Shown here piece by piece: positions 1-64,000 of a stretch of 64,000 nt of DNA. A program made the position numbers and the translations under genes. Below the pieces are notes generated by a model that was not told the DNA's origin, did no database searches, and saw only the letters and a list, made by a program, of their open reading frames with translations. The stretch spans positions 17,501,437 through 17,565,436 of the forward strand of contig OZ316895.1 in assembly GCA_973895155.1 (NCBI GenBank), in the 5' to 3' direction. Each line of letters starts with the position of its first letter. Position 1 is the first letter of the stretch. The stretch comes from Marsupella aquatica. Its lineage: Eukaryota; Plantae; Marchantiophyta.

Positions 1-837
1 CTTAGGCTGGTTCTTAGGGTTTTCATCCACCTCCTGCCCCCTGATAGATGAGTGAGGCCAGGTTGCATGTTAAGATAGGCCAGTAAAATTTTGATGTAAT
101 TGTGTATGCTGCAACTTAACCTTGGAATGGCCACTGGCGGATCAGTGCTCTGGGAGGGGAGGTGTGTGGGTAGGAGACGGGGTTGTTCATTTAAACCTCC
201 ACTGTCCCCCAAGCAAAACCTGATGGGATCTAGCTCGCTATAATTAGTCAAAAGTGTTCTTGACAAAGTTGGCAAAAAAGCTGTGGCTTTTTTAATCCTC
301 CCACAACATCTGGGACAGGGGCGATTGAACCTAAGGAAGACTTGTGTTGAAAGCTATTCAAGTCCATCCTTTGAGACTTTTCAACATTAATGAGTATTTT
401 ACTTGTAACCAATCATGTGATGCCATGGGACAACCAGGACCTTTATACCCCTCAGTTTCTAAGGATATCTAAATATTTTTAGTAAAACTTATCATTTGGC
501 CATAGATTTGATTGCATGTAGTTTTAGATATCAAGGAGTATATATGTCAAATATGCTGATGAAAGGAACCCAAAAAGTTCTTTAGTGACCCCACTAGAGG
601 TCCCTTCCAAAATTCCTGGCTCCACAGCATGCCACATCATCATGACGTGCTGCAAACGGGTACGAATTGGTTTACAAAATAAAATGACTTTAACATTTGT
701 GTTTGCGGCAGAATTTTGGTAAAATTGGGGACGCCATGCCGTAAATCTTCATGTAAAAAGTAATAAAAAAATAACTGTTTTATTTACCCTGAGTAGGCCC
801 GCAACTCAGTTTTATCTACCGCAAATAACCAACTGCC

Positions 838-1311
838 CCCGGGTATGCAACTCCCCTTTTTATAAATCAAGTTTTTAATTCCTTATAATGACCCTATATC
901 CTTAGACCATCTTAGATTTCATTTTAGTTTACTAAAGTCTTGTACCTCTCAATTCAAGGAATCCAAAAATGTAACTTAAAAAAATTCCGAATATGTTTTG
1001 ATGTATAGAAAGTTGATCAAAACCAAATTATATGACTTGTTTTTAATACAGGGGTCTACAGCCAAACTAGCCAGCTTTTTAGGATTTTTATTAAAATTTT
1101 AAAAATATTTTAATAAAAACTACAACATGTATAGGAATATTTTTTAATTTCATACGGAAAAAGAGGAGAACCAAACCTTTTGTATGACTTGAAAATTTTT
1201 AAAAGTGGAAAACCCAGGTTTTTTCAAATTTTTCAAATTTTGTATAGCCAACTTTTTAGTCCATATAAAAATGTAGACCCCTGCCAATTATACAAGAGTT
1301 GTGTACCCGGG
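838..1311. mobile_element. hAT-like MITE with 16-bp imperfect TIR and perfect 8-bp TSD
   Basis: Left end CCCGGGTATGCAACTC (838-853) and right end GAGTTGTGTACCCGGG (1296-1311) are 14/16 inverted. CAACTGCC flanks both sides (830-837, 1312-1319). Confidence 0.8.
1049..1283. mobile_element. Nested MITE-like element with 12-bp perfect TIR
   Basis: CAGGGGTCTACA (1049-1060) and TGTAGACCCCTG (1272-1283) with an AT-rich interior. No matching TSD is visible. Confidence 0.6.
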
Positions 1312-4300
1312 CAACTGCCCACCCTTTTTTGTGAATTGTGGTAAGTTTCAATTCCACAATAAATATTAAGTAATTAATGAAGCAACACAGCATGGCAGTT
1401 AAGAATCCCACAGGGGCAGAAGGTAACCTCGTGTTTCCTCATTTCCTCGTGTCGTGCTCGAGGACAGAAGAAGTGGCGATGAGGTAATGGAATACTCATC
1501 TAACCTTCCGAACAAGTGCAGAGAGTGCGAAGCAAGATTGACTCTCTCTTTTTCTCTTTCTTTAGCGGAAGGTCAAGTTCATCCGCACACGAGAGACAGT
1601 CAGAAGAGCAATTCTCAGTCATGGCTAACAAACGATAGTCTCTCTTGAGGAAATCACTCTAGTCCTCAGTGAGAGCTCTGAAATTGCTGCTCGGAATTGA
1701 ATTTTGGAAATTGCTTCAATCTGCAAATGAATATTGAATCAAAAAAATTTGAGAGTAAGGGAATTCAGGAAGACTTCATTGCTCCTCACCTAAGACGGAG
1801 GCATTGACTGGACCATGAAGAGGTTGAGTACTCTTGCTCCACAACAATGCATTAGAAGCGAGGCAACTAATGATAGAGAGACGACTTTGGATTGAACGAA
1901 AGAGAGGAGGGGAGGGAAACACCAAAACTAGCCAGGATGTGATTGCGAAGGTGAAAGGATGAGAGCAATTGATCTCCAAGGATTCCAACGGGACTATGTG
2001 ATCCGCGATTTATACCCAAAATCCGCAACAGGTGGAAAGAATGATTGAATAAACAAAAGAATTAAATGTGAAGGGGTCCAATGAAGTCATGAGACACCAA
2101 AGTTCCGAACAACAATAATCTATGAAATGACAAAATGAGTGTCCGAGGAGACCAACAATGTGTTTCAATCTCAAAGTGACAGGACAGACCCAATGGTCAC
2201 CAAGTTCACGGAACTAAGTCACTGCTAAAGCAAATATTTCAACCACTCCACTTTTACAGTTGAGTGGGAGAATAGGGAGTGCACTGAGACTATTAAACGC
2301 TCTGGTTAGAATCTTCCTTGCTTTGCCTGCCGCCCCTCGCTCTCTCTCTCTCATTGCTGACTTGGCTTTATGCTTGAGTCTCTCCTGGACTTCTGGTAAA
2401 GAAACAATTCAAGGGTAACAATTTGTAGCTCGGCTAGAAATTTATCGATGATACACTCATGAGTTTTTTGGCAGCGATCTCTGTTGAGAGATGCAAGAGT
2501 ATGGCTATTTAAAAAATTAATAAATGGGCAGCCTAGTCTTCACGGTGCCCAAGATCAAACAAGTACAGGAAGGCTCCGAGATGACACAATTTCAATGGCC
2601 ATGCTGCGATCCTCCCCTTACATAGGCTCCATTCATCCAAAAGTATGATCAATCGCGCAATCTAGCTACTCAGATAAGAATTATTCTTGAGGACTTGAAA
2701 TCCCCTCTGCCCACCACTTCTTGAAAAAAATGATCCTTCTAGGCGTACAACAAATGCCCATTCTATGGTAGCGTGGTGTCCTGGTGGCAGAGTACCACGG
2801 TACAGTTCCCAGTAGTCAAAGCTGCTGCACATGATTTGTCTACTAGAAAGTCTCCATCGTGAATCTGTCGTGACCAAACCTTGACAACTATGCTAAAAAC
2901 TAGACTTCCAGTGAACAAAGTTTTGCGAACTGACCATATTGAGATAAAGTGATAACCTAGACAATTCTATGGTTTAAATTGTGATGGCATCGTGGGTTCC
3001 ACAGTGCCTCGCACTAGATGCGTACAAGGTAATTGCAAACCAACTCTGGCCACCACCGCTACCTACCAGACAGCAATCGCTTGAGACAAGCAATAATTAA
3101 TGTAGATGGCCCTAAGCTTGACACATAGGTTTACTCACTCTAAGCATTACCGTGGAGAAGTGTGTTGCATTACTTTCTAAAATCTATTGTTGAAATAGCT
3201 GGATGAGTCGAAAAACTATTCTGGCAAGGAAATTGTTGAACTGCAGTTTGTCCGGTCTTTGTTCAAAGGTGTTCTAGATGATCCAAACGAGAGCTGTATT
3301 TTACATCCTCGGGTGAGCTCCATTTCCATTCCAACCTGCAATTAGATCTTCAACTGTGCTCATGATTCCTAATTGAAATACCTTTGCTGGCTCCAGAGCT
3401 GAACTCCCAAGCAATTGGGATTGCCTGAAGCTCAGAGCACCACGCTGCAGCTTCAGAACTAGTTGAGGTTTGCTCATATATTCAGCTCGGTCACTATTTT
3501 CAGCTGGCCTAGTCTCCAGATTCGATCCACCATGTAGTCTCAATAAAGATATGTTCATTGTCACACGTTTTATAACACATTAATTTTATCTATTTCACAT
3601 ATATTGTCCAACACATACCTCACATACAATCAAAACATATAGGGGTCCACGAACTAATTGCCCCATTTGCACCCAGATGGTTATTGTCATAATGATTCTC
3701 TTGCATCCTGCCACTGTACCTAAAAATGTGACAATATACAGTGAACTGTCTATGAATAACACTCAGTGAGTTAAACAGAATTAGTTTGAGGATCCCTTGG
3801 TTAATATGTAACTTAGAAACCATCAAGAATTGCATAGTAGAATAAATTTGAATATGGAGATGAGAGAAAAACATAGGAGATTATTCATGGTAACCAAGAA
3901 TCCATGCAAAAAGTTCCTTTTGTACTGTCTCCTATATATGTCCATATAATCCACGCAAAATATTGTAGTAGCTATTTCTTACGTTTCTTTGGTATTCCTT
4001 TGTCCATAGTAGTCAAATTGTTTCTTCTGCTCCCTTGGTATACCTCTGTCAGTAATAGCCAACAGGTTTGTTATGCTACCTTGGTCAACATTACATTAGT
4101 TGAAAAGTTTCTTTCTACCCATGTTTATTTCAAAATTTGCCAATAAAATTTACGAAATTCCTAAATTTACTGAAACATCATTGATACATCAGTCACAACC
4201 CATCCTAAGTTATTGTTTATTTGAACTGTTATTTGTCATTTTCCATTGTTATAGTTACACTGTCTAACTAATTTTCTTAGTCTTGTCTCAAACACAATGA

Positions 4301-5579
4301 GTCACATTTGGTTCTTTGCATAATGAACCATTCTTTTTGTGACCAATAGTGATAATATGGCTGCACATGTTTCCAGGGATTTTGGAAGGAGTTTCTCATT
4401 GGGTCCACAATAATTGAGTTGTCATGGTAAGGAGTGACACAATACACTGCATATTCTCACATGTTGATGTGCTATTCTCTCTACCCCATTCTACCCAGAT
4501 GGATATTTTAATGAAGATTCTCTCCACCAATAACAGCCGGATTTAACCTGACAGGCAAGTTGACGGCTTGCTGGGCATGTAAAACTGTCAAATGACAGCC
4601 TCAAAATGGGAAGTTTGACGGAGACTCCCTGAAATTCCCCCGGATTCCTGACCCTGCCTGGCTCCTGACCTGCCAGACCCCGCCCCAGCCCACCCAAACC
4701 CGGCCCGGATCCCCTAAATACCTGGCCCGAACCCGGCCTGGGCCAGCCAAGGTCAACCCTCACACTCGGACCGACCTCGACTTCGGGAGACCGGGCGACC
4801 GGGTTGACGGAGAAAATTGTCCAATTTGACGGACAAGGTCAAACCGGGAATAAGGAAGGGTGTGACTGACTGGATACTTGGGCCACCAACTGTGCCATCA
4901 AGTTGTATTTTCTGTACTAAATGTCACCTTCGTTGACATAATCATTTCTTTCCCCAGAAGCAAGGTAGAGAGGGCCCTATTGTAAATTTCAAGTTCATGT
5001 ATTCTTTTTTTTGTATTTTCCACGAGACCTTAAATCCCCACCAGCCATATAGAAGGGGGAAAAGTCCAAGACTATTCCCTTTAGCACGTTACATTCATTC
5101 CTCTAGTCATTTTGCTCCACAATGTTAAGAAAAGAGTGTGAAACCAGGTGGATCTATGTTTTTAGTGGCTAGTGGTAGCTTAAAGGGAAACTGCATCTAT
5201 AAGGTTCCAGTCTCCTCGACTAAGGCTAATAGTATCTTAAACTATTGTATATTTCGTTCTCATGGTCTATTTATGGAAGTCATTCGGGCCAAATTTTCTC
5301 CTCTACATAGGCTAGAACTCTTATATTTTTCTTTTTCATTGTCTATTTATGGAAGTCATTCTAGCCAAACCTCCTTGGGAGTTGTATGATGACATGTTTT
5401 TCTCACCATAAGATTGACCTAAAGGTGACCATGCACCTTTTCTGTAGCAAAGTTGTCACTCACCCATTCGGTGAAGCTTTTCCCAAATTATGAGATGACC
5501 TACAGGTGACACTATTCACCTTTTTCATGCCCAACTTGTCAGTCTCATGGTGACTTTTTACTAACCATGAGATAGACCT

Positions 5580-5755
5580 AAATGCGACATTATTCATCTT
5601 TTCAATGCGACATTATTCATCTTTTCAATGCGACATTATTCTAATTCATCTTTTCAATGCTCAACTTGTCACTTTCCCCAGAACTCAGAACACTCCTTGA
5701 AATCTTTAATGCCCAACTTGTCACTTTCCCCAGAACTCACAATACTCCTTGAAAG
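5580..5755. repeat. Short tandem repeats
   Basis: ATGCGACATTATTCATCTTTTCA about 3 times, then CAACTTGTCACTTTCCCCAGAACTCA-containing unit twice. Confidence 0.8.
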
Positions 5756-6254
5756 CCAGCTGTTCTCACTACTCAAAATCTAGTTCCCAAGAAATCTCAC
5801 AACCTCCACTCAACATCATTTCCTATTGACCGTCCCATCCAATGCACAGGCATTGGGCAAGTACTTACATCAAACACTATTTTGGCAGTAGCTCTAACTA
5901 CAGCAACCAATCACATCAAACACACTATTTTGGCAATAGCTCCAATTGCTCGCAACAAGCTATTGCTGGGCATTTGTAGATACTGAGAGGCAAGGCATGC
6001 CATGCAATGAGGTTACGGTACAAAGAGTTGTGTTCCACATCGAGGTTTCAGAGTTTGTTGCCAGCTTTTGGAGAGTTTCATTGCACACACACCCCATTCT
6101 GTAGCGTGTTGTTGTAAGACCACTCAGTCCCACTATTTACAATACAATAGCTTTCGTTAGAGATGCAGATGATCACAGCATTGTACAACCTTAACAACCA
6201 CGGACAAATACTCCACCCTGAGCAATAGGTCCTTAGTAGATCTCCTATCAGAGG

Positions 6255-9200
6255 TCATCCCTTTCCTTCTCCTTGGAAAGGATCTGGGTGATCTATAATA
6301 CCCTTGAGGCCCAAAGTTTTAATGGTTCGAGAGTTCAGCTGCGGTGGTCTATCGAATCCCAAAACCTTAGAGTACACACTAGCGAGCTTCACAGCTTCCA
6401 TTTTTTCAGAACCAGATGGAGCTTTGACAAGGTGATATCTCAACCATGCTAAATAAGCTTTGACCCTAACGAGGCGGTCTACTTGTTGCACAGCATCCTG
6501 CACCTGCATCCACCAGCGCAGGGAGCATCATCGTGAGCTCATGGATTTGTGCCATGGAGGCACAAGGAGCAATGGTTCAATTCTAATGTAATGCATGGAG
6601 ACATTCATTGAATTGAATCGAATTTAAAGCCATCAATCCAAAGATGGAGAAAGCAACAGTTATCCCTTAGACTGCAAGAAAGGACCGAAAGAAAACTTAA
6701 ATACTAAGACAGGTCCCTGCTGTTCTTACAAAGAGGATATTTCTAGATCTGTTTTGCATTCTGTACAATAAATGGGCCAGTCAAGCTCCTTCACTATAGT
6801 GCTCAAAAATTTGTTAAGAGACCCCTCGACGAACTCAAGGGGTTGAAAAGACAAGAAGAAATGAGTGAATACTTAAAGTTGACGGACTTCATTAAAATTA
6901 AACTATTGATCGAGCAAACTGTCAGACACATACCTTAGCGTCCATGTCTGAATTCAGTTCGGGCCAAGCTAATTCCCAGAGTGGAATAGCCGAAAGTTCA
7001 TTGAGAAATGGCTTCTCGTGGGGCATGAGTAGTAACGAGCACTGTCGTTCCTTCTGTTCTTCCCCAGTTAAAATCAATCTTCGACCATACTGCTCCCGCC
7101 CTGCTGGTCGCCCGACCTGCCAAGGAAGATCAACATTTGTTTCCTTTCAGGCAGTACTAACCATCTCTTACAATTTTACTATGACTGCTGGGTGCAAAAT
7201 GCTCTATTTTTCACTACATTAGTGATGGCTCTGACAACTCCTAATGCTCTCTGTATACCATTCCCGCACATCACCGCACAACTCTCGAGAACTTTCTGCT
7301 GCTCGTCCCTATATGCTTCAGTGACAGAACTACGCGGAAAGTCCAAAATCGAACTTAGCATTTGCCGTTGAAAACCTTCCGGGGGTAGTATTTACTTGAG
7401 ATGTCATAATACAGAATACAACTCGACATTCAAGATCAAATGACAAAAGAAAGCACACAAAATAGTACCTGAAGAATAAGAGTGACATCTGGATTTGCGA
7501 CTCCCCAAACTGATGCACCAGTAGTAAATAAAATAACACAACCCTTCATAGTTCGAAATACTGCCGCAGTCCGATCTCGGTGCTTCTCATTCTTCCTCAT
7601 ATGCAGTTCACATGTAAAAAAGCCTAAGTTTTTGAAAGTCTCTGCCATGAAAGTCGTTGTTCGCACCGTTTGACAAAACACCACAACCTGCTCCAATTAA
7701 TTTATTCCAAAACCCAACACCCAACGTAGAAACAGCCTTAGAATCATATCCAAAGTTCAATTTATACGTATAGCTGCACTGTGAATATGCAGCAGACTTC
7801 TAAATTCCCTTGGATACAAATGCTGGGTTTCACTCCGAGGAAACAATAAAGAGCTCCCTAATCTCTAAAAGTTCTATCCAAAACGCTGGAGGGAGAAAGT
7901 AAGACTCCAACGATTCTCAGTACCTTGTAGTTAGGCTCATTTTCCACATGTGCGGTAAGGAGAGAGTGTATTAGTGCTAAATGCAACTCCACTGGCACCA
8001 CGAGAAAGTCATGTCTCACCTGCGTCATACCCATTTTCAAGAACGGGTTAACAATTCGATAATATAGACTGTATAGATAACCTAGGCTGTTTAGATAATG
8101 ATGGAAAAACAAAATAAGTGAGGAGCGAATTCAATCCTTCGGAATCGAGTCATACCATTGGGTGAGAACCTTCTTTTTCGGCAGGGCATAAATCGATAAC
8201 TTGGTGATTCTTCTTTAAGATGGTTTCAGCGAAAGCAATTAACTGCCAGAAAATTACATCCATGACTCAGAATTTAAGTCACAATACGTGTAAACCACTC
8301 TAATGTGCTTTGGATTAGCACCGTGGCATGCAGTCCAATAGATGGAATGCACAATTTGAGAAGAAATTACAGCTACATCGGGTAGACATAGCTCTCCGTA
8401 GCGGAAATTCTTCCGACTCAGCGAATTTGAAGTTAAACAAGACGGCTCATTTCTCCGCCTGATGTTCTCACTATACTAAGTAACTGGCCAAAGTTCAACT
8501 AACCATACTACGTAAAAGCTGCAGATCATTTTATGTCTTGGTGAGCAGATTAGATGGGAAGAATAATCTAAACATGCATAAAAGTGCGAGACCCTTTCCC
8601 AGGATCTAACTTCACATCCAATCAGACGCCGTCAACGTTTTAACACCAGTGCGCATTTCTGAATGAATTTACAATTTCCACAACAACTAGTTTTACCTTC
8701 ACAAACCTCATCTGACTGTAACGAAGACCACAAGAGTGTTTGTCGAGATCTGGAGATCATATATGAGATTCTTTCAATCGTGCGCCGATACCCCATATCA
8801 AGCAACTTTTGTACTTCCACGAGTACGAACAATCTAAGATCACGAAGCTGGCCACGCAACTCTGGTGACTTCTGTAGATGGTCCAGTAGGCGTCCTGGTG
8901 TTGCAACTACAATCTAGACACAGAAAAACCCTCCTTGTCAGATGAACTAGCAGTTAAACTACGTCAACTGACTCGAATCTCCAACCTTACAAGTCGGAAA
9001 TTGCCAAAGGGCTGTTCCAACAAATGTTCATATTCCCTTGCTGGTTGAAGTCAAGGACAAGCCCATAACCTTCACATTGTCAATTTTCTTGAGAAGAAAA
9101 GGAGTCTGTCGGCGAAGTACCTGGCATGGGAGAGTTCGTAAGCTGTGAGTCTCCTTCCAAATATCATTTCCTCCCTTCAGCACTTGGACCCTAATACCAG

Positions 9201-11241
9201 GGTGAAACATCAAAAGTAACTTGGCTTCAGATGCCAACAAAGAAGCACTTTCCTGAGTTGGGCACATCAGCAAAGCAGTGATGGGAAATCTACCCGACAC
9301 AGTCATATTCTGTTGAATTCTTGCAATGCCTGTAAGTGGTAGCTCCTGCCTTCTATTTATAACCAATTCAATTCCATAGATCTGCACAATGAGTGACCAG
9401 ATTAGTAATATCACTAACGAGCAGCAAACCTCGGACAAAAAGGCTCAGCAAGCTCAGTGAAAAACGGAGAATCAGGCGAAAGGACAGCTCACCAAAGAAG
9501 CGATAATATCTTCACCAGCCGTATCTGTCCTTGCAAACACGTCATCTCCTGCACTCAATACATGAGTACAGTTTATCAGCTTTGTCTATCTCCGATTCTA
9601 AGGAACCACTGCACGCCTCTCCAATACAGGACGTGAAGCACAATCCCTCAAACGAGAGAAAGAGGGAAACGCCAGATAACCCAGTGGGAGTGATAGAGTG
9701 TACACTACAACTCAAGTACGTAGTGGTATTCATAAATAAGAATCCATTTTCATTCCTGCTACTCTGCGGTGAAGTCTATTTCGCTTTCTAGGTCATTCTG
9801 GACAACTGCGGGAAAGTATGAGTATTGTTACCTTGCAAAATGATAGGAAAAGTGGCTTCTTGCAAGGGTGTCATTTTCCGAATGTCCATAATAAACGTCA
9901 AAGCTTTCAATGTTGATGGTGACAAACGAAGCTTACTAAAGCTGCACTGGAAAAGTCAACAACAGATTTGGCAGTCTGACCTTCCCAATTCCAGATCCTA
10001 AAGCAACCATCTCCTACTCATTTAATGTGGATCCTGCAACCATTCGACAGGAATTTCCATTCCAGAGTAGGATGACAATTGTAGAAATTTCAAACTCATC
10101 TCGAGTGGTAATGTCAGACTATAACTACTCCCCCGTTCAAAGGACTAAGGGCTGGTATAAGGAACGTAATTCACATTATAACTCAACGAGCAACCCGGTA
10201 TATGGAGATCCTTTGTGGGCATTTCAATACTCCAGAATGCCCACCTAAAGTCACCATGGGATCCTAGATCCCTCTCTGTTTGTCCATATTTACGATGAGC
10301 ACGCCCCCAATGCGCCCCACCAAGAATTAGGACAGAAAAACTTAGAACTGGTAGGACAAATGAAGCACCGTTTACTTGGAAGCGAGTCACTCACGGTGAG
10401 GTGGTCTGATTGTCGCTGGGCCCAGCAGGCCTTCTGTTCTTACTGATGACTATGTCCCGAACTTTTCGAATCTGCTCTGAGACCTCAGTCCTGCTTCCAG
10501 TCCAGCCTCCTTGTACAATTTCAGAAACTTGCGTCCCTGGACCAATTTGCAGGAAAAGTTTAAAAATGACTAGCCGTGGTTCACCCGGGATTCTTGAATG
10601 TAAATCTGACCTGCATCAAATCTTATGTTGCAGCAACTGAGAGGAAGGATATTGAAAGCAAGACCTTCTAAAGCTTTGCCCAGGGTTCCCACTCCTGGAG
10701 AGATATCTTTACCTGCAGCCACTCCGAGAAGGTTCCCAGGACTAAGAAGACTTGCATCTCGGTAGCTTGAGCTCATCATAACCTCACTCACTTCAGAGTT
10801 TTGGGCTGGAACATCCAAAGTTAGATTAACCAGGGGAGCTGTCTTCCGCAGTTCCTGACGTCGCCTCGTCTCAAAAATCTTTCTCTCTCTCATGAATCTT
10901 TCCTTTTCTAGCTCACGTTCGTCCTTCCTTTGACGCCTTTTCCACTGCCATTTCCTAACGCCCCCCGGATATGTCCGAGGTCCGCGTCTCATCGTCCACA
11001 ATGCTGGACCAACAGTTGCAGGCTCACCACTCTTCCTCGCCAAACCGGCCAAATAATCGAGTAGCTCATTCTTGACAAACATTTGGCAGTGCTGGAAAGA
11101 CCGCTCAAAACGCTGCGTCTCCAAAGCATTAGGCTGCGTGGCTAGCATACGAGGGGAGTCTCGCCTAAACCTTCCGATTCCAACAGAGGCACGCGAAAAT
11201 GCGTACCTCTCAGCAACACAGATGGACAGAGCTCGGTCCAT
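6255..11241 (-). CDS. Organellar (probably mitochondrial) DEAD-box helicase-like protein, RH48/RH33 (Mss116-like) family, with degenerate catalytic motifs; 11 exons, ~712 aa
   Basis: Exons 11241-10713, 10536-10395, 9941-9832, 9548-9493, 9381-9121, 8913-8707, 8242-8156, 8019-7924, 7687-7469, 7116-6934, 6503-6255. All introns are GT-AG, phases are consistent, no internal stops. N-terminal GPRTYPGGVRKWQWKR matches the RH48 signature GPRTFPGGLNKWQWKR. Also Q-motif MTPLQEAT, IVVATPGRLLDH, LLDMGY, VVVFCQT, PDVTLILQVG and C-terminal extension KAYLAWL...LGFDRPP. Confidence 0.9.
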
Positions 11242-11449
11242 GCCTTCCAACCTCAGCTCAACTCATGATCTCTTTAGTTCAGCGCAACTGTGGAAATGTG
11301 CCCTTCCCTTCTCATCACCTGCCGAAAGCTCTAAAACTCTTGTACGTAGTCAACACTTCCTACAAAACTCCAGCCAAGAGCTTGTCGCTGCCCGCTCTAT
11401 TCTAACAACACGAGAAATGTCTTATCTTTACAACCCCGTCTGAAGAGAA

Positions 11450-12240
11450 GTCAGCTCCGGAACAGAATTAAGATTCCCCTCCTGACCACCGAAATTCGGA
11501 ATCAAGATTGGGTGAGGGAGAGTATGTCGAGAGGCTCTTCGTCCAACCCTACTCTTCTAAATTCCGTCAACTCCTGTACTGAATTCTTATTCCCCATCTG
11601 ACCCCCGATATTCGAAATCAAAATTGGGTGTGGGTACCTCGAAAGGCTCTTCGTCCAACCCTACTCTTCGAAAATCAGTCAACTCCGGAACTGACGCCCG
11701 ATTCCCCTCAAATTCGGAATCGAGATATGGTAAGGATACCTCCAATGCTCTTCGTCCAACAGGATGCTACTTCCCCTCCTCACCCCCAGACGAATCTTGT
11801 TATTAAGAATATGCTGCTCTTCGAAATGCAGTCAGCTTCGAGACTGGATTGCTGAGTCCCCAGCCGAAACTCAGTCAGCTTCGAGAGTGGGTTATGATTT
11901 CCGTCCTCCTGATCCCTGAAAGACATTAGGAATTAAGATGAGACAACTCCTTGAAATTCAGACAGCTTCGAGTCGGGATTCTAATTCCCCTCCTGCCTGA
12001 CCCCTATACGAAATTTGGAATTGAGATTGGGTAAACTCTGCCAGCTTCGAGAGTGGATTATGATTTCCGTCCTCCTGACCCCTGAAAGACATTAGGAATT
12101 GAGATGAAACTTCCTCGAATTTCGGACAGCTCCGAGACTGCATTCTGATTCCCCCTATACGAAATTCGGAATTGATATTGGGTGCTGACCCCTATACGAA
12201 ATTCGGAATTGAGATTGGGTGAGGGGTACCTCGAAAGGCT
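11450..12240. repeat. Degenerate tandem repeat array upstream of the helicase-like gene
   Basis: Recurrent GAAATTCGGAATTGAGATTGGGT, GGCTCTTCGTCCAACCCTACTCTTC and CAGCTTCGAGAGTGG units of roughly 120-180 bp. Reading frames are broken by stops and shifts. Confidence 0.8.
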
Positions 12241-15063
12241 CCAAAAATTCACCGGCGGACGACCGAAGTAGGGCCGCCCGGACTCCGGCGGTAAGGTGTG
12301 TTCATAGGCATGGGGTGTCAGCACGATGGGCCGGTCTCTTTACGATCATAAGCTCACCGCCTCTACCCTCGTAAGGCCAGGTAACCTGCCTTCCAATCCG
12401 AGCTAGCATTTATACCCCGGCCTCGGGGACTGGTTTTCCCTAAACTCTGCGCTTATGGTTTTATCTTTTGAGAACGAGCACCAATTCGCAGGGCACTTCT
12501 TAACTATTTAGCCATTTCTCACCTAAAACGTAATACTTGACAAAGTCTATCAATGTTTATCAATGTTAGACTCACTGAAAAGCTAGAGCAATTCAGAAAT
12601 TCTTAAATTTCAGCCAGATCGTCTTGTGTTATTTGCAGGGTCTAAACTCTCAAGACATTGTGGCTCTTTTCTTCTCACCAAGATCATCACCTCAGATGAC
12701 AATGGACACATTCAACCAACATAACAGAGAATTGTGAGGCACTGTCACTTGTAGAGAACCTGCCAAGGATACAACTAGATTAAACGTTTATTAACTAAGG
12801 GAAAGTTCCTTATGGAGCTAACAATTGATGGAGTTCAATTGGCCAGGCATTCAAGCTCCCAAATTTAACAGCTGTCGAAAGATGGCCAGAAATGACAACT
12901 TGAATGCTCAATGTGTCCTTTCCTCAAAACTTTGCAAATCAAATCTATGCTTTGTCAGGATAATGTTTTTTTGAAAGAACATGTTGAATAGAACTCCCAT
13001 TTGCACAGCCACAACGCTTGGGCTTGGATTCCCTTCCCATTCCCCCAACCTTCTTGCTGTTAGTTGTAGATGCATCATTGAGGATTTATTTAGTATAGAA
13101 AGAAATATTGTGGCACCCACATCTTACTTATAAAGTGCCAAGGTAGAGTCAGGGTGTAGGCTTCTAGAGTGAAGCCTCTACGTGACTCTAGGGCCCCACC
13201 AAAGTATATGTGCATGTAAAGACAATGTGCATAGACATGAATGAATGGTTGTTTTTATTTCATTAATACATTTCAAGAATGGAAATAGAGAATATATTTT
13301 GTTATATTTTATTGTACTCTCCTCTATTCAAGTTCAAAGACCAGGGAATTTGGGGCTAGTCATGTTGAATTATTGGAACAGTTGGAGACTGGCTTGAAGT
13401 GTTGGGGTCTGTTAGTTGTAGATGCATCATTGAAGATTCATTTAGTATAGAAAGAAATATTGTGGTGCACACATCATGTTGAAGTATTGGAACAGTTGGG
13501 GACGGGCTTTTAAGTATTGGGGGTACACTAGAGCTAAAAGGAACTACAGCCCACAGTGCATAAGTGCATTGCATATGAGTGCATCCCAAGAGTAACTGGA
13601 GAGTGGTTGTATAGGCCCCTAACTAGGGTTGAGCTTGAATTCCCGTTTATTTTGCCCCAATCTTCTTGCATAGATGCTTCAATGAAAATTCATTTGGTAC
13701 ACAAAGAAATAGTGTGTCACACACATGATGTTGGAGTTTTGGAACAGTTGGGATGGGCAAATAATTCAAATAATGAAGCTCACTAGAGCTGACTTGCATA
13801 GTATAAAAGAACTAATAATCTCCTAGTTACTAACAATATATTCATATTTTACTTTTAGAAGAACATGACAGTGCACCAAAACCACTCCTAGGAACCCACT
13901 GCAAAAACCAGCAGGCACATAGAACACTAAGAGAGGAACCCAACTACAACTGACCACACCACAGCTATCGTGATCTCATCAATCGACTACTATCCTCACA
14001 AAGAATGTATCGTAGGAAATAATATCCAATCGCCAGATACACTCTAAACTATTTTTTGGTCAATGTCACATTTTGTGCCTTGGGGTGCCCCAGGAGTGCC
14101 TATTATCTTGGGAGAGGAGCTATGTAGAATAAGCTACTAGGGGATGTGGTAAGTGTACAAATTGTACCATCCAATAATAAGTAAATATATAGAACTATGA
14201 TGGTATGTGTGACACACCATATTCTACATGCTTTATATTACTAGAGACACACATTCTACTGCGGCAATAGTGTAGGTGATTAGAGCCACACATATCCCAA
14301 AGCACTTCTAGAAATTTTAGCCCAGCCTGTTTGAATCCTAAGTAGTTCAAATGAGACAACATTTCAACTCCCTCTGGATCCATGCGCAAGTAACAATCAC
14401 TCACCCACATCAGGCCACATGGAATAAAGCTCTAATATTTTCCCAAATCATTTTGCCATCAACGCAATCGATACTGAATCTCTTTTAATTCTTTTTCAAA
14501 ACATGTACCAAAAGATGCACCAGATTCTCCGAAACTGGCGCTAGATTATTTATCATCGAGAGTCACCCGTAATGTAGATTATATTTTACTTTATTTATTT
14601 CAAACTGTAAAAGAACAAAATGTTGAGAGAAGCATAGCAGATGAAGCTAATACAGAGTCATATATATATATCACACTTCCAAACGACAGGATCCCCAAGC
14701 CTGGAGACATGATCACGCACCTAATAAAGGAGGGAAGGGAAAGACACCAAGGGAAGGGAAAGACCCCAAGAATACCAAAGAGGCCAAACAAATCAAGGAG
14801 TATGCCACACAAAAAAACTAATAAGCAAACTAAAAACTCTACCTGAAAAACCTGGTAGAGCTACAGTAGCTATGGAGGAAACCGCATAGGAGGAGTAGTT
14901 TGGTTTGGTTCACAGCTTTCTGTACAAGGAATATATTGTTCAATTCAGTTTTCAAGCATTTTCGGGAATTGAACACTCGGAGCTCGGATCATCACAATCA
15001 GTGCACTCGAGCTTAGCAAGCTTCTCCTGTTCACAAGCTTGGCAATGCAATTATGCAATGCTA

Positions 15064-15486
15064 CTAGTATGGTACCGCCTTGTTGAGCTTCACCCAAGTC
15101 TTCTCAGCTTCGGTACGCGGTAGAGGAGGCACTATACCGTTCAGACGCCATAGCTCCCTGTCATTTTCCTCGATGTGCAGCTCCCACTCGAATCCTCGAT
15201 CCTTGATGTAAGGGGCGAAGACGTCCTCCAGCCCTTGCACTGCGCTAGCTTTTGCTTCGGAGGTCACCGCAGTACGCGCAAGATGCTGCGACACAATTCG
15301 AACATAGTGTGAGGTCGGCTTGGCTCCCACGAAGAAAGAGTCTTCATCGACGGGGATGAAGAGGACGACCACGTAGAACGCTGGGAGGCCACGGGACGTG
15401 TAGAAGGCGGTCAGACGCTCGGAGATTGCCTTCTTGTCCTCCACCGAGAAAATGCCCGGAGCATGGAAAATTCTGTGGAGCGGCAT
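15064..15486 (-). CDS. Tautomerase superfamily protein (Tautomerase_3 / cis-CaaD-like, putative oxalocrotonate tautomerase), copy A
   Basis: 140-aa intronless ORF starting MP (Pro-1). Family motifs GLPAFYVVVLF, FVG, RIVSQHLAR, PYIKDRGFEWELHIEE, LWRLNGIVPP..EAEK.W. Confidence 0.9.
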   Translation of the reverse strand: MPLHRIFHAPGIFSVEDKKAISERLTAFYTSRGLPAFYVVVLFIPVDEDSFFVGAKPTSHYVRIVSQHLARTAVTSEAKASAVQGLEDVFAPYIKDRGFEWELHIEENDRELWRLNGIVPPLPRTEAEKTWVKLNKAVPY

Positions 15487-17811
15487 GATTGCGACTTCGC
15501 AATCCAGAACGTATCTCGCAGTCTAGACGAAGACCTTCGCTGTAATCTTCGAAACGTCAATACTCGTGCTGTCTTACTCTTTACAACCTAGATCGAACAA
15601 ATGCCACACTTGCAACGAGGTTGGGGTCTCGGCAAGGCGATTGAAGAAAGCGACCCTGTAAACAGCAGGAGAACTCGAGGAAATGGAGAGGAGAGACGAA
15701 TGATGAAATCCTGTGATGGTTCTTTACCAACTTACGGTATTTGTAGTGTAGTCACTTGAACAAACACCAAGGACCGAATAAACTTACTGCCCTGAGGAAG
15801 CCGCACATGAACCTGCTCTTTGGCTGTGACGCAAGCAAGGCTGATCAGACACGGTCTTTAATTGTTGTCGAGGAGTAAAAGTGGACCCCATTCAATGGAT
15901 GGCATCTAACAGCAGAGCAACTGTGGTGCGTTCATCATCTTAGCGAGGAACTTTGACGGTAGAATCTTGGAGTAGTCATAACGGTCTCAAATAGACAACC
16001 GTATGCTTCATATTATTGAACACATATCCATGAATTATATATTCATTCTACTGACCGTCCTGTGTATTCTGCCGAGACTGGTCCTTCGTAAATCGCGATT
16101 CGTCAAATTTGTCGGTACTCACGTCTTTGCCGCACGCGTGAATGTACATGCTTGGTAGCGATAGATGCATGCTGTGAATCTTTGCCGCATGCATGAATGT
16201 ACATGCTTGGTATCGATAGATGCATGCTGTGAATTTTGATATTCGTATTCTAGTCTAGCGCTACCTGAGTTGGCTGTAGAGTATCTAGAAATGCCTGTAA
16301 GTCTACATTCGATTGTCCATCGCTGTACTCTTGTCTGCATGATTATGGTCAAGGTTGTACCTCAAGCTGATTGGAAAACGTTGTGGTTGATGTGGTGGAC
16401 TAAATCGTAATTACTTGTTCCACCTGACCGAATTCGGCAGTCAATCAAATGACCTTACCGACAGAGCTTTTCCTTGTATTATAACAAGTTCGCAGCAGAC
16501 ATACTATTTCCCACGGACGGAGGTACACTGCTGTAGCATATATGATCTGGATCTCAGCCAACGTGAATTCTTGTCTGACTGTTGTTGGAGCAATACAGAA
16601 ACTAATTAATTGGTTGATCATAGTTTCTTTATCTTGTTCTTTATCTGACCGATGACGTTGAGCTCAATCTCATGGCAACTCCCAAACTAAGTAGAATCTG
16701 GCCCATCCAAAATTGCAGTGTACGTGGACTAATGGGCTACAAAAAGACACAAACCTTTCAAGGCCGATGTCACTGTTTGATCATCGATGCCAATGCCAAC
16801 AAGAATTCTATCATGCCCGGCTTGCTCTCCAAATTGCCAGTGCACTCGATTCTGCTTGTCCTAATACCTTTGGGCTACTGAGGGCCTGCTTTAGAGTTGC
16901 CTTTTTGTACATACCTGGATGAGTCGCTTATGAGAAGTTTGGGCTGAGTGATAGTCACAACTATGCCGAGCTTGGGAGAGGGGTACCGAAGAGATAACAA
17001 GCTTCGTGAGTTTGTCATGACAATCGTCGAATTTTGTCATGCGAAATTTTGTCGTGCGAAACCGGTCACTTTCGGACTTCTTTTGATGTGAGAGGCTTTG
17101 ATGCGCTATGTTAGTATTGAAGACCCTATTCGCCAGCTTGGTAAGACCTCGTCGCCTGACCATTGCCGCCACCTTTGGAATTTTATTTGCTGAAGGCGAT
17201 GCATTTCGTGCAACTCTTCTTCAGCCCTTTATAGACGAGCCTGGCAGAGTTTCTATTTTTTGTTGTCTCTCTCCCACTCTCTGTCTTTGCCGTTACCCAG
17301 CTCAGACAAGAATGGACGAGCTCAGCAAACAAACTAAGAAAGGAAAATAGGTAGGGGGCGGGGTGCAGGTTCCCTTATGAGCATCAGCAAGCCAATTCAA
17401 GTACAGTAGCAGAGCCTCACCTCTGCTTGACATTCACGATATTGCGGATATGGTGTCTGTGTCATACTACAGGTTAGAGCTTTAATGGAAGCAAATGGTA
17501 CCTCAGGGCCAATGCATTGCATCGAAGGTTCTGAATTTGATTATCTGAGTAGTGGTACTCTTGAGGTTGGATTTTTAAGGGCTTCAGCTTAGTTTATGTC
17601 ATCGTGAGCAAAGAACTAGCGAAGTTTGCGTACCACACTGCCATACACTTCATCGGTACAATGCATAAGTTACCTCAGAGTGTCCTCGTCAAAGCTGCAT
17701 GAGGGCATCCCGACACTTTGGTTCATCTTGAAGTTGCTGAAATTGTAGGCACGTAGCTCGGATGAGCACTAGTGCTTTCCAGCTTGTCAAGCTCCTGTAA
17801 ACTTGGCAATA

Positions 17812-17920
17812 CTAGTATGGTACCGCCTGCCTTCTCGACCTTGACGCAACTCTTCTCGGTTTCAGTATGCGGTAGAGGCAGTATCCTGTTCTCATGTTCT
17901 GACGCCATCGGACGCCATAG
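17812..17920 (-). pseudogene. 3' relic of tautomerase gene
   Basis: CTAGTATGGTACCGCC is identical to the gene 3' end. Translates as LPLPHTETEKSCVK versus PPLPHTEAEKTWAK. Confidence 0.75.
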
Positions 17921-18872
17921 CTGATTAGGCCGCATAAAACAACCAAATGGAACTTGCTCAATCATGTTCCACAAAATCTAGACATCGATGTCAATATGAG
18001 AAGAGATCTTGACATTTACAGTTCGCCCATGAGAATTAATTGGGACATAGTCATCAACAACTCTCAAATGATGATCTACATTACCTGAGGTAAATTCAAT
18101 TTAGGGAGTACGGCTTACATACGGGTTCACGAGAGCCTCTCACAAATACGTTCATTCTCTACCAAACCATGCACCAGAGTGTGTGCTAGGCCACATGAGG
18201 TTCAACTCTAATATTTTCCCAAAACGTTTTGCCAACAACGAAATAGATACTAAAACTCTTTCAATTCTTTTCAAAACCATGTACCAGATAATACAGCAGA
18301 ATCTCCAAACCTCACTAGATTATTGATCATGTACAGTATACCCGCAATGGAAAAGCAAGCAAAGCAGAAGAAACTAATGGAGTCTCAAAACTTCATAGTT
18401 GCGGATGATGGCTGTTGGCCATAGCTTTATCAAAGGAGCAAAGCAGAAGATACTACTGGAGTCTTAAAGCTTAATAGTGGCTTTTGGCCATAGCGCAAAG
18501 CAGAAGATACTAATGGAGTCTTAAAGCTTCATAGTGGCTTTTGGCCATAGCTTTTTCACACGGTCATGTAAAGGTTTTATTCTCACTAGCCTCTATAATA
18601 ACTTATGGTCCTGGAATGAGTTATGGATTATGGATTCTGAATTTGGCAGTCCATAACTTTTCATGTCCCTAAGCTTAACTAAGTGAAATTTTTTAGATTT
18701 GAGACCCTCTAGTATAGAGTGTTTGGTTCACAAATTTCTTTACAAGGCAATTCAGATTCTTCAATTCAGTTTTCAAGGATTTGCGAAATTGAACGCACTG
18801 AGCTCGGATCATCACCACCAGTGCACTCAGGCTTGTCAAGCTCCACCTCTTCGCAAGCTTGGAAATGCGATG

Positions 18873-19295
18873 CTAGTATGGTACCGCCTTGTTGAGCTTA
18901 GCCCAAGTCTTCTCAGCTTCAGTATGCGGTAGAGGAGGCACTATACCGTTCAGACGCCATAGCTCCCTGTCATGTTCCTCGATGTGCAGCTCCCACTCGA
19001 ATCCTCGATCCTTGATGTAAGGAGCGAAGGCATCCTCCAGCGCTTGCACTGCGTGAGCTTTTGCTTCGGAGGTCGCCTCCTTCCGTGCAAGATGCTGCGA
19101 CACAATTCGAATGACGTGTGAGGTCGGCTTCGCTCCCACGAAGAAAGAGTCTTCATCGATGGGGATGAAGAGGACGACCACGTAGAACGCTGGGAGACCG
19201 CCGGAAGTGTAGAAGGAGGTCAGACGCTCGGAGATTGCCTTCTTGTCCTCCACTGAGAAAACCCCCTGAGGATGGAAAATTCTGTGGAGCGGCAT
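18873..19295 (-). CDS. Tautomerase superfamily protein (Tautomerase_3 / cis-CaaD-like), copy B
   Basis: 140-aa intronless ORF with 17 amino-acid differences from copy A (~88% identity). Pro-1 retained. Confidence 0.9.
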   Translation of the reverse strand: MPLHRIFHPQGVFSVEDKKAISERLTSFYTSGGLPAFYVVVLFIPIDEDSFFVGAKPTSHVIRIVSQHLARKEATSEAKAHAVQALEDAFAPYIKDRGFEWELHIEEHDRELWRLNGIVPPLPHTEAEKTWAKLNKAVPY

Positions 19296-19623
19296 GTTTA
19301 GACTTCGTGATGCACAACGTACCTCGCAGTCCAGACAAAGACCTTCTTCGCTGTAATCTTCAAAACGTCAACACAACCTAATTCGAACAAATGCCTCTCT
19401 TGCAACGAATATCAGGTCTCGGTACACTCCAAAGGCAAGTGACCCTGTAAACAGCGGGGGACCTCGAGGAATTGGAGAGGAGAGACAAATGATGAAATCT
19501 ATGCTTGGGATAGTTCCTAACCAACTTGCGGTATTTGTAGTGTAGTCACTCGAACAAACGCCGAGGACCACAATTAACTTACTACCCGGAGGAAAGGGCT
19601 CTTCAAACCGCTCTTTGGCTGCG

Positions 19624-20020
19624 GAGCAGCATCAGGTAGACGATTGATGCAAGCAACTCTGACGCGATAACACTGACGCAAGCAATGCAGCTGACCATAG
19701 GGACTCGGCTGATCATACAGCGCTCATATTGTAGATTGTCGTCGAGGAATAAAGTGGACCGCATTCAATGGATTGCATCTAACAGCAGAGCTGCTGTGGT
19801 ACGTTCATCAGTTTAGAGCAGCATCAGGTAGACGACTGATGAGAGCAACTCTGACGCGATCAACACTGACGCGATCAACACTGACGCAAGCAATGCAGCG
19901 ACGATTGGGAGGCTGATCATACAACGCTCATATTGCAAACTGTCATCGAGGAATAAAAGTGGACCGCATTCAATGGATTGCACCTAACAGCAGAGCTGCT
20001 GTGGTACGTTCATCAGTTTA
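19624..20020. repeat. ~190-bp tandem duplication in the upstream region of tautomerase copy B, rich in TGACG
   Basis: GAGCAGCATCAGGTAGACGA...GTGGTACGTTCATCAGTTTAG occurs twice. Five TGACG motifs. Confidence 0.85.
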
Positions 20021-21656
20021 GCACGGAACTTTGACCATAGATTCTTGGAGTAGTAATGATGGTGCCCTGCATCTCTGTGAATTTTGATATTTTTATTCTA
20101 GTCTCAGGCTACCTGCGTCGACTGTGCAGAGTATCTAGACATGCCTGTAAATCTTAAGTCGATTCTGCATCGCAGTACTCTTGTCTGCATGAGTTTATGG
20201 TAAAGGTTGTATCTCAAGCTGATGTAAGACTCAGCAGAAAACGTTGTGGTTGATATGGTGGACTCAATCGTTTGAGTTCACTACAGTAATTACTTGTTCG
20301 ATCTCTCCGATATCGTCAGCTTCAACAAATGACCTCACCGATAGAGCTTTCCTTTGGATTACAGCAAGTGTTCAACAGAAGTACTAGTTGCTACGGACGG
20401 AGGTACACTGCTGTAGCTATCTATTATCTGGATCTCAGCCGACATGAATTCTTGTCTGTTGTTGTAGGAATACAGAAACTAATTGGCTGATCATAGTTTC
20501 TTTATCTGACCGATGAGGTTGAGATCAATTCATGGCAACTCCCAAACTAAGTACGCTCTGGCCCCGTCCAAAACTGCAGTTTACGTGGACTGTATATCCA
20601 TCTGGTCGAAGCTACATAGGCTACAGAAAAGACAATCCATACGAGTTCGATGCCACTGCCAACGGGAATTCTATGATGCCATTTTAATTGTATGTCGATA
20701 AGGACCCGGCCAAGTTCTCCATATCTGAAAGATCAATTGCCAGTGCACTCGAATTTGCTTGTCCTAATTTCTTTGGGCCACCAAGGGCCTGCTCCTAGAG
20801 ATTCGTTTTTGTGCATACCTGGATGAGTCGCTGATGATCAGATTGGGCTGGCTGATAGTCACAGATATGTCGGGCTTGGGAGAGTGGTAATTAAAGAAGA
20901 GAAAACGCGATTTCACAGGCTTCGGGAATTTGTCATGGCACTCTCGGAAATATGAAAACTGGTCACTTTCGGAATTCTTTTCGACGTGAGAGGCTTTGAT
21001 GCTCTATGTGAGTATTGAAGAGCCTACTCGCCAGCAGCCACCTTTGGAATTTTCTTTACTGAAGGCGATGCATTTCATGAAACTCTTCTTCAATCAGCCC
21101 TTTCTGTTTATTGTTGTCTGTGTCCCACTCTATGTCTTTGCTTTTACCCAGCTCAGACAGAATGCACGAGTTCAGCAAATAAAGGAAGAAAAGTCTGGAG
21201 TGGTGGAGTGGAGGTTCCCTTCACGAGCATCCGGAACCCAATTCGAGTACAGCAGCATAGCCGCACCTCTGCTTGACAGTCACGATACATTGATATGGTG
21301 TCTGTGCCATACTACAGATTAGAGCTGAATTGTGATTGAGCTTTCATCTTGTACTTAAGTTAATGGAAGCAAATGGTATGTCAGGGCCCATGCATTGCAC
21401 CGAAGGTTCTTAATTCGAGTATTCGAGTCGTGGTACTCCTCTGAAGGTTGGGTTTTCAGGGCTTCAGCTTTAAATCATCTTGTACAAAGCAGTTTTGGAC
21501 GTGCATAAGTTACACCAGAGTTTTCCTTGTCAAAACTACATGAGGACATCCTGACACTTTCTAAAGTTGCTGAAATTGAATGCACATAGCTCCCGATGAG
21601 TCCCAGTGGAAAGTGCTTTCCAGCTTGTCAAGCTTCTGTGCACCAGTCGGCAAACC

Positions 21657-21990
21657 TAGTATGGTACCGCCTGGTTGTCTAGCTTAAACCACAACTGTCC
21701 ATATATAATGGGGAGTGTCTAAGACTTCTCCCTTTTTACACATTCCACTTCTTTATTCTCAGGTACCTTATGCTCCAGAATTTAGGGAAAATTTTATTGT
21801 CAATAGTGAAAGCTAGATCCTAGGGTTAACCCTTAGCTCTTGTAGGGGCAGTTACATGAAATTTGGATCCAAGGGTTAACCCATAGCTCTTGTAGGGGCA
21901 GTTGTGGTTTAGCATAAAGTCTTTTCACCTTGAGTTTGTGCTAAAGGATGCAGTATCCCATTCTCATGTTCTGACATCATCAGACGCCAT
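21657..21990 (-). pseudogene. Second 3' relic of tautomerase gene, interrupted by a MITE
   Basis: CTAGTATGGTACCGCC at 21657. Homology resumes after the insertion (GCATAAAGTCTTTTCA...CAGACGCCATAGCT). Confidence 0.65.
21687..21909. mobile_element. Stowaway/Tc1-mariner-type MITE
   Basis: Perfect 11-bp TIR AACCACAACTG / CAGTTGTGGTT flanked by a TA duplication. The intact tautomerase reads AGCTTAGC at this site. A related interior sequence lies at ~61935-62000. Confidence 0.75.
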
Positions 21991-22578
21991 AGCTAATAGG
22001 CCGCATAAAACTTATCTGTGAGCTATGCATCTTTGTATCAAAACAACACACAAGAAAACGGATTGGGCACAAAAATTTCATTGGATCAAAACTTACATTA
22101 AATTTTCCCAAAATAGATTCCTTAAGGTCTGGATTGCTTGGATTGTTTGGATTGCTTGTCCAGAATTTGAGTGCAGTTAGTTAACTGAAGTCATATCTTT
22201 GAGTTAAAAGGATGCATGTCTCAGAACTACAGTGAGAAAGAAGCCATTGGGTTGGAACACATATGCAAAGAGTTAACTCGTTTAGGGATACTACACTTCC
22301 AAAAGGTTCTCGAAACTTGTGGTTCAAAGATGCAACAGTCTCACAGGAAACATCAGTATTTGGATGGATTTATTATGGGAACAGATCTTGACTTTTGCAG
22401 TTCTCGCTGATGAGAATTAATTGGACATAGAGATCAAAAACTCGCAAATGATGATCTACATTACCCCCAGTGAATTCAATTGAGGGTATAGCTTACAAAG
22501 GGTTCATTCGAAACAATAGTATCTATAGCAATCCTCCACTGTTTAAACACACAATATGATAACCATACCGTGACAAAC

Positions 22579-22922
22579 TGTTGAGCATAGACGACATTCG
22601 TAACGGCAAGCCCATGAACCATCCAACGCACAATAGTCGACACAGAGAGATACATGGTTCACCTCCACATGATGCTACGTCCACGGGAACACACAAGAGC
22701 TTTATTGCACTCTAGGCCGACCGGCCATACCAAGCATCCACAGCACAAGCTCTCCCTATCTCTCAACTAGCTCCGTAACAATGAGCCTAAGTTCCTCCAG
22801 GGTCTGGCATCAGCCCTGGCTATATATACAACAGCACTACCGCTAACATTAGCTAAGTCCTAACCCGAGTTAGCCTAACTGTAGTTAGCTCATGAGTCAC
22901 AAGACTAGAGCAATATCTAACA
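22579..22922 (-). mobile_element. Copia-type solo LTR
   Basis: TGTTG...TAACA termini and a perfect 5-bp TSD CAAAC (22574-22578, 22923-22927). Minus strand has TATATATA, AATAAAG and GTGGACGTAG...GAACCA LTR motifs. Confidence 0.85.
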
Positions 22923-23602
22923 CAAACATCCCAAAGAAGAGAAGAGAAGTTGGTATCAGCACTACGTGAGCATGCAGGATTTTTTTTTCCTTCTGCGAGG
23001 AAATACTTTATTCCTAGTGGCACACTTTTTTCTATTACAAGGAAACGGGCAAGGAAAACCTCTAAATACACACATCTTTCCCAGCTTTCTAAAACTTTGG
23101 TCATTTCTTGTCGAAAACTTGACTTTTGAATTCCCCTTTTGGCCATGTGGAGCCCTACAAATGCAATACAACTGCTAATTCAGCCACAATCAAAAGGCGT
23201 AAAGAATCACAGTGGTGACCTCACTAGCAATACCTTTCCTGGCTTGCAAAAATTAGTGTTTGCATCTCACAAACCCTCTATAGTCCCTGGCTTAAATTCC
23301 ATAAATTTAAATTTACTTCCTCTTGTGCTTGATGACCACCAATGGTATGCCCCTCTATTGCACACATTTTTTTCTTATTCTGCTTTTTTTGGTATCCAAA
23401 GCACTCTGGGAGAATTATCTTTGCTGCATGTAGGATTGACTTGTTCTAGCTTACAGGTCTTTTCTGGTCAACACTTATATCTTTTTTAAGAGCATTCAAG
23501 TGGTGGACCTCGCCACCCAGCGCCCTCACCAATCCCAGCACTTGCGCCTAAGTGCCCTTGGTGCCCGAACGCCTCGGGGGGTTAGCTAAGTGTATATTTT
23601 GG

Positions 23603-23831
23603 GGTACCACGTGCGATCCAAGCGTAATATAAATAGACCTATTTTATAAAGAAAATATTCTAAGAATATTCTCCATTTTCAACATTAATAACCTATTTTA
23701 CTTTATAAAAGATATATATTAGAGAATATTCTATAAACATAAGTTTATAATACCTTCTTTTGCCTCCTACGCTTTTTAAAAATTTAGTTAATTTCTAGCA
23801 AAAATACCTATTTTGGATCGCACGTGGTTCC
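23603..23831. mobile_element. MITE-like element
   Basis: 16-bp perfect inverted repeat ACCACGTGCGATCCAA / TTGGATCGCACGTGGT around an AT-rich core. TSD unclear. Confidence 0.6.
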
Positions 23832-23839
23832 TAAGATTT

Positions 23840-25286
23840 TTGATAGTCAACCCCCTGAGCCAAACGCCTCCACGGAATACCTCAAGCAAGCATCCAAGTG
23901 TCTCTAGCACCACCTGCGGCCCCTCCCATACGAAGCCGCACTTGCTCACCTACACGACCGCTACTCAACGGTCCTCACTGTCTGCACAAGCAACCAAGCA
24001 CCTTGGTAAGTAACCACTTCGGATCTAGAACTCGCCAAGTCTAGCATCCTAACTCAAGCTCAACAGACATTGGTAAATAGGTCAGCGATAGGTCCTCCCG
24101 ATGCCATAAGCCGGAACCAGAACCCACGCCCACTGTTCATCCAGAATAGCTCCTTCCTTGGGCGCGGCCCGGGTTCCCCCTTGTATCTATCCATCACCAA
24201 CTGACCGCCCTGACCTCAGGACATGCTCATGGCCCAAATAGCGTAGCTTGTCCTAAAGCTTGTCCCAAGCTTGTCTCAACACACCAGGACCAGAACGGCC
24301 CCAACTCTAACAGCCGCTCTCTTCGCCCCACTGATGGTCTAGGGACCGAGCGCCCTTGGGACTCAGCCTCCATACCTACTTGGCCTTGCCTCCCCAACGC
24401 AAGTTCCCTTGGGAGGCTAAACGCGGCTTGGCTGCTGTTCGGCAGGATTTGGCAAGCGGGCAAGCTAACACCTGCAAACCATGAGAACCCATGGCACCCC
24501 GGACCCATCTGAGCTCAAGAGCTTTCCAACGCACCCAAGAAGTCTTCCAACGGACTCCCCGTTGGAAAGATATCGTCATTTCCGTTTGGCGGTTTCCCTT
24601 AGTGTCGCGACCGCCGCGGCTCACGACTTCGGCTCGGCCTTAGCCCCAGGGAGACACCACTCCCCTCATATATGCTTCTGGAGACCTGCCACCCCCGGAC
24701 CAACTTTGGTCCCTAAACATTTGGCCCCCAACCCGGATCCCATCGCGCATAATGGGCGCGCCACCAACTGGTAACGCCCATAACTTTCTTGATAGGCATC
24801 CGCAAGCGGAGTGCCTTAGCCCGTTGTGACCCGGCCGACCCAGTGCTCATGCCTAGGCTCTCAAGTCTGATCGCCGTTCGGGGCCCCCGACCGGCCCAAC
24901 CCGGATCGGGCCACAACTTGCGCCCCAAGCGTCCGTTGCCAATGGCGTCAACTCCATTGGCCTTGGGCCCACGAGGAGCTCACTCCCAAACCCTCAAAAC
25001 TCAAAGCCCATCCGATGGTCCTGACGGCCATCCTTGAGCCCGGCCCATTTGCCCTTGACCCGACCAGCCATAGGCTAGTCCAAGTCCTTAGTGTGTGTCC
25101 CCAGCTTGGCCCCTTGTCTCGCTAGTGCCACGTCTCATTTCCCACAAGTCTCCCCATGCTAAGTCCTCCCCGGATGGCCTATCCGGGCCTGGACCATAAG
25201 GGAGCTCGGCGTCGGAGTCAGCGACACCGGAGCTAAGTGCTAAGGTAATCGAGTTCCGCGACTATTCATTTGCTATAATTGTGACA
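23840..25286. mobile_element. GC-rich non-coding block, probable retrotransposon/LTR remnant
   Basis: GC content is markedly higher than the flanks, there is no credible ORF, and it ends in TGTGACA. No TSD found. Confidence 0.35.
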
Positions 25287-27424
25287 GGATAATTTTAGTA
25301 TCGGAATGTCTTCCCACCCCAACCCACTTTGCCCTCTCCTGGTTGGCTGCCATACTCCCCCATCATCCCTAGTCAAAGGTGGGAGAGGGTATTGAGGTTA
25401 AGTTGAGGATGGTGACTACTGTCCAATGATGATGAAAACTGGCAAATATATCTTGACCATTGGATCATTTCAACTTAACCAGAGTTCTTTTGTTTAAACA
25501 ACCATGAAAATGTGGCCACTTAGTATGATTGGAAGGAAAAAAATCCCATTGTAGTAGCTCTCAGTATATATCACACTATCAGAGTGCCAAAAAACACAAG
25601 TAGTCAAACCAAAAGACCCTATCCCAAAGACAAAGAGAGGGGGAAAACATGAGAAAAACCCATGAACATTAACTAAGGAGCCAAACAAACCAAATAGTCC
25701 CAACAGGAAAAAAGGAACACAAACCCTAGTTTCCCACTCAATAGGGTCTTTTGCCTGAGGGATCATGTCCCTTAGTTGGGCCCCTTTGTTTTTTTGGCAA
25801 TTTGAAATATACATAGTTTCCCCTCTTTGGGGGTCTCTTCCCTTTGCTATATTGTGTCCCTCTGTTTTTTTCTTGGCAGTCTGCTATATACACTAAGCAA
25901 CATTTAAATATCAGTTTTTAAAACATGTAAATACTTGCAGTACCCCCTTGTATAGGTGACACGGATCTTTTGCACAGATGACAAAATTGATAGCCAAGTC
26001 AGTACTGTACGTACAAAGGACCAATCGCAAGAGATGCTTTGGTGCCATGGAGCCACGTAAGCAGATACCTTGGCGTCCATGCATTGGCTGGTTCCTCCTC
26101 ACTCACTTGAAAAACCACCATGCGTGTAAATCGATCTCCCTCTCTCTGTTCCTCTGTCTCGCTCTCTCTGTACTCGTCTTCCTCTCTCTTTCATGCAAAA
26201 TCAGGGAGCCCAGTTGGTCTTCTAGTTGGGTTGGCTTCCTCAATCCTGAATAGGCTAGAGGACATGCTCTAGGAAGTACTGTACACATCACTGCTACTTC
26301 GAACATTACTGAAATGTAGAAGGAGTCCAAGGTTATCTCGAGCTTTGCCTGCTGAGGTCGTTCTGCTCCAGATCCTTAGAACAGAGCAATTGGTGAATTG
26401 AACTTCGTTCCTCTTTGTGTGATTTCTTGCTTGCAGATTCTCTGATTCTTCGACTTCTGATTGAGCTCGACCACGATCGGTGCAGGAGGCGATTCTGATC
26501 ACGGTACGTCACGAATTGTGGTTACGATAATCATCTTTTGCTTCTCACTTGCCTGTTTGTCCTTTCGGCTGGTCTCTAATTTAATTACATTTGCCCAGTG
26601 CCCGTTGCCTGGAACTTCGAGTCTATGGATCATTTGAGGAATAGTCCGTTCTTCTTCCTGGTGGATTGATTGATCCATCGACCAATTGTTTTTGGGCTCT
26701 GGCCTTGCCAAAATTGAGCTAGCTCATTCTTCATAATATGTCCGAGGCCCTGGTCTCTCGCCCTTAATTTTTACTCGAGAAATCTTTCTCGAGACTGTTG
26801 GAGTAGCCACAGGGTAGCAAGACTTCAATACCTGACTATGGTAAGACTACTTTGGTCATTCTTCTCCTGAATACTTGACGTATGATCTCTGGGTGCCGCG
26901 ATTCGCTTTCTGAGCGTCCAAATATTGACCAATCAATGCCACATCGATCTCCAGTGAGTATGAGGGAAGTCAGAGGAGGGTTCACTCTGTCTGGGAAGAA
27001 CAGAAAGGGAAAGAATTGACAAGATTCGGCTGGTCAATTGGACTTGACTGGCTTGCCATCATTTGCAAATTCATCCAAGAGATTTTGGATCGTTCCGCGT
27101 GATGAAACTGCCTACAAAATATCGGACAATGAATGTAATTTCGTCTCATTTTAGGGGCAGTGAGAGTAATTCCTATTACATGGTAAGGGTCACTCCCCAG
27201 CTGATTGAATTCCTGTTGAAGGAAGCTCCGTAAAGTCAGGAACATACAGATTATATTGACTGAGTATCAATTTCTTACTCAGTGATGCAACTCATGCAGG
27301 CACGCTGATTCACAACTGCCCATATCGATCCTTCGGGTGTGCAGGCTGTCCTTCTACCAACGATCTAGGAACAGGAGCTGCATTCTCACAGCAGATCGTC
27401 AGCAGCAAAGAGATCAGCACCATA

Positions 27425-30400
27425 ATGAGGTCCCAATTAGTGCAGTCCAGCAATACTGGGCTTCGGCATTTGCTGCGCACTGCTAGTGTGGCATCATGTT
27501 TTGGGGAAGAAAGCGTAAGGCCCAGGATAGGTGGGCCCGTAGCAAATCAGAGACAGGACAGTAGAAATTCAAGTCCATCTCAGGACCTGATCCACAGGAG
27601 GAGTCTGTTGGGTGATCGGAGCGATAGCAGAATTAGACCTTCTTCACCAAGTGAGAGTCTGAGGGGCCTCGGAGACAGAAGGTTTTACTCAACGGATGCT
27701 GCATCAAAGGAAGGGTTGGAGACCAGTGGAGACATTCTGGTCAAGATCGAAGTTCCCCACCTCCTGCATATGCTAGACGACGGGCCGGCTCAGGAAATTC
27801 GTACAAGCAAGGAAGAATTGATGGAAATGTATCGCAACATGACGACTGTACGCCGTTTTGAAATTCAGGCTGACATGGTACTGCTTATTAATCTTAACTA
27901 ATCCCATCAGTGTACGTTGTGCATCATGTGTTTCGGCAATGTATCCATTTCCTTATTTACCTGTTTCGTTGTTTTTGCCCTTTTTGGATCATATTATTTC
28001 TGTACCGATTCGATTAGGTTCAGTGCGTTTTTCGAGTTCACGCAATTTAACTCATTTCAATTCAATTCTGTCCGATTCAATGTGCTCCGGGTGCTGGCGT
28101 AGTTCAAGCGTTTATTAGAATCCTAGTGTGTCTGCCCTTGGTTAAGAATTATGAGTCCAGCTGCTTTCCAAAATTCAGCAGCCGAGGATAGGCAGCTTTC
28201 TAGATGAGTGCACAGATGCATAGGACCACATTGCACCTTTTATAATTTGTGAGTACAGTTTTTCGTTGCAACATCTGATGAACTTTAGCTGTTCTGGGTC
28301 TGCCAATGTAGCTCTTCAAGGCACAATTTGTACGTGGATTCTGTCACCTATGCGATGGACAAGAAGCTGTGAGCGTGGGTATGGAAGCAGCATTGACCTT
28401 TGAAGACTCCATCCTAACCGCGTATCGAGTTCATGGAAATTATCTCGCGCGGGGAGGGACACCCTTTGTGAGTATCAACAATCATAATTTGAAATGCCCC
28501 GACAGCTGGTACACATAGCATGGTGATGCTGTAAGAGTATGACATATGTGCATCGTCCATAACCCCCAGGACCGTTAAGCATAGAATAATTAGTGGCCAA
28601 GAGCTTAAAATTATCGATCCAGAGTCGAACAAACTCAGCAATAGGAAGGTCTTTCCGTTGGCCAATAAATGATCTGAATTCGTTTCTCGAGTTGTTTTAG
28701 GAAGCGTTTTCGGAGTTGATGGGCAAGAAAACTGGTGCTGCCATTGGAAAGGGAGGATCCATGCACTTGTACAAGAAGGAGAACAATTTCTACGGAGGAT
28801 GGGGTATAGTTGGCACGTCTGGTCCTTTGGGAACAGGCGTTGGGTTTGCACAGAAATATCTGAAAAAGAAAAATGTTTCGGTTGCTATATATGGTGATGG
28901 CGCTGCAAACCAGGTAAATGACTAGTGTCTGTGGACCCGAAATTAGCTAGCATCAGAGATGAATAGTCAGCAGGCATGATTGTCTGCACCCACAGCATTT
29001 GTGTGATATCTTCCACCGGTTTGGTGTTGACAGTATGTTGCGTGCTACTTCTCACTGGATAAAAGGTGGCACTCATGGTGCAAACAGGCTTTAGTCCTTG
29101 CTTAGTTGCTGAGATGAGGTTCAACTCAAAATGGCTTTTCATTGTGACAGGGCCAACTATTTGAGTCTCAGAACATTGCAGCCTTGTGGGACTTGCCTGT
29201 TATATATCTGGTGGAGAACAATCATGTGAGAACAGTCATGCTCTATGTTGGGAAACCTTTCCTTTCAATTTCAGAATGATCGGTCCGAGAATAAATTCCC
29301 TGCTGGGATCTCGAATGATCTTGGTCTTACAATAGAATTTCATACCATGATGGTTTAGCAGACATGTTCGAACTAACTTGTTGTGTGCAGTATGGGATGG
29401 GAACAGCCGAGTGGAGAGCTTCAAAGAAAACAACGTTTTATGACCGGCTGAGCTACATCCCAGGAATCAAGGTACTTCTGGGAGTTCAATTGTGATTTTT
29501 GAAATTCTTACCCAGCATGATATGCACTACTTACTTTGAGTGGACCCCGAACTACATGACTTACATACAGTTAGTGACCTCCTGTGATCCTGCGTAGTTC
29601 CCATCTGTTTGCAAGGGGGAAATCTGTGGCTGTTTTTGTAAACATCGCTGAATTGTGATGCTGGTGGTGCAGGTAGATGGTATGGACGTGTTTGCTGTGA
29701 AAAGTGCCTTCCTGTATGCGAAGGCGCATTGTCTTGCTGGGAAGGTATGAATTGCAGTATCGTTGTTCTTTGATATTAACAAGCAGTAGCTTTTGTGGGA
29801 TCGGCTGGATTCGGAGTAGCGCCAGAGAAAATCCAAAAGGGTTTCGCAATCGTAGAGTGACACCAAACCTGGGAGATCCACACCCTCGTCATTGTGATCA
29901 AGCTTTAGGGCAATCTAACAAAAAGTGTATGGCTTGCAGGGTCCGATTGTATTGGAGGCTGATACGTACAGATATCATGGTCACAGCATGTCAGACCCAG
30001 GCAGTACTTATCGTGACCGAAGTGAAATACAGGGAATTCGCAAGGCGCGAGATCCCATTGAGCATTTGAAAAAGATTATACTGCAGGTCACATTTTGTCC
30101 TTTGGTCCTTTGGTCCATTTCTTTTATATCTGTGTACTTCATACTTATTAGTTGTTGTCGACGAGTAAGCATCTATGTTTTGGCTCCCTTTCTTGGACTA
30201 TGATCCAAATTATGAAAAGAAAATGACAGATTCATTTTGCATGAAGACTTCGTTTTTCCAGATCGAATAGTATAGAGCGGCAAGAACATAAACACGAAAG
30301 AGTAGTGAGCTGCGGGGCAGTCATCATCTGTTTCGTGCTTGATTCTTTGTTGATTTGAATTGCAGGAGGACGTAAGCTCAGCTGATGAGTTGAAAAGTAT

Positions 30401-30557
30401 CGACAAAGAAATGAGGCGGCAAGTGGAGGAAGCATCAGAAGAGGCTAAGAACGCTCCTCTCCCGGATGACAATGAGCTCTTCTCCAACATATACAAAATT
30501 GACACTGGCCTTGTTACCTATGGGTGTGATAGAGCCAAAAAGGTTCAATTACCATGA
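27425..30557 (+). CDS. Mitochondrial pyruvate dehydrogenase E1 alpha subunit, 8 exons, ~462 aa
   Basis: Exons 27425-27877, 28312-28467, 28701-28913, 29151-29225, 29391-29471, 29673-29744, 29940-30086, 30366-30557. Motifs RGFCHL.DGQEA, GKGGSMH, GDGAANQGQ...ENN (TPP binding) and [13 protein letters not shown] (phosphorylation loop). Confidence 0.95.
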
Positions 30558-33157
30558 GCTCAATAACGCAACCTCTTGATCTGAAGTATTACATCTCCAT
30601 AGCTGAATCTTATACTGGAAGTTAGACAACACCCATGCGAGAGTGAAATCTTCGCAAAATTGAATGCAGTGATAAATGTATGAAACTTTTGTAAATAATG
30701 TGTTGACATGAACAAGTCAATTATTCTCGTCGAATTACACACACAGGATGGACTCGTTCGAATCTAATCTGACCTTGGATGATCTGATTTTCATTACAAT
30801 TCTATTATAGTCCGTTTTCCAGAGCGAAATGTATTTCGAAACGTAGACTTGTTGAAGATGTACTTTGTCAGCAGGTGTAAGCAGAGAGGCTCGGATACAA
30901 TTGTGATTTTATCATCGGAACTACCCACAGCTTCAGCTGGAATTGCTCGGTAGGTTGGAAAAATTGAACTTTTTGGACTTTTTCTAGGGTTGTGCGGGAA
31001 CGGTCGAGAAAGAATCTATCAATGAAGCTTTCCTTACTAAAATGGATTTCTTCGTTGTACTACAAATCACTTCCCTACTGGCTTGGACGACATACATAAG
31101 GGACTGTGGCTGTCTTAAAGCTCTACAGTGGCTCTTTCTCTTACACAAGAGCTGCCTGACTCCCGGAGAGTTTTGACGGTTTGTCCAAAATGACTCAGTC
31201 GGAGTTAATAGCACTGCCTTAGGCATTTGGGAACCTATCGACCCTATGAGACTTGCTCCAGAACAAGGGCCAGAGTAAATTACTCCCCTTGAGCCCCCAC
31301 TCCCGCTTCTGGGGCGGGTTGCTCATGCCAGTGTTGAGGCGAAGAGAGGACGCTCAAGCCACAGACTCTGCAACGATAATAGCCGTAGAAGGATCGAGAG
31401 TACAGCAGCAACAAGGCCCCTCCTATGAAGACAATGTTGATAATAGCTAATCGATCGGTCTGTCATGAGCCCCTGAGTGCACAATCGATGATTACAAGTC
31501 CTTAGGTGCCAATAGAAAGAGCTATTCTTGTAAACGTTGATCATTTACTCTGAGACCCACAACACAATTATCCATGCACAATGGCCACCATTGTGTTCAT
31601 GGGAGGGAGGGGTTTCGGCCCCTTGCCTTGCGATACTCGTAGCCCTTCTGAGGCAATTATGACTGTATCATCAAAGGGTCACTCCCCTTTGACTCAATCA
31701 TGGCCTAAGCAACGTGCCCCGGAAGTGGTAGTGGTGGCTCCCTCAACCCGCTGGCCCGGAGAAGCTGGCTCTGGCCCTCATCTCCAACAACATGAAACTC
31801 ATTCCACTTTAAGGTTAGGAACTGTGTTTGCAGTCATCCTAGGATTATGGTGCAGATTTGTGCACAATTCCGTGGGCTTCGAAGGCTAAAGAAAACAAAT
31901 AGATGTCTGCGTTCGAGAATGAATCCAGAAACCTGCGCTGGAAATGACTTGACCAAAACTTTGTAAATTGAGTGCTTCAGAATGTGTACATGAAGATAAG
32001 AACCAGTGATGACAAGTGGAGTTTTACACATGTTTTCATGAGAATCTAGTTTTAACATCGGCCTGCTATAACATCCAGTTCCTACTTGACAAATGAATTC
32101 AGACATTTTGACTGTCTTGGACTTTTCTGCCCAACATTGCCTAGATTCTTTTTGCTAACATTCTCTACCACGGGTCACAAACCTTCAGGAGTGTTCCTGC
32201 AGCATGTTTAATCTACTACCACTAATAAATCTTCTTCCGACGTCTACAAATACAATCTCCAGTTGAAATGCTTATATTGCAGGGCAAGCTCCGTTAGCCA
32301 CACTCACAAATGACGATCAACACATAACCGGGACAGACTAACATTACGAACGTCCCAGTTAGGAAAGGGAAGTTATTTTGGACGAAGGAGTATCTCTGTT
32401 CCAAGTTACAACCTTCAGTGAGGAGCGACAAGGCTTTCAATTAAGATGTGAAGCTGCAGTGGCCACGAAGCGTTTTGCCAGAATGATAACCAGCAAGTTA
32501 CCACTGCAATTCAAAAGGCAAAACCCAGGCCTTACACCGACAGTCTCCCTTTATTCGAGGAACTCTGCATCTATCATCCGAAAATGTCCAACTGATGAAT
32601 GTTGCGGGACAATTCGTAGATGTGGCCATGGCATTGCCTCCACGTATAGCCAATAAAATGATTGCTTCCTAGTTGCAGCCTTTCGAGAAAGGTTCTCTAA
32701 CTTACTCGAAAAAGAAAGTGGCATTTACACCAGACACATTCACAAGTACCTCCACAATGTACAAAACAGTAGCTGAGAAAACTCAGCTAGTTGGGAAACA
32801 TACGGCAGCAATGCTCGAGAGAACGTATTCCCAAGGTGGACATTTGAAAGTCATTGAATTGCCGAAATTTGGTCACGAAATTTAAAAATCACAGTGCATG
32901 GCCTGGCAGAACGCCACACTGTGACCTTGCTTTCCATTCAATAAAATGGAATTGGGCATAAATTCACTGCACAGAAACCCTGAACTGGCAAGAAGCACAA
33001 CTTGCAAGAGCTGGGAGTCCACAGAAAGCCCGAGAATAGACCTTTACATTACTAAAGAAAAAAGTTCCCTAATCCACCCACATATGCATTGCACTGCCAA
33101 TGAATGTTGGAGAAAGAAAATGCAGATTATAGGATGACTGTTCAGTATGGGGTCTCG

Positions 33158-33961
33158 CTATGTTTTGAAGAATAGTTCATTGGCTTGATCAGGGAAGAAC
33201 TGCAAGAAGAGGAAAGCTAACACGAGAATTGTACCAAGAATGACAGAGAACTTTCCCTGGACAGTCACCAGTCCACCTTTGCCTCCATCTTTGAGCTCAA
33301 CTTCACCATTCTTCGGGAAAAGACCTGGTGGCACACTTTGCAATCCCGTCGAAATATACGCAAGATTTTGGTACCCCAGTTCCTGTAATCTGTCGCTTGC
33401 GTAGCCAGACCTGAGACCCTCGTTGCAGACCAGAAGAAGCTTGCTATCCTTCCGGAACTCTTTTGTGACTTGAGAATTGAATTCAGGGTTCTGTTTGGTG
33501 AATGCAAGGCCGTAAAAGAGGCCGGAAAAACCATTATGCAATTGCCTGTTGACAATAGTACCAATGTCCATGTCCTCGTTCTTAATGAAGTAGGGGATAT
33601 GGACAGCGGTGGGGATATGACTGCGCTCGTACTGAACCTGATCCCGGATGTCCACGATCGTGTACCCCTCTTCATCAACTAATTTCTTCGCCTCTTCAGC
33701 ATTCACATATTGGACCTCCGCAACTGCCTGACCTGCCACCAAACTTACGCTTCCCCTCTGGCTGCTCCCTCCAATCCTTTCGACCTCCTGCCTCACGACT
33801 CTTTGAAACGGACTGCCTTGCAACGAAGGGCTTCGTGAGAATCTCCCAGATCCTTTCAACCCACATCTTCTAGAGCTGCTTCGATGAGTGTTGGACGCCG
33901 GAGGCAATGCTGGCAGCGAGGCCACATTGCCACACAACCTGAACGAAGTGGAGGTCGCCAT
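33158..33961 (-). CDS. STR9: Plastid rhodanese-like domain protein (STR9-like), intronless
   Basis: Transit-peptide-like N-terminus from ATG 33961. VNAEEAK, DIRDQVQYERSHIP, LLLVCNEGLRS and a C-terminal TM segment ending QFFPDQA match Arabidopsis STR9. Confidence 0.9.
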   Translation of the reverse strand: MATSTSFRLCGNVASLPALPPASNTHRSSSRRCGLKGSGRFSRSPSLQGSPFQRVVRQEVERIGGSSQRGSVSLVAGQAVAEVQYVNAEEAKKLVDEEGYTIVDIRDQVQYERSHIPTAVHIPYFIKNEDMDIGTIVNRQLHNGFSGLFYGLAFTKQNPEFNSQVTKEFRKDSKLLLVCNEGLRSGYASDRLQELGYQNLAYISTGLQSVPPGLFPKNGEVELKDGGKGGLVTVQGKFSVILGTILVLAFLFLQFFPDQANELFFKT

Positions 33962-36076
33962 CGATGGATGGCGACTCAATACACTGACCACACTCAAATC
34001 ACACTACTCCACAACTCAACTAGCTGCTTGGGGGCTCTCTTCACTTGAAATCCAATCGAAGAACGAGCTGAGTACCAAGTAAAAGGTCCTCCAGACGAAC
34101 AATCTCCTCTCGACTATGAAGTCCTCCGAATTCATACAAGCAGTCTTTCAGGATTAGCCTCAGTAGCGGAACCCATGCTTTGAACTCAATCAAATTCTCC
34201 ACCAGCAATCTCCACAGCTCGGATCAGACTAGTGCCATGGTTTTGCCTGGCGGAACGATGGGATTTGGGTGTAATAAGCCCGACCAATGAGAAGAGTGGC
34301 ATAGTGAGGGTCAGACTGATAGTCATTGAGAGCAGTTTGTTCACACTTTCTCGAATCGCAGACTACCGCAAACGGGATAACTTTGAATTGAGGAAGATCC
34401 ATTACGACCAGTGTCTGTCTGGAGCTGGAATTTGCCGAGAATGTGGTTACACCTTCATCGTCATGTAAAGAGGTCAGCGAGGACATACCGGAAGATCTAA
34501 CGGGAGTGGGAAGTCCGATGCTTTGGAATTTTGAGATCGGACCGTCCAATGTCTGCTGCGGTTGTAGATAAGGTGAACAGATTACTCATAGGAGCACTGA
34601 ACGTGGTCAAGTTTGTCAAGGATTAGTTTGGTACTTTGGTCACCCGAGTTCAATCCCTGTGGACGCATATATATATTTCAGGTGTTGCGTTTTTTTCTTT
34701 CCTTTCGGGGGAGAAAGGTGTAGGGTAGCCAAGACCTCTAGGAGGTTATAGCCTGTCAGGGGGTTAGAGGCTCTAAGTCCAGTGGGGAATGGAGGAAATA
34801 GCTCAGATAGGGGGGACTGGTTAGCAAGAATAGACTTGGAATTAAGGAGTTGCAGTCCTATCTCCACCAATAACATGGATTAATCTGGTAATCCCCAGGC
34901 GAGGTTATCGCCCATAACCTTCAATAAAAATAGAAAGGAGAATTCACAAAGAGAAAAACCCACCAAACTTAGTGTTACTTTGGACTCAAAAACACTTTTT
35001 ACTAGTACTTTGAATTATAACCTAACACTGCTCTTGCCTCCCCACCACTCTCAATTTTGCCCAAAATTACCGCATCCTCATCCAGGACATAGTTATGATC
35101 ACCCTAAATAATATTTGTTCTCTGGGCATACTCCTGTCCCACCTTGCCATTGACCACCTACCCTTGGCTCACCCTTGCCCATCACCCTAGGCCTGCCTTG
35201 CTCCTGACCACCCACACACCCTAAACTATCCTCATACTTGCTTGCCTTTGCTTCCCAACTTGCCTTGGCCCCTTACAACCAGCCAACCTTATCCCTAAAA
35301 ACGAACAGCAACATTTTGGGTTTGCCAAGTCCTCACCAGGGACCAATCATGCCATCATCCTTCCACATAAGCCTTGCCCGTTTAGCTTGCTCGTGATACC
35401 AGCCATTTTTTTGTGGGCAAAAATTAGCCAAACACATACCTAAAAAAAAAGCAGGCAGCTAATGATACTTAAGCTGAAATTTTAAAAATTCTGATTCATT
35501 TGCCACCACCTAAAGCACTATGAGGGAGTGTTAGCCAGGAAATACTCTACAATACTTAAAACTTACTCCATCCAGACCTGTGCTTGTCTGTAGGGTAAAA
35601 CAGTAGCCACCTTGACTAATGTTTAAAATTAAGAAAGAAAAAAAATTGGCTGCCTGATACCCTACCCTTGCTCATCGTTTCCCCCCAGTTGGCCCAAACC
35701 ATCCTCACTTGTGCCCACCGCCCTAGAGGCACCTTACTTTTGACTGCCCAGGGCATTGCCCTCATCCTTGTCCACCCTTGCTGCCATTTCAACCACTTTT
35801 GATCACTCTCCTCCAATTCAAACCCACCTCTCCCAACCATCTCTACCCTTGCCCACTCGCTTGCTTTGCTGCCACAAACTGCTATCACCCTTGCTTGACC
35901 TCACTCTTGCATATGTACTTGAATTGGCATCACCCTCACCTAATTTAGAGCGACTGGCAATGTAGATGCATATTAATGCCAAAATCTGTACGGTTAGAGA
36001 GACCACTACCCGCAGATTTGCCCGACCTTAGTACTGATATAATTACACAAAATGAGACTTCACTTCTATGCAACAG

Positions 36077-36150
36077 ATGCTGGCTCAGTGGTATACAAGC
36101 AAAGTTGGGCACCAACAGGTGCAGGGTTTGAATCCTGCCAAACACGCCAC
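36077..36150 (+). mobile_element. tRNA-derived SINE head or pseudo-tRNA
   Basis: Box A-like TGGCTCAGTGG and box B-like GGTTTGAATCC at tRNA spacing, but no complete cloverleaf. Similar degenerate copies at ~34600-34667 and ~62871-62940. Confidence 0.45.
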
Positions 36151-37507
36151 TTTGCTTTTGAAACAAACCCCACCCAAAAGTGGGGTTCATTCAGTTCTTT
36201 TGACACTTCAGAAAAAATATGTAATCACGCATTTTCTCGGGCAGCAGACGGGGATGGCCACGGGCAAGGAGCGTGCGAGGCTCATTAAAGAGCCTCGATA
36301 TTGTCATTCAACCTGAATCTCACCTAGCGCACCTTGCTTGTCCACACTTTTGCCCATAAATATTCCAGATGAAAGTTTGCTTTCACACTATGGATTTCAG
36401 TGAGCCTTGTATTAATCATGTGCATACTTCCAAAGCAAATTATTCTGTTTCTCTCACAAAAACATTATTTGAGCAGATTCCCACTTTGTGAAACCAAGTG
36501 GATTTTCTTAAGCCGCCTAACAGTATAGATGGAGGTATTGAACTCCTACCAGATACTAAGGTATAAAGGCAAGATTAATGGAGATTGAAATCATCTGTAT
36601 GTATGGTAACTATTTTCACCCAGATAATATATATATATATGTCTGGTGGTCCGGCAGTTTGGGGAAATGGTGAGAAAATTATATTCCAAACTATCATGAC
36701 AGCCTGAGAATTTTTCTATCATGAGGCAAAATGACCAGAAAATGGTGTTAATTGTTGAGATTGGTTGTGAACACATGTTTTGGCTTGGCATAAACAAAAT
36801 CAGCTTTTAAGTACATTGCCACTAAGGATGATTGATTTTATAATACAGTCACTATTTGTGTCATTTGTATTTACAAATATGCCAAGTGTTCTTATGTAGC
36901 TCCTCTGGTTACATTGGTGAACTTGTCATCCATATACAGAATCGTGTTATATTTGGAAATACAATTAAAACTGTGGCAGTATTGTCAATTAGAATATCTT
37001 TAGTGGCAAGTACTTAAAAGCTAATCAAAATATGTGAAAATTTGACTCAGAAAACTGTTTGCCTGGAAGCCTGTAAAATAACTTTTTACAATCAAGAACC
37101 ACTAACAGAATTTCTGCTTGGTATGTCTAGCAAAGCATGCGAAGATTGAAGGTAATCACTTTTGGGAATTTGGAATAGTGAACCAAGTTACTGGTTAAAT
37201 TAAATTCTGGAATTGAGAGCCACAAACTACAGTAGGTTACCATTAAACTGCCATTGTCCAGCAGGTTTGGGAAAGACAAAAAAAATTGCATTTTTAAATT
37301 TTCTTAAGAACATTATTGACTACTTTTGATAACTTGAATCCATTAAATTTTAGTTAGGGGACAGCAGTGGTTTAAAGAATATAACATTTTGCAACTGAGA
37401 ATTGCAAACCAGATTACCCCTACAAATCAAAGAAAACAACTTGCATTTGAGAGTTGCCAACCCTCACATGAACCTCCAACCAGGTTTCACATAAAAATAA
37501 AAGAAAA

Positions 37508-37988
37508 CAGCTTTTTACATTCTGTCTCCCAAACTACCCCATATTACTAACTTGCCGTCCAAACTAAATTATTATCAACCTGCCCCCCATTTTGCATTTG
37601 GGTTAGTATTAACTCATATATTGGTTCCAGTTGCCATGTGACAACTATTGGCCGCCTTAACCCTGCCGTGACCCCCTCGCCTTCCTTCCCCTCCCCCTTT
37701 GCAGGGAACAGCTGTAGGTCCAGGAGATAAAAAAACATGCTTCTCCCTCCCTCACAATACCCGAACACTGTCGGCGCTCAAGTCTATCAGGAAAAAGCAG
37801 TGGGGAAGGGGCATTGTGAGGGGTTAAGGCTAGGCAATAGCAAGCCACCATATGGAAACTGGAACCCATATAAGAGTTAATACTCATATACTCAATGGGG
37901 GACGGGTTGATAAATAATTTTGTTTCCAGACCATGTTAGTAATGTGGGGTAGTTTAGGTAGTTTAGGGGACAGGTTAGTAGAAAGCTC
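37508..37988. mobile_element. Mutator-like foldback MITE
   Basis: About 190-bp imperfect inverted arms (e.g. AAACTACCCCATATTACTAAC / GTTAGTAATGTGGGGTAGTTT; GTATTAACTCATATATTGGTTCCAG / CTGGAACCCATATAAGAGTTAATAC). 9-bp flanks AAAAGAAAA / TAAAGAAAA. Confidence 0.8.
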
Positions 37989-38110
37989 TAAAGAAAAATA
38001 CCTTTTAGTGATTGACGAAGGCGAACCTTGGTTCCTACTAAATTGGTACTGTAAGTAAACCCGCAGAGCGACGGCCGTTTTTGTCGCTTGGAGAAAAGCC
38101 ATTACTCCGC

Positions 38111-38142
38111 CCCTAAACCCTGCTTCGAGGGTTTGAGGGTTT
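38111..38142. promoter_or_regulatory. Telo-box-like motifs upstream of the RRM gene
   Basis: CCCTAAACCCT plus two AGGGTTT near the probable transcription start. Confidence 0.35.
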
Positions 38143-38545
38143 GAGGCTTCTCGACCTAGATGCTTACGTACACAACAAGCACTTGCACCATCATCATCTC
38201 CCTGAGCCGGTGCTTTTCATTCGTTTCGAGGACATCGAATCGAGGCCATCTAGCGAAGCCCTAGATCGAAATCGTTTCTTCAGCAGAAGCGGCCCCTTCG
38301 CGCCGCTCTTCCGCCCCGACGTTTGATCCGCGCGCTCAGGGTCTCAGTACTGTTGCGGTACGCTTTGGGATTCTTCTTTCTTCACTGCTCTCGAGTTCTT
38401 CTCGTCATTTCTGCTCGAGACAGCTCAGGGATTCCTTAAGCTTTTGTGTGTGTTTCGCTCGCTCGAATCTGTTGCCGGTGACGTTTGGTGGTGTGTTTAG
38501 GGCCCCGGTCTCCTCGCTTGGAGATTTTTTTCGTCGTGAGCAGCG

Positions 38546-39016
38546 ATGGCGTTTTTCGGGAAGCTCGGTCGATCCCTTGTCGCGAGGGCGGGAAGCAATG
38601 TGCTGAGCACACCTTTGCGGGTGGAGCCTGTAGTGGCTGGCGCCGTTCCGGCCGTCTTTGTCATGCTCAACCGTGGTATGGCGTCCGCGAAGCTCTTTAT
38701 CGGCGGGCTTTCTTGGGGAACAGACGAGAAGACGTTGAGAGACGCATTTGCCTCGTTCGGGGAAGTGACGGATTGTAGAATTATCACTGACAGAGATACT
38801 GGCAGATCTAGGGGTTTTGGTTTTGTGAGCTTCAATTCCGAAGGAGAGGCTCAAGCTGCTCTGCAGGAGATGGACGGACGTGATCTGGCCGGTAGGACGA
38901 TCAGAGTTGACTATGCTACTGATAGATCTCCAGCTGGTGGATTTACCCCTAGAGGTCCTCCAAGAACTGGTGGGGGTGCCTTTGGTGCCGGCGGCGGTGG
39001 TGGCGGCGGCTGGTGA
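38546..39016 (+). CDS. Mitochondrial glycine-rich RNA-binding protein (RRM; RBG/ORRM-like)
   Basis: Presequence-like N-terminus, RNP2 KLFIGGL, RNP1 RGFGFVSF and a Gly-rich tail. Confidence 0.93.
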   Translation: MAFFGKLGRSLVARAGSNVLSTPLRVEPVVAGAVPAVFVMLNRGMASAKLFIGGLSWGTDEKTLRDAFASFGEVTDCRIITDRDTGRSRGFGFVSFNSEGEAQAALQEMDGRDLAGRTIRVDYATDRSPAGGFTPRGPPRTGGGAFGAGGGGGGGW

Positions 39017-40699
39017 TCCTGTCGAGCAGCACAATCAAGTTTGGAGCAGATCGACTAGGCTATCGAATTGAGGAGCGGCCGTGTTTTCCCGCTGTTTGTG
39101 GTGAACATCAAAAAATTTCGAAGTGTCTTTGCGGATCACCGGGTAAAGTTCAGCAGTGCACTATTTTGCAGCTGTGAGAGTACTGAGGATGTCTGTGTTT
39201 GTCATGTTACTGTCGAATGGCGTGGCACAGATGTCCAAAAATATTGAAGCAGCTGATTCTCTTGCAAGTCAGGTTCTACGCTCCTGCTCATACGATATCT
39301 CTTCGTTGGGATGAGAAGCAGGGGGCTCGGTGAGTTCATTCGCGGTGAGATGGAGCGTTGCTATTGTCTGGGGGATTGTAGTTACTTGCACCCTATTTTT
39401 GTGGATCGGTTCTCAGACATTGTGAGCGTTGCTTCAGGTATGAGCGGTAGATATTAATGAGAACTTAGCAGATATTGTTGAGAATGGTAGACTTTAGTGA
39501 GAACGTGGTAAGGTGAACCCTTTATTCCCGTGAACCGCTGTTCAATGTGTCATTGAAACTGCGGTGCACGGAATATGAGTAGAGAGAAAAACAAAATATA
39601 TGGAGGACATGTGGCTCCTACACAGGCTGTTTCGCCCTTCACTTGTTCTAAATTTTTATTTTAACTAAACGCAATCATTCTTTCAGCTTCGGTGTGAAAT
39701 AGATATCGAAGGTGAGCAATGGTGACGTTGTTTCCTCAGTTCCTCGACAACTGAATCATCTCGAAACAGGAACTTTCTAGCCGAAGTGGCTTTTTTAACT
39801 TGAATACAGAAAATTTTTGAATTTTATATCTCAATCTTCTATCCTTGACGAAGTCGTGGGATCTCTCACTACGTTATCTCTCACATTTTTGGAGTTTTGA
39901 ATTGTTCTTTACATTGGGACATTCACTATATTTCTTACGTTGTGCGTTTTAGGTTTCTGTAGCCATCATGTGAACTTTGGCTACTGATTACTGGCTAGCA
40001 TTTGACGCACTCAGGGTTTAAGTTTTCCGACCATACGTTGGCTCGCATTTAGATGTAGTGACCGCTTTGGCTGCGCTCGATGGAACGTAGGCTGCTCATC
40101 TCAATACCTAGGTCTTTCAATTTTACAACCGTTAGGCTGTCTGACGGACTGGGTTTAAGTCGCAAGCGATGTGTAGATTCTTTTCTGGAAGCTTCTGGCC
40201 TGGTAGAGAGGGTGTTCGTTTCTACCCGACTATTCGCGTGTTTTTTCGGATTACAATGCTCGTCATGATAATGACGAGCCCCCAAAGCAAAGTTATAAAC
40301 TGCTGACACTGCTTTTTGGTCCAGTTCCGTATATGAGAGGGTGTCTCAGGACTCGCCCGAACCAGGATACTGTCTTTCAATAACTCAAAAGCTATGGGAG
40401 CCATCTTTGGTTCGTGGTTACTGAATGCAACTTAAGACTTAACTATGCTTCAACTTCATGTGCAAATCCAGAATTCCGGAATAGTGTGATTGAAGGTTAT
40501 CCTGCAACTTCAGGTGCAATAGGGAATCTGTGGTTAAAGGTTTTGCGCCAAGGAAAACTGTGATCAAAGGGTTTGCCCCAATGAAACTGTGATCAAAGGG
40601 TTTGTGCCAGACATGGGGATGATTGTTGCTTTGAGGTGTGGCCCTTATCAAGTCGGAAGGAAAAGTGATAGGCAATGACAGGCTGGCTGGGCTGTGATT

Positions 40700-41520
40700 G
40701 CTGCATTATGGGGCTGGTCAATACTACCTCCCATTTTTTAAATTCTTCCCATAACTAGAGTTGGTCAATACTACCTCCTATTTTTTAAATTCTTCCCATA
40801 ACTAGTTACAAGATACATCACAAATCCATAATACTTCTTTAGGTCACTTTTAAATTACTCCCATAACCAGAGTTACAGGATACATCACAAATCCATAATA
40901 CTTCATTAGCTGGGTCCCAACCAGAGTTACAGGATATATCATAAATTTGGGTCCCTTTAAGTCTTTAAATTCCTCCCATAACCAGAGTTAAAGGATACAT
41001 CACAAATCCATAATACTTCATTAGCTGGGTCCCAACCAGAGTTACAGGATATATCATAAATTTGGGTCCCTTTAAATTTCTCCCATAAGCAGAGTTACAG
41101 GATACATCACAAATCCATAATTCTTCATTAACTGGGTCCCAACCAGAGTTACAGGATATTTCACAAATCCATAATACTTTGTTAACTGGGCCCAGAACCA
41201 GAGTTATTTATTTCATAAACTGGGTTCCATCACTTGCAATAGCCCAACTTTGAGATAACCAGAGTTACTGGATAGATCACAAATCCAAAACTTTAAGCAA
41301 TAGCCCAATTTAGCCAGGGTTATAGGGTAGATCACAAATCCAAAACTTAAGCAATAGTCCAGCTTTGAGACTGCCTAATATTACATAACTTGATCACAAA
41401 TCCACAACTTTAAGCAATTAGCTCAACTTTCAGCAATAGCCCAGCTTAAGTTATAGGATAGATCACAAATCCATAACTTTAAGCAATAGCCCAACTTTGA
41501 GACTCCCTAATATTACAATT
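40700..41520. repeat. Satellite-like tandem array
   Basis: Repeated ACCAGAGTTACAGGATACATCACAAATCCATAA and GCAATAGCCCAACTT units. Confidence 0.9.
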
Positions 41521-41689
41521 TGTGGTAGCTCTTTTTTCCCATGGTGGCAATTCTGGCCGTTGCAGGTGTTAATTTTCCAGTCTTTTAGATCTCTCTCACA
41601 CTAGGGAAATAAGGAGTATTTTTTTGGACTTTTAGATATCTTCTAACACTACAGAAATAAGGTACTCCTCTTTTCTCCCATAATGTGAA

Positions 41690-41950
41690 TCAGCTCTGGT
41701 CAGGATGTCACCTTTCCAGACTTCTAGATCTCTCCAAAAAGATGCTTAAACAAGGCCTAGAAACCCTCGATCCACACCATCAATTCATACAATGGCTAAC
41801 TATGGAGATGGTGGTCAGGGTGTCACTTTTCCAGACTTTTAGGTGTCTCCAAAAGGGCTCTTAAACAAGGCCTGGAAACTCTCAATCCAAACGATCAATT
41901 CATATAATGGCTACGATCAATTCATAAAATGGCTAAGTACGGAGATGGTG
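41690..41950. repeat. ~120-bp tandem duplication
   Basis: GGTCAGG.TGTCAC.TTTCCAGACTT...CTTAAACAAGGCCT...GGAGATGGTG occurs twice. Confidence 0.8.
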
Positions 41951-44433
41951 CAGGGAGATGTGTAGGCTGTCAGGAGATATCAAACATAGGATGGACGAAA
42001 CCAGATTTCAAAATTTGATGATCATGGTGTGCCCTAGAACAGCCTATGGTTTTAAAGTTAGTGTGGGCGTTGTGCCTTGCATCCTGAAGATGTTCTTCTG
42101 AAGTTTCCATTGTGCAATTTTTCTGCTATTGCTATACATAAATCTCTTTAACTTGTACAAAAGTTTTTTGTGTTATTGAGATATGTAAATCACTGAAAGT
42201 TGGTGTCAAAATAGAGTTTTGTGTCATTGTTATTAATATACATAAATCTCTCAAAGATCCGTGAAAGAGATTGAATTATTAATTAAGATACATGAAATGA
42301 ATAAAATTATGCAGAAAGAGCATTGTGCTGGAGTTTCCCTTGTGCACTAGTTTGTGATACATAAATCTCTCTCTGATGTGTCACAAGAGGTTTTTTTGCA
42401 ATGGAGATACATATATCTGGCCTAAGTTGCATTAAAGGTCGGAGACCATTGAACACTATAATGTCCCAAAATTACCCCAAAAAACAATTGATCATTTGTT
42501 TACAAGACAAGAAGAAAGCAAAATTTAATCATGACCCTTAACAAAAAAAACTATCTGTTTTGGCACCATGAGATCCACCTATAGACATTATTCTATCCTA
42601 AATTCTACCTGAGACCCTTCATCAAAACCTAACTTTTTTATCAGCATCAGATCCATCTATACACACTCTCTTATCTTAAATGTCTGCCCAAGCTGCCTAA
42701 AGCTGCCCTAAATGAAAATAAGTTTAATTGAAAATAAAATTGAAAACTTTGAACACCCTACCTACAGATTTCTTCATAACAAAACCAAAACAAAAAATTC
42801 CCTCCTATTGCATCACCACAATAATAATATTTTTCGAAACAATGTCAAAGTACGTAGTTACATTGTAATCCCTGGCTTCCGTGTGGGTTTCCATGCATAT
42901 TATTTACTAGAGAAAATTTTCTGCACAACAACTTCCTTGGGGGGGGGGGGCTTCATTATATGGACTCGGGGGTTTCACTTTCACAAAAATGGCATATCAC
43001 GTGCGACGAAGGATAGGGTTGTTTTATTGGTTCTAAGGGAAGACTTAAGAATTTTTGCACAAGAACAATAAGGGTCTTTTTAATCCAACTTAGAGGGGTT
43101 AAAAATAAAAACATTCTTACAGTTTAGGGGGTCCGAGACCTAAAAACATCGCAGGTGATGGGGAGGTCCCCATATAGTGAGACCCCCGAGTATATGGAGG
43201 GCCATGAATACATTGCGTACTACATTTTAGGGTTTGAGCCCCCTAACTTGTAAGTGAATTTTTGTTGCAACACCCGTTCTGCCTATAAATTTTGCCATTT
43301 TTTACTAAACATCTCTAAAAACTTTAAAGAAAAATTAAATAGACCTATTTGTTCTTTGAAGCAGACCAATCAATAAAGCATGCCCTGTTTGTTGTTACAC
43401 AAAACATTGGAAGTCTTCCGCCACATCCATTTAAATGGGCTTATACTTTTTCACACATGATATGCAACTTCCGTGGAAGTGACCCCCCCGAGATGACATC
43501 TTGTCTGCAACAATGTTATTTATACAATGAAATCCTAAATACAACGATCGCTTTTGTGGAATGACATCTTACGCAATGAACTTATTTATGCAACAATGTC
43601 TTTTACATAACAATATCATTTTCTCCACAACATCTTTTATACAGTCATGTCAAAAACATTGTTTCCTTTTGTGTATTTATTGCGTAATGATATCTTTTAA
43701 GCAATATCATACTTTACGGAACGACACCTTTTAAGTAACAACATCCTTCGCGTAAGACATCTTGTGCGCAATGCACAGGAATTGAGGTAGTGAAATATGA
43801 AAGTTTTGTATTGAGGTACCAATTTGCAATCATGTTTTGGTTAACTTAAGTCTCTTGGGATTGAATTTTAGTAAGTTGTAGTCCTATGTCTATTTGGGGT
43901 TAAATTTCTAGTGCACATGCCCATCTTGAGGACATTCAGTACAAACTTTTGGTGAAAATAGAATTCCTACAATTTTTTGATAAGCTTTACCACACCAATC
44001 AAGCATGGGCTGAATTCTTGGAGATCTGTTACTTAGGGTTGCACCAAGTAATGCTTGGTGCAGATGCATATCTTGGGGGCATTCATTCCAAAACTTTTGG
44101 AAGAACAGAATTCCCTTGAATTGTCTGATAAGCTTCCCTAAACATGCCCTTTTAGGTGATCCACCGAGTACCTCTCACAGGCAGGGACACATAGGAGGGG
44201 GAAACATTCTGCTTAGCGAGTCCCCATTCTCCTACCTCAGTAACTTCCTTGCCTTCATGACACAGCAGATTGCCTCAACAATTTCCATGCCTCAGGTCTT
44301 GTCTCACCCTTCCTTGTCTCATGATACCACACTAGTGGAACGAGATAACTAGTACTAGCATAGTATACTTGCATGTATACAACAAAGAAGAATGTGACAA
44401 TAATAGACAAGTTGGAGAAGCTTTGCTCCTATG

Positions 44434-44762
44434 TGTTAGGGTCAACTCAGTCTTGGGTTAACTTCTTGTTACTTAGGCAAAACCGCCATTAGGATGTTAA
44501 TGGTGATTAGCCGTGACTCTTGCATCTAACATTTAGAGAGGCTAGGAAGAGCTCGTCTTGGAGACTCATGCTCATTGTTGAGGGAGCTAACTAGGTGCTA
44601 GGAGGAGAGCTTGTGCAAGGAGACTTTGTGTGACCATGGTGGCCAAAGCTTAATAAAGCTCTTTGTGTTCTCGTGGACGTAGCCTTGATGAAGGTGAACC
44701 ACATATCTCTTGGTGTTGGTGTGTGCATACTTGCTGGTTGTGCTCATGGTTGTTTTGTATCA
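44434..44762 (+). mobile_element. Copia-type solo LTR related to the 22579-22922 element
   Basis: TGTTAG...TGTATCA with a perfect 5-bp TSD CTATG (44429-44433, 44763-44767). Shares GCTCATTGTT, GGAGAGCTTGTGC, AATAAAGCTCTT and GTGGACGTAGC...GGTGAACCA with the other LTR. Confidence 0.85.
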
Positions 44763-45645
44763 CTATGAGCTCCTTCTTGACTTGCTTGGCTACATATTTA
44801 ACAAAGCAATAGCTCCTGCAATTGTCAACCGTTTGTAGAATGCTTATTTCCACTGAATGCTTTGTGGGGATACCTCATATCCAAACCCTAGAAAGTTTCA
44901 GGAAAGGACGCAAAAGATGCATGATCAATTGCTTGAGCAAAACTCTCCGTGAACTACACAGATTAAGGACTGTAAGTATTGTGAGGATGTTTGAGTTATT
45001 CTAATTGATTCAGTTGGTATCTTTGTAATGATGCATATGAACAGTTGGGATGCCCAATGAAAACCCAACTTTGATGGTTTCAGACATTAGGGTTAGTACT
45101 TTGCCTGAGTTTTGCTCATAAATAGATGATGAGTACCAATGCCTGTTTCTAGTTTCCCCCCGCCTATACATGTACCCCCAGTATGCACCCCTAAACCCTA
45201 AACTGTAGATCCATCCTACCTTTTGATCATGCTTGATTAGATAGATGATAATCCATGGCCGTCAGGGTTTGAAGCGCCATAATCCCCATGGTAGTGCCAG
45301 GTAACACTAATTTATCTTAAATTCTAGACCTTAGGTTCTTATCATAGCTTTTGATTGCCCTTTTTATTAGATAGATGATGATCCAGGGGCTTGAAGGGCT
45401 TTGACGAGCCATAATCCCATGGTGGTTTGCCAGGTAAGACTAATTCATGAGTGCAGCAGACAATTCGATTGGCCAGAATTAGTGCGAGTAACACTAATTG
45501 ATGTGACCGGTGAACAATTTAGACACTGCATCAGTGCATCATGTGCAACACCACTCCTTAAAGTGACTGACGCACGAGTAATAATAAGTTCATGCGACTA
45601 CTCTAGATCCCGTCTTTAGCGCCATATGGTGAATTTATCGATCTC

Positions 45646-45653
45646 CACGTGGC
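45646..45653 (+). promoter_or_regulatory. G-box/ABRE motif upstream of the proline-rich gene
   Basis: CACGTGGC, with GCCAC half-sites nearby (~45679, ~45706). Confidence 0.3.
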
Positions 45654-46254
45654 ACACGAGCTATCCTCCAGCATGACTGCCACATCAGCTTTCCCGTGAA
45701 CTCGCGCCACTTGTTCCCCCCCTCATCCCCAAGTCCTCATTTCTAATTTCTCTCCATAGCTAGAATCTTAGACCTTCCTCGACAACTGCCCTACATGTTT
45801 CAATTCCGGGACAGCAGGTGCACCGACATTTGACAAAAAAATTTTCGTGGCTCCTGTGGAGCGCCCAAATGCACAGAAAGATTCTTGATTGAGCGACATT
45901 CTTCTTCGGTGCAGTACTAAGGCAATCTTCGATTCCCTATGCTCGGCTTTGAGTTGTGATTGAGTAGGGGCTGTCTGCGCTAATTACCTCGCGAGCTTCT
46001 TGGGTTGACCTGATCTTGATTGTGAATCTGTGGTTGAAGATGAAATTTCGCTATGAAGTTGTGAAGAATTTGGTCTAGAATCAGTGGAATGGATCTCGGG
46101 TGTTATCTGTCACATTTGGCTGCAGACTTGTAAGCTGTTTATAATATCTCCTGTCACATTTGGCTGCAGAGTTGTAAGCTGTTTGTAATATCTCTTGTGA
46201 AGACCGATCACGGTTTTAGTTTCAAAATTTGAGCTGAAAAGTGAAGACAGAGAG

Positions 46255-47328
46255 ATGGCGTCTCTAAGAACTTCGCTGCTGACGCAGTCCACTGCTGGAG
46301 GAGGATTGAAGGAGGCCTGCAGCAGTGTACCAGCAGCGTGCAAGAAGTTGGGTCGCGTATTAGAGCTCGGCAAAGGAGGATGGAAACAAGAGTTGCCGAT
46401 GTGCTTCAGAGGAGCATCAACAACCAGCAGCAGCAGAAGGACGACGGTTCTTCACAACCGCGGCACTAGTCATCTGCGGCCAGGATCCTTGAGGAGCTTT
46501 ATGTTTGGTGTGGATCCATCTGTCATTCTTATTCGGGAGGACGCGACCCCCGTCGTTCAATTTCGTCACTATCAGCAGCAGCAGAGTCAATCTGTCAACC
46601 TTGTCATTGCAGTGATTCGTCCACCACTGGAGACCTCGCCAGATATGAAACCTTCTCTGAATCCCTTCTCTCCCGACATCCAAGACCCCAACCTCCCCAC
46701 TGCCCCTGACGTTCCTCCCGACGAGTCTCCATCGGAATTCCCTGCACCGTCTACTGACCCTGATGTCGTCCCGTCTGTTCCCCAGGAAGTGCCTGTGACA
46801 GAGCCAATTCCTGAATTCACTCCTACAACGATTCCGACCCCTGAGATTCCTACTACACCGTCTGAATTCCCATCGGTCCCCTCCCAATCGCCCGTTCCTT
46901 CCATTCCAACGGAGGTTCCTCTGGTGTCTCCGGCAGAAATCCCTCTGACCCCAACTCCCACAGAGCTACCGGGCCCTGGGGGCCCTCCTGAGTTTAAGCC
47001 CATGATGGGGCATTTGTCTTCCTCGGAGGTGGAAGGGTCGGGGGTTCCTCGGGGACCGCCGATCATGCCACCCAACACTCCTCCCATTGTACCGCCGGGC
47101 ACTCCACAGCCGACTCCTCTTCCCAATTTGCCTCCAATTCCCCCTCCAGGCACTCCTCCGCCCATTGCTCCTCCTAATACTCCTCCCATCCCTCCTGGGA
47201 TGCCTGGCCCAGTCCCTCCTCCTACCCCGCCCCCTGGCTCCCCTCCTCCCTTCCCTGGACCGGAGATTCCCGCAGTGCCATTCCCGGGCCCTGAGATTCC
47301 GAACCCTCCTTCCGTTATTGGAGCCTAG
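46255..47328 (+). CDS. Proline-rich protein with a transit-peptide-like N-terminus
   Basis: 357-aa ATG-initiated ORF with a Ser/Arg-rich N-terminus followed by PPNTPPI, PEIP and PFPGPEIP repeats. Confidence 0.8.
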   Translation: MASLRTSLLTQSTAGGGLKEACSSVPAACKKLGRVLELGKGGWKQELPMCFRGASTTSSSRRTTVLHNRGTSHLRPGSLRSFMFGVDPSVILIREDATPVVQFRHYQQQQSQSVNLVIAVIRPPLETSPDMKPSLNPFSPDIQDPNLPTAPDVPPDESPSEFPAPSTDPDVVPSVPQEVPVTEPIPEFTPTTIPTPEIPTTPSEFPSVPSQSPVPSIPTEVPLVSPAEIPLTPTPTELPGPGGPPEFKPMMGHLSSSEVEGSGVPRGPPIMPPNTPPIVPPGTPQPTPLPNLPPIPPPGTPPPIAPPNTPPIPPGMPGPVPPPTPPPGSPPPFPGPEIPAVPFPGPEIPNPPSVIGA

Positions 47329-49824
47329 ATTCCTCCACTAGCTGTATGCTGTTTGCCATCCAGCGGGAAATAACGGCTTCCTGAAATCCGGCTTAGACTC
47401 TTTCGACAGATTCTGGTCGACCGCAGAATTATGGCGATTCACTCCCTGGTTTGGCCTCGTATGGAGAGAATTTGCTTCGTTAGTCGAATTGCTATTGAAG
47501 CGCATCGAAGCTACCGTCTTAAGAAACTAGAATCTGTCAATTTTGTTCCTACGTCCGTCACAAAACAAATGTGTCTTTTGAAGAATGTGAATGTCAGCAA
47601 TTCTGAGAATGTATTGGACGGTACTCCATGCTGGTAATGCAGTTGGAAATTTCTCGCCGTTCAGTCAATGCTAAATCTGTCAATTCTGCTTAGGGAGCCA
47701 CTATTCTTTGAGTGGCACGTTTCGGACCTCCAGGCTGGTTCGTGAAGTGACACCAAATGGACATCGCGGTGCTCCGGACGCATGGTGCGAAAATTGCGTT
47801 GGATTCCCGAGAGAAGATGTACAGGGAGGAAGTATTCGACGTTAAGCTGGGTTCTTGCATAGAGATGCAGTAGACTTGGAGGAGGCTGAGCTGAGTCGGA
47901 AGTCCTCTGTGTCTTTAACATTGTTGACTGATCCTTGACAATGGTTAGAAAGACCGTTGGTCGGGGACAAGGTACACATCTCTATGGGTCCAGGGTTTCA
48001 GCACTTAAATTGACAGGAACGTTGAGGAGTCAGGGCCCTCTGAATTGTTTCAGTGCCGTAGGGATATGTCAAATGTAACTTGATTCATTCAGTAAAGTGA
48101 ATGTCAGTTTTCTCCCGTGGACGTAACTTCTGATTGGAAGTGAACCACGTAAGCCCTGTGTGATGTGGCTGTTCTGTTCGGTCTGAATTGTGTATTTGTT
48201 ACTCGAACGAAGGGGGGAGTTGCTTTCCAATCCAGGACAAAAGCAAGGCGGAAGGACTGATCGGAAAATCTGTGCCATCCTTTTCCGAGGGATTTCGTTT
48301 TGGATATAATACGAGAAAGCTTGTAACTGTGGTTCTCAAACTCGATCAAAGATTTTTCTCAGAAGGCTGCTGTCTGCCCGAAATCATATGATTACTGGTT
48401 TATACAATTTTGAAGTGTGCAAGCAGAATTTCGAGTGCAAGTTGATGCTGAATTTATTTGTATCCCTCCCTCTCATCTCAATCCGGTGATCCGCCGGATA
48501 GAGGGAACGGAGAATTACAGAGTCTAAGGATTTTCAAATGATACATTTGCATATTCGAGCTACTGTTACTCACGGGAACACACTTCGGTCAGTTTGGAAA
48601 CGTTCTGAACTTTAAGAAATGTGGGTTTACCTGATCGTGGAAAGATTTTATTATTGATAGGAGTTGCATAATGGATACGAGGAGTTAGCAGGTTAGGGAA
48701 CTTACTCACTTGCTTTCACATCAGTCCGTTCCTGTGCTATAGTCCCCGCCCTGTGACAACCAGGGCAACAGCTGCGTTGCGAAACTCATCTGTAGCTAAC
48801 GAAGTTTGATGTTGGCACACGCAGGGCTCAATACTTCTCGAAGATGAAAGCTCATAGTGTTGGAAACAAAATTTTGGGCCTGCATTACACAGAATGCAAG
48901 AACTACAGCAAAATCTAGAGTTTAGCAAAATCATCATGACTTGAGTGTCAGTTTACATGGAGTAGTGCATTTGCTTTCTATGAGAAACTAGACTAGTCAA
49001 ATAGTAGTTCCTCCAGTATTTGAATGTTGTTGTGTGTGAAGATAGTTCATAGTAGGTCACCCCACTTGTGTTCGAAGGGCGTCTCTAGACCCGGGCAAAG
49101 CCCGTATACTTAGGTGTGGTCATGGGATTGAGAGTACTTTGACATACAAGTGAAATGTGTGATCTGGTGGCAGTCGTTGGGATACCATGTCATGGAATAG
49201 AATAGCTACATGTACTTCCACCCAGGAATGATGTTCTTGACAGGCAATAGATTCATATGAATATGCTCCAGGTTTGGCACATTCTGTAGTTTGGCGTTGT
49301 GACATTTTTTTGTTATTTGTCATTGTGATGTATGTATAGGCATACTGTACATGCTCTCGACTAGTAAGATCGGAATCGGATTATACATATCCGTAGCATA
49401 TTCCAGTCTCCCTCAGACCTCATGTGGAATCGAGCTCTTGCGAACTGACGCGGTCCTGTTTGCGGTAAGAAACGTATAGGGAAAACAGAATTGATGCCTC
49501 AGATGCGAATATTCGTCCTTTTCATAATAATGACGTCATCCGAAGTCGCCCCGTTCTCCTCTATGAATGTGGCATTTTTCGTCGTTGTAACAAACACAAA
49601 GACCTTCTTGTAGACAATCACTTGACTCGACGTTTTGAGCTCAATTTCGGTCCCTTGTCTCCTGGTTGTAGTTTCCTTTCTACATTTTGTCGTGGTCCAT
49701 GAATCAAGATTTGCCCTGTTCTGTTGCCTTCTCTTCTTTGTGAGTGCTTCCAGGAAGGAAGCCTGGAAGAGAGCACGATATCTGAGGACTGATTGATGGT
49801 CATGGTCAGGTAGAGAGATAGTGG

Positions 49825-50010
49825 ATGGATCGCAGAGCATCTGTTGCTGAGATTGCGCAGGACAAGTACGATTTCGAATGGAAGATGATGTTTCTGATGT
49901 TGGCATTGGTGTCGATGATTGTCGTGATCATAGTGGTCTTGATTGACTACAAAGCAGCCTTTCTTGATATGTCTCCGACGGGGCAGGGGATGCTCCCTGT
50001 CAGGATTTGA
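49825..50010 (+). CDS. Candidate 61-aa single-pass membrane microprotein
   Basis: ATG-initiated ORF with a 20-aa hydrophobic helix MMFLMLALVSMIVVIIVVLI, preceded by a pyrimidine tract and CAG acceptor at ~49753. Confidence 0.45.
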   Translation: MDRRASVAEIAQDKYDFEWKMMFLMLALVSMIVVIIVVLIDYKAAFLDMSPTGQGMLPVRI

Positions 50011-51980
50011 AGGCAGGAGTTAATTTGAGATTCGGTTAGTGGGGTTTGGTCATGCTCTCGCCCTGCCTTGGATTATCCATATGCTTGTCTCTAAGCTGGG
50101 TTTCTGGACCTGACGGTGGTTGAGAGATCATAAAGGTCAGGGGAGAAAGGTTGTGCCATCCCGGCTAAAGGAGCTCCCATAAGGAGAAGAGGTGAAACCC
50201 AAAGAAGCTGAGACGAGAGTTTTCCAGCGGCAAGTACGCTGGCTGCAGATTGTAAGCTAAGTTCATACGCCTTTGACTTGAATTATTGATTATTTACTGT
50301 GCATGGAGTATTCATTTTAATTTTGACCGATTCAGATGTGCAACCACTTACGAAACTGTCATTTTTCCCAAATATGGCATTGGTCCCATGACAATTCCTG
50401 TACATGGGTTATGAAAGATTAGTTAAGGTAAGGTCTTGCCACGGATCAGAACATTTGTTAACATGTGCAAGGCTCTAAGCAACTGGTTCTGTGGCTTTTG
50501 CACTATGTTCTGTCTGGTTGTCCTATGAAGCAAGAACGTTCCCGACGACAAATATACGAATTTCAAGGCTCCACCAAGGCCCAACGGATTTCTGAAATCC
50601 TAATGCACCAGCACTCCAGCAGACTCCCAAAACCAATTTGACAGCTTGCAATCGCAAATTAATCTCTACTAAAGTTGATGTTCACTCTAGCGATTTGGGA
50701 GCTGCCATAGGTAGACTATACTTCTGGAGCTGAATAGCGATAATATCATAGAGCGTAAAATGTAAGCCCAAATTACCCATTGAACTTGTCTAGTAGCGAG
50801 GAAAGAATTTTTGGACAATGACGTAACCTCTGTTGTCCGGGTTAGTTACTGTGCTTTTAAGTACAGAAGCTTTTCGTGCCGGCGACACACTTTGATTTTG
50901 TGTATTTGAAGGTAAATTTTGCTAGAACGAACGGATTCGTTTCTTGTATGCAAAGAACTTGAAGGATCAAATGGGTTCAACGACGGATCGAAGGAGATGT
51001 TTCTGGTCCATATATATCCTTTGCAAAGTCCTTTCTTGGGTTCAGATATTTCTAAAATCTGAAGTGGCATTGACTTTTCTGCATTCAAGTGCAGTGTAGT
51101 GGACTGGGATACGGTTTCATATTGCAAACAGTGAACAAGGTTAACAAGGTAGCGGGGAACCGTGCAAGTTTTGGAAGATTACTTTGCGTCGTGAATTGGC
51201 CAAAGTGTCTTTGATAGATCTTCTCGACCTGTTGAGTGCTAGGGTACTCTTGTGGACCCTGTGGACATCGTCTTTCACTGAGCCACGAGACATGTAGTAG
51301 GAGTGCAAAGCAGACCTTTCCCCTACGAACATGTCTATTATTTTTGCGGCTGTGCGCCCCGCCGCACCCCCCCCCTGTTGCACAAATTCGTGTAGACCAC
51401 AACACATAAGACTTGACAGATTCGACAGTACTAAGTTTTTGCAATGTTATCAATTTTTTAAGCGAATTCTTGATGCTCATCATCATTCGGCGTTTGCAGA
51501 AAAAAACTGGATCCAGTTGGTGTCGGTTGCAAACAAAGGCTTCTATCATTTGCTGGGGTAGGAGGTGCAATCGCTCTAAGCTTTCAGGAATCTCGAGGCT
51601 TTCTTCGTCTATACGCTGTTTCCAGCAAGGGTATAATGATGAAGTGTACTACTAGTGAACATCACCTAGAATGTTGTAACTGAAAAAGCCACCAAAAGCA
51701 AAAAATTGACAATTCTTGAGATCTTCCCGAGACCTGCTGCATTCTTTCGTCATCAAACTGAACATACGTTCACCAAGACAGCCCCCGCAGATTTTGGAGA
51801 AAGCGTTTTGAGAAATAAACACAGGTTGTAAGTATCACGAATCTGTTGACGGTCAAAACCCCTGCTATTGTAATCTTAGGACCTGTTTGTATTCCTGTTT
51901 AATGCTGCCCACAAATCTTCACTTCCTAAGGTCAAGGGGGAAGTAAAAAATTGCTTGCCTCTTGTCCAGAATTGCAATTT

Positions 51981-52190
51981 CACCTTTACCCTCATGTGCG
52001 AGTGGAAGGTATCTACAGAGCCAATTTGTCGAAGAGGGCACAAGACTATCTTACGACTCTCAATCTGCATAGAAAAGTGTGCATCCACCTTTACCCTCAT
52101 GTGCGAGTGAAAGGTATCTACAGAGCCAATTTGTCGAACAGGGCACAAGACTGTCTTACGACTCTCAATCCGCATAGAAAGGTGTGCATC
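51981..52190. repeat. 105-bp tandem duplication
   Basis: CACCTTTACCCTCATGTGCGAGTG...GTGTGCATC at 51981 and 52086. Confidence 0.9.
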
Positions 52191-52669
52191 CATCACCGTA
52201 GCTGAGTTTATCAACCAACAATCAAGGACAATCAAGGTTATTGTCTTAGATGCGGACAAGTGTTCATCATTACCGTTGCCCAATACCGGTAGGAGAGCAT
52301 TTCGATACTAAGATACAGTACAAAATGCTGAAATTTGTGTATTGAGTCTTGAAGCACAGAACACCTGGTCCAGGTTCGTCTGGAGTGAGGAGTGTCGGTA
52401 CCTGCAGCGCAGAATTAACGTCCTACCACTCCCAGGTCCATCCTGTCGTATTGGGAAAAAACAGTTGTAAGGGCCACATCTTCAGCAAGGAACTGGGAGT
52501 AATTCTAGGATATCGATGCATTGGCACCAAGTCCGACAGTCCAAGATGCTAGGTTAGATAGTCCAGAGGGTTTGTGAAATTAATTGACAGTAATGCAACA
52601 CGATGACCTGTATTTCTCTATTGGTTTCACATCAGGCAGCTCTTATCTTCACGTTACTTTAATCAATTT

Positions 52670-55600
52670 TTATCGAGAAATTGTGAGTACATATAGCTCT
52701 CGGTCTTCTGTTTTAGCCATGGTTTGGTTGAAGTCACCTAGAGTGGATTGTGTAGTAGTAGATTGAGCTTCAACATTATTTGGCTTGTTGATTGGTGATG
52801 GAAGTGTTGCGGGCTTCTCCGTCCCATGCGCTGACTTCTTGGCAGGGAAATCTGGCTGCCCAGTAGAGGTGACAGTCCGGTGCCACATATTACTGTTCGG
52901 GTCCACCATACGTGGGACTTCTATCACTTTCGGTATTGGAAGGAATACATAGTGAGTATTCACAAGACCAATGGTAACATCTGTGTGACCAGCAAAAGCT
53001 GCATGAACCTGGATAGTTCAAACACCGTCCACAACATGATTAGTAAACTATCTTTGGAAGGTTCGTATTTGAAAAGTATGTTTTTATTCTATTTCAGACG
53101 AGCAAGGCGAGAAAAACAGAGAAGTCAGACTTCCCTGAATAACATTTCCAAAGCTATTCCGTAAATTGCGTTCTAGAGCTCAGTAAGACCAAAAATTCGT
53201 TCCTCTCGAAGAGCTTTTGGCCTTTGAGAGACTCAATGATCTACGACAGATCTAAGACCTGATACCAAAGGTACTGAAAACAATGTCAAAATGGTTGCAC
53301 ATAAGCCAGCTTGTGCACTACAATTTCGTGAAACCATTCTTACCGCATTTTGTCCAAGCACACTGCAGAAGATATGGTCGGAGGAGTTACACGCTCTGGC
53401 CCTGATCATGTAGGTTGGATCAATGTACTTGACATCCACAGACATCTTAATCTTCTTAAAGTAATCTTTCACCTGCACGATCCAAAGGTTCAGATTTTGC
53501 ACTTTCTGGAATTGCATGTTATTTCTCATTAGATGAAGACCATTCTAGTCCCGATGAAATTTTATGATCAAGAAGACTCTAGAGCAAAGTTTCAGGCACA
53601 TTGCAAAACATGGAGCTATCAACTTGGCTTTGATAATTTTCGCGAAAGTGAAGAACTTATTCTTACGAAAAGCGGTACTGTTTTCCGAGCCAGAAAGAAA
53701 AGCTTCATTATTAGTTTGAAATTCGCAAGTGGCCAACCTGACTCTGAAACCATTTGCCAATGTCGCCGAGAATAGGATTTCCCCCAGCATCTACTCCACC
53801 GCTAGTTTCCAGGAGGTCCTGAAAATGCGACGAAGTTTTAAACCACGAGAGGCCAGCCTAGTGTCAACATTCCAACAAAGACCTTGGAGGCTTGAATAAA
53901 TCCTAGCAAATGCTTACCAAAGTCCGTTTTTAAACGGTGGCGTTGAAAATGAAAGACAATGAATACGGTGATGATATTTGTCAAGAGATATGCACCGCGA
54001 AGACTACCCCCGAGTGTCACTAGGCACGAGTACTTGAAATGCTCTGCACTGCAAATCTGTGTATGAAATTTCCTGTTCTGCCGGCAGCGAGACGACCTAA
54101 ATGGGGAAGGCCCTCAACTTTCCAGTTGAAATTCAACTATTTCGCACGTCAATCTCACATCATTTGACGACCTCACCTGTCCTGCGCCCTCTGCAACAAC
54201 AACCACACAAAGGCCGTTGCTATCCAGTCTTTTCTTCATGTAGTTATAGACACCATTTTCACCCTCGAGTACAAATGGCACCTGGATGGCAGCTCATTCA
54301 AGTGATTAGTGCCGTCATTTTCATATGATATTCGTCAAGGACATTCTAGCCTTGTTTCAGATTCATGTTAGCTCTCTTTACGAACTTGAACACGAAAGGA
54401 GGAGCGACGTCATAACAGTGCGACGATGAAAATATTTGTGAGCCAGGGAGGAGAGATGCGGACCTCTGGGATCAGGACGATATCTACTTGGCCACTTGCC
54501 AACGTGGCGTACATTGCAATGAACCCGCTCTGTCTCCCCATCAGTTTCACAATAGCCACTCCATTGTAAGCACTGCTGGCCTGCATTTCTCAAGGAGCAT
54601 TCAGTCCATTCAGACTGTTTCCCAGATAGTTACAAAGCAATCTTATTCTTGAAGAGCATTCAATTAGTTTCTACAACCTCCAGGTACCAAAGAAGAGGAC
54701 AAAACTTTGATGTCTGCAGTTCATGATCACAATAGGAAGCGTCCTCGGCATGAAGTATAATCTCAGAGTTGCAAGTGCTATTGTCACTAACCTCTACAAA
54801 GCCAGCATTGATTGCCCGCTGTGCTTCTTCAACTGACGTGTCGAAACCAAAAGTTTTGTCAACCAGTTGCAGGTCATTGTCTATAGTTTTGGGAATTCCC
54901 ACAACTGCGATTTTCATCTTGCGCTCCAGACACTGTTAGACAACAGATTGTTAGTTTTCCAGTTGGAGTTCCAGCTAGCCTCTCTACGTATAGCTCAACA
55001 GAACGAAAAGGAAGCGGCCAAAATCTTCAATTGTACACCGAACCTACAGAACATTGATGCAATCGAATAAAACTGATCGTTTTTGAGAATGCAACACTCA
55101 CCTTCTGATATATTGCATGAGCCCCTGCGTGAGAACCATTCCCGCCAATCACAAAAGAAGAAGCTGATGCCCCAGCTCTGTATGAGAGAAAATGAAATAG
55201 ATCGCAGATGAGAAACCTTCGTATACTGTCATTAGAAGTAATACAACTGACAAGGAATTCGGAGTTGAATAATGAAAAACTCGAAAAAACCTTGAGTAGG
55301 ATCCATTATTCAGCTGTAAAAGATTTTGTCAATCTAAGCTATAAGAAAGAAATCAATTTCTCGACTCCAGAGTAGAAAGGCAGGCCCTCATGGGCTTTGA
55401 GACAAGAAGGATCATGTGGTTTTCTTGAGTATATACTTGCATCTACATGTTCTGACCACTCTATCTTGTCTTCCAACTTGTTTTAAGCGTCTTTACTGTA
55501 ATTGGAAACCTCTCTATACCATCTGGGTACGACTTTTAGATATCTAAAGACTCAGTCTTAATTGTGGGATCATTTAGAGATTTTAAGATAGGGGTCGGTA

Positions 55601-58600
55601 TGTTGAAAGCTATACAAACCTGCAGTTTATCAACAATATCGTTTAGATCGGGCGTACCACGAGATACGCCAATGAAGCTCCCGCCAGCCATATGTACACG
55701 TGACACGGACTTGCGTGTCAGCTGTAAGAGCACACAACCATATTGTGTTGCGTCACATAATCGATGATCAGATGCGTCCATTTTGGCTCAGCTAGACTCT
55801 TTACAACACAGGACTGTTTGCAACTGGTTCTCTTCTAGGTGCTGCTGACTCTTTGATGGAAATTTTGCTATTGTTGAAGACAGTACCTAACTAGGTAATG
55901 CAAAATTCTCGCAGGGACGCCCAGGTCCACCTTTCCGGAAGCCCCATTTTTACATTAGAGTCAACGGTCAATTGTACTACTCAATTCCAACCTCCATCTG
56001 CACCCGTATTCCTAGAAAATGAGAGAGAGAAATAACTGTGACAGGTGGGTACTTGGGATCCACAAAGCCTTTGAAACCATATTGAATGCCCAAAATTTCC
56101 TTCACGCCGTATATGTCAAGGGTGAACACAACCTGTGAAGAAGCGAATAATGGTTCACGAGTTATAACTGGAAAATGGAAGCATCAGGTCACACGATAGA
56201 GAATTCTGTTGGCTTTCTATGTTTCGAAGGTTTCCACTGGCTACTAGAGACCTGACAAGCTTTAGTAAGTTCAGCCTAGCTGAGAGTCACCGGACGATGA
56301 TATCTAAAACACAACCAATCGACTTAAAAAGAAATGAAGCGAACGAATCCATAAACAGACGGCAACATCGAAGGAGGAAATAACTACAAGTGAGAAGAGT
56401 ACCTGGCGAATGACATCATTCAGACCTGGGCAAAGTCCTCCACATGTCACTATTGCCGCTTTCACCTGGTCATTTGAGCATGTAGCGTTCAGCCTACATA
56501 CAGAACGAGCCTTTTCTGCCAACAAATGATGTTTTTAAAACTAACCTATCACTCTAAGAACTGTTCCAGGTGACTTTTCAGTTAAAGATATACTTGAGCA
56601 GTTTTCAGAAATTACAGATTCCCTTTCCGACGCTACTAAAACAAGTCTCAAACCAATTGAACCACCCAGAAAGGTTTTGAGTGTTACTTCTGCAGGGTCA
56701 AAGTACATCTGGGCCCGAGGACCAGCACGTTGAGCCCTGCACTGTCAAATAACCACGCACTCATAAGGAAGTGAGGGAAGCTGTGTTGGCATATGGACTG
56801 AAGTTTCTGTGGGCGTGTTAATGGGAGCCCCTACCACTTTGCAGCTCTCTAGTACTGTTGCTATAGATAGAAAGAGAACAGCTTAATCCATGGTGTGAAC
56901 AAATAAAGCTTCCAGACACTGCTTCAATTGGACACCCTCAGTTTGTCAGAGCATCATAGATTTCGAAATACAGATTGATATCTTGCTTCCTAGACATCTC
57001 ACCCACGATGGACTAGATACCCATCGTTCTTATAACGCACTAATTGAGCAAGAGCTATGCAATCATTCCGCCCTCTAGAGTTTCAAACAACTGCATTATC
57101 TTGAAGTCATCTAAAATGGAATTAGGCATACCAGAGGGGCTTGAATTGCCACTCGCCATTCTCTTCAAACTCGATTCCAACGGATGTTGGGTTCCCATAG
57201 TGCACCACCTTCGAGATGATGGCTTAGTGTTAGGATCACAACCATCTTCTAAATCTGCTTCCGGATACGATCCTGATTGCACTAAGAAGATACACAACAC
57301 CTCACTTGCCTATGTACATGCACAGGGGGCCATCCATCAACCTAGCAATATTCTCGAGCATCATCAGACAACTATAGGCAGAATCCGTCTCTTTGGCAAA
57401 TGTCGCAGTGCGCAAGAACTTGATCAGGCAAATTAAGGCACCATTTAGTAAGCACATGAACTGGTTGTAACAGTCATTTGATCTTGGGTCGTCCATTAGT
57501 GGTGATAGACAGATATGGTTACCTTGAGAAGCACTCGATCTTCATCATGCACATAGAGTCGTCTCATGTTGTGCTCACTTGACTGTGGAATATCTACGCC
57601 ATCCGGTAATTGCCAAGTCCTGTACAATAAGTAGATTTTTCAGTGCACTGACCTCATTCAGAGAGAAGTCTCCATATAGGTCGTTAATTTCCTGATCAGA
57701 AATTTTAACTTACGATATTGTACATCATGTTACCAGATGTTTCTTACTATCAAGACTATCATAACTAAGTTCTAGGCTACTTTTCTAAATGGTTGAACAT
57801 CGTAAAGCATTGGACCCAATCTGCGCAAGTTGTTCGAAGTCAGAATGTAGCAGTGGTAAGCTAGAAGGTTCCTCTCTCTGAACAGGTTAACTTTATTGGT
57901 AAACAGTTTCAATGGCAGCTTGGTTGGACGAGGGGCTCCTTTGCTAACATGGGATAGTCTATTACTCCTCGGACACGAAACAAAATTCGCTAAACATGGG
58001 TCGTTCATTGATGGTTATTTTAACTCTACAAAAACACAAGAGAAGTCGATCACATTCCCCAACCATACCAGAGAAGAGAGGAGGGAGAGAGAGAGACCCG
58101 GAATGAGCTCGGTACGTCGAATCCATGGGTGTAATCGGCATGAGCTCTGACAAATGGGTGCAGGCAAACGGATCGTTGGTTTCACCTCGGCCACTGGCGT
58201 CGTTCGGCCTCCTCGCCATGTCTGCTCCTCGAGGAGAAGCTGGAGGAGAAGGAGAAGGTGAGGGAGAGGAAGAAACTGGTTTTACCGGCCTCGCCTTTAA
58301 TGGCGAGGGCGACAATGATGGGCGTCTGCTGGAATTACTGCTCGACGAGGGGCGTCTGTCAGGTGGCGCGCTTCTAACCGGGGATGGGCTCTTTTTTCCT
58401 TTCAAACCATTCGGGTGTTGTTTACAAACGTTCCCGCCTGGCGCAGGCCCACGAGGGGACAATTGAAGTGGCGAAGAAGAGCCTTTGATGGTAGTGGTGA
58501 CAGTTCCATGCAATCCGTAAGTAGTAGTTGCAGCATCAACACCACCGCCGGATCCAGTAGTATGACGACGGGGAGGAGAATTTCGTGGAGACTTTTTGGG

Positions 58601-58786
58601 AGCAAACCTTAGCAGGAATGGGTCACTGGTTGCCCGATTCTTTCTGGAATGAGGGAATTCGGGCGATCCCGGCCAAGGATATTTTTTGGACAATGGTCTG
58701 CCGAGACGTTTGAGTTTCACGGGCTTTGCTCCTTTGCTTGGATCTGCACAACCGGCATATAAATCCAACTCAACCCGAGCACTCAT
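52670..58786 (-). CDS. PFK: ATP-dependent 6-phosphofructokinase, group B (PFK5-like), 14 exons, with an apparent +1 frameshift in exon 8
   Basis: Exons 58786-58116, 57619-57523, 57208-57132, 56736-56688, 56465-56403, 56132-56037, 55721-55620, 55177-55102, 54932-54792, 54580-54464, 54281-54177, 53818-53738, 53472-53344, 53008-52670. Motifs [56 protein letters not shown]. Confidence 0.9.
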
Positions 58787-58811
58787 TCATACGTCCGCAA
58801 AGCTCGAACAT

Positions 58812-59000
58812 AATGGATTGATTGAAGGATTGATTGATTTTACTTTGCATTGTAAGATGATGCCCTTAACATGGCCTTGAAAGAGTGGAATTTATTTGCT
58901 GTGTGCTTCAACAGAATGGATTGATTGAATGATTGATTGATTTTGCAGTGCATTGTAGAATGATGCCCTGAATATGGCCTTGAAAGAGAGTGGAATTTAG
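58812..59000. repeat. ~100-bp tandem duplication in the PFK leader
   Basis: ATGGATTGATTGAA...TGCATTGTA...ATGGCCTTGAAAGAG occurs twice. Confidence 0.8.
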
Positions 59001-62000
59001 GTGCTGTGTGGCGTAGCGGCTTTTTCATTGTCAAGTATCGCGAATGCATATCTCATGAACACGACTGAAGGAAATTCAGAATGCTGACGTCTCCAAAGAA
59101 TTCTATTGTGGGCAAAGAATTCTATGGTGGGTAAAGAAGGACAATAGAATTGCGGCATGGGCTGGGATCATTGCGTCATGATCAGGTATCACGGATGCAC
59201 ATCTAGAGACTAAGACTGAATGAACAAGCTGGCAACACCAAGAAGATAGGTGGTGCAATGTGCACCCACCAAATGACCTTTTCGCTCAAGATCGACTTTT
59301 TCTATTGCATTGTAAATGTCATGAATGCACTTGTGGAAGACTAAGACTGTTTGTAAACGAGGATGGAGGATGATGATCTCCGTAAAGTTCCGTCCCACGT
59401 CTACTGACAGGGATTATTTTTGTATTTTTCTATTGTAGAATGAACGACAGAATTGTCGAAGACTAAGACTCTTTGTAGAAGAAGATGAGGAACCTAATTA
59501 GGAGGATGCTGATCTCTGTCAAGTTGCGTCCCACATCTACTGACAGGGATCTGCTTTTGTAATTTTCGATTGTAGAATGACCGAAAGAATGAATGATCAA
59601 TTCTCTCTATATTTCAGAATTTACGACAATTCAACTATCCATCCATTCTCTCTCTTAGGTCATGGTTGAAACGTGAATTCTCATTCTCTCCCTCTCTCTC
59701 TCTCTCAAAAATAATAATTTAAGAATAGCTTGAAGAAAATGGAGAAGCCAACGAGATACGGACTCAATGTGGAGGAGAAGAGGTGACACCAGTTATGCTC
59801 CTGCATGGAGTCCCTAAACAGGTCGGTGACGACGAAGGGGCAGTGAAGACTTGCGATTGACACGAAGGAACCACGCCGGGTGTGGCCGAGCCTGTGATTC
59901 TCACTGGTTTGGCACCTTTGTTGGAATCACCGTAATTATATGCAATACCCAGACAATGATTTAGAAAGTTCATGAATGCATTGGGCGGAGGCGTGTGGAT
60001 CTCCTCACCAAACTCAGCCTCAGTCTGATTGATTCGACTACGAGAAGAAGACGGCGAAGAAGAAGGTGCAAGCTACAGACTGAGCAATGAAGCAAAGATT
60101 GTTGAGCTCTTTACTGCTTGCATCGATTCGAAGGCTAAAGCGCCCAGAGAAACGCTGTGCCTCAAGGGTCACGAAAACTTGTTGATCTGAGGGAGAAGCA
60201 ATTCATGAATTGTCAAGAGTTCTGTTTGCTGTGCACACTTTCCTCCCCTTGACGCCAAACGCACACTCCATTAAACCTCTAAGTATAGCCTTTTCACATG
60301 AAGAGGTGCCACCAAGTCACCAACTGTTTGAGAATGGTCATGACTCTTGACTACTTTAGCCCTCTTTGACTGTTGCAACATTTTGGGCGGCTGATGTAAT
60401 TCTCCCTCAACAAGGCTTTTATCCTGAAACCCTCATAGTTAGCAATGAACAATCACTTCTTGTCAACTTTAGCACAAATTAAACTTGGTAATGAAATCAC
60501 TTCTTGTCACTTTAGCACAAATCAACCAAAAGTCAAAACCGGGCCTAGTACAAATCTTACTAATAAATTGCGATGAGAAACTAGAGTTAGGGCTGTGCTT
60601 CTAATGTGAAACCTCTAGACCTTGACTCTAGGGCCCCACCAAAATTTTTGTGGATAAAAAAACCTTGAGATATTATGTATGTTAAAATGATGATCATGCA
60701 TGATGATTTTTGTTATCATTTTTCAAAGAATGGGCATTCCAACTCGAATACCAGAGCATGAATAGAAGATAGTTGAAGGCAGTCTTAGCATTATAAACCT
60801 TATCCCTGTTAAAGAACCTGTTAAGAGTACATGAGAGTGATTCTTGGCTCATGCCTCATGGCCTTGCACACAAGCCCACTTCATGCCGGACCAGTGAGTT
60901 TAGGGAATGTTTAGGGCCTTTTCTGCTAGCCAAGGGTAGGGAATTGCTCCACGTTGTTGTCACTCACTTTCAAACCACTGGTAAGGTTATTTTGAGCTTT
61001 CGCACTTTTTGTGACAATTGAGGCTTAAGTTGTCTTGTATGGTTAAGGTCATGATGAAGCCAGATACTTGCAAAACTTCTGGTCCATAATGGCAGAGTTG
61101 TCAACCTTGGTACCTTTGAAAACATGAAATTTCATTACAAAGTATTACCACTTAGCCACACTAGTAAGAACACCTAGTACAGTAGCTCCTTTCCACTACA
61201 TCCAAGCCCTTCGTTCAAACCTGGCCCTAGTTTTTCTTCTTGCAAGAGTTAAGTGCACCTTGCATCTCTTGCATCACGAAGAGCTAGTCCCATGGTGTGT
61301 TTGGACACTAGAAGGAATCATCCAAACACTTTTGACATGGGGCAATAGATTATGCAGGGGTTTAGGGTTTTCCTCCAATAGTGCTGGAAATGAGGGGGAC
61401 TGAAACGCAATAATTTTTTCTCCTAGATATAACCAACAACAGCATTCCACTGAGTGTTCAACCTGCATGACTGTGTTAACCCGACATCCAACACTTGTCT
61501 TCTGGGTGTTGGATGACGGTTAGGACACTCAGGTCAGTACAAATTACTAACGGGCCGCGAGGGGGTTGGCATAGGTGAACTGCAAGCTTCCATGTGTCTG
61601 TGAACCAATTGCTTGTCATCTTGGATTAGTATAGTTCAGTTAAGCCAATCCATAACTATACAAAATAGGGGATAACCTGATAATTAGATCAGTTTGGGGG
61701 GCATGTTAGTAATTTCTACCGGTCAGGGAAATAATGGCAAAGTATATAATTCCACAAAAAAGTGGTAATGTAACTATATAATGGCAATTGAAAAGCTTTC
61801 CTTCAGGGCCAATTGTCTGGAGTGAAGCCTCTAGACCACAACTCTGGAGTGTAACTGAAATCAAGACCGGAAGTGAAAAAAACAGGGTTTAGGGAGCAAT
61901 GAAGGTGAATCTCTGAAAATGGCACAACAAGCTTGAACTGCCACTAGCCATATAAGATGGGGAAGTGTCCAAGACTTCTCCCTTTTTCACTTTCCTCTCA

Positions 62001-62024
62001 TTCTTCTCCTCTCCCTTCCATATT

Positions 62025-62210
62025 GCTCCACAAATCTGATAGTTTGGTAAGGCTGGGGTAGACTACTAATCGGTAAGTCATGGAAAAGGTGGCAAAGTAG
62101 ATAAATACAGACCCCATGCTCCACAAATCTGATAGTTTGGTAAGGCTGGGGTAGACTACTAATCTACCAGTCATGGAAAAGGTGGCAAAGTAGATAAATA
62201 CAGACCCCCA
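62025..62210. repeat. 93-bp tandem duplication
   Basis: GCTCCACAAATCTGATAGTTTGGTAAGG...ACAGACCCC occurs twice. Confidence 0.9.
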
Positions 62211-62999
62211 TGGGACGCTCTTTCCAAAATCTTTAGAAGCACATGCACATGCAAACATTGCACTATTGGTCACAAACAACAACGGTTAGTTATGCAAGAA
62301 GAACCAGATGTGACTATTCATGCTTAATGAGGCAAGACCAAGGAAAACCGTTAGACCCCATACCTGAAAAAACAATGGAAAATCAAAAAGTGTTATTTCA
62401 AATAACAAAGAAAAGGGTATAAAAAGGGGTAAAGGAGAAAATAACCTTTGAATGGGTGTGTAATTGATACATCATTTTTTGGGTAAAGTGTTTGAATTTT
62501 TCTATTTGGCAAAATTTGAAAATATCATGGGTAAAAAGAAACTCTTCAGCTAGTGTACCATTTACCAAGGTAACATAGGAAACATTTGGCTACTATGGAC
62601 AGAGGAGTAATAAGAGAATGTAAGAAATGGTTCAACTACTACGAACACTGGTCCAGGAACCCTTTGGCTACTATGGATGGAGGAATATTTTGCATGGACT
62701 CTATCAAATGTTAGTTACATGAAGGTACAAAGGGAAAGTTTTATATGGAGTGTTATGTTATCATGAATAATCTCATCTTTGTCTACAATGAAATTCAATG
62801 TATCCTAACTACCTTAGAACCCACTTTATTCAAAGTACTCTGTTTAATCTTTGTCCTCTCATGCCTAGAGGACATGGCTGTGTGGTAGCTCACTTGAGTT
62901 GAGAATCATAGGTCTAGGGTTCAAATGTTGTGACTGGCTGATCCCTTTCTATGGGGTTTAACAGATTTCCCCTTAAAAAGTTAAAACAACAACATTTTG

Positions 63000-63545
63000 T
63001 CCTCTCATCTCCATATTCAATCTTATTCCAATGTGCAACTCTTTATCTCTCCAACCAGATGATTGACATCACTCTCATCTCCATATTCAAACTTAATCCA
63101 ATCTGCAACTCTTTATCCCTCCAACTAGATGAATAATATCAAGCTTACATAACCAAGGGGTACTCCAACTAAGCATATTCAAACTTATTCTAATCTGCAA
63201 CTCTTTATCCCTCCAACTACATGAATGACATCAAGCTCACATAACCAAGGGGTCCTCGAACTAATCAATATACTAAATTGCATCCCTACAGCTATTGGTA
63301 TCAAGCTTACATAACCAAGGGGTCCTTGAACTATCAAGCTTTCATAACCAAGGGGTACTCGAACTAATCAACATACTAATGTCATCCCTAAAGGTATGTG
63401 TATCAAGCTTACATAACCAAGGGGTCCTCAACTAATCAATATACTAAATCTCATCCCTAAAGCTATGTGTGAGAGTGGGAAAAACAAGGTTGTAAGATGA
63501 GAACTCTACAAAGTGGAAAAAGCAAGGTTGTAAGATGAGAAGTCG
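63000..63545. repeat. Complex tandem repeat array
   Basis: ATCAAGCTTACATAACCAAGGGGT about 5 times and CATATTCAA.CTTA.TC.AAT.TGCAACTCTTTATC 3 times. Confidence 0.85.
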
Positions 63546-63652
63546 AGACCTGTCAGGCGAAAATACGAGGAAAACAGGAAGGACGAGCTCTTGAGGGTTT
63601 TAGGGGCGGAATTAGACAGGAGCTCTCGACGATCGATCGACCTAGAAGAACG

Positions 63653-63870
63653 ATGGCACGCAATGTTGGAAGAGTTGCGCGTCGAATTTGGTCTTTCTGT
63701 TCAATGCCCTCTCGTAATGCCATAGCTGAAAGTGGTGCCTCTTCATCCTCCTCGTCGCCATCGGCTGGTGCAGCAGCAGCTCATGCTCGCCCATCTCTTC
63801 GGCACCCTTCGCCTGCCACTCAACAACCGCTCTTCGGCTCCCGCAAACAATCTGTGCATTATTACACCAG
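63653..63870 (+). CDS. First exon of a gene with a mitochondrial-presequence-like N-terminus (continues beyond the window)
   Basis: MARNVGRVARRIWSFCSMPSR... is Arg/Ser/Ala-rich and nearly acid-free. AG|GTACTG donor at 63870/63871; telo-box-like motifs at ~63595 and 63971. Confidence 0.55.
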
Positions 63871-64000
63871 GTACTGTACGATGCTCTGTTGAACTGATAT
63901 CGTCGAGGGCGTGGGAGGCAGCTCGGCTTTGAGTGTAGTTTCGTGAAGAGTTCTGCTGCTTTCCTAGCTCTAAACCCTAATCCCTCGCACAATTTTCGAT

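What the first reader, a model, noticed from the sequence alone, without database searches (positions are those of the whole stretch)
6255..11241. Intact but catalytically dead DEAD-box pseudo-helicase of the mitochondrial RH48/Mss116 family
Seen: 11 exons splice in frame with canonical GT-AG sites and no stop codons, yet every ATP-handling motif is replaced. Walker A AKTGTGKT reads TDTAGEDI, DEAD reads VEVQ, SAT reads SSL, ARGVD reads VWGVA, and the arginine-finger motif HRLGRTGR reads RRLILTGE. In contrast, motif Ib (TPGR), the GG doublet, motif IV (VFCQT), part of Ia (PTQE), the Q-motif glutamine, the RH48 N-terminal signature (GPRTYPGGVRKWQWKR) and the Mss116-type C-terminal extension are kept. 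Known: angiosperm RH48-family proteins are organellar helicases linked to group II intron splicing and have intact motifs. Inference: concerted loss of catalysis with a preserved frame suggests a selected pseudoenzyme, such as an ATP-independent RNA clamp or scaffold for mitochondrial splicing or mitoribosome assembly.
Basis: partly seen in the sequence, partly recalled or inferred. Interest (0 to 1): 0.85.

Follow-up and report, generated by a model that had tools for sequence, protein, structure and literature searches.

The report
Ancient dead RNA helicase of liverworts
This intact 11-exon liverwort gene encodes an RNA-helicase look-alike whose ATP-burning residues are replaced in every liverwort copy found, from leafy species to Marchantia, while most RNA-gripping residues remain, so it likely serves as a motor-less RNA-binding scaffold, probably in mitochondria, beside a normal working copy.

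Summary
Confirmed and extended. The minus strand holds 11 GT-AG exons in one open frame (728 aa; exon 1 ends at 10665 by homology). All five motif replacements are as described. The protein is 76-77% identical to two Calypogeia fissa proteins. Orthologues in two Riccia and two Marchantia species (Mp7g07730) are dead in the same way and form one clade (100/100), so the loss predates the Devonian split of the two big liverwort classes. In 7 of 7 copies the Walker A Lys is Asp, and the first DEAD Asp and the second motif VI Arg are gone. Of 26 lost family-invariant residues, 15 are re-fixed to one new residue. TPGR, motif IV, HxR..RxR, the C-terminal extension and the N-terminal KWQWKR helix are kept. 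Riccia sorocarpa also has an intact paralogue. A Calypogeia model folds like Mss116. Not shown: expression, organelle, RNA binding. 'Mitochondrial RH48' is partly right: the core is equally close to the RH26/31-like clade, and the presequence is atypical. A tight clamp is doubtful because the QxxR glutamine is lost. Pseudohelicases are known (Utp25, MUT-15); my searches found no paper on this one. It can be tested directly in Marchantia.

The parts
10665..11241 (-). Exon 1: ATG, about 83-residue N-terminal extension (possible transit peptide), RH48-type signature and helix, start of linker. In-phase alternative donor after 10713.
10936..10992 (-). N-terminal signature (residues 84-102, ...YPGG..KWQWKR), followed by a predicted long helix; 55-62% identical between liverwort classes over residues 89-135
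10395..10536 (-). Exon 2: linker
9832..9941 (-). Exon 3: Q motif (F241, Q267 kept here; Gln lost in both Riccia copies)
9493..9548 (-). Exon 4: dead Walker A (TDTAGEDI; Gly-Lys replaced by Glu/Asp-Asp in 7 of 7 copies)
9121..9381 (-). Exon 5: motif Ia (PTQE, Arg lost) and GG doublet
8707..8913 (-). Exon 6: TPGR kept; motif II VEVQ; motif III WSSL
8156..8242 (-). Exon 7: end of domain 1 and inter-domain linker
7924..8019 (-). Exon 8: start of domain 2
7469..7687 (-). Exon 9: motif IV (VFCQT), IVa (H, R, R, R kept; Gln lost), motif V/Va (GASVWG for DVSARG)
6934..7116 (-). Exon 10: dead motif VI (RRLILTGE)
6255..6503 (-). Exon 11: Mss116-type helical C-terminal extension (AYxAWLRYH) and stop codon

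Best explanation
This is an intact gene of a liverwort-wide clade of DEAD-box proteins that have lost the ATP-binding and hydrolysis residues, and its product likely acts as an ATP-independent RNA-binding scaffold in an organelle, probably the mitochondrion. Shown: the intact frame; the motif losses in 7 of 7 copies; one clade spanning Jungermanniopsida and Marchantiopsida; the retained RNA-face residues; a predicted Mss116-like fold for the Calypogeia orthologue; an intact paralogue in Riccia sorocarpa. Inferred from DEAD-box enzymology: without the Walker A Lys, the first Asp of DEAD and the second motif VI Arg it cannot hydrolyse ATP, and two acidic residues in the P-loop would repel phosphates. 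Inferred mechanism: after an early duplication of the single RH48/RH26-31 progenitor, one copy kept unwinding. This copy kept the RNA surface (TPGR, motif IV, HxR..RxR, C-terminal extension) and the conserved N-terminal helix, and would hold a structured organellar RNA (intron or pre-rRNA) in place or bridge it to splicing or assembly factors, leaving the ATP-driven step to the active paralogue. Odds: conserved pseudoenzyme about 0.93; this whole mechanism about 0.55.
For: Seven dead copies lack Walker A K (0 of 7), DEAD D1 and D2 (0 of 7 each), motif Va R (0 of 7), and motif VI H and R2 (0 of 7 each); all are present in 17 of 17 intact relatives. Kept in 7 of 7: TPGR, F516, H541, R543, R549, R551, the P-T of motif Ia, and AY.AWL of the extension; PMC3590237 and PMC3590239 assign motifs Ia-Ic, IV, IVa and V to RNA binding (passages). 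The dead clade has 100/100 support with motif columns removed. 15 of 26 family-invariant residues lost in all seven are re-fixed to one new residue, against 85 of 362 (23%) of other columns; nominal p 2e-4. The two classes likely split in the Devonian (PMC9516144 passage). The AF2 model of the Calypogeia orthologue has pLDDT 78; its top Foldseek hit is Mss116 3i5x, and VIA gives Z 29, rmsd 3.3 over 458 residues. The intact R1sor_023239 and the dead R1sor_023248 lie nine locus numbers apart, both with a contig length of 51,373,258. All 7 copies have 73-85 residues ahead of the signature. Maize RH48 splices mitochondrial introns and binds PPR-SMR1, SPR2 and Zm-mCSF1 (review passages). Mss116 anneals RNA without ATP.
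Against: The presequence holds 5-8 acidic residues in the dead copies against 0-3 in 8 intact signature-bearing copies, and the Arg two places before MGGG (8 of 8 intact copies) is present in only 1 of 7 dead copies, so the compartment is uncertain. AtRH26, of the sister clade, is listed as chloroplast (PMC5442247 passage). The QxxR Gln is lost in 7 of 7, the Ia Arg in 5 of 7 and the motif V Asp in 7 of 7, so the RNA site is altered. Mss116 needs ATP hydrolysis to promote splicing (K158), so this protein cannot do the Mss116/RH48 job itself. The clade evolves fast: window versus Marchantiales 45-56% in the two RecA domains, against 64-72% for intact Riccia versus Sphagnum. Differences in one related run gave pN/pS 0.46, not significant (p 0.11; 40 of 74 sites listed). 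The seven copies are only about four lineages, so the re-fixation p value is overstated.
Confidence: 0.55

Rival explanations
1. It is a regulator or decoy of its active paralogue: it pairs with it, or competes for the same RNA and partners through the shared N-terminal helix, and tunes its activity.
For: The N-terminal signature and helix are the best-kept region shared with the active copy (49-62% identity). An active paralogue coexists in R. sorocarpa. Pseudoenzymes often regulate active relatives (own knowledge).
Against: The RNA-face residues are kept as strictly as the helix, which a pure protein regulator need not do. No interaction was tested.
Confidence: 0.15
2. Same motor-less RNA-binding role, but in another compartment (plastid, or cytosol/nucleus from a start at Met84).
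For: The presequence is acidic and lacks the Arg before the signature in 6 of 7 copies. The sister clade includes the chloroplast-listed AtRH26.
Against: The signature is shared with RH48/RH33, which act on mitochondrial introns. An open extension of 73-85 residues is kept in 7 of 7 copies, with net positive charge.
Confidence: 0.15
3. It is a protein-only scaffold of the MUT-15/Utp25 kind that no longer binds RNA through the helicase face; the kept residues are structural.
For: The QxxR Gln, the Ia Arg and the motif V Asp are lost or mostly lost. Known pseudohelicases act as scaffolds.
Against: The arginines of TPGR, HxR and RxR are kept in 7 of 7, and new invariant Arg residues appear in motif VI and the extension.
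Confidence: 0.1
4. It keeps residual nucleotide binding or slow ATPase through an unusual site.
For: The Q-motif Phe (7 of 7) and Gln (5 of 7), an acidic residue at the DEAD Glu (7 of 7), the SAT Ser and the first motif VI Arg survive.
Against: The P-loop Gly-Lys is acidic in 7 of 7, the Mg-binding Asp and the second motif VI Arg are absent, and both Riccia copies lack the Q-motif Gln.
Confidence: 0.03
5. It is a young duplicate decaying to a pseudogene, or an artefact of the gene model.
For: No transcript evidence is in hand. Broken partial copies exist among contigs of the same runs.
Against: Full-length orthologues with the same replacements occur in five other species of two classes. The four indels listed in a related run are all in introns.
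Confidence: 0.02

Closest known systems
Plant RH48/RH33 (maize ZmRH48, Arabidopsis At1g63250 and At2g07750) and their intact bryophyte progenitor (R1sor_023239, Sphagnum copies)
   Same: N-terminal PGG..KWQWKR signature and helix, two RecA domains, helical C-terminal extension; about 40% identity to the intact Riccia copy over the core. RH48 and RH33 act in mitochondrial group II intron splicing (PMC11122041 and PMC10887915, passages).
   Different: Motifs I, II, III, Va and VI are destroyed; the linker is shorter; the presequence is more acidic. By the core it is no closer to RH48 than to the RH26/31-like clade.
Yeast Mss116p
   Same: Top Foldseek match; core plus extension align over 458 residues (Z 29, rmsd 3.3). 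TPGR Arg and extension kept.
   Different: Mss116 needs ATP hydrolysis (K158) for splicing (PMC3590239 passage). By sequence, Has1/DDX18 score higher than Mss116 among solved structures. No basic C-tail is evident.
Pseudohelicases Utp25/Def (PMC9539457, first quarter of the text read) and C. elegans MUT-15 (bioRxiv 10.64898/2026.09.04.749402, passages)
   Same: DEAD-box fold kept, ATP motifs lost; both are components of RNA-processing complexes, and MUT-15 is shown to be an ATPase-dead scaffold.
   Different: Those are far diverged (MUT-15 was recognised by structure search, Utp25 has limited sequence similarity) and act in the SSU processome or the small-RNA pathway. This one is still about 40% identical to a living active paralogue, is plant-specific in the data seen, and is likely organellar.

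Membership tests
Active DEAD-box RNA helicase | Two RecA-like domains (Pfam DEAD + Helicase_C; fold) | tested here: met
   Window exons; orthologues above Pfam cut-offs; model and fold search
Active DEAD-box RNA helicase | Walker A GKT/S | tested here: not met
   G-K is E/D-D in 7 of 7
Active DEAD-box RNA helicase | Motif II D-E-A-D | tested here: not met
   x-[ED]-x-Q in 7 of 7
Active DEAD-box RNA helicase | Motif III SAT, motif Va ARG, motif VI HRxGRxGR | tested here: not met
   WSxx, SVWG, RRxxxTG in 7 of 7
Active DEAD-box RNA helicase | RNA-binding motifs Ia, GG, TPGR, IV, IVa, V | tested here: inconclusive
   TPGR, IV and the IVa His/Arg kept; Ia Arg 2 of 7, QxxR Gln 0 of 7, motif V Asp 0 of 7
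Active DEAD-box RNA helicase | RNA-stimulated ATPase and unwinding | not testable with these tools
   needs an assay
Land-plant RH48/RH33 + RH26/31-like lineage | Branches inside the land-plant clade of this lineage | tested here: met
   SH-aLRT 97 and 99 in quick trees; the backbone is open in the careful trees
Land-plant RH48/RH33 + RH26/31-like lineage | N-terminal PGG..KWQWKR signature | tested here: met
   7 of 7
RH48/RH33 in the narrow sense | Closer to angiosperm RH48 than to the RH26/31-like clade | tested here: not met
   The two angiosperm clades are sisters to the exclusion of the dead clade (100/99). The RH26/31 labels are mine, from recall.
RH48/RH33 in the narrow sense | Mitochondrial location and role in group II intron splicing | not testable with these tools
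   Only presequence composition was examined, and it is atypical
Pseudohelicase (Utp25/MUT-15 kind) | Helicase fold with catalytic motifs lost | tested here: met
Pseudohelicase (Utp25/MUT-15 kind) | Maintained by selection | tested here: met
   Open frame and re-fixed residues across two liverwort classes; the within-group pN/pS test alone was inconclusive
Pseudohelicase (Utp25/MUT-15 kind) | Measured lack of ATPase and a demonstrated non-catalytic role | not testable with these tools
   needs assays and a knockout

The most novel reading that the evidence does not exclude
Liverworts, and perhaps the algal ancestors of land plants, split an organellar DEAD-box chaperone into a motor and a motor-less partner. 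The dead copy's acidic P-loop and paired motif VI arginines stand in for bound ATP and hold the two domains shut, making a permanent RNA-folding cofactor for liverwort mitochondrial introns or ribosome assembly. Closterium copies with a degenerate motif II (EDLD) may belong to the same lineage (AU p 0.49-0.56, not rejected), which would make it older than land plants and lost elsewhere.
Probability: 0.12. Interest if true: 0.85.

Novelty: new variant of a known kind. Interest (0 to 1): 0.63.

Why it matters
Few DEAD-box pseudoenzymes are described (Utp25, MUT-15 in the papers found), and none of my searches found one in plants or organelles. This one has lasted since about the Devonian beside an active twin that is still about 40% identical, so it is a natural experiment on which DEAD-box functions need ATP, a debated point for Mss116-type intron chaperones. 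Marchantia polymorpha carries it (Mp7g07730) and is a genetic model, so knockout, localisation and assay are routine. UniRef names these proteins 'ATP-dependent RNA helicase', which is likely wrong.

Tried and rejected
No whole genome is held, so the active paralogue could not be sought in this assembly; tblastn of the window shows only this one copy. No RNA holder was listed, which says nothing about expression. A first fold on a 3-row alignment failed (pLDDT 42). The good model matches closed, RNA-bound structures (rmsd about 3) better than open ones (7-16), but 79 of its 85 alignment rows are relatives with intact motifs, so I reject this as evidence for a locked-closed state. dN/dS against Calypogeia could not be computed without its coding DNA; the substitute pN/pS was not significant. 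A liverwort-only duplication (dead clade plus intact Riccia copy) was neither shown nor rejected (p-AU 0.09). The Closterium EDLD proteins joined the dead clade in one quick tree (88) and the intact Closterium copy when motif columns were dropped (87/94); AU tests leave both open. The atlas search with the Marchantia protein returned ordinary helicase clusters, and the N-terminal helix alone gave only RH33-named or unnamed plant clusters under the naming bar. No dead copy from mosses, lycophytes, ferns or seed plants appeared among 120 + 54 listed hits of the word-indexed searches or the best 150 of 2698 representative hits; hornworts and Haplomitriopsida were not seen at all, so absence is not established. 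Paper searches: Mp7g07730 0 hits; Mapoly0076s0021 0; pseudoenzyme + helicase + Marchantia 0; pseudohelicase + DEAD-box 2, both other proteins; two broader searches showed no relevant title among 20 of 80 and 20 of 32 listed. Supplements and subscription papers were not searched and could list the gene. No complex prediction was run. Earlier scan findings held nothing on this gene.
Full report
Observation. The region 6255-11241 holds a minus-strand gene of 11 exons with GT-AG introns and a single stop at the end. tblastn with the Calypogeia orthologue runs on to 10663, and an in-phase GT follows 10665, so the better model has 728 aa. Exons 6 and 9 hit Pfam DEAD and Helicase_C on their own (2 of 11 stretches scanned). 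No RNA run was listed, so the splice model rests on homology.

Relatives. Exon 1 found one protein, from the leafy liverwort Calypogeia fissa, whose cluster has a second copy. The window protein is 76-77% identical to them, so the window is likely from a leafy liverwort. Further searches found orthologues in Riccia fluitans, R. sorocarpa, Marchantia paleacea and M. polymorpha (MPTK1_7g07730 = MARPO_0076s0021), plus an unnamed single-exon fragment with EVQ at motif II. Calypogeia belongs to Jungermanniopsida and Riccia to Marchantiopsida, which likely split in the Devonian (PMC9516144, passage).

Motifs. I compared 7 dead copies (window, 2 Calypogeia, 2 Riccia, 2 Marchantia) with 17 intact relatives; the truncated and shorter Marchantia models were left out. 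Lost in 7 of 7 and present in 17 of 17: the Walker A Gly and Lys (now Glu/Asp and Asp), both Asp of DEAD (the second now Gln), the Phe and Ala of FSAT, the QxxR Gln, the Asp, Val and Arg of motif V/Va (now GASVWG), and the His, Gly and second Arg of motif VI. Kept in 7 of 7: the Q-motif Phe, P-T of Ia, the first Gly of GG, TPGR, the SAT Ser, F-C of motif IV, His541, Arg543, Arg549, Arg551, the first Arg and T-G of motif VI, and AY.AWL in the extension. Partly kept: the Q-motif Gln (5 of 7) and the Ia Arg (2 of 7). Over 461 core columns, 99 are invariant in the intact set. Of these, 39 are kept in all dead copies and 26 are lost in all; 15 of the 26 are re-fixed to one new residue, against 23% of other columns (nominal p 2e-4; the copies are related and buried sites are favoured, so the value is overstated). 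The losses fall mostly on the ATP side, and many kept residues on the RNA side, as assigned in PMC3590237 and PMC3590239 (passages).

Origin. The dead copies form one clade (SH-aLRT 99; 100/99 and 100/100 with motif columns removed) on a long stem. In quick trees it lies among land-plant members (97 and 99), but its sister is unresolved. Angiosperm RH48 and the RH26/31-like proteins (my labels, from recall) are each other's sisters, so 'RH48 family' holds only in the wide sense; the shared N-terminal signature also occurs in intact liverwort, moss and lycophyte copies and in one Closterium EDLD protein. Two of the four runs that hold the window's DNA have contig ends that read as an intact-type start (MMGGGPR and WKRMQDKKERQ; read by hand); only this stretch is seen, and it could come from another plant in the sample. 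Three truncated Closterium models carry EDLD at motif II; whether they share the origin is open.

Selection. The frame has survived about 24% protein divergence from Calypogeia, whereas random change of 10% of bases closed it in 2000 of 2000 trials. In run X4, 40 of 74 differences were listed: 25 intronic, 6 silent, 9 amino-acid changing; pN/pS 0.46, p 0.11. None of the nine lies in exons 4-10, and the 4 listed indels are intronic. The clade evolves faster than the intact copies.

Structure. AlphaFold2 on the Calypogeia orthologue with 85 rows gave pLDDT 78, with two RecA domains, a helical extension and a confident helix at 100-137. The top Foldseek hit is Mss116 3i5x. VIA-align gives Z about 29-31 for many DEAD-box cores, with Mss116 aligning longest (456-459 residues, rmsd 3.2-3.3). 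By sequence, Has1/DDX18 rank above Mss116. The closed shape of the model is not evidence, since most rows are intact enzymes.

Mechanism. Loss of ATPase follows from established DEAD-box enzymology; it was not measured. Mss116 needs its Walker A Lys to promote splicing but anneals RNA without ATP, and its extension adds much RNA affinity (PMC3590239, passages). Maize RH48 works with PPR-SMR1, SPR2 and Zm-mCSF1 on mitochondrial introns (PMC10887915 and PMC11122041, passages; the original maize paper was not seen). I therefore favour a static RNA-binding adaptor that shares targets or partners with the active copy (0.55). A tight single-strand clamp is less likely, because the Gln-Arg contact between QxxR and motif Ia described for Mss116 is gone. 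The compartment is the weakest step. All seven copies have 73-85 residues ahead of the signature, but with more acidic residues than intact copies and mostly without the Arg before the signature (the processing-site rule is recalled), and AtRH26 is listed as chloroplast (PMC5442247, passage). [quoted passage not shown]

Novelty. Pseudohelicases are known: Utp25 (PMC9539457, first quarter read) and MUT-15 (bioRxiv 10.64898/2026.09.04.749402, passages). Searches for the Marchantia gene names and for plant pseudohelicases found no report; supplements and subscription journals were outside reach. PMC10226603 and PMC13074886 (passages) added nothing on it. Verdict: a real, ancient, apparently undescribed liverwort DEAD-box pseudoenzyme, a new variant of a known kind; its function is inferred and can be tested in Marchantia.

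Noticed in passing
proteins P0219, P0216, P0141 (Closterium): Three truncated Closterium models of this family read EDLD at motif II and TNT/SNA at motif III; P0219 has the RH48-type signature. Intact Closterium copies also exist (P0250, P0336). Either a second, independent degeneration or an older branch of the same pseudoenzyme.
   Followed up: partly
window 6109-6505 and 7467-7680; 10677-10891: Contigs of the related runs hold diverged partial copies of this gene: one about 85% alike that skips exon 10 and has a one-base gap in exon 11, and exon-1 pieces with about 185-210 bases missing at several times the single-copy depth, perhaps fragments spread by a mobile element.
   Followed up: no
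window 10940-10976 (loose ends, runs X3 and X4): Contig ends read as the start of an intact-type RH48 gene, a hint of the active paralogue in those samples.
   Followed up: partly
protein P0203 (Riccia fluitans R1flu_014899): The intact-type copy found for R. fluitans is a 441-aa model that stops in domain 2 and has changes in motifs Ia and III; a full-length active copy for this species was not seen.
   Followed up: no
window 15064-15522 and 18873-19367 (- strand): Two tandem single-ORF genes of the Tautomerase_3 family (E about 1e-46) inside an 83% identical duplicated block; from recall this family is mainly fungal and bacterial, so possibly an old horizontal gain.
   Followed up: partly
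window 27260-27901 (+), 33158-34003 (-), 38540-39016 (+), 46201-47328 (+): Neighbouring genes: an exon resembling the start of a pyruvate dehydrogenase E1 alpha (by eye; no Pfam hit), a rhodanese-domain protein, a glycine-rich RRM protein with a long N-terminal extension, and a proline-rich ORF without a family.
   Followed up: partly
window 11450-12183 and 5580-5760: Imperfect direct repeats of roughly 115-165 bases upstream of the gene and short repeats downstream (seen in the sequence).
   Followed up: no
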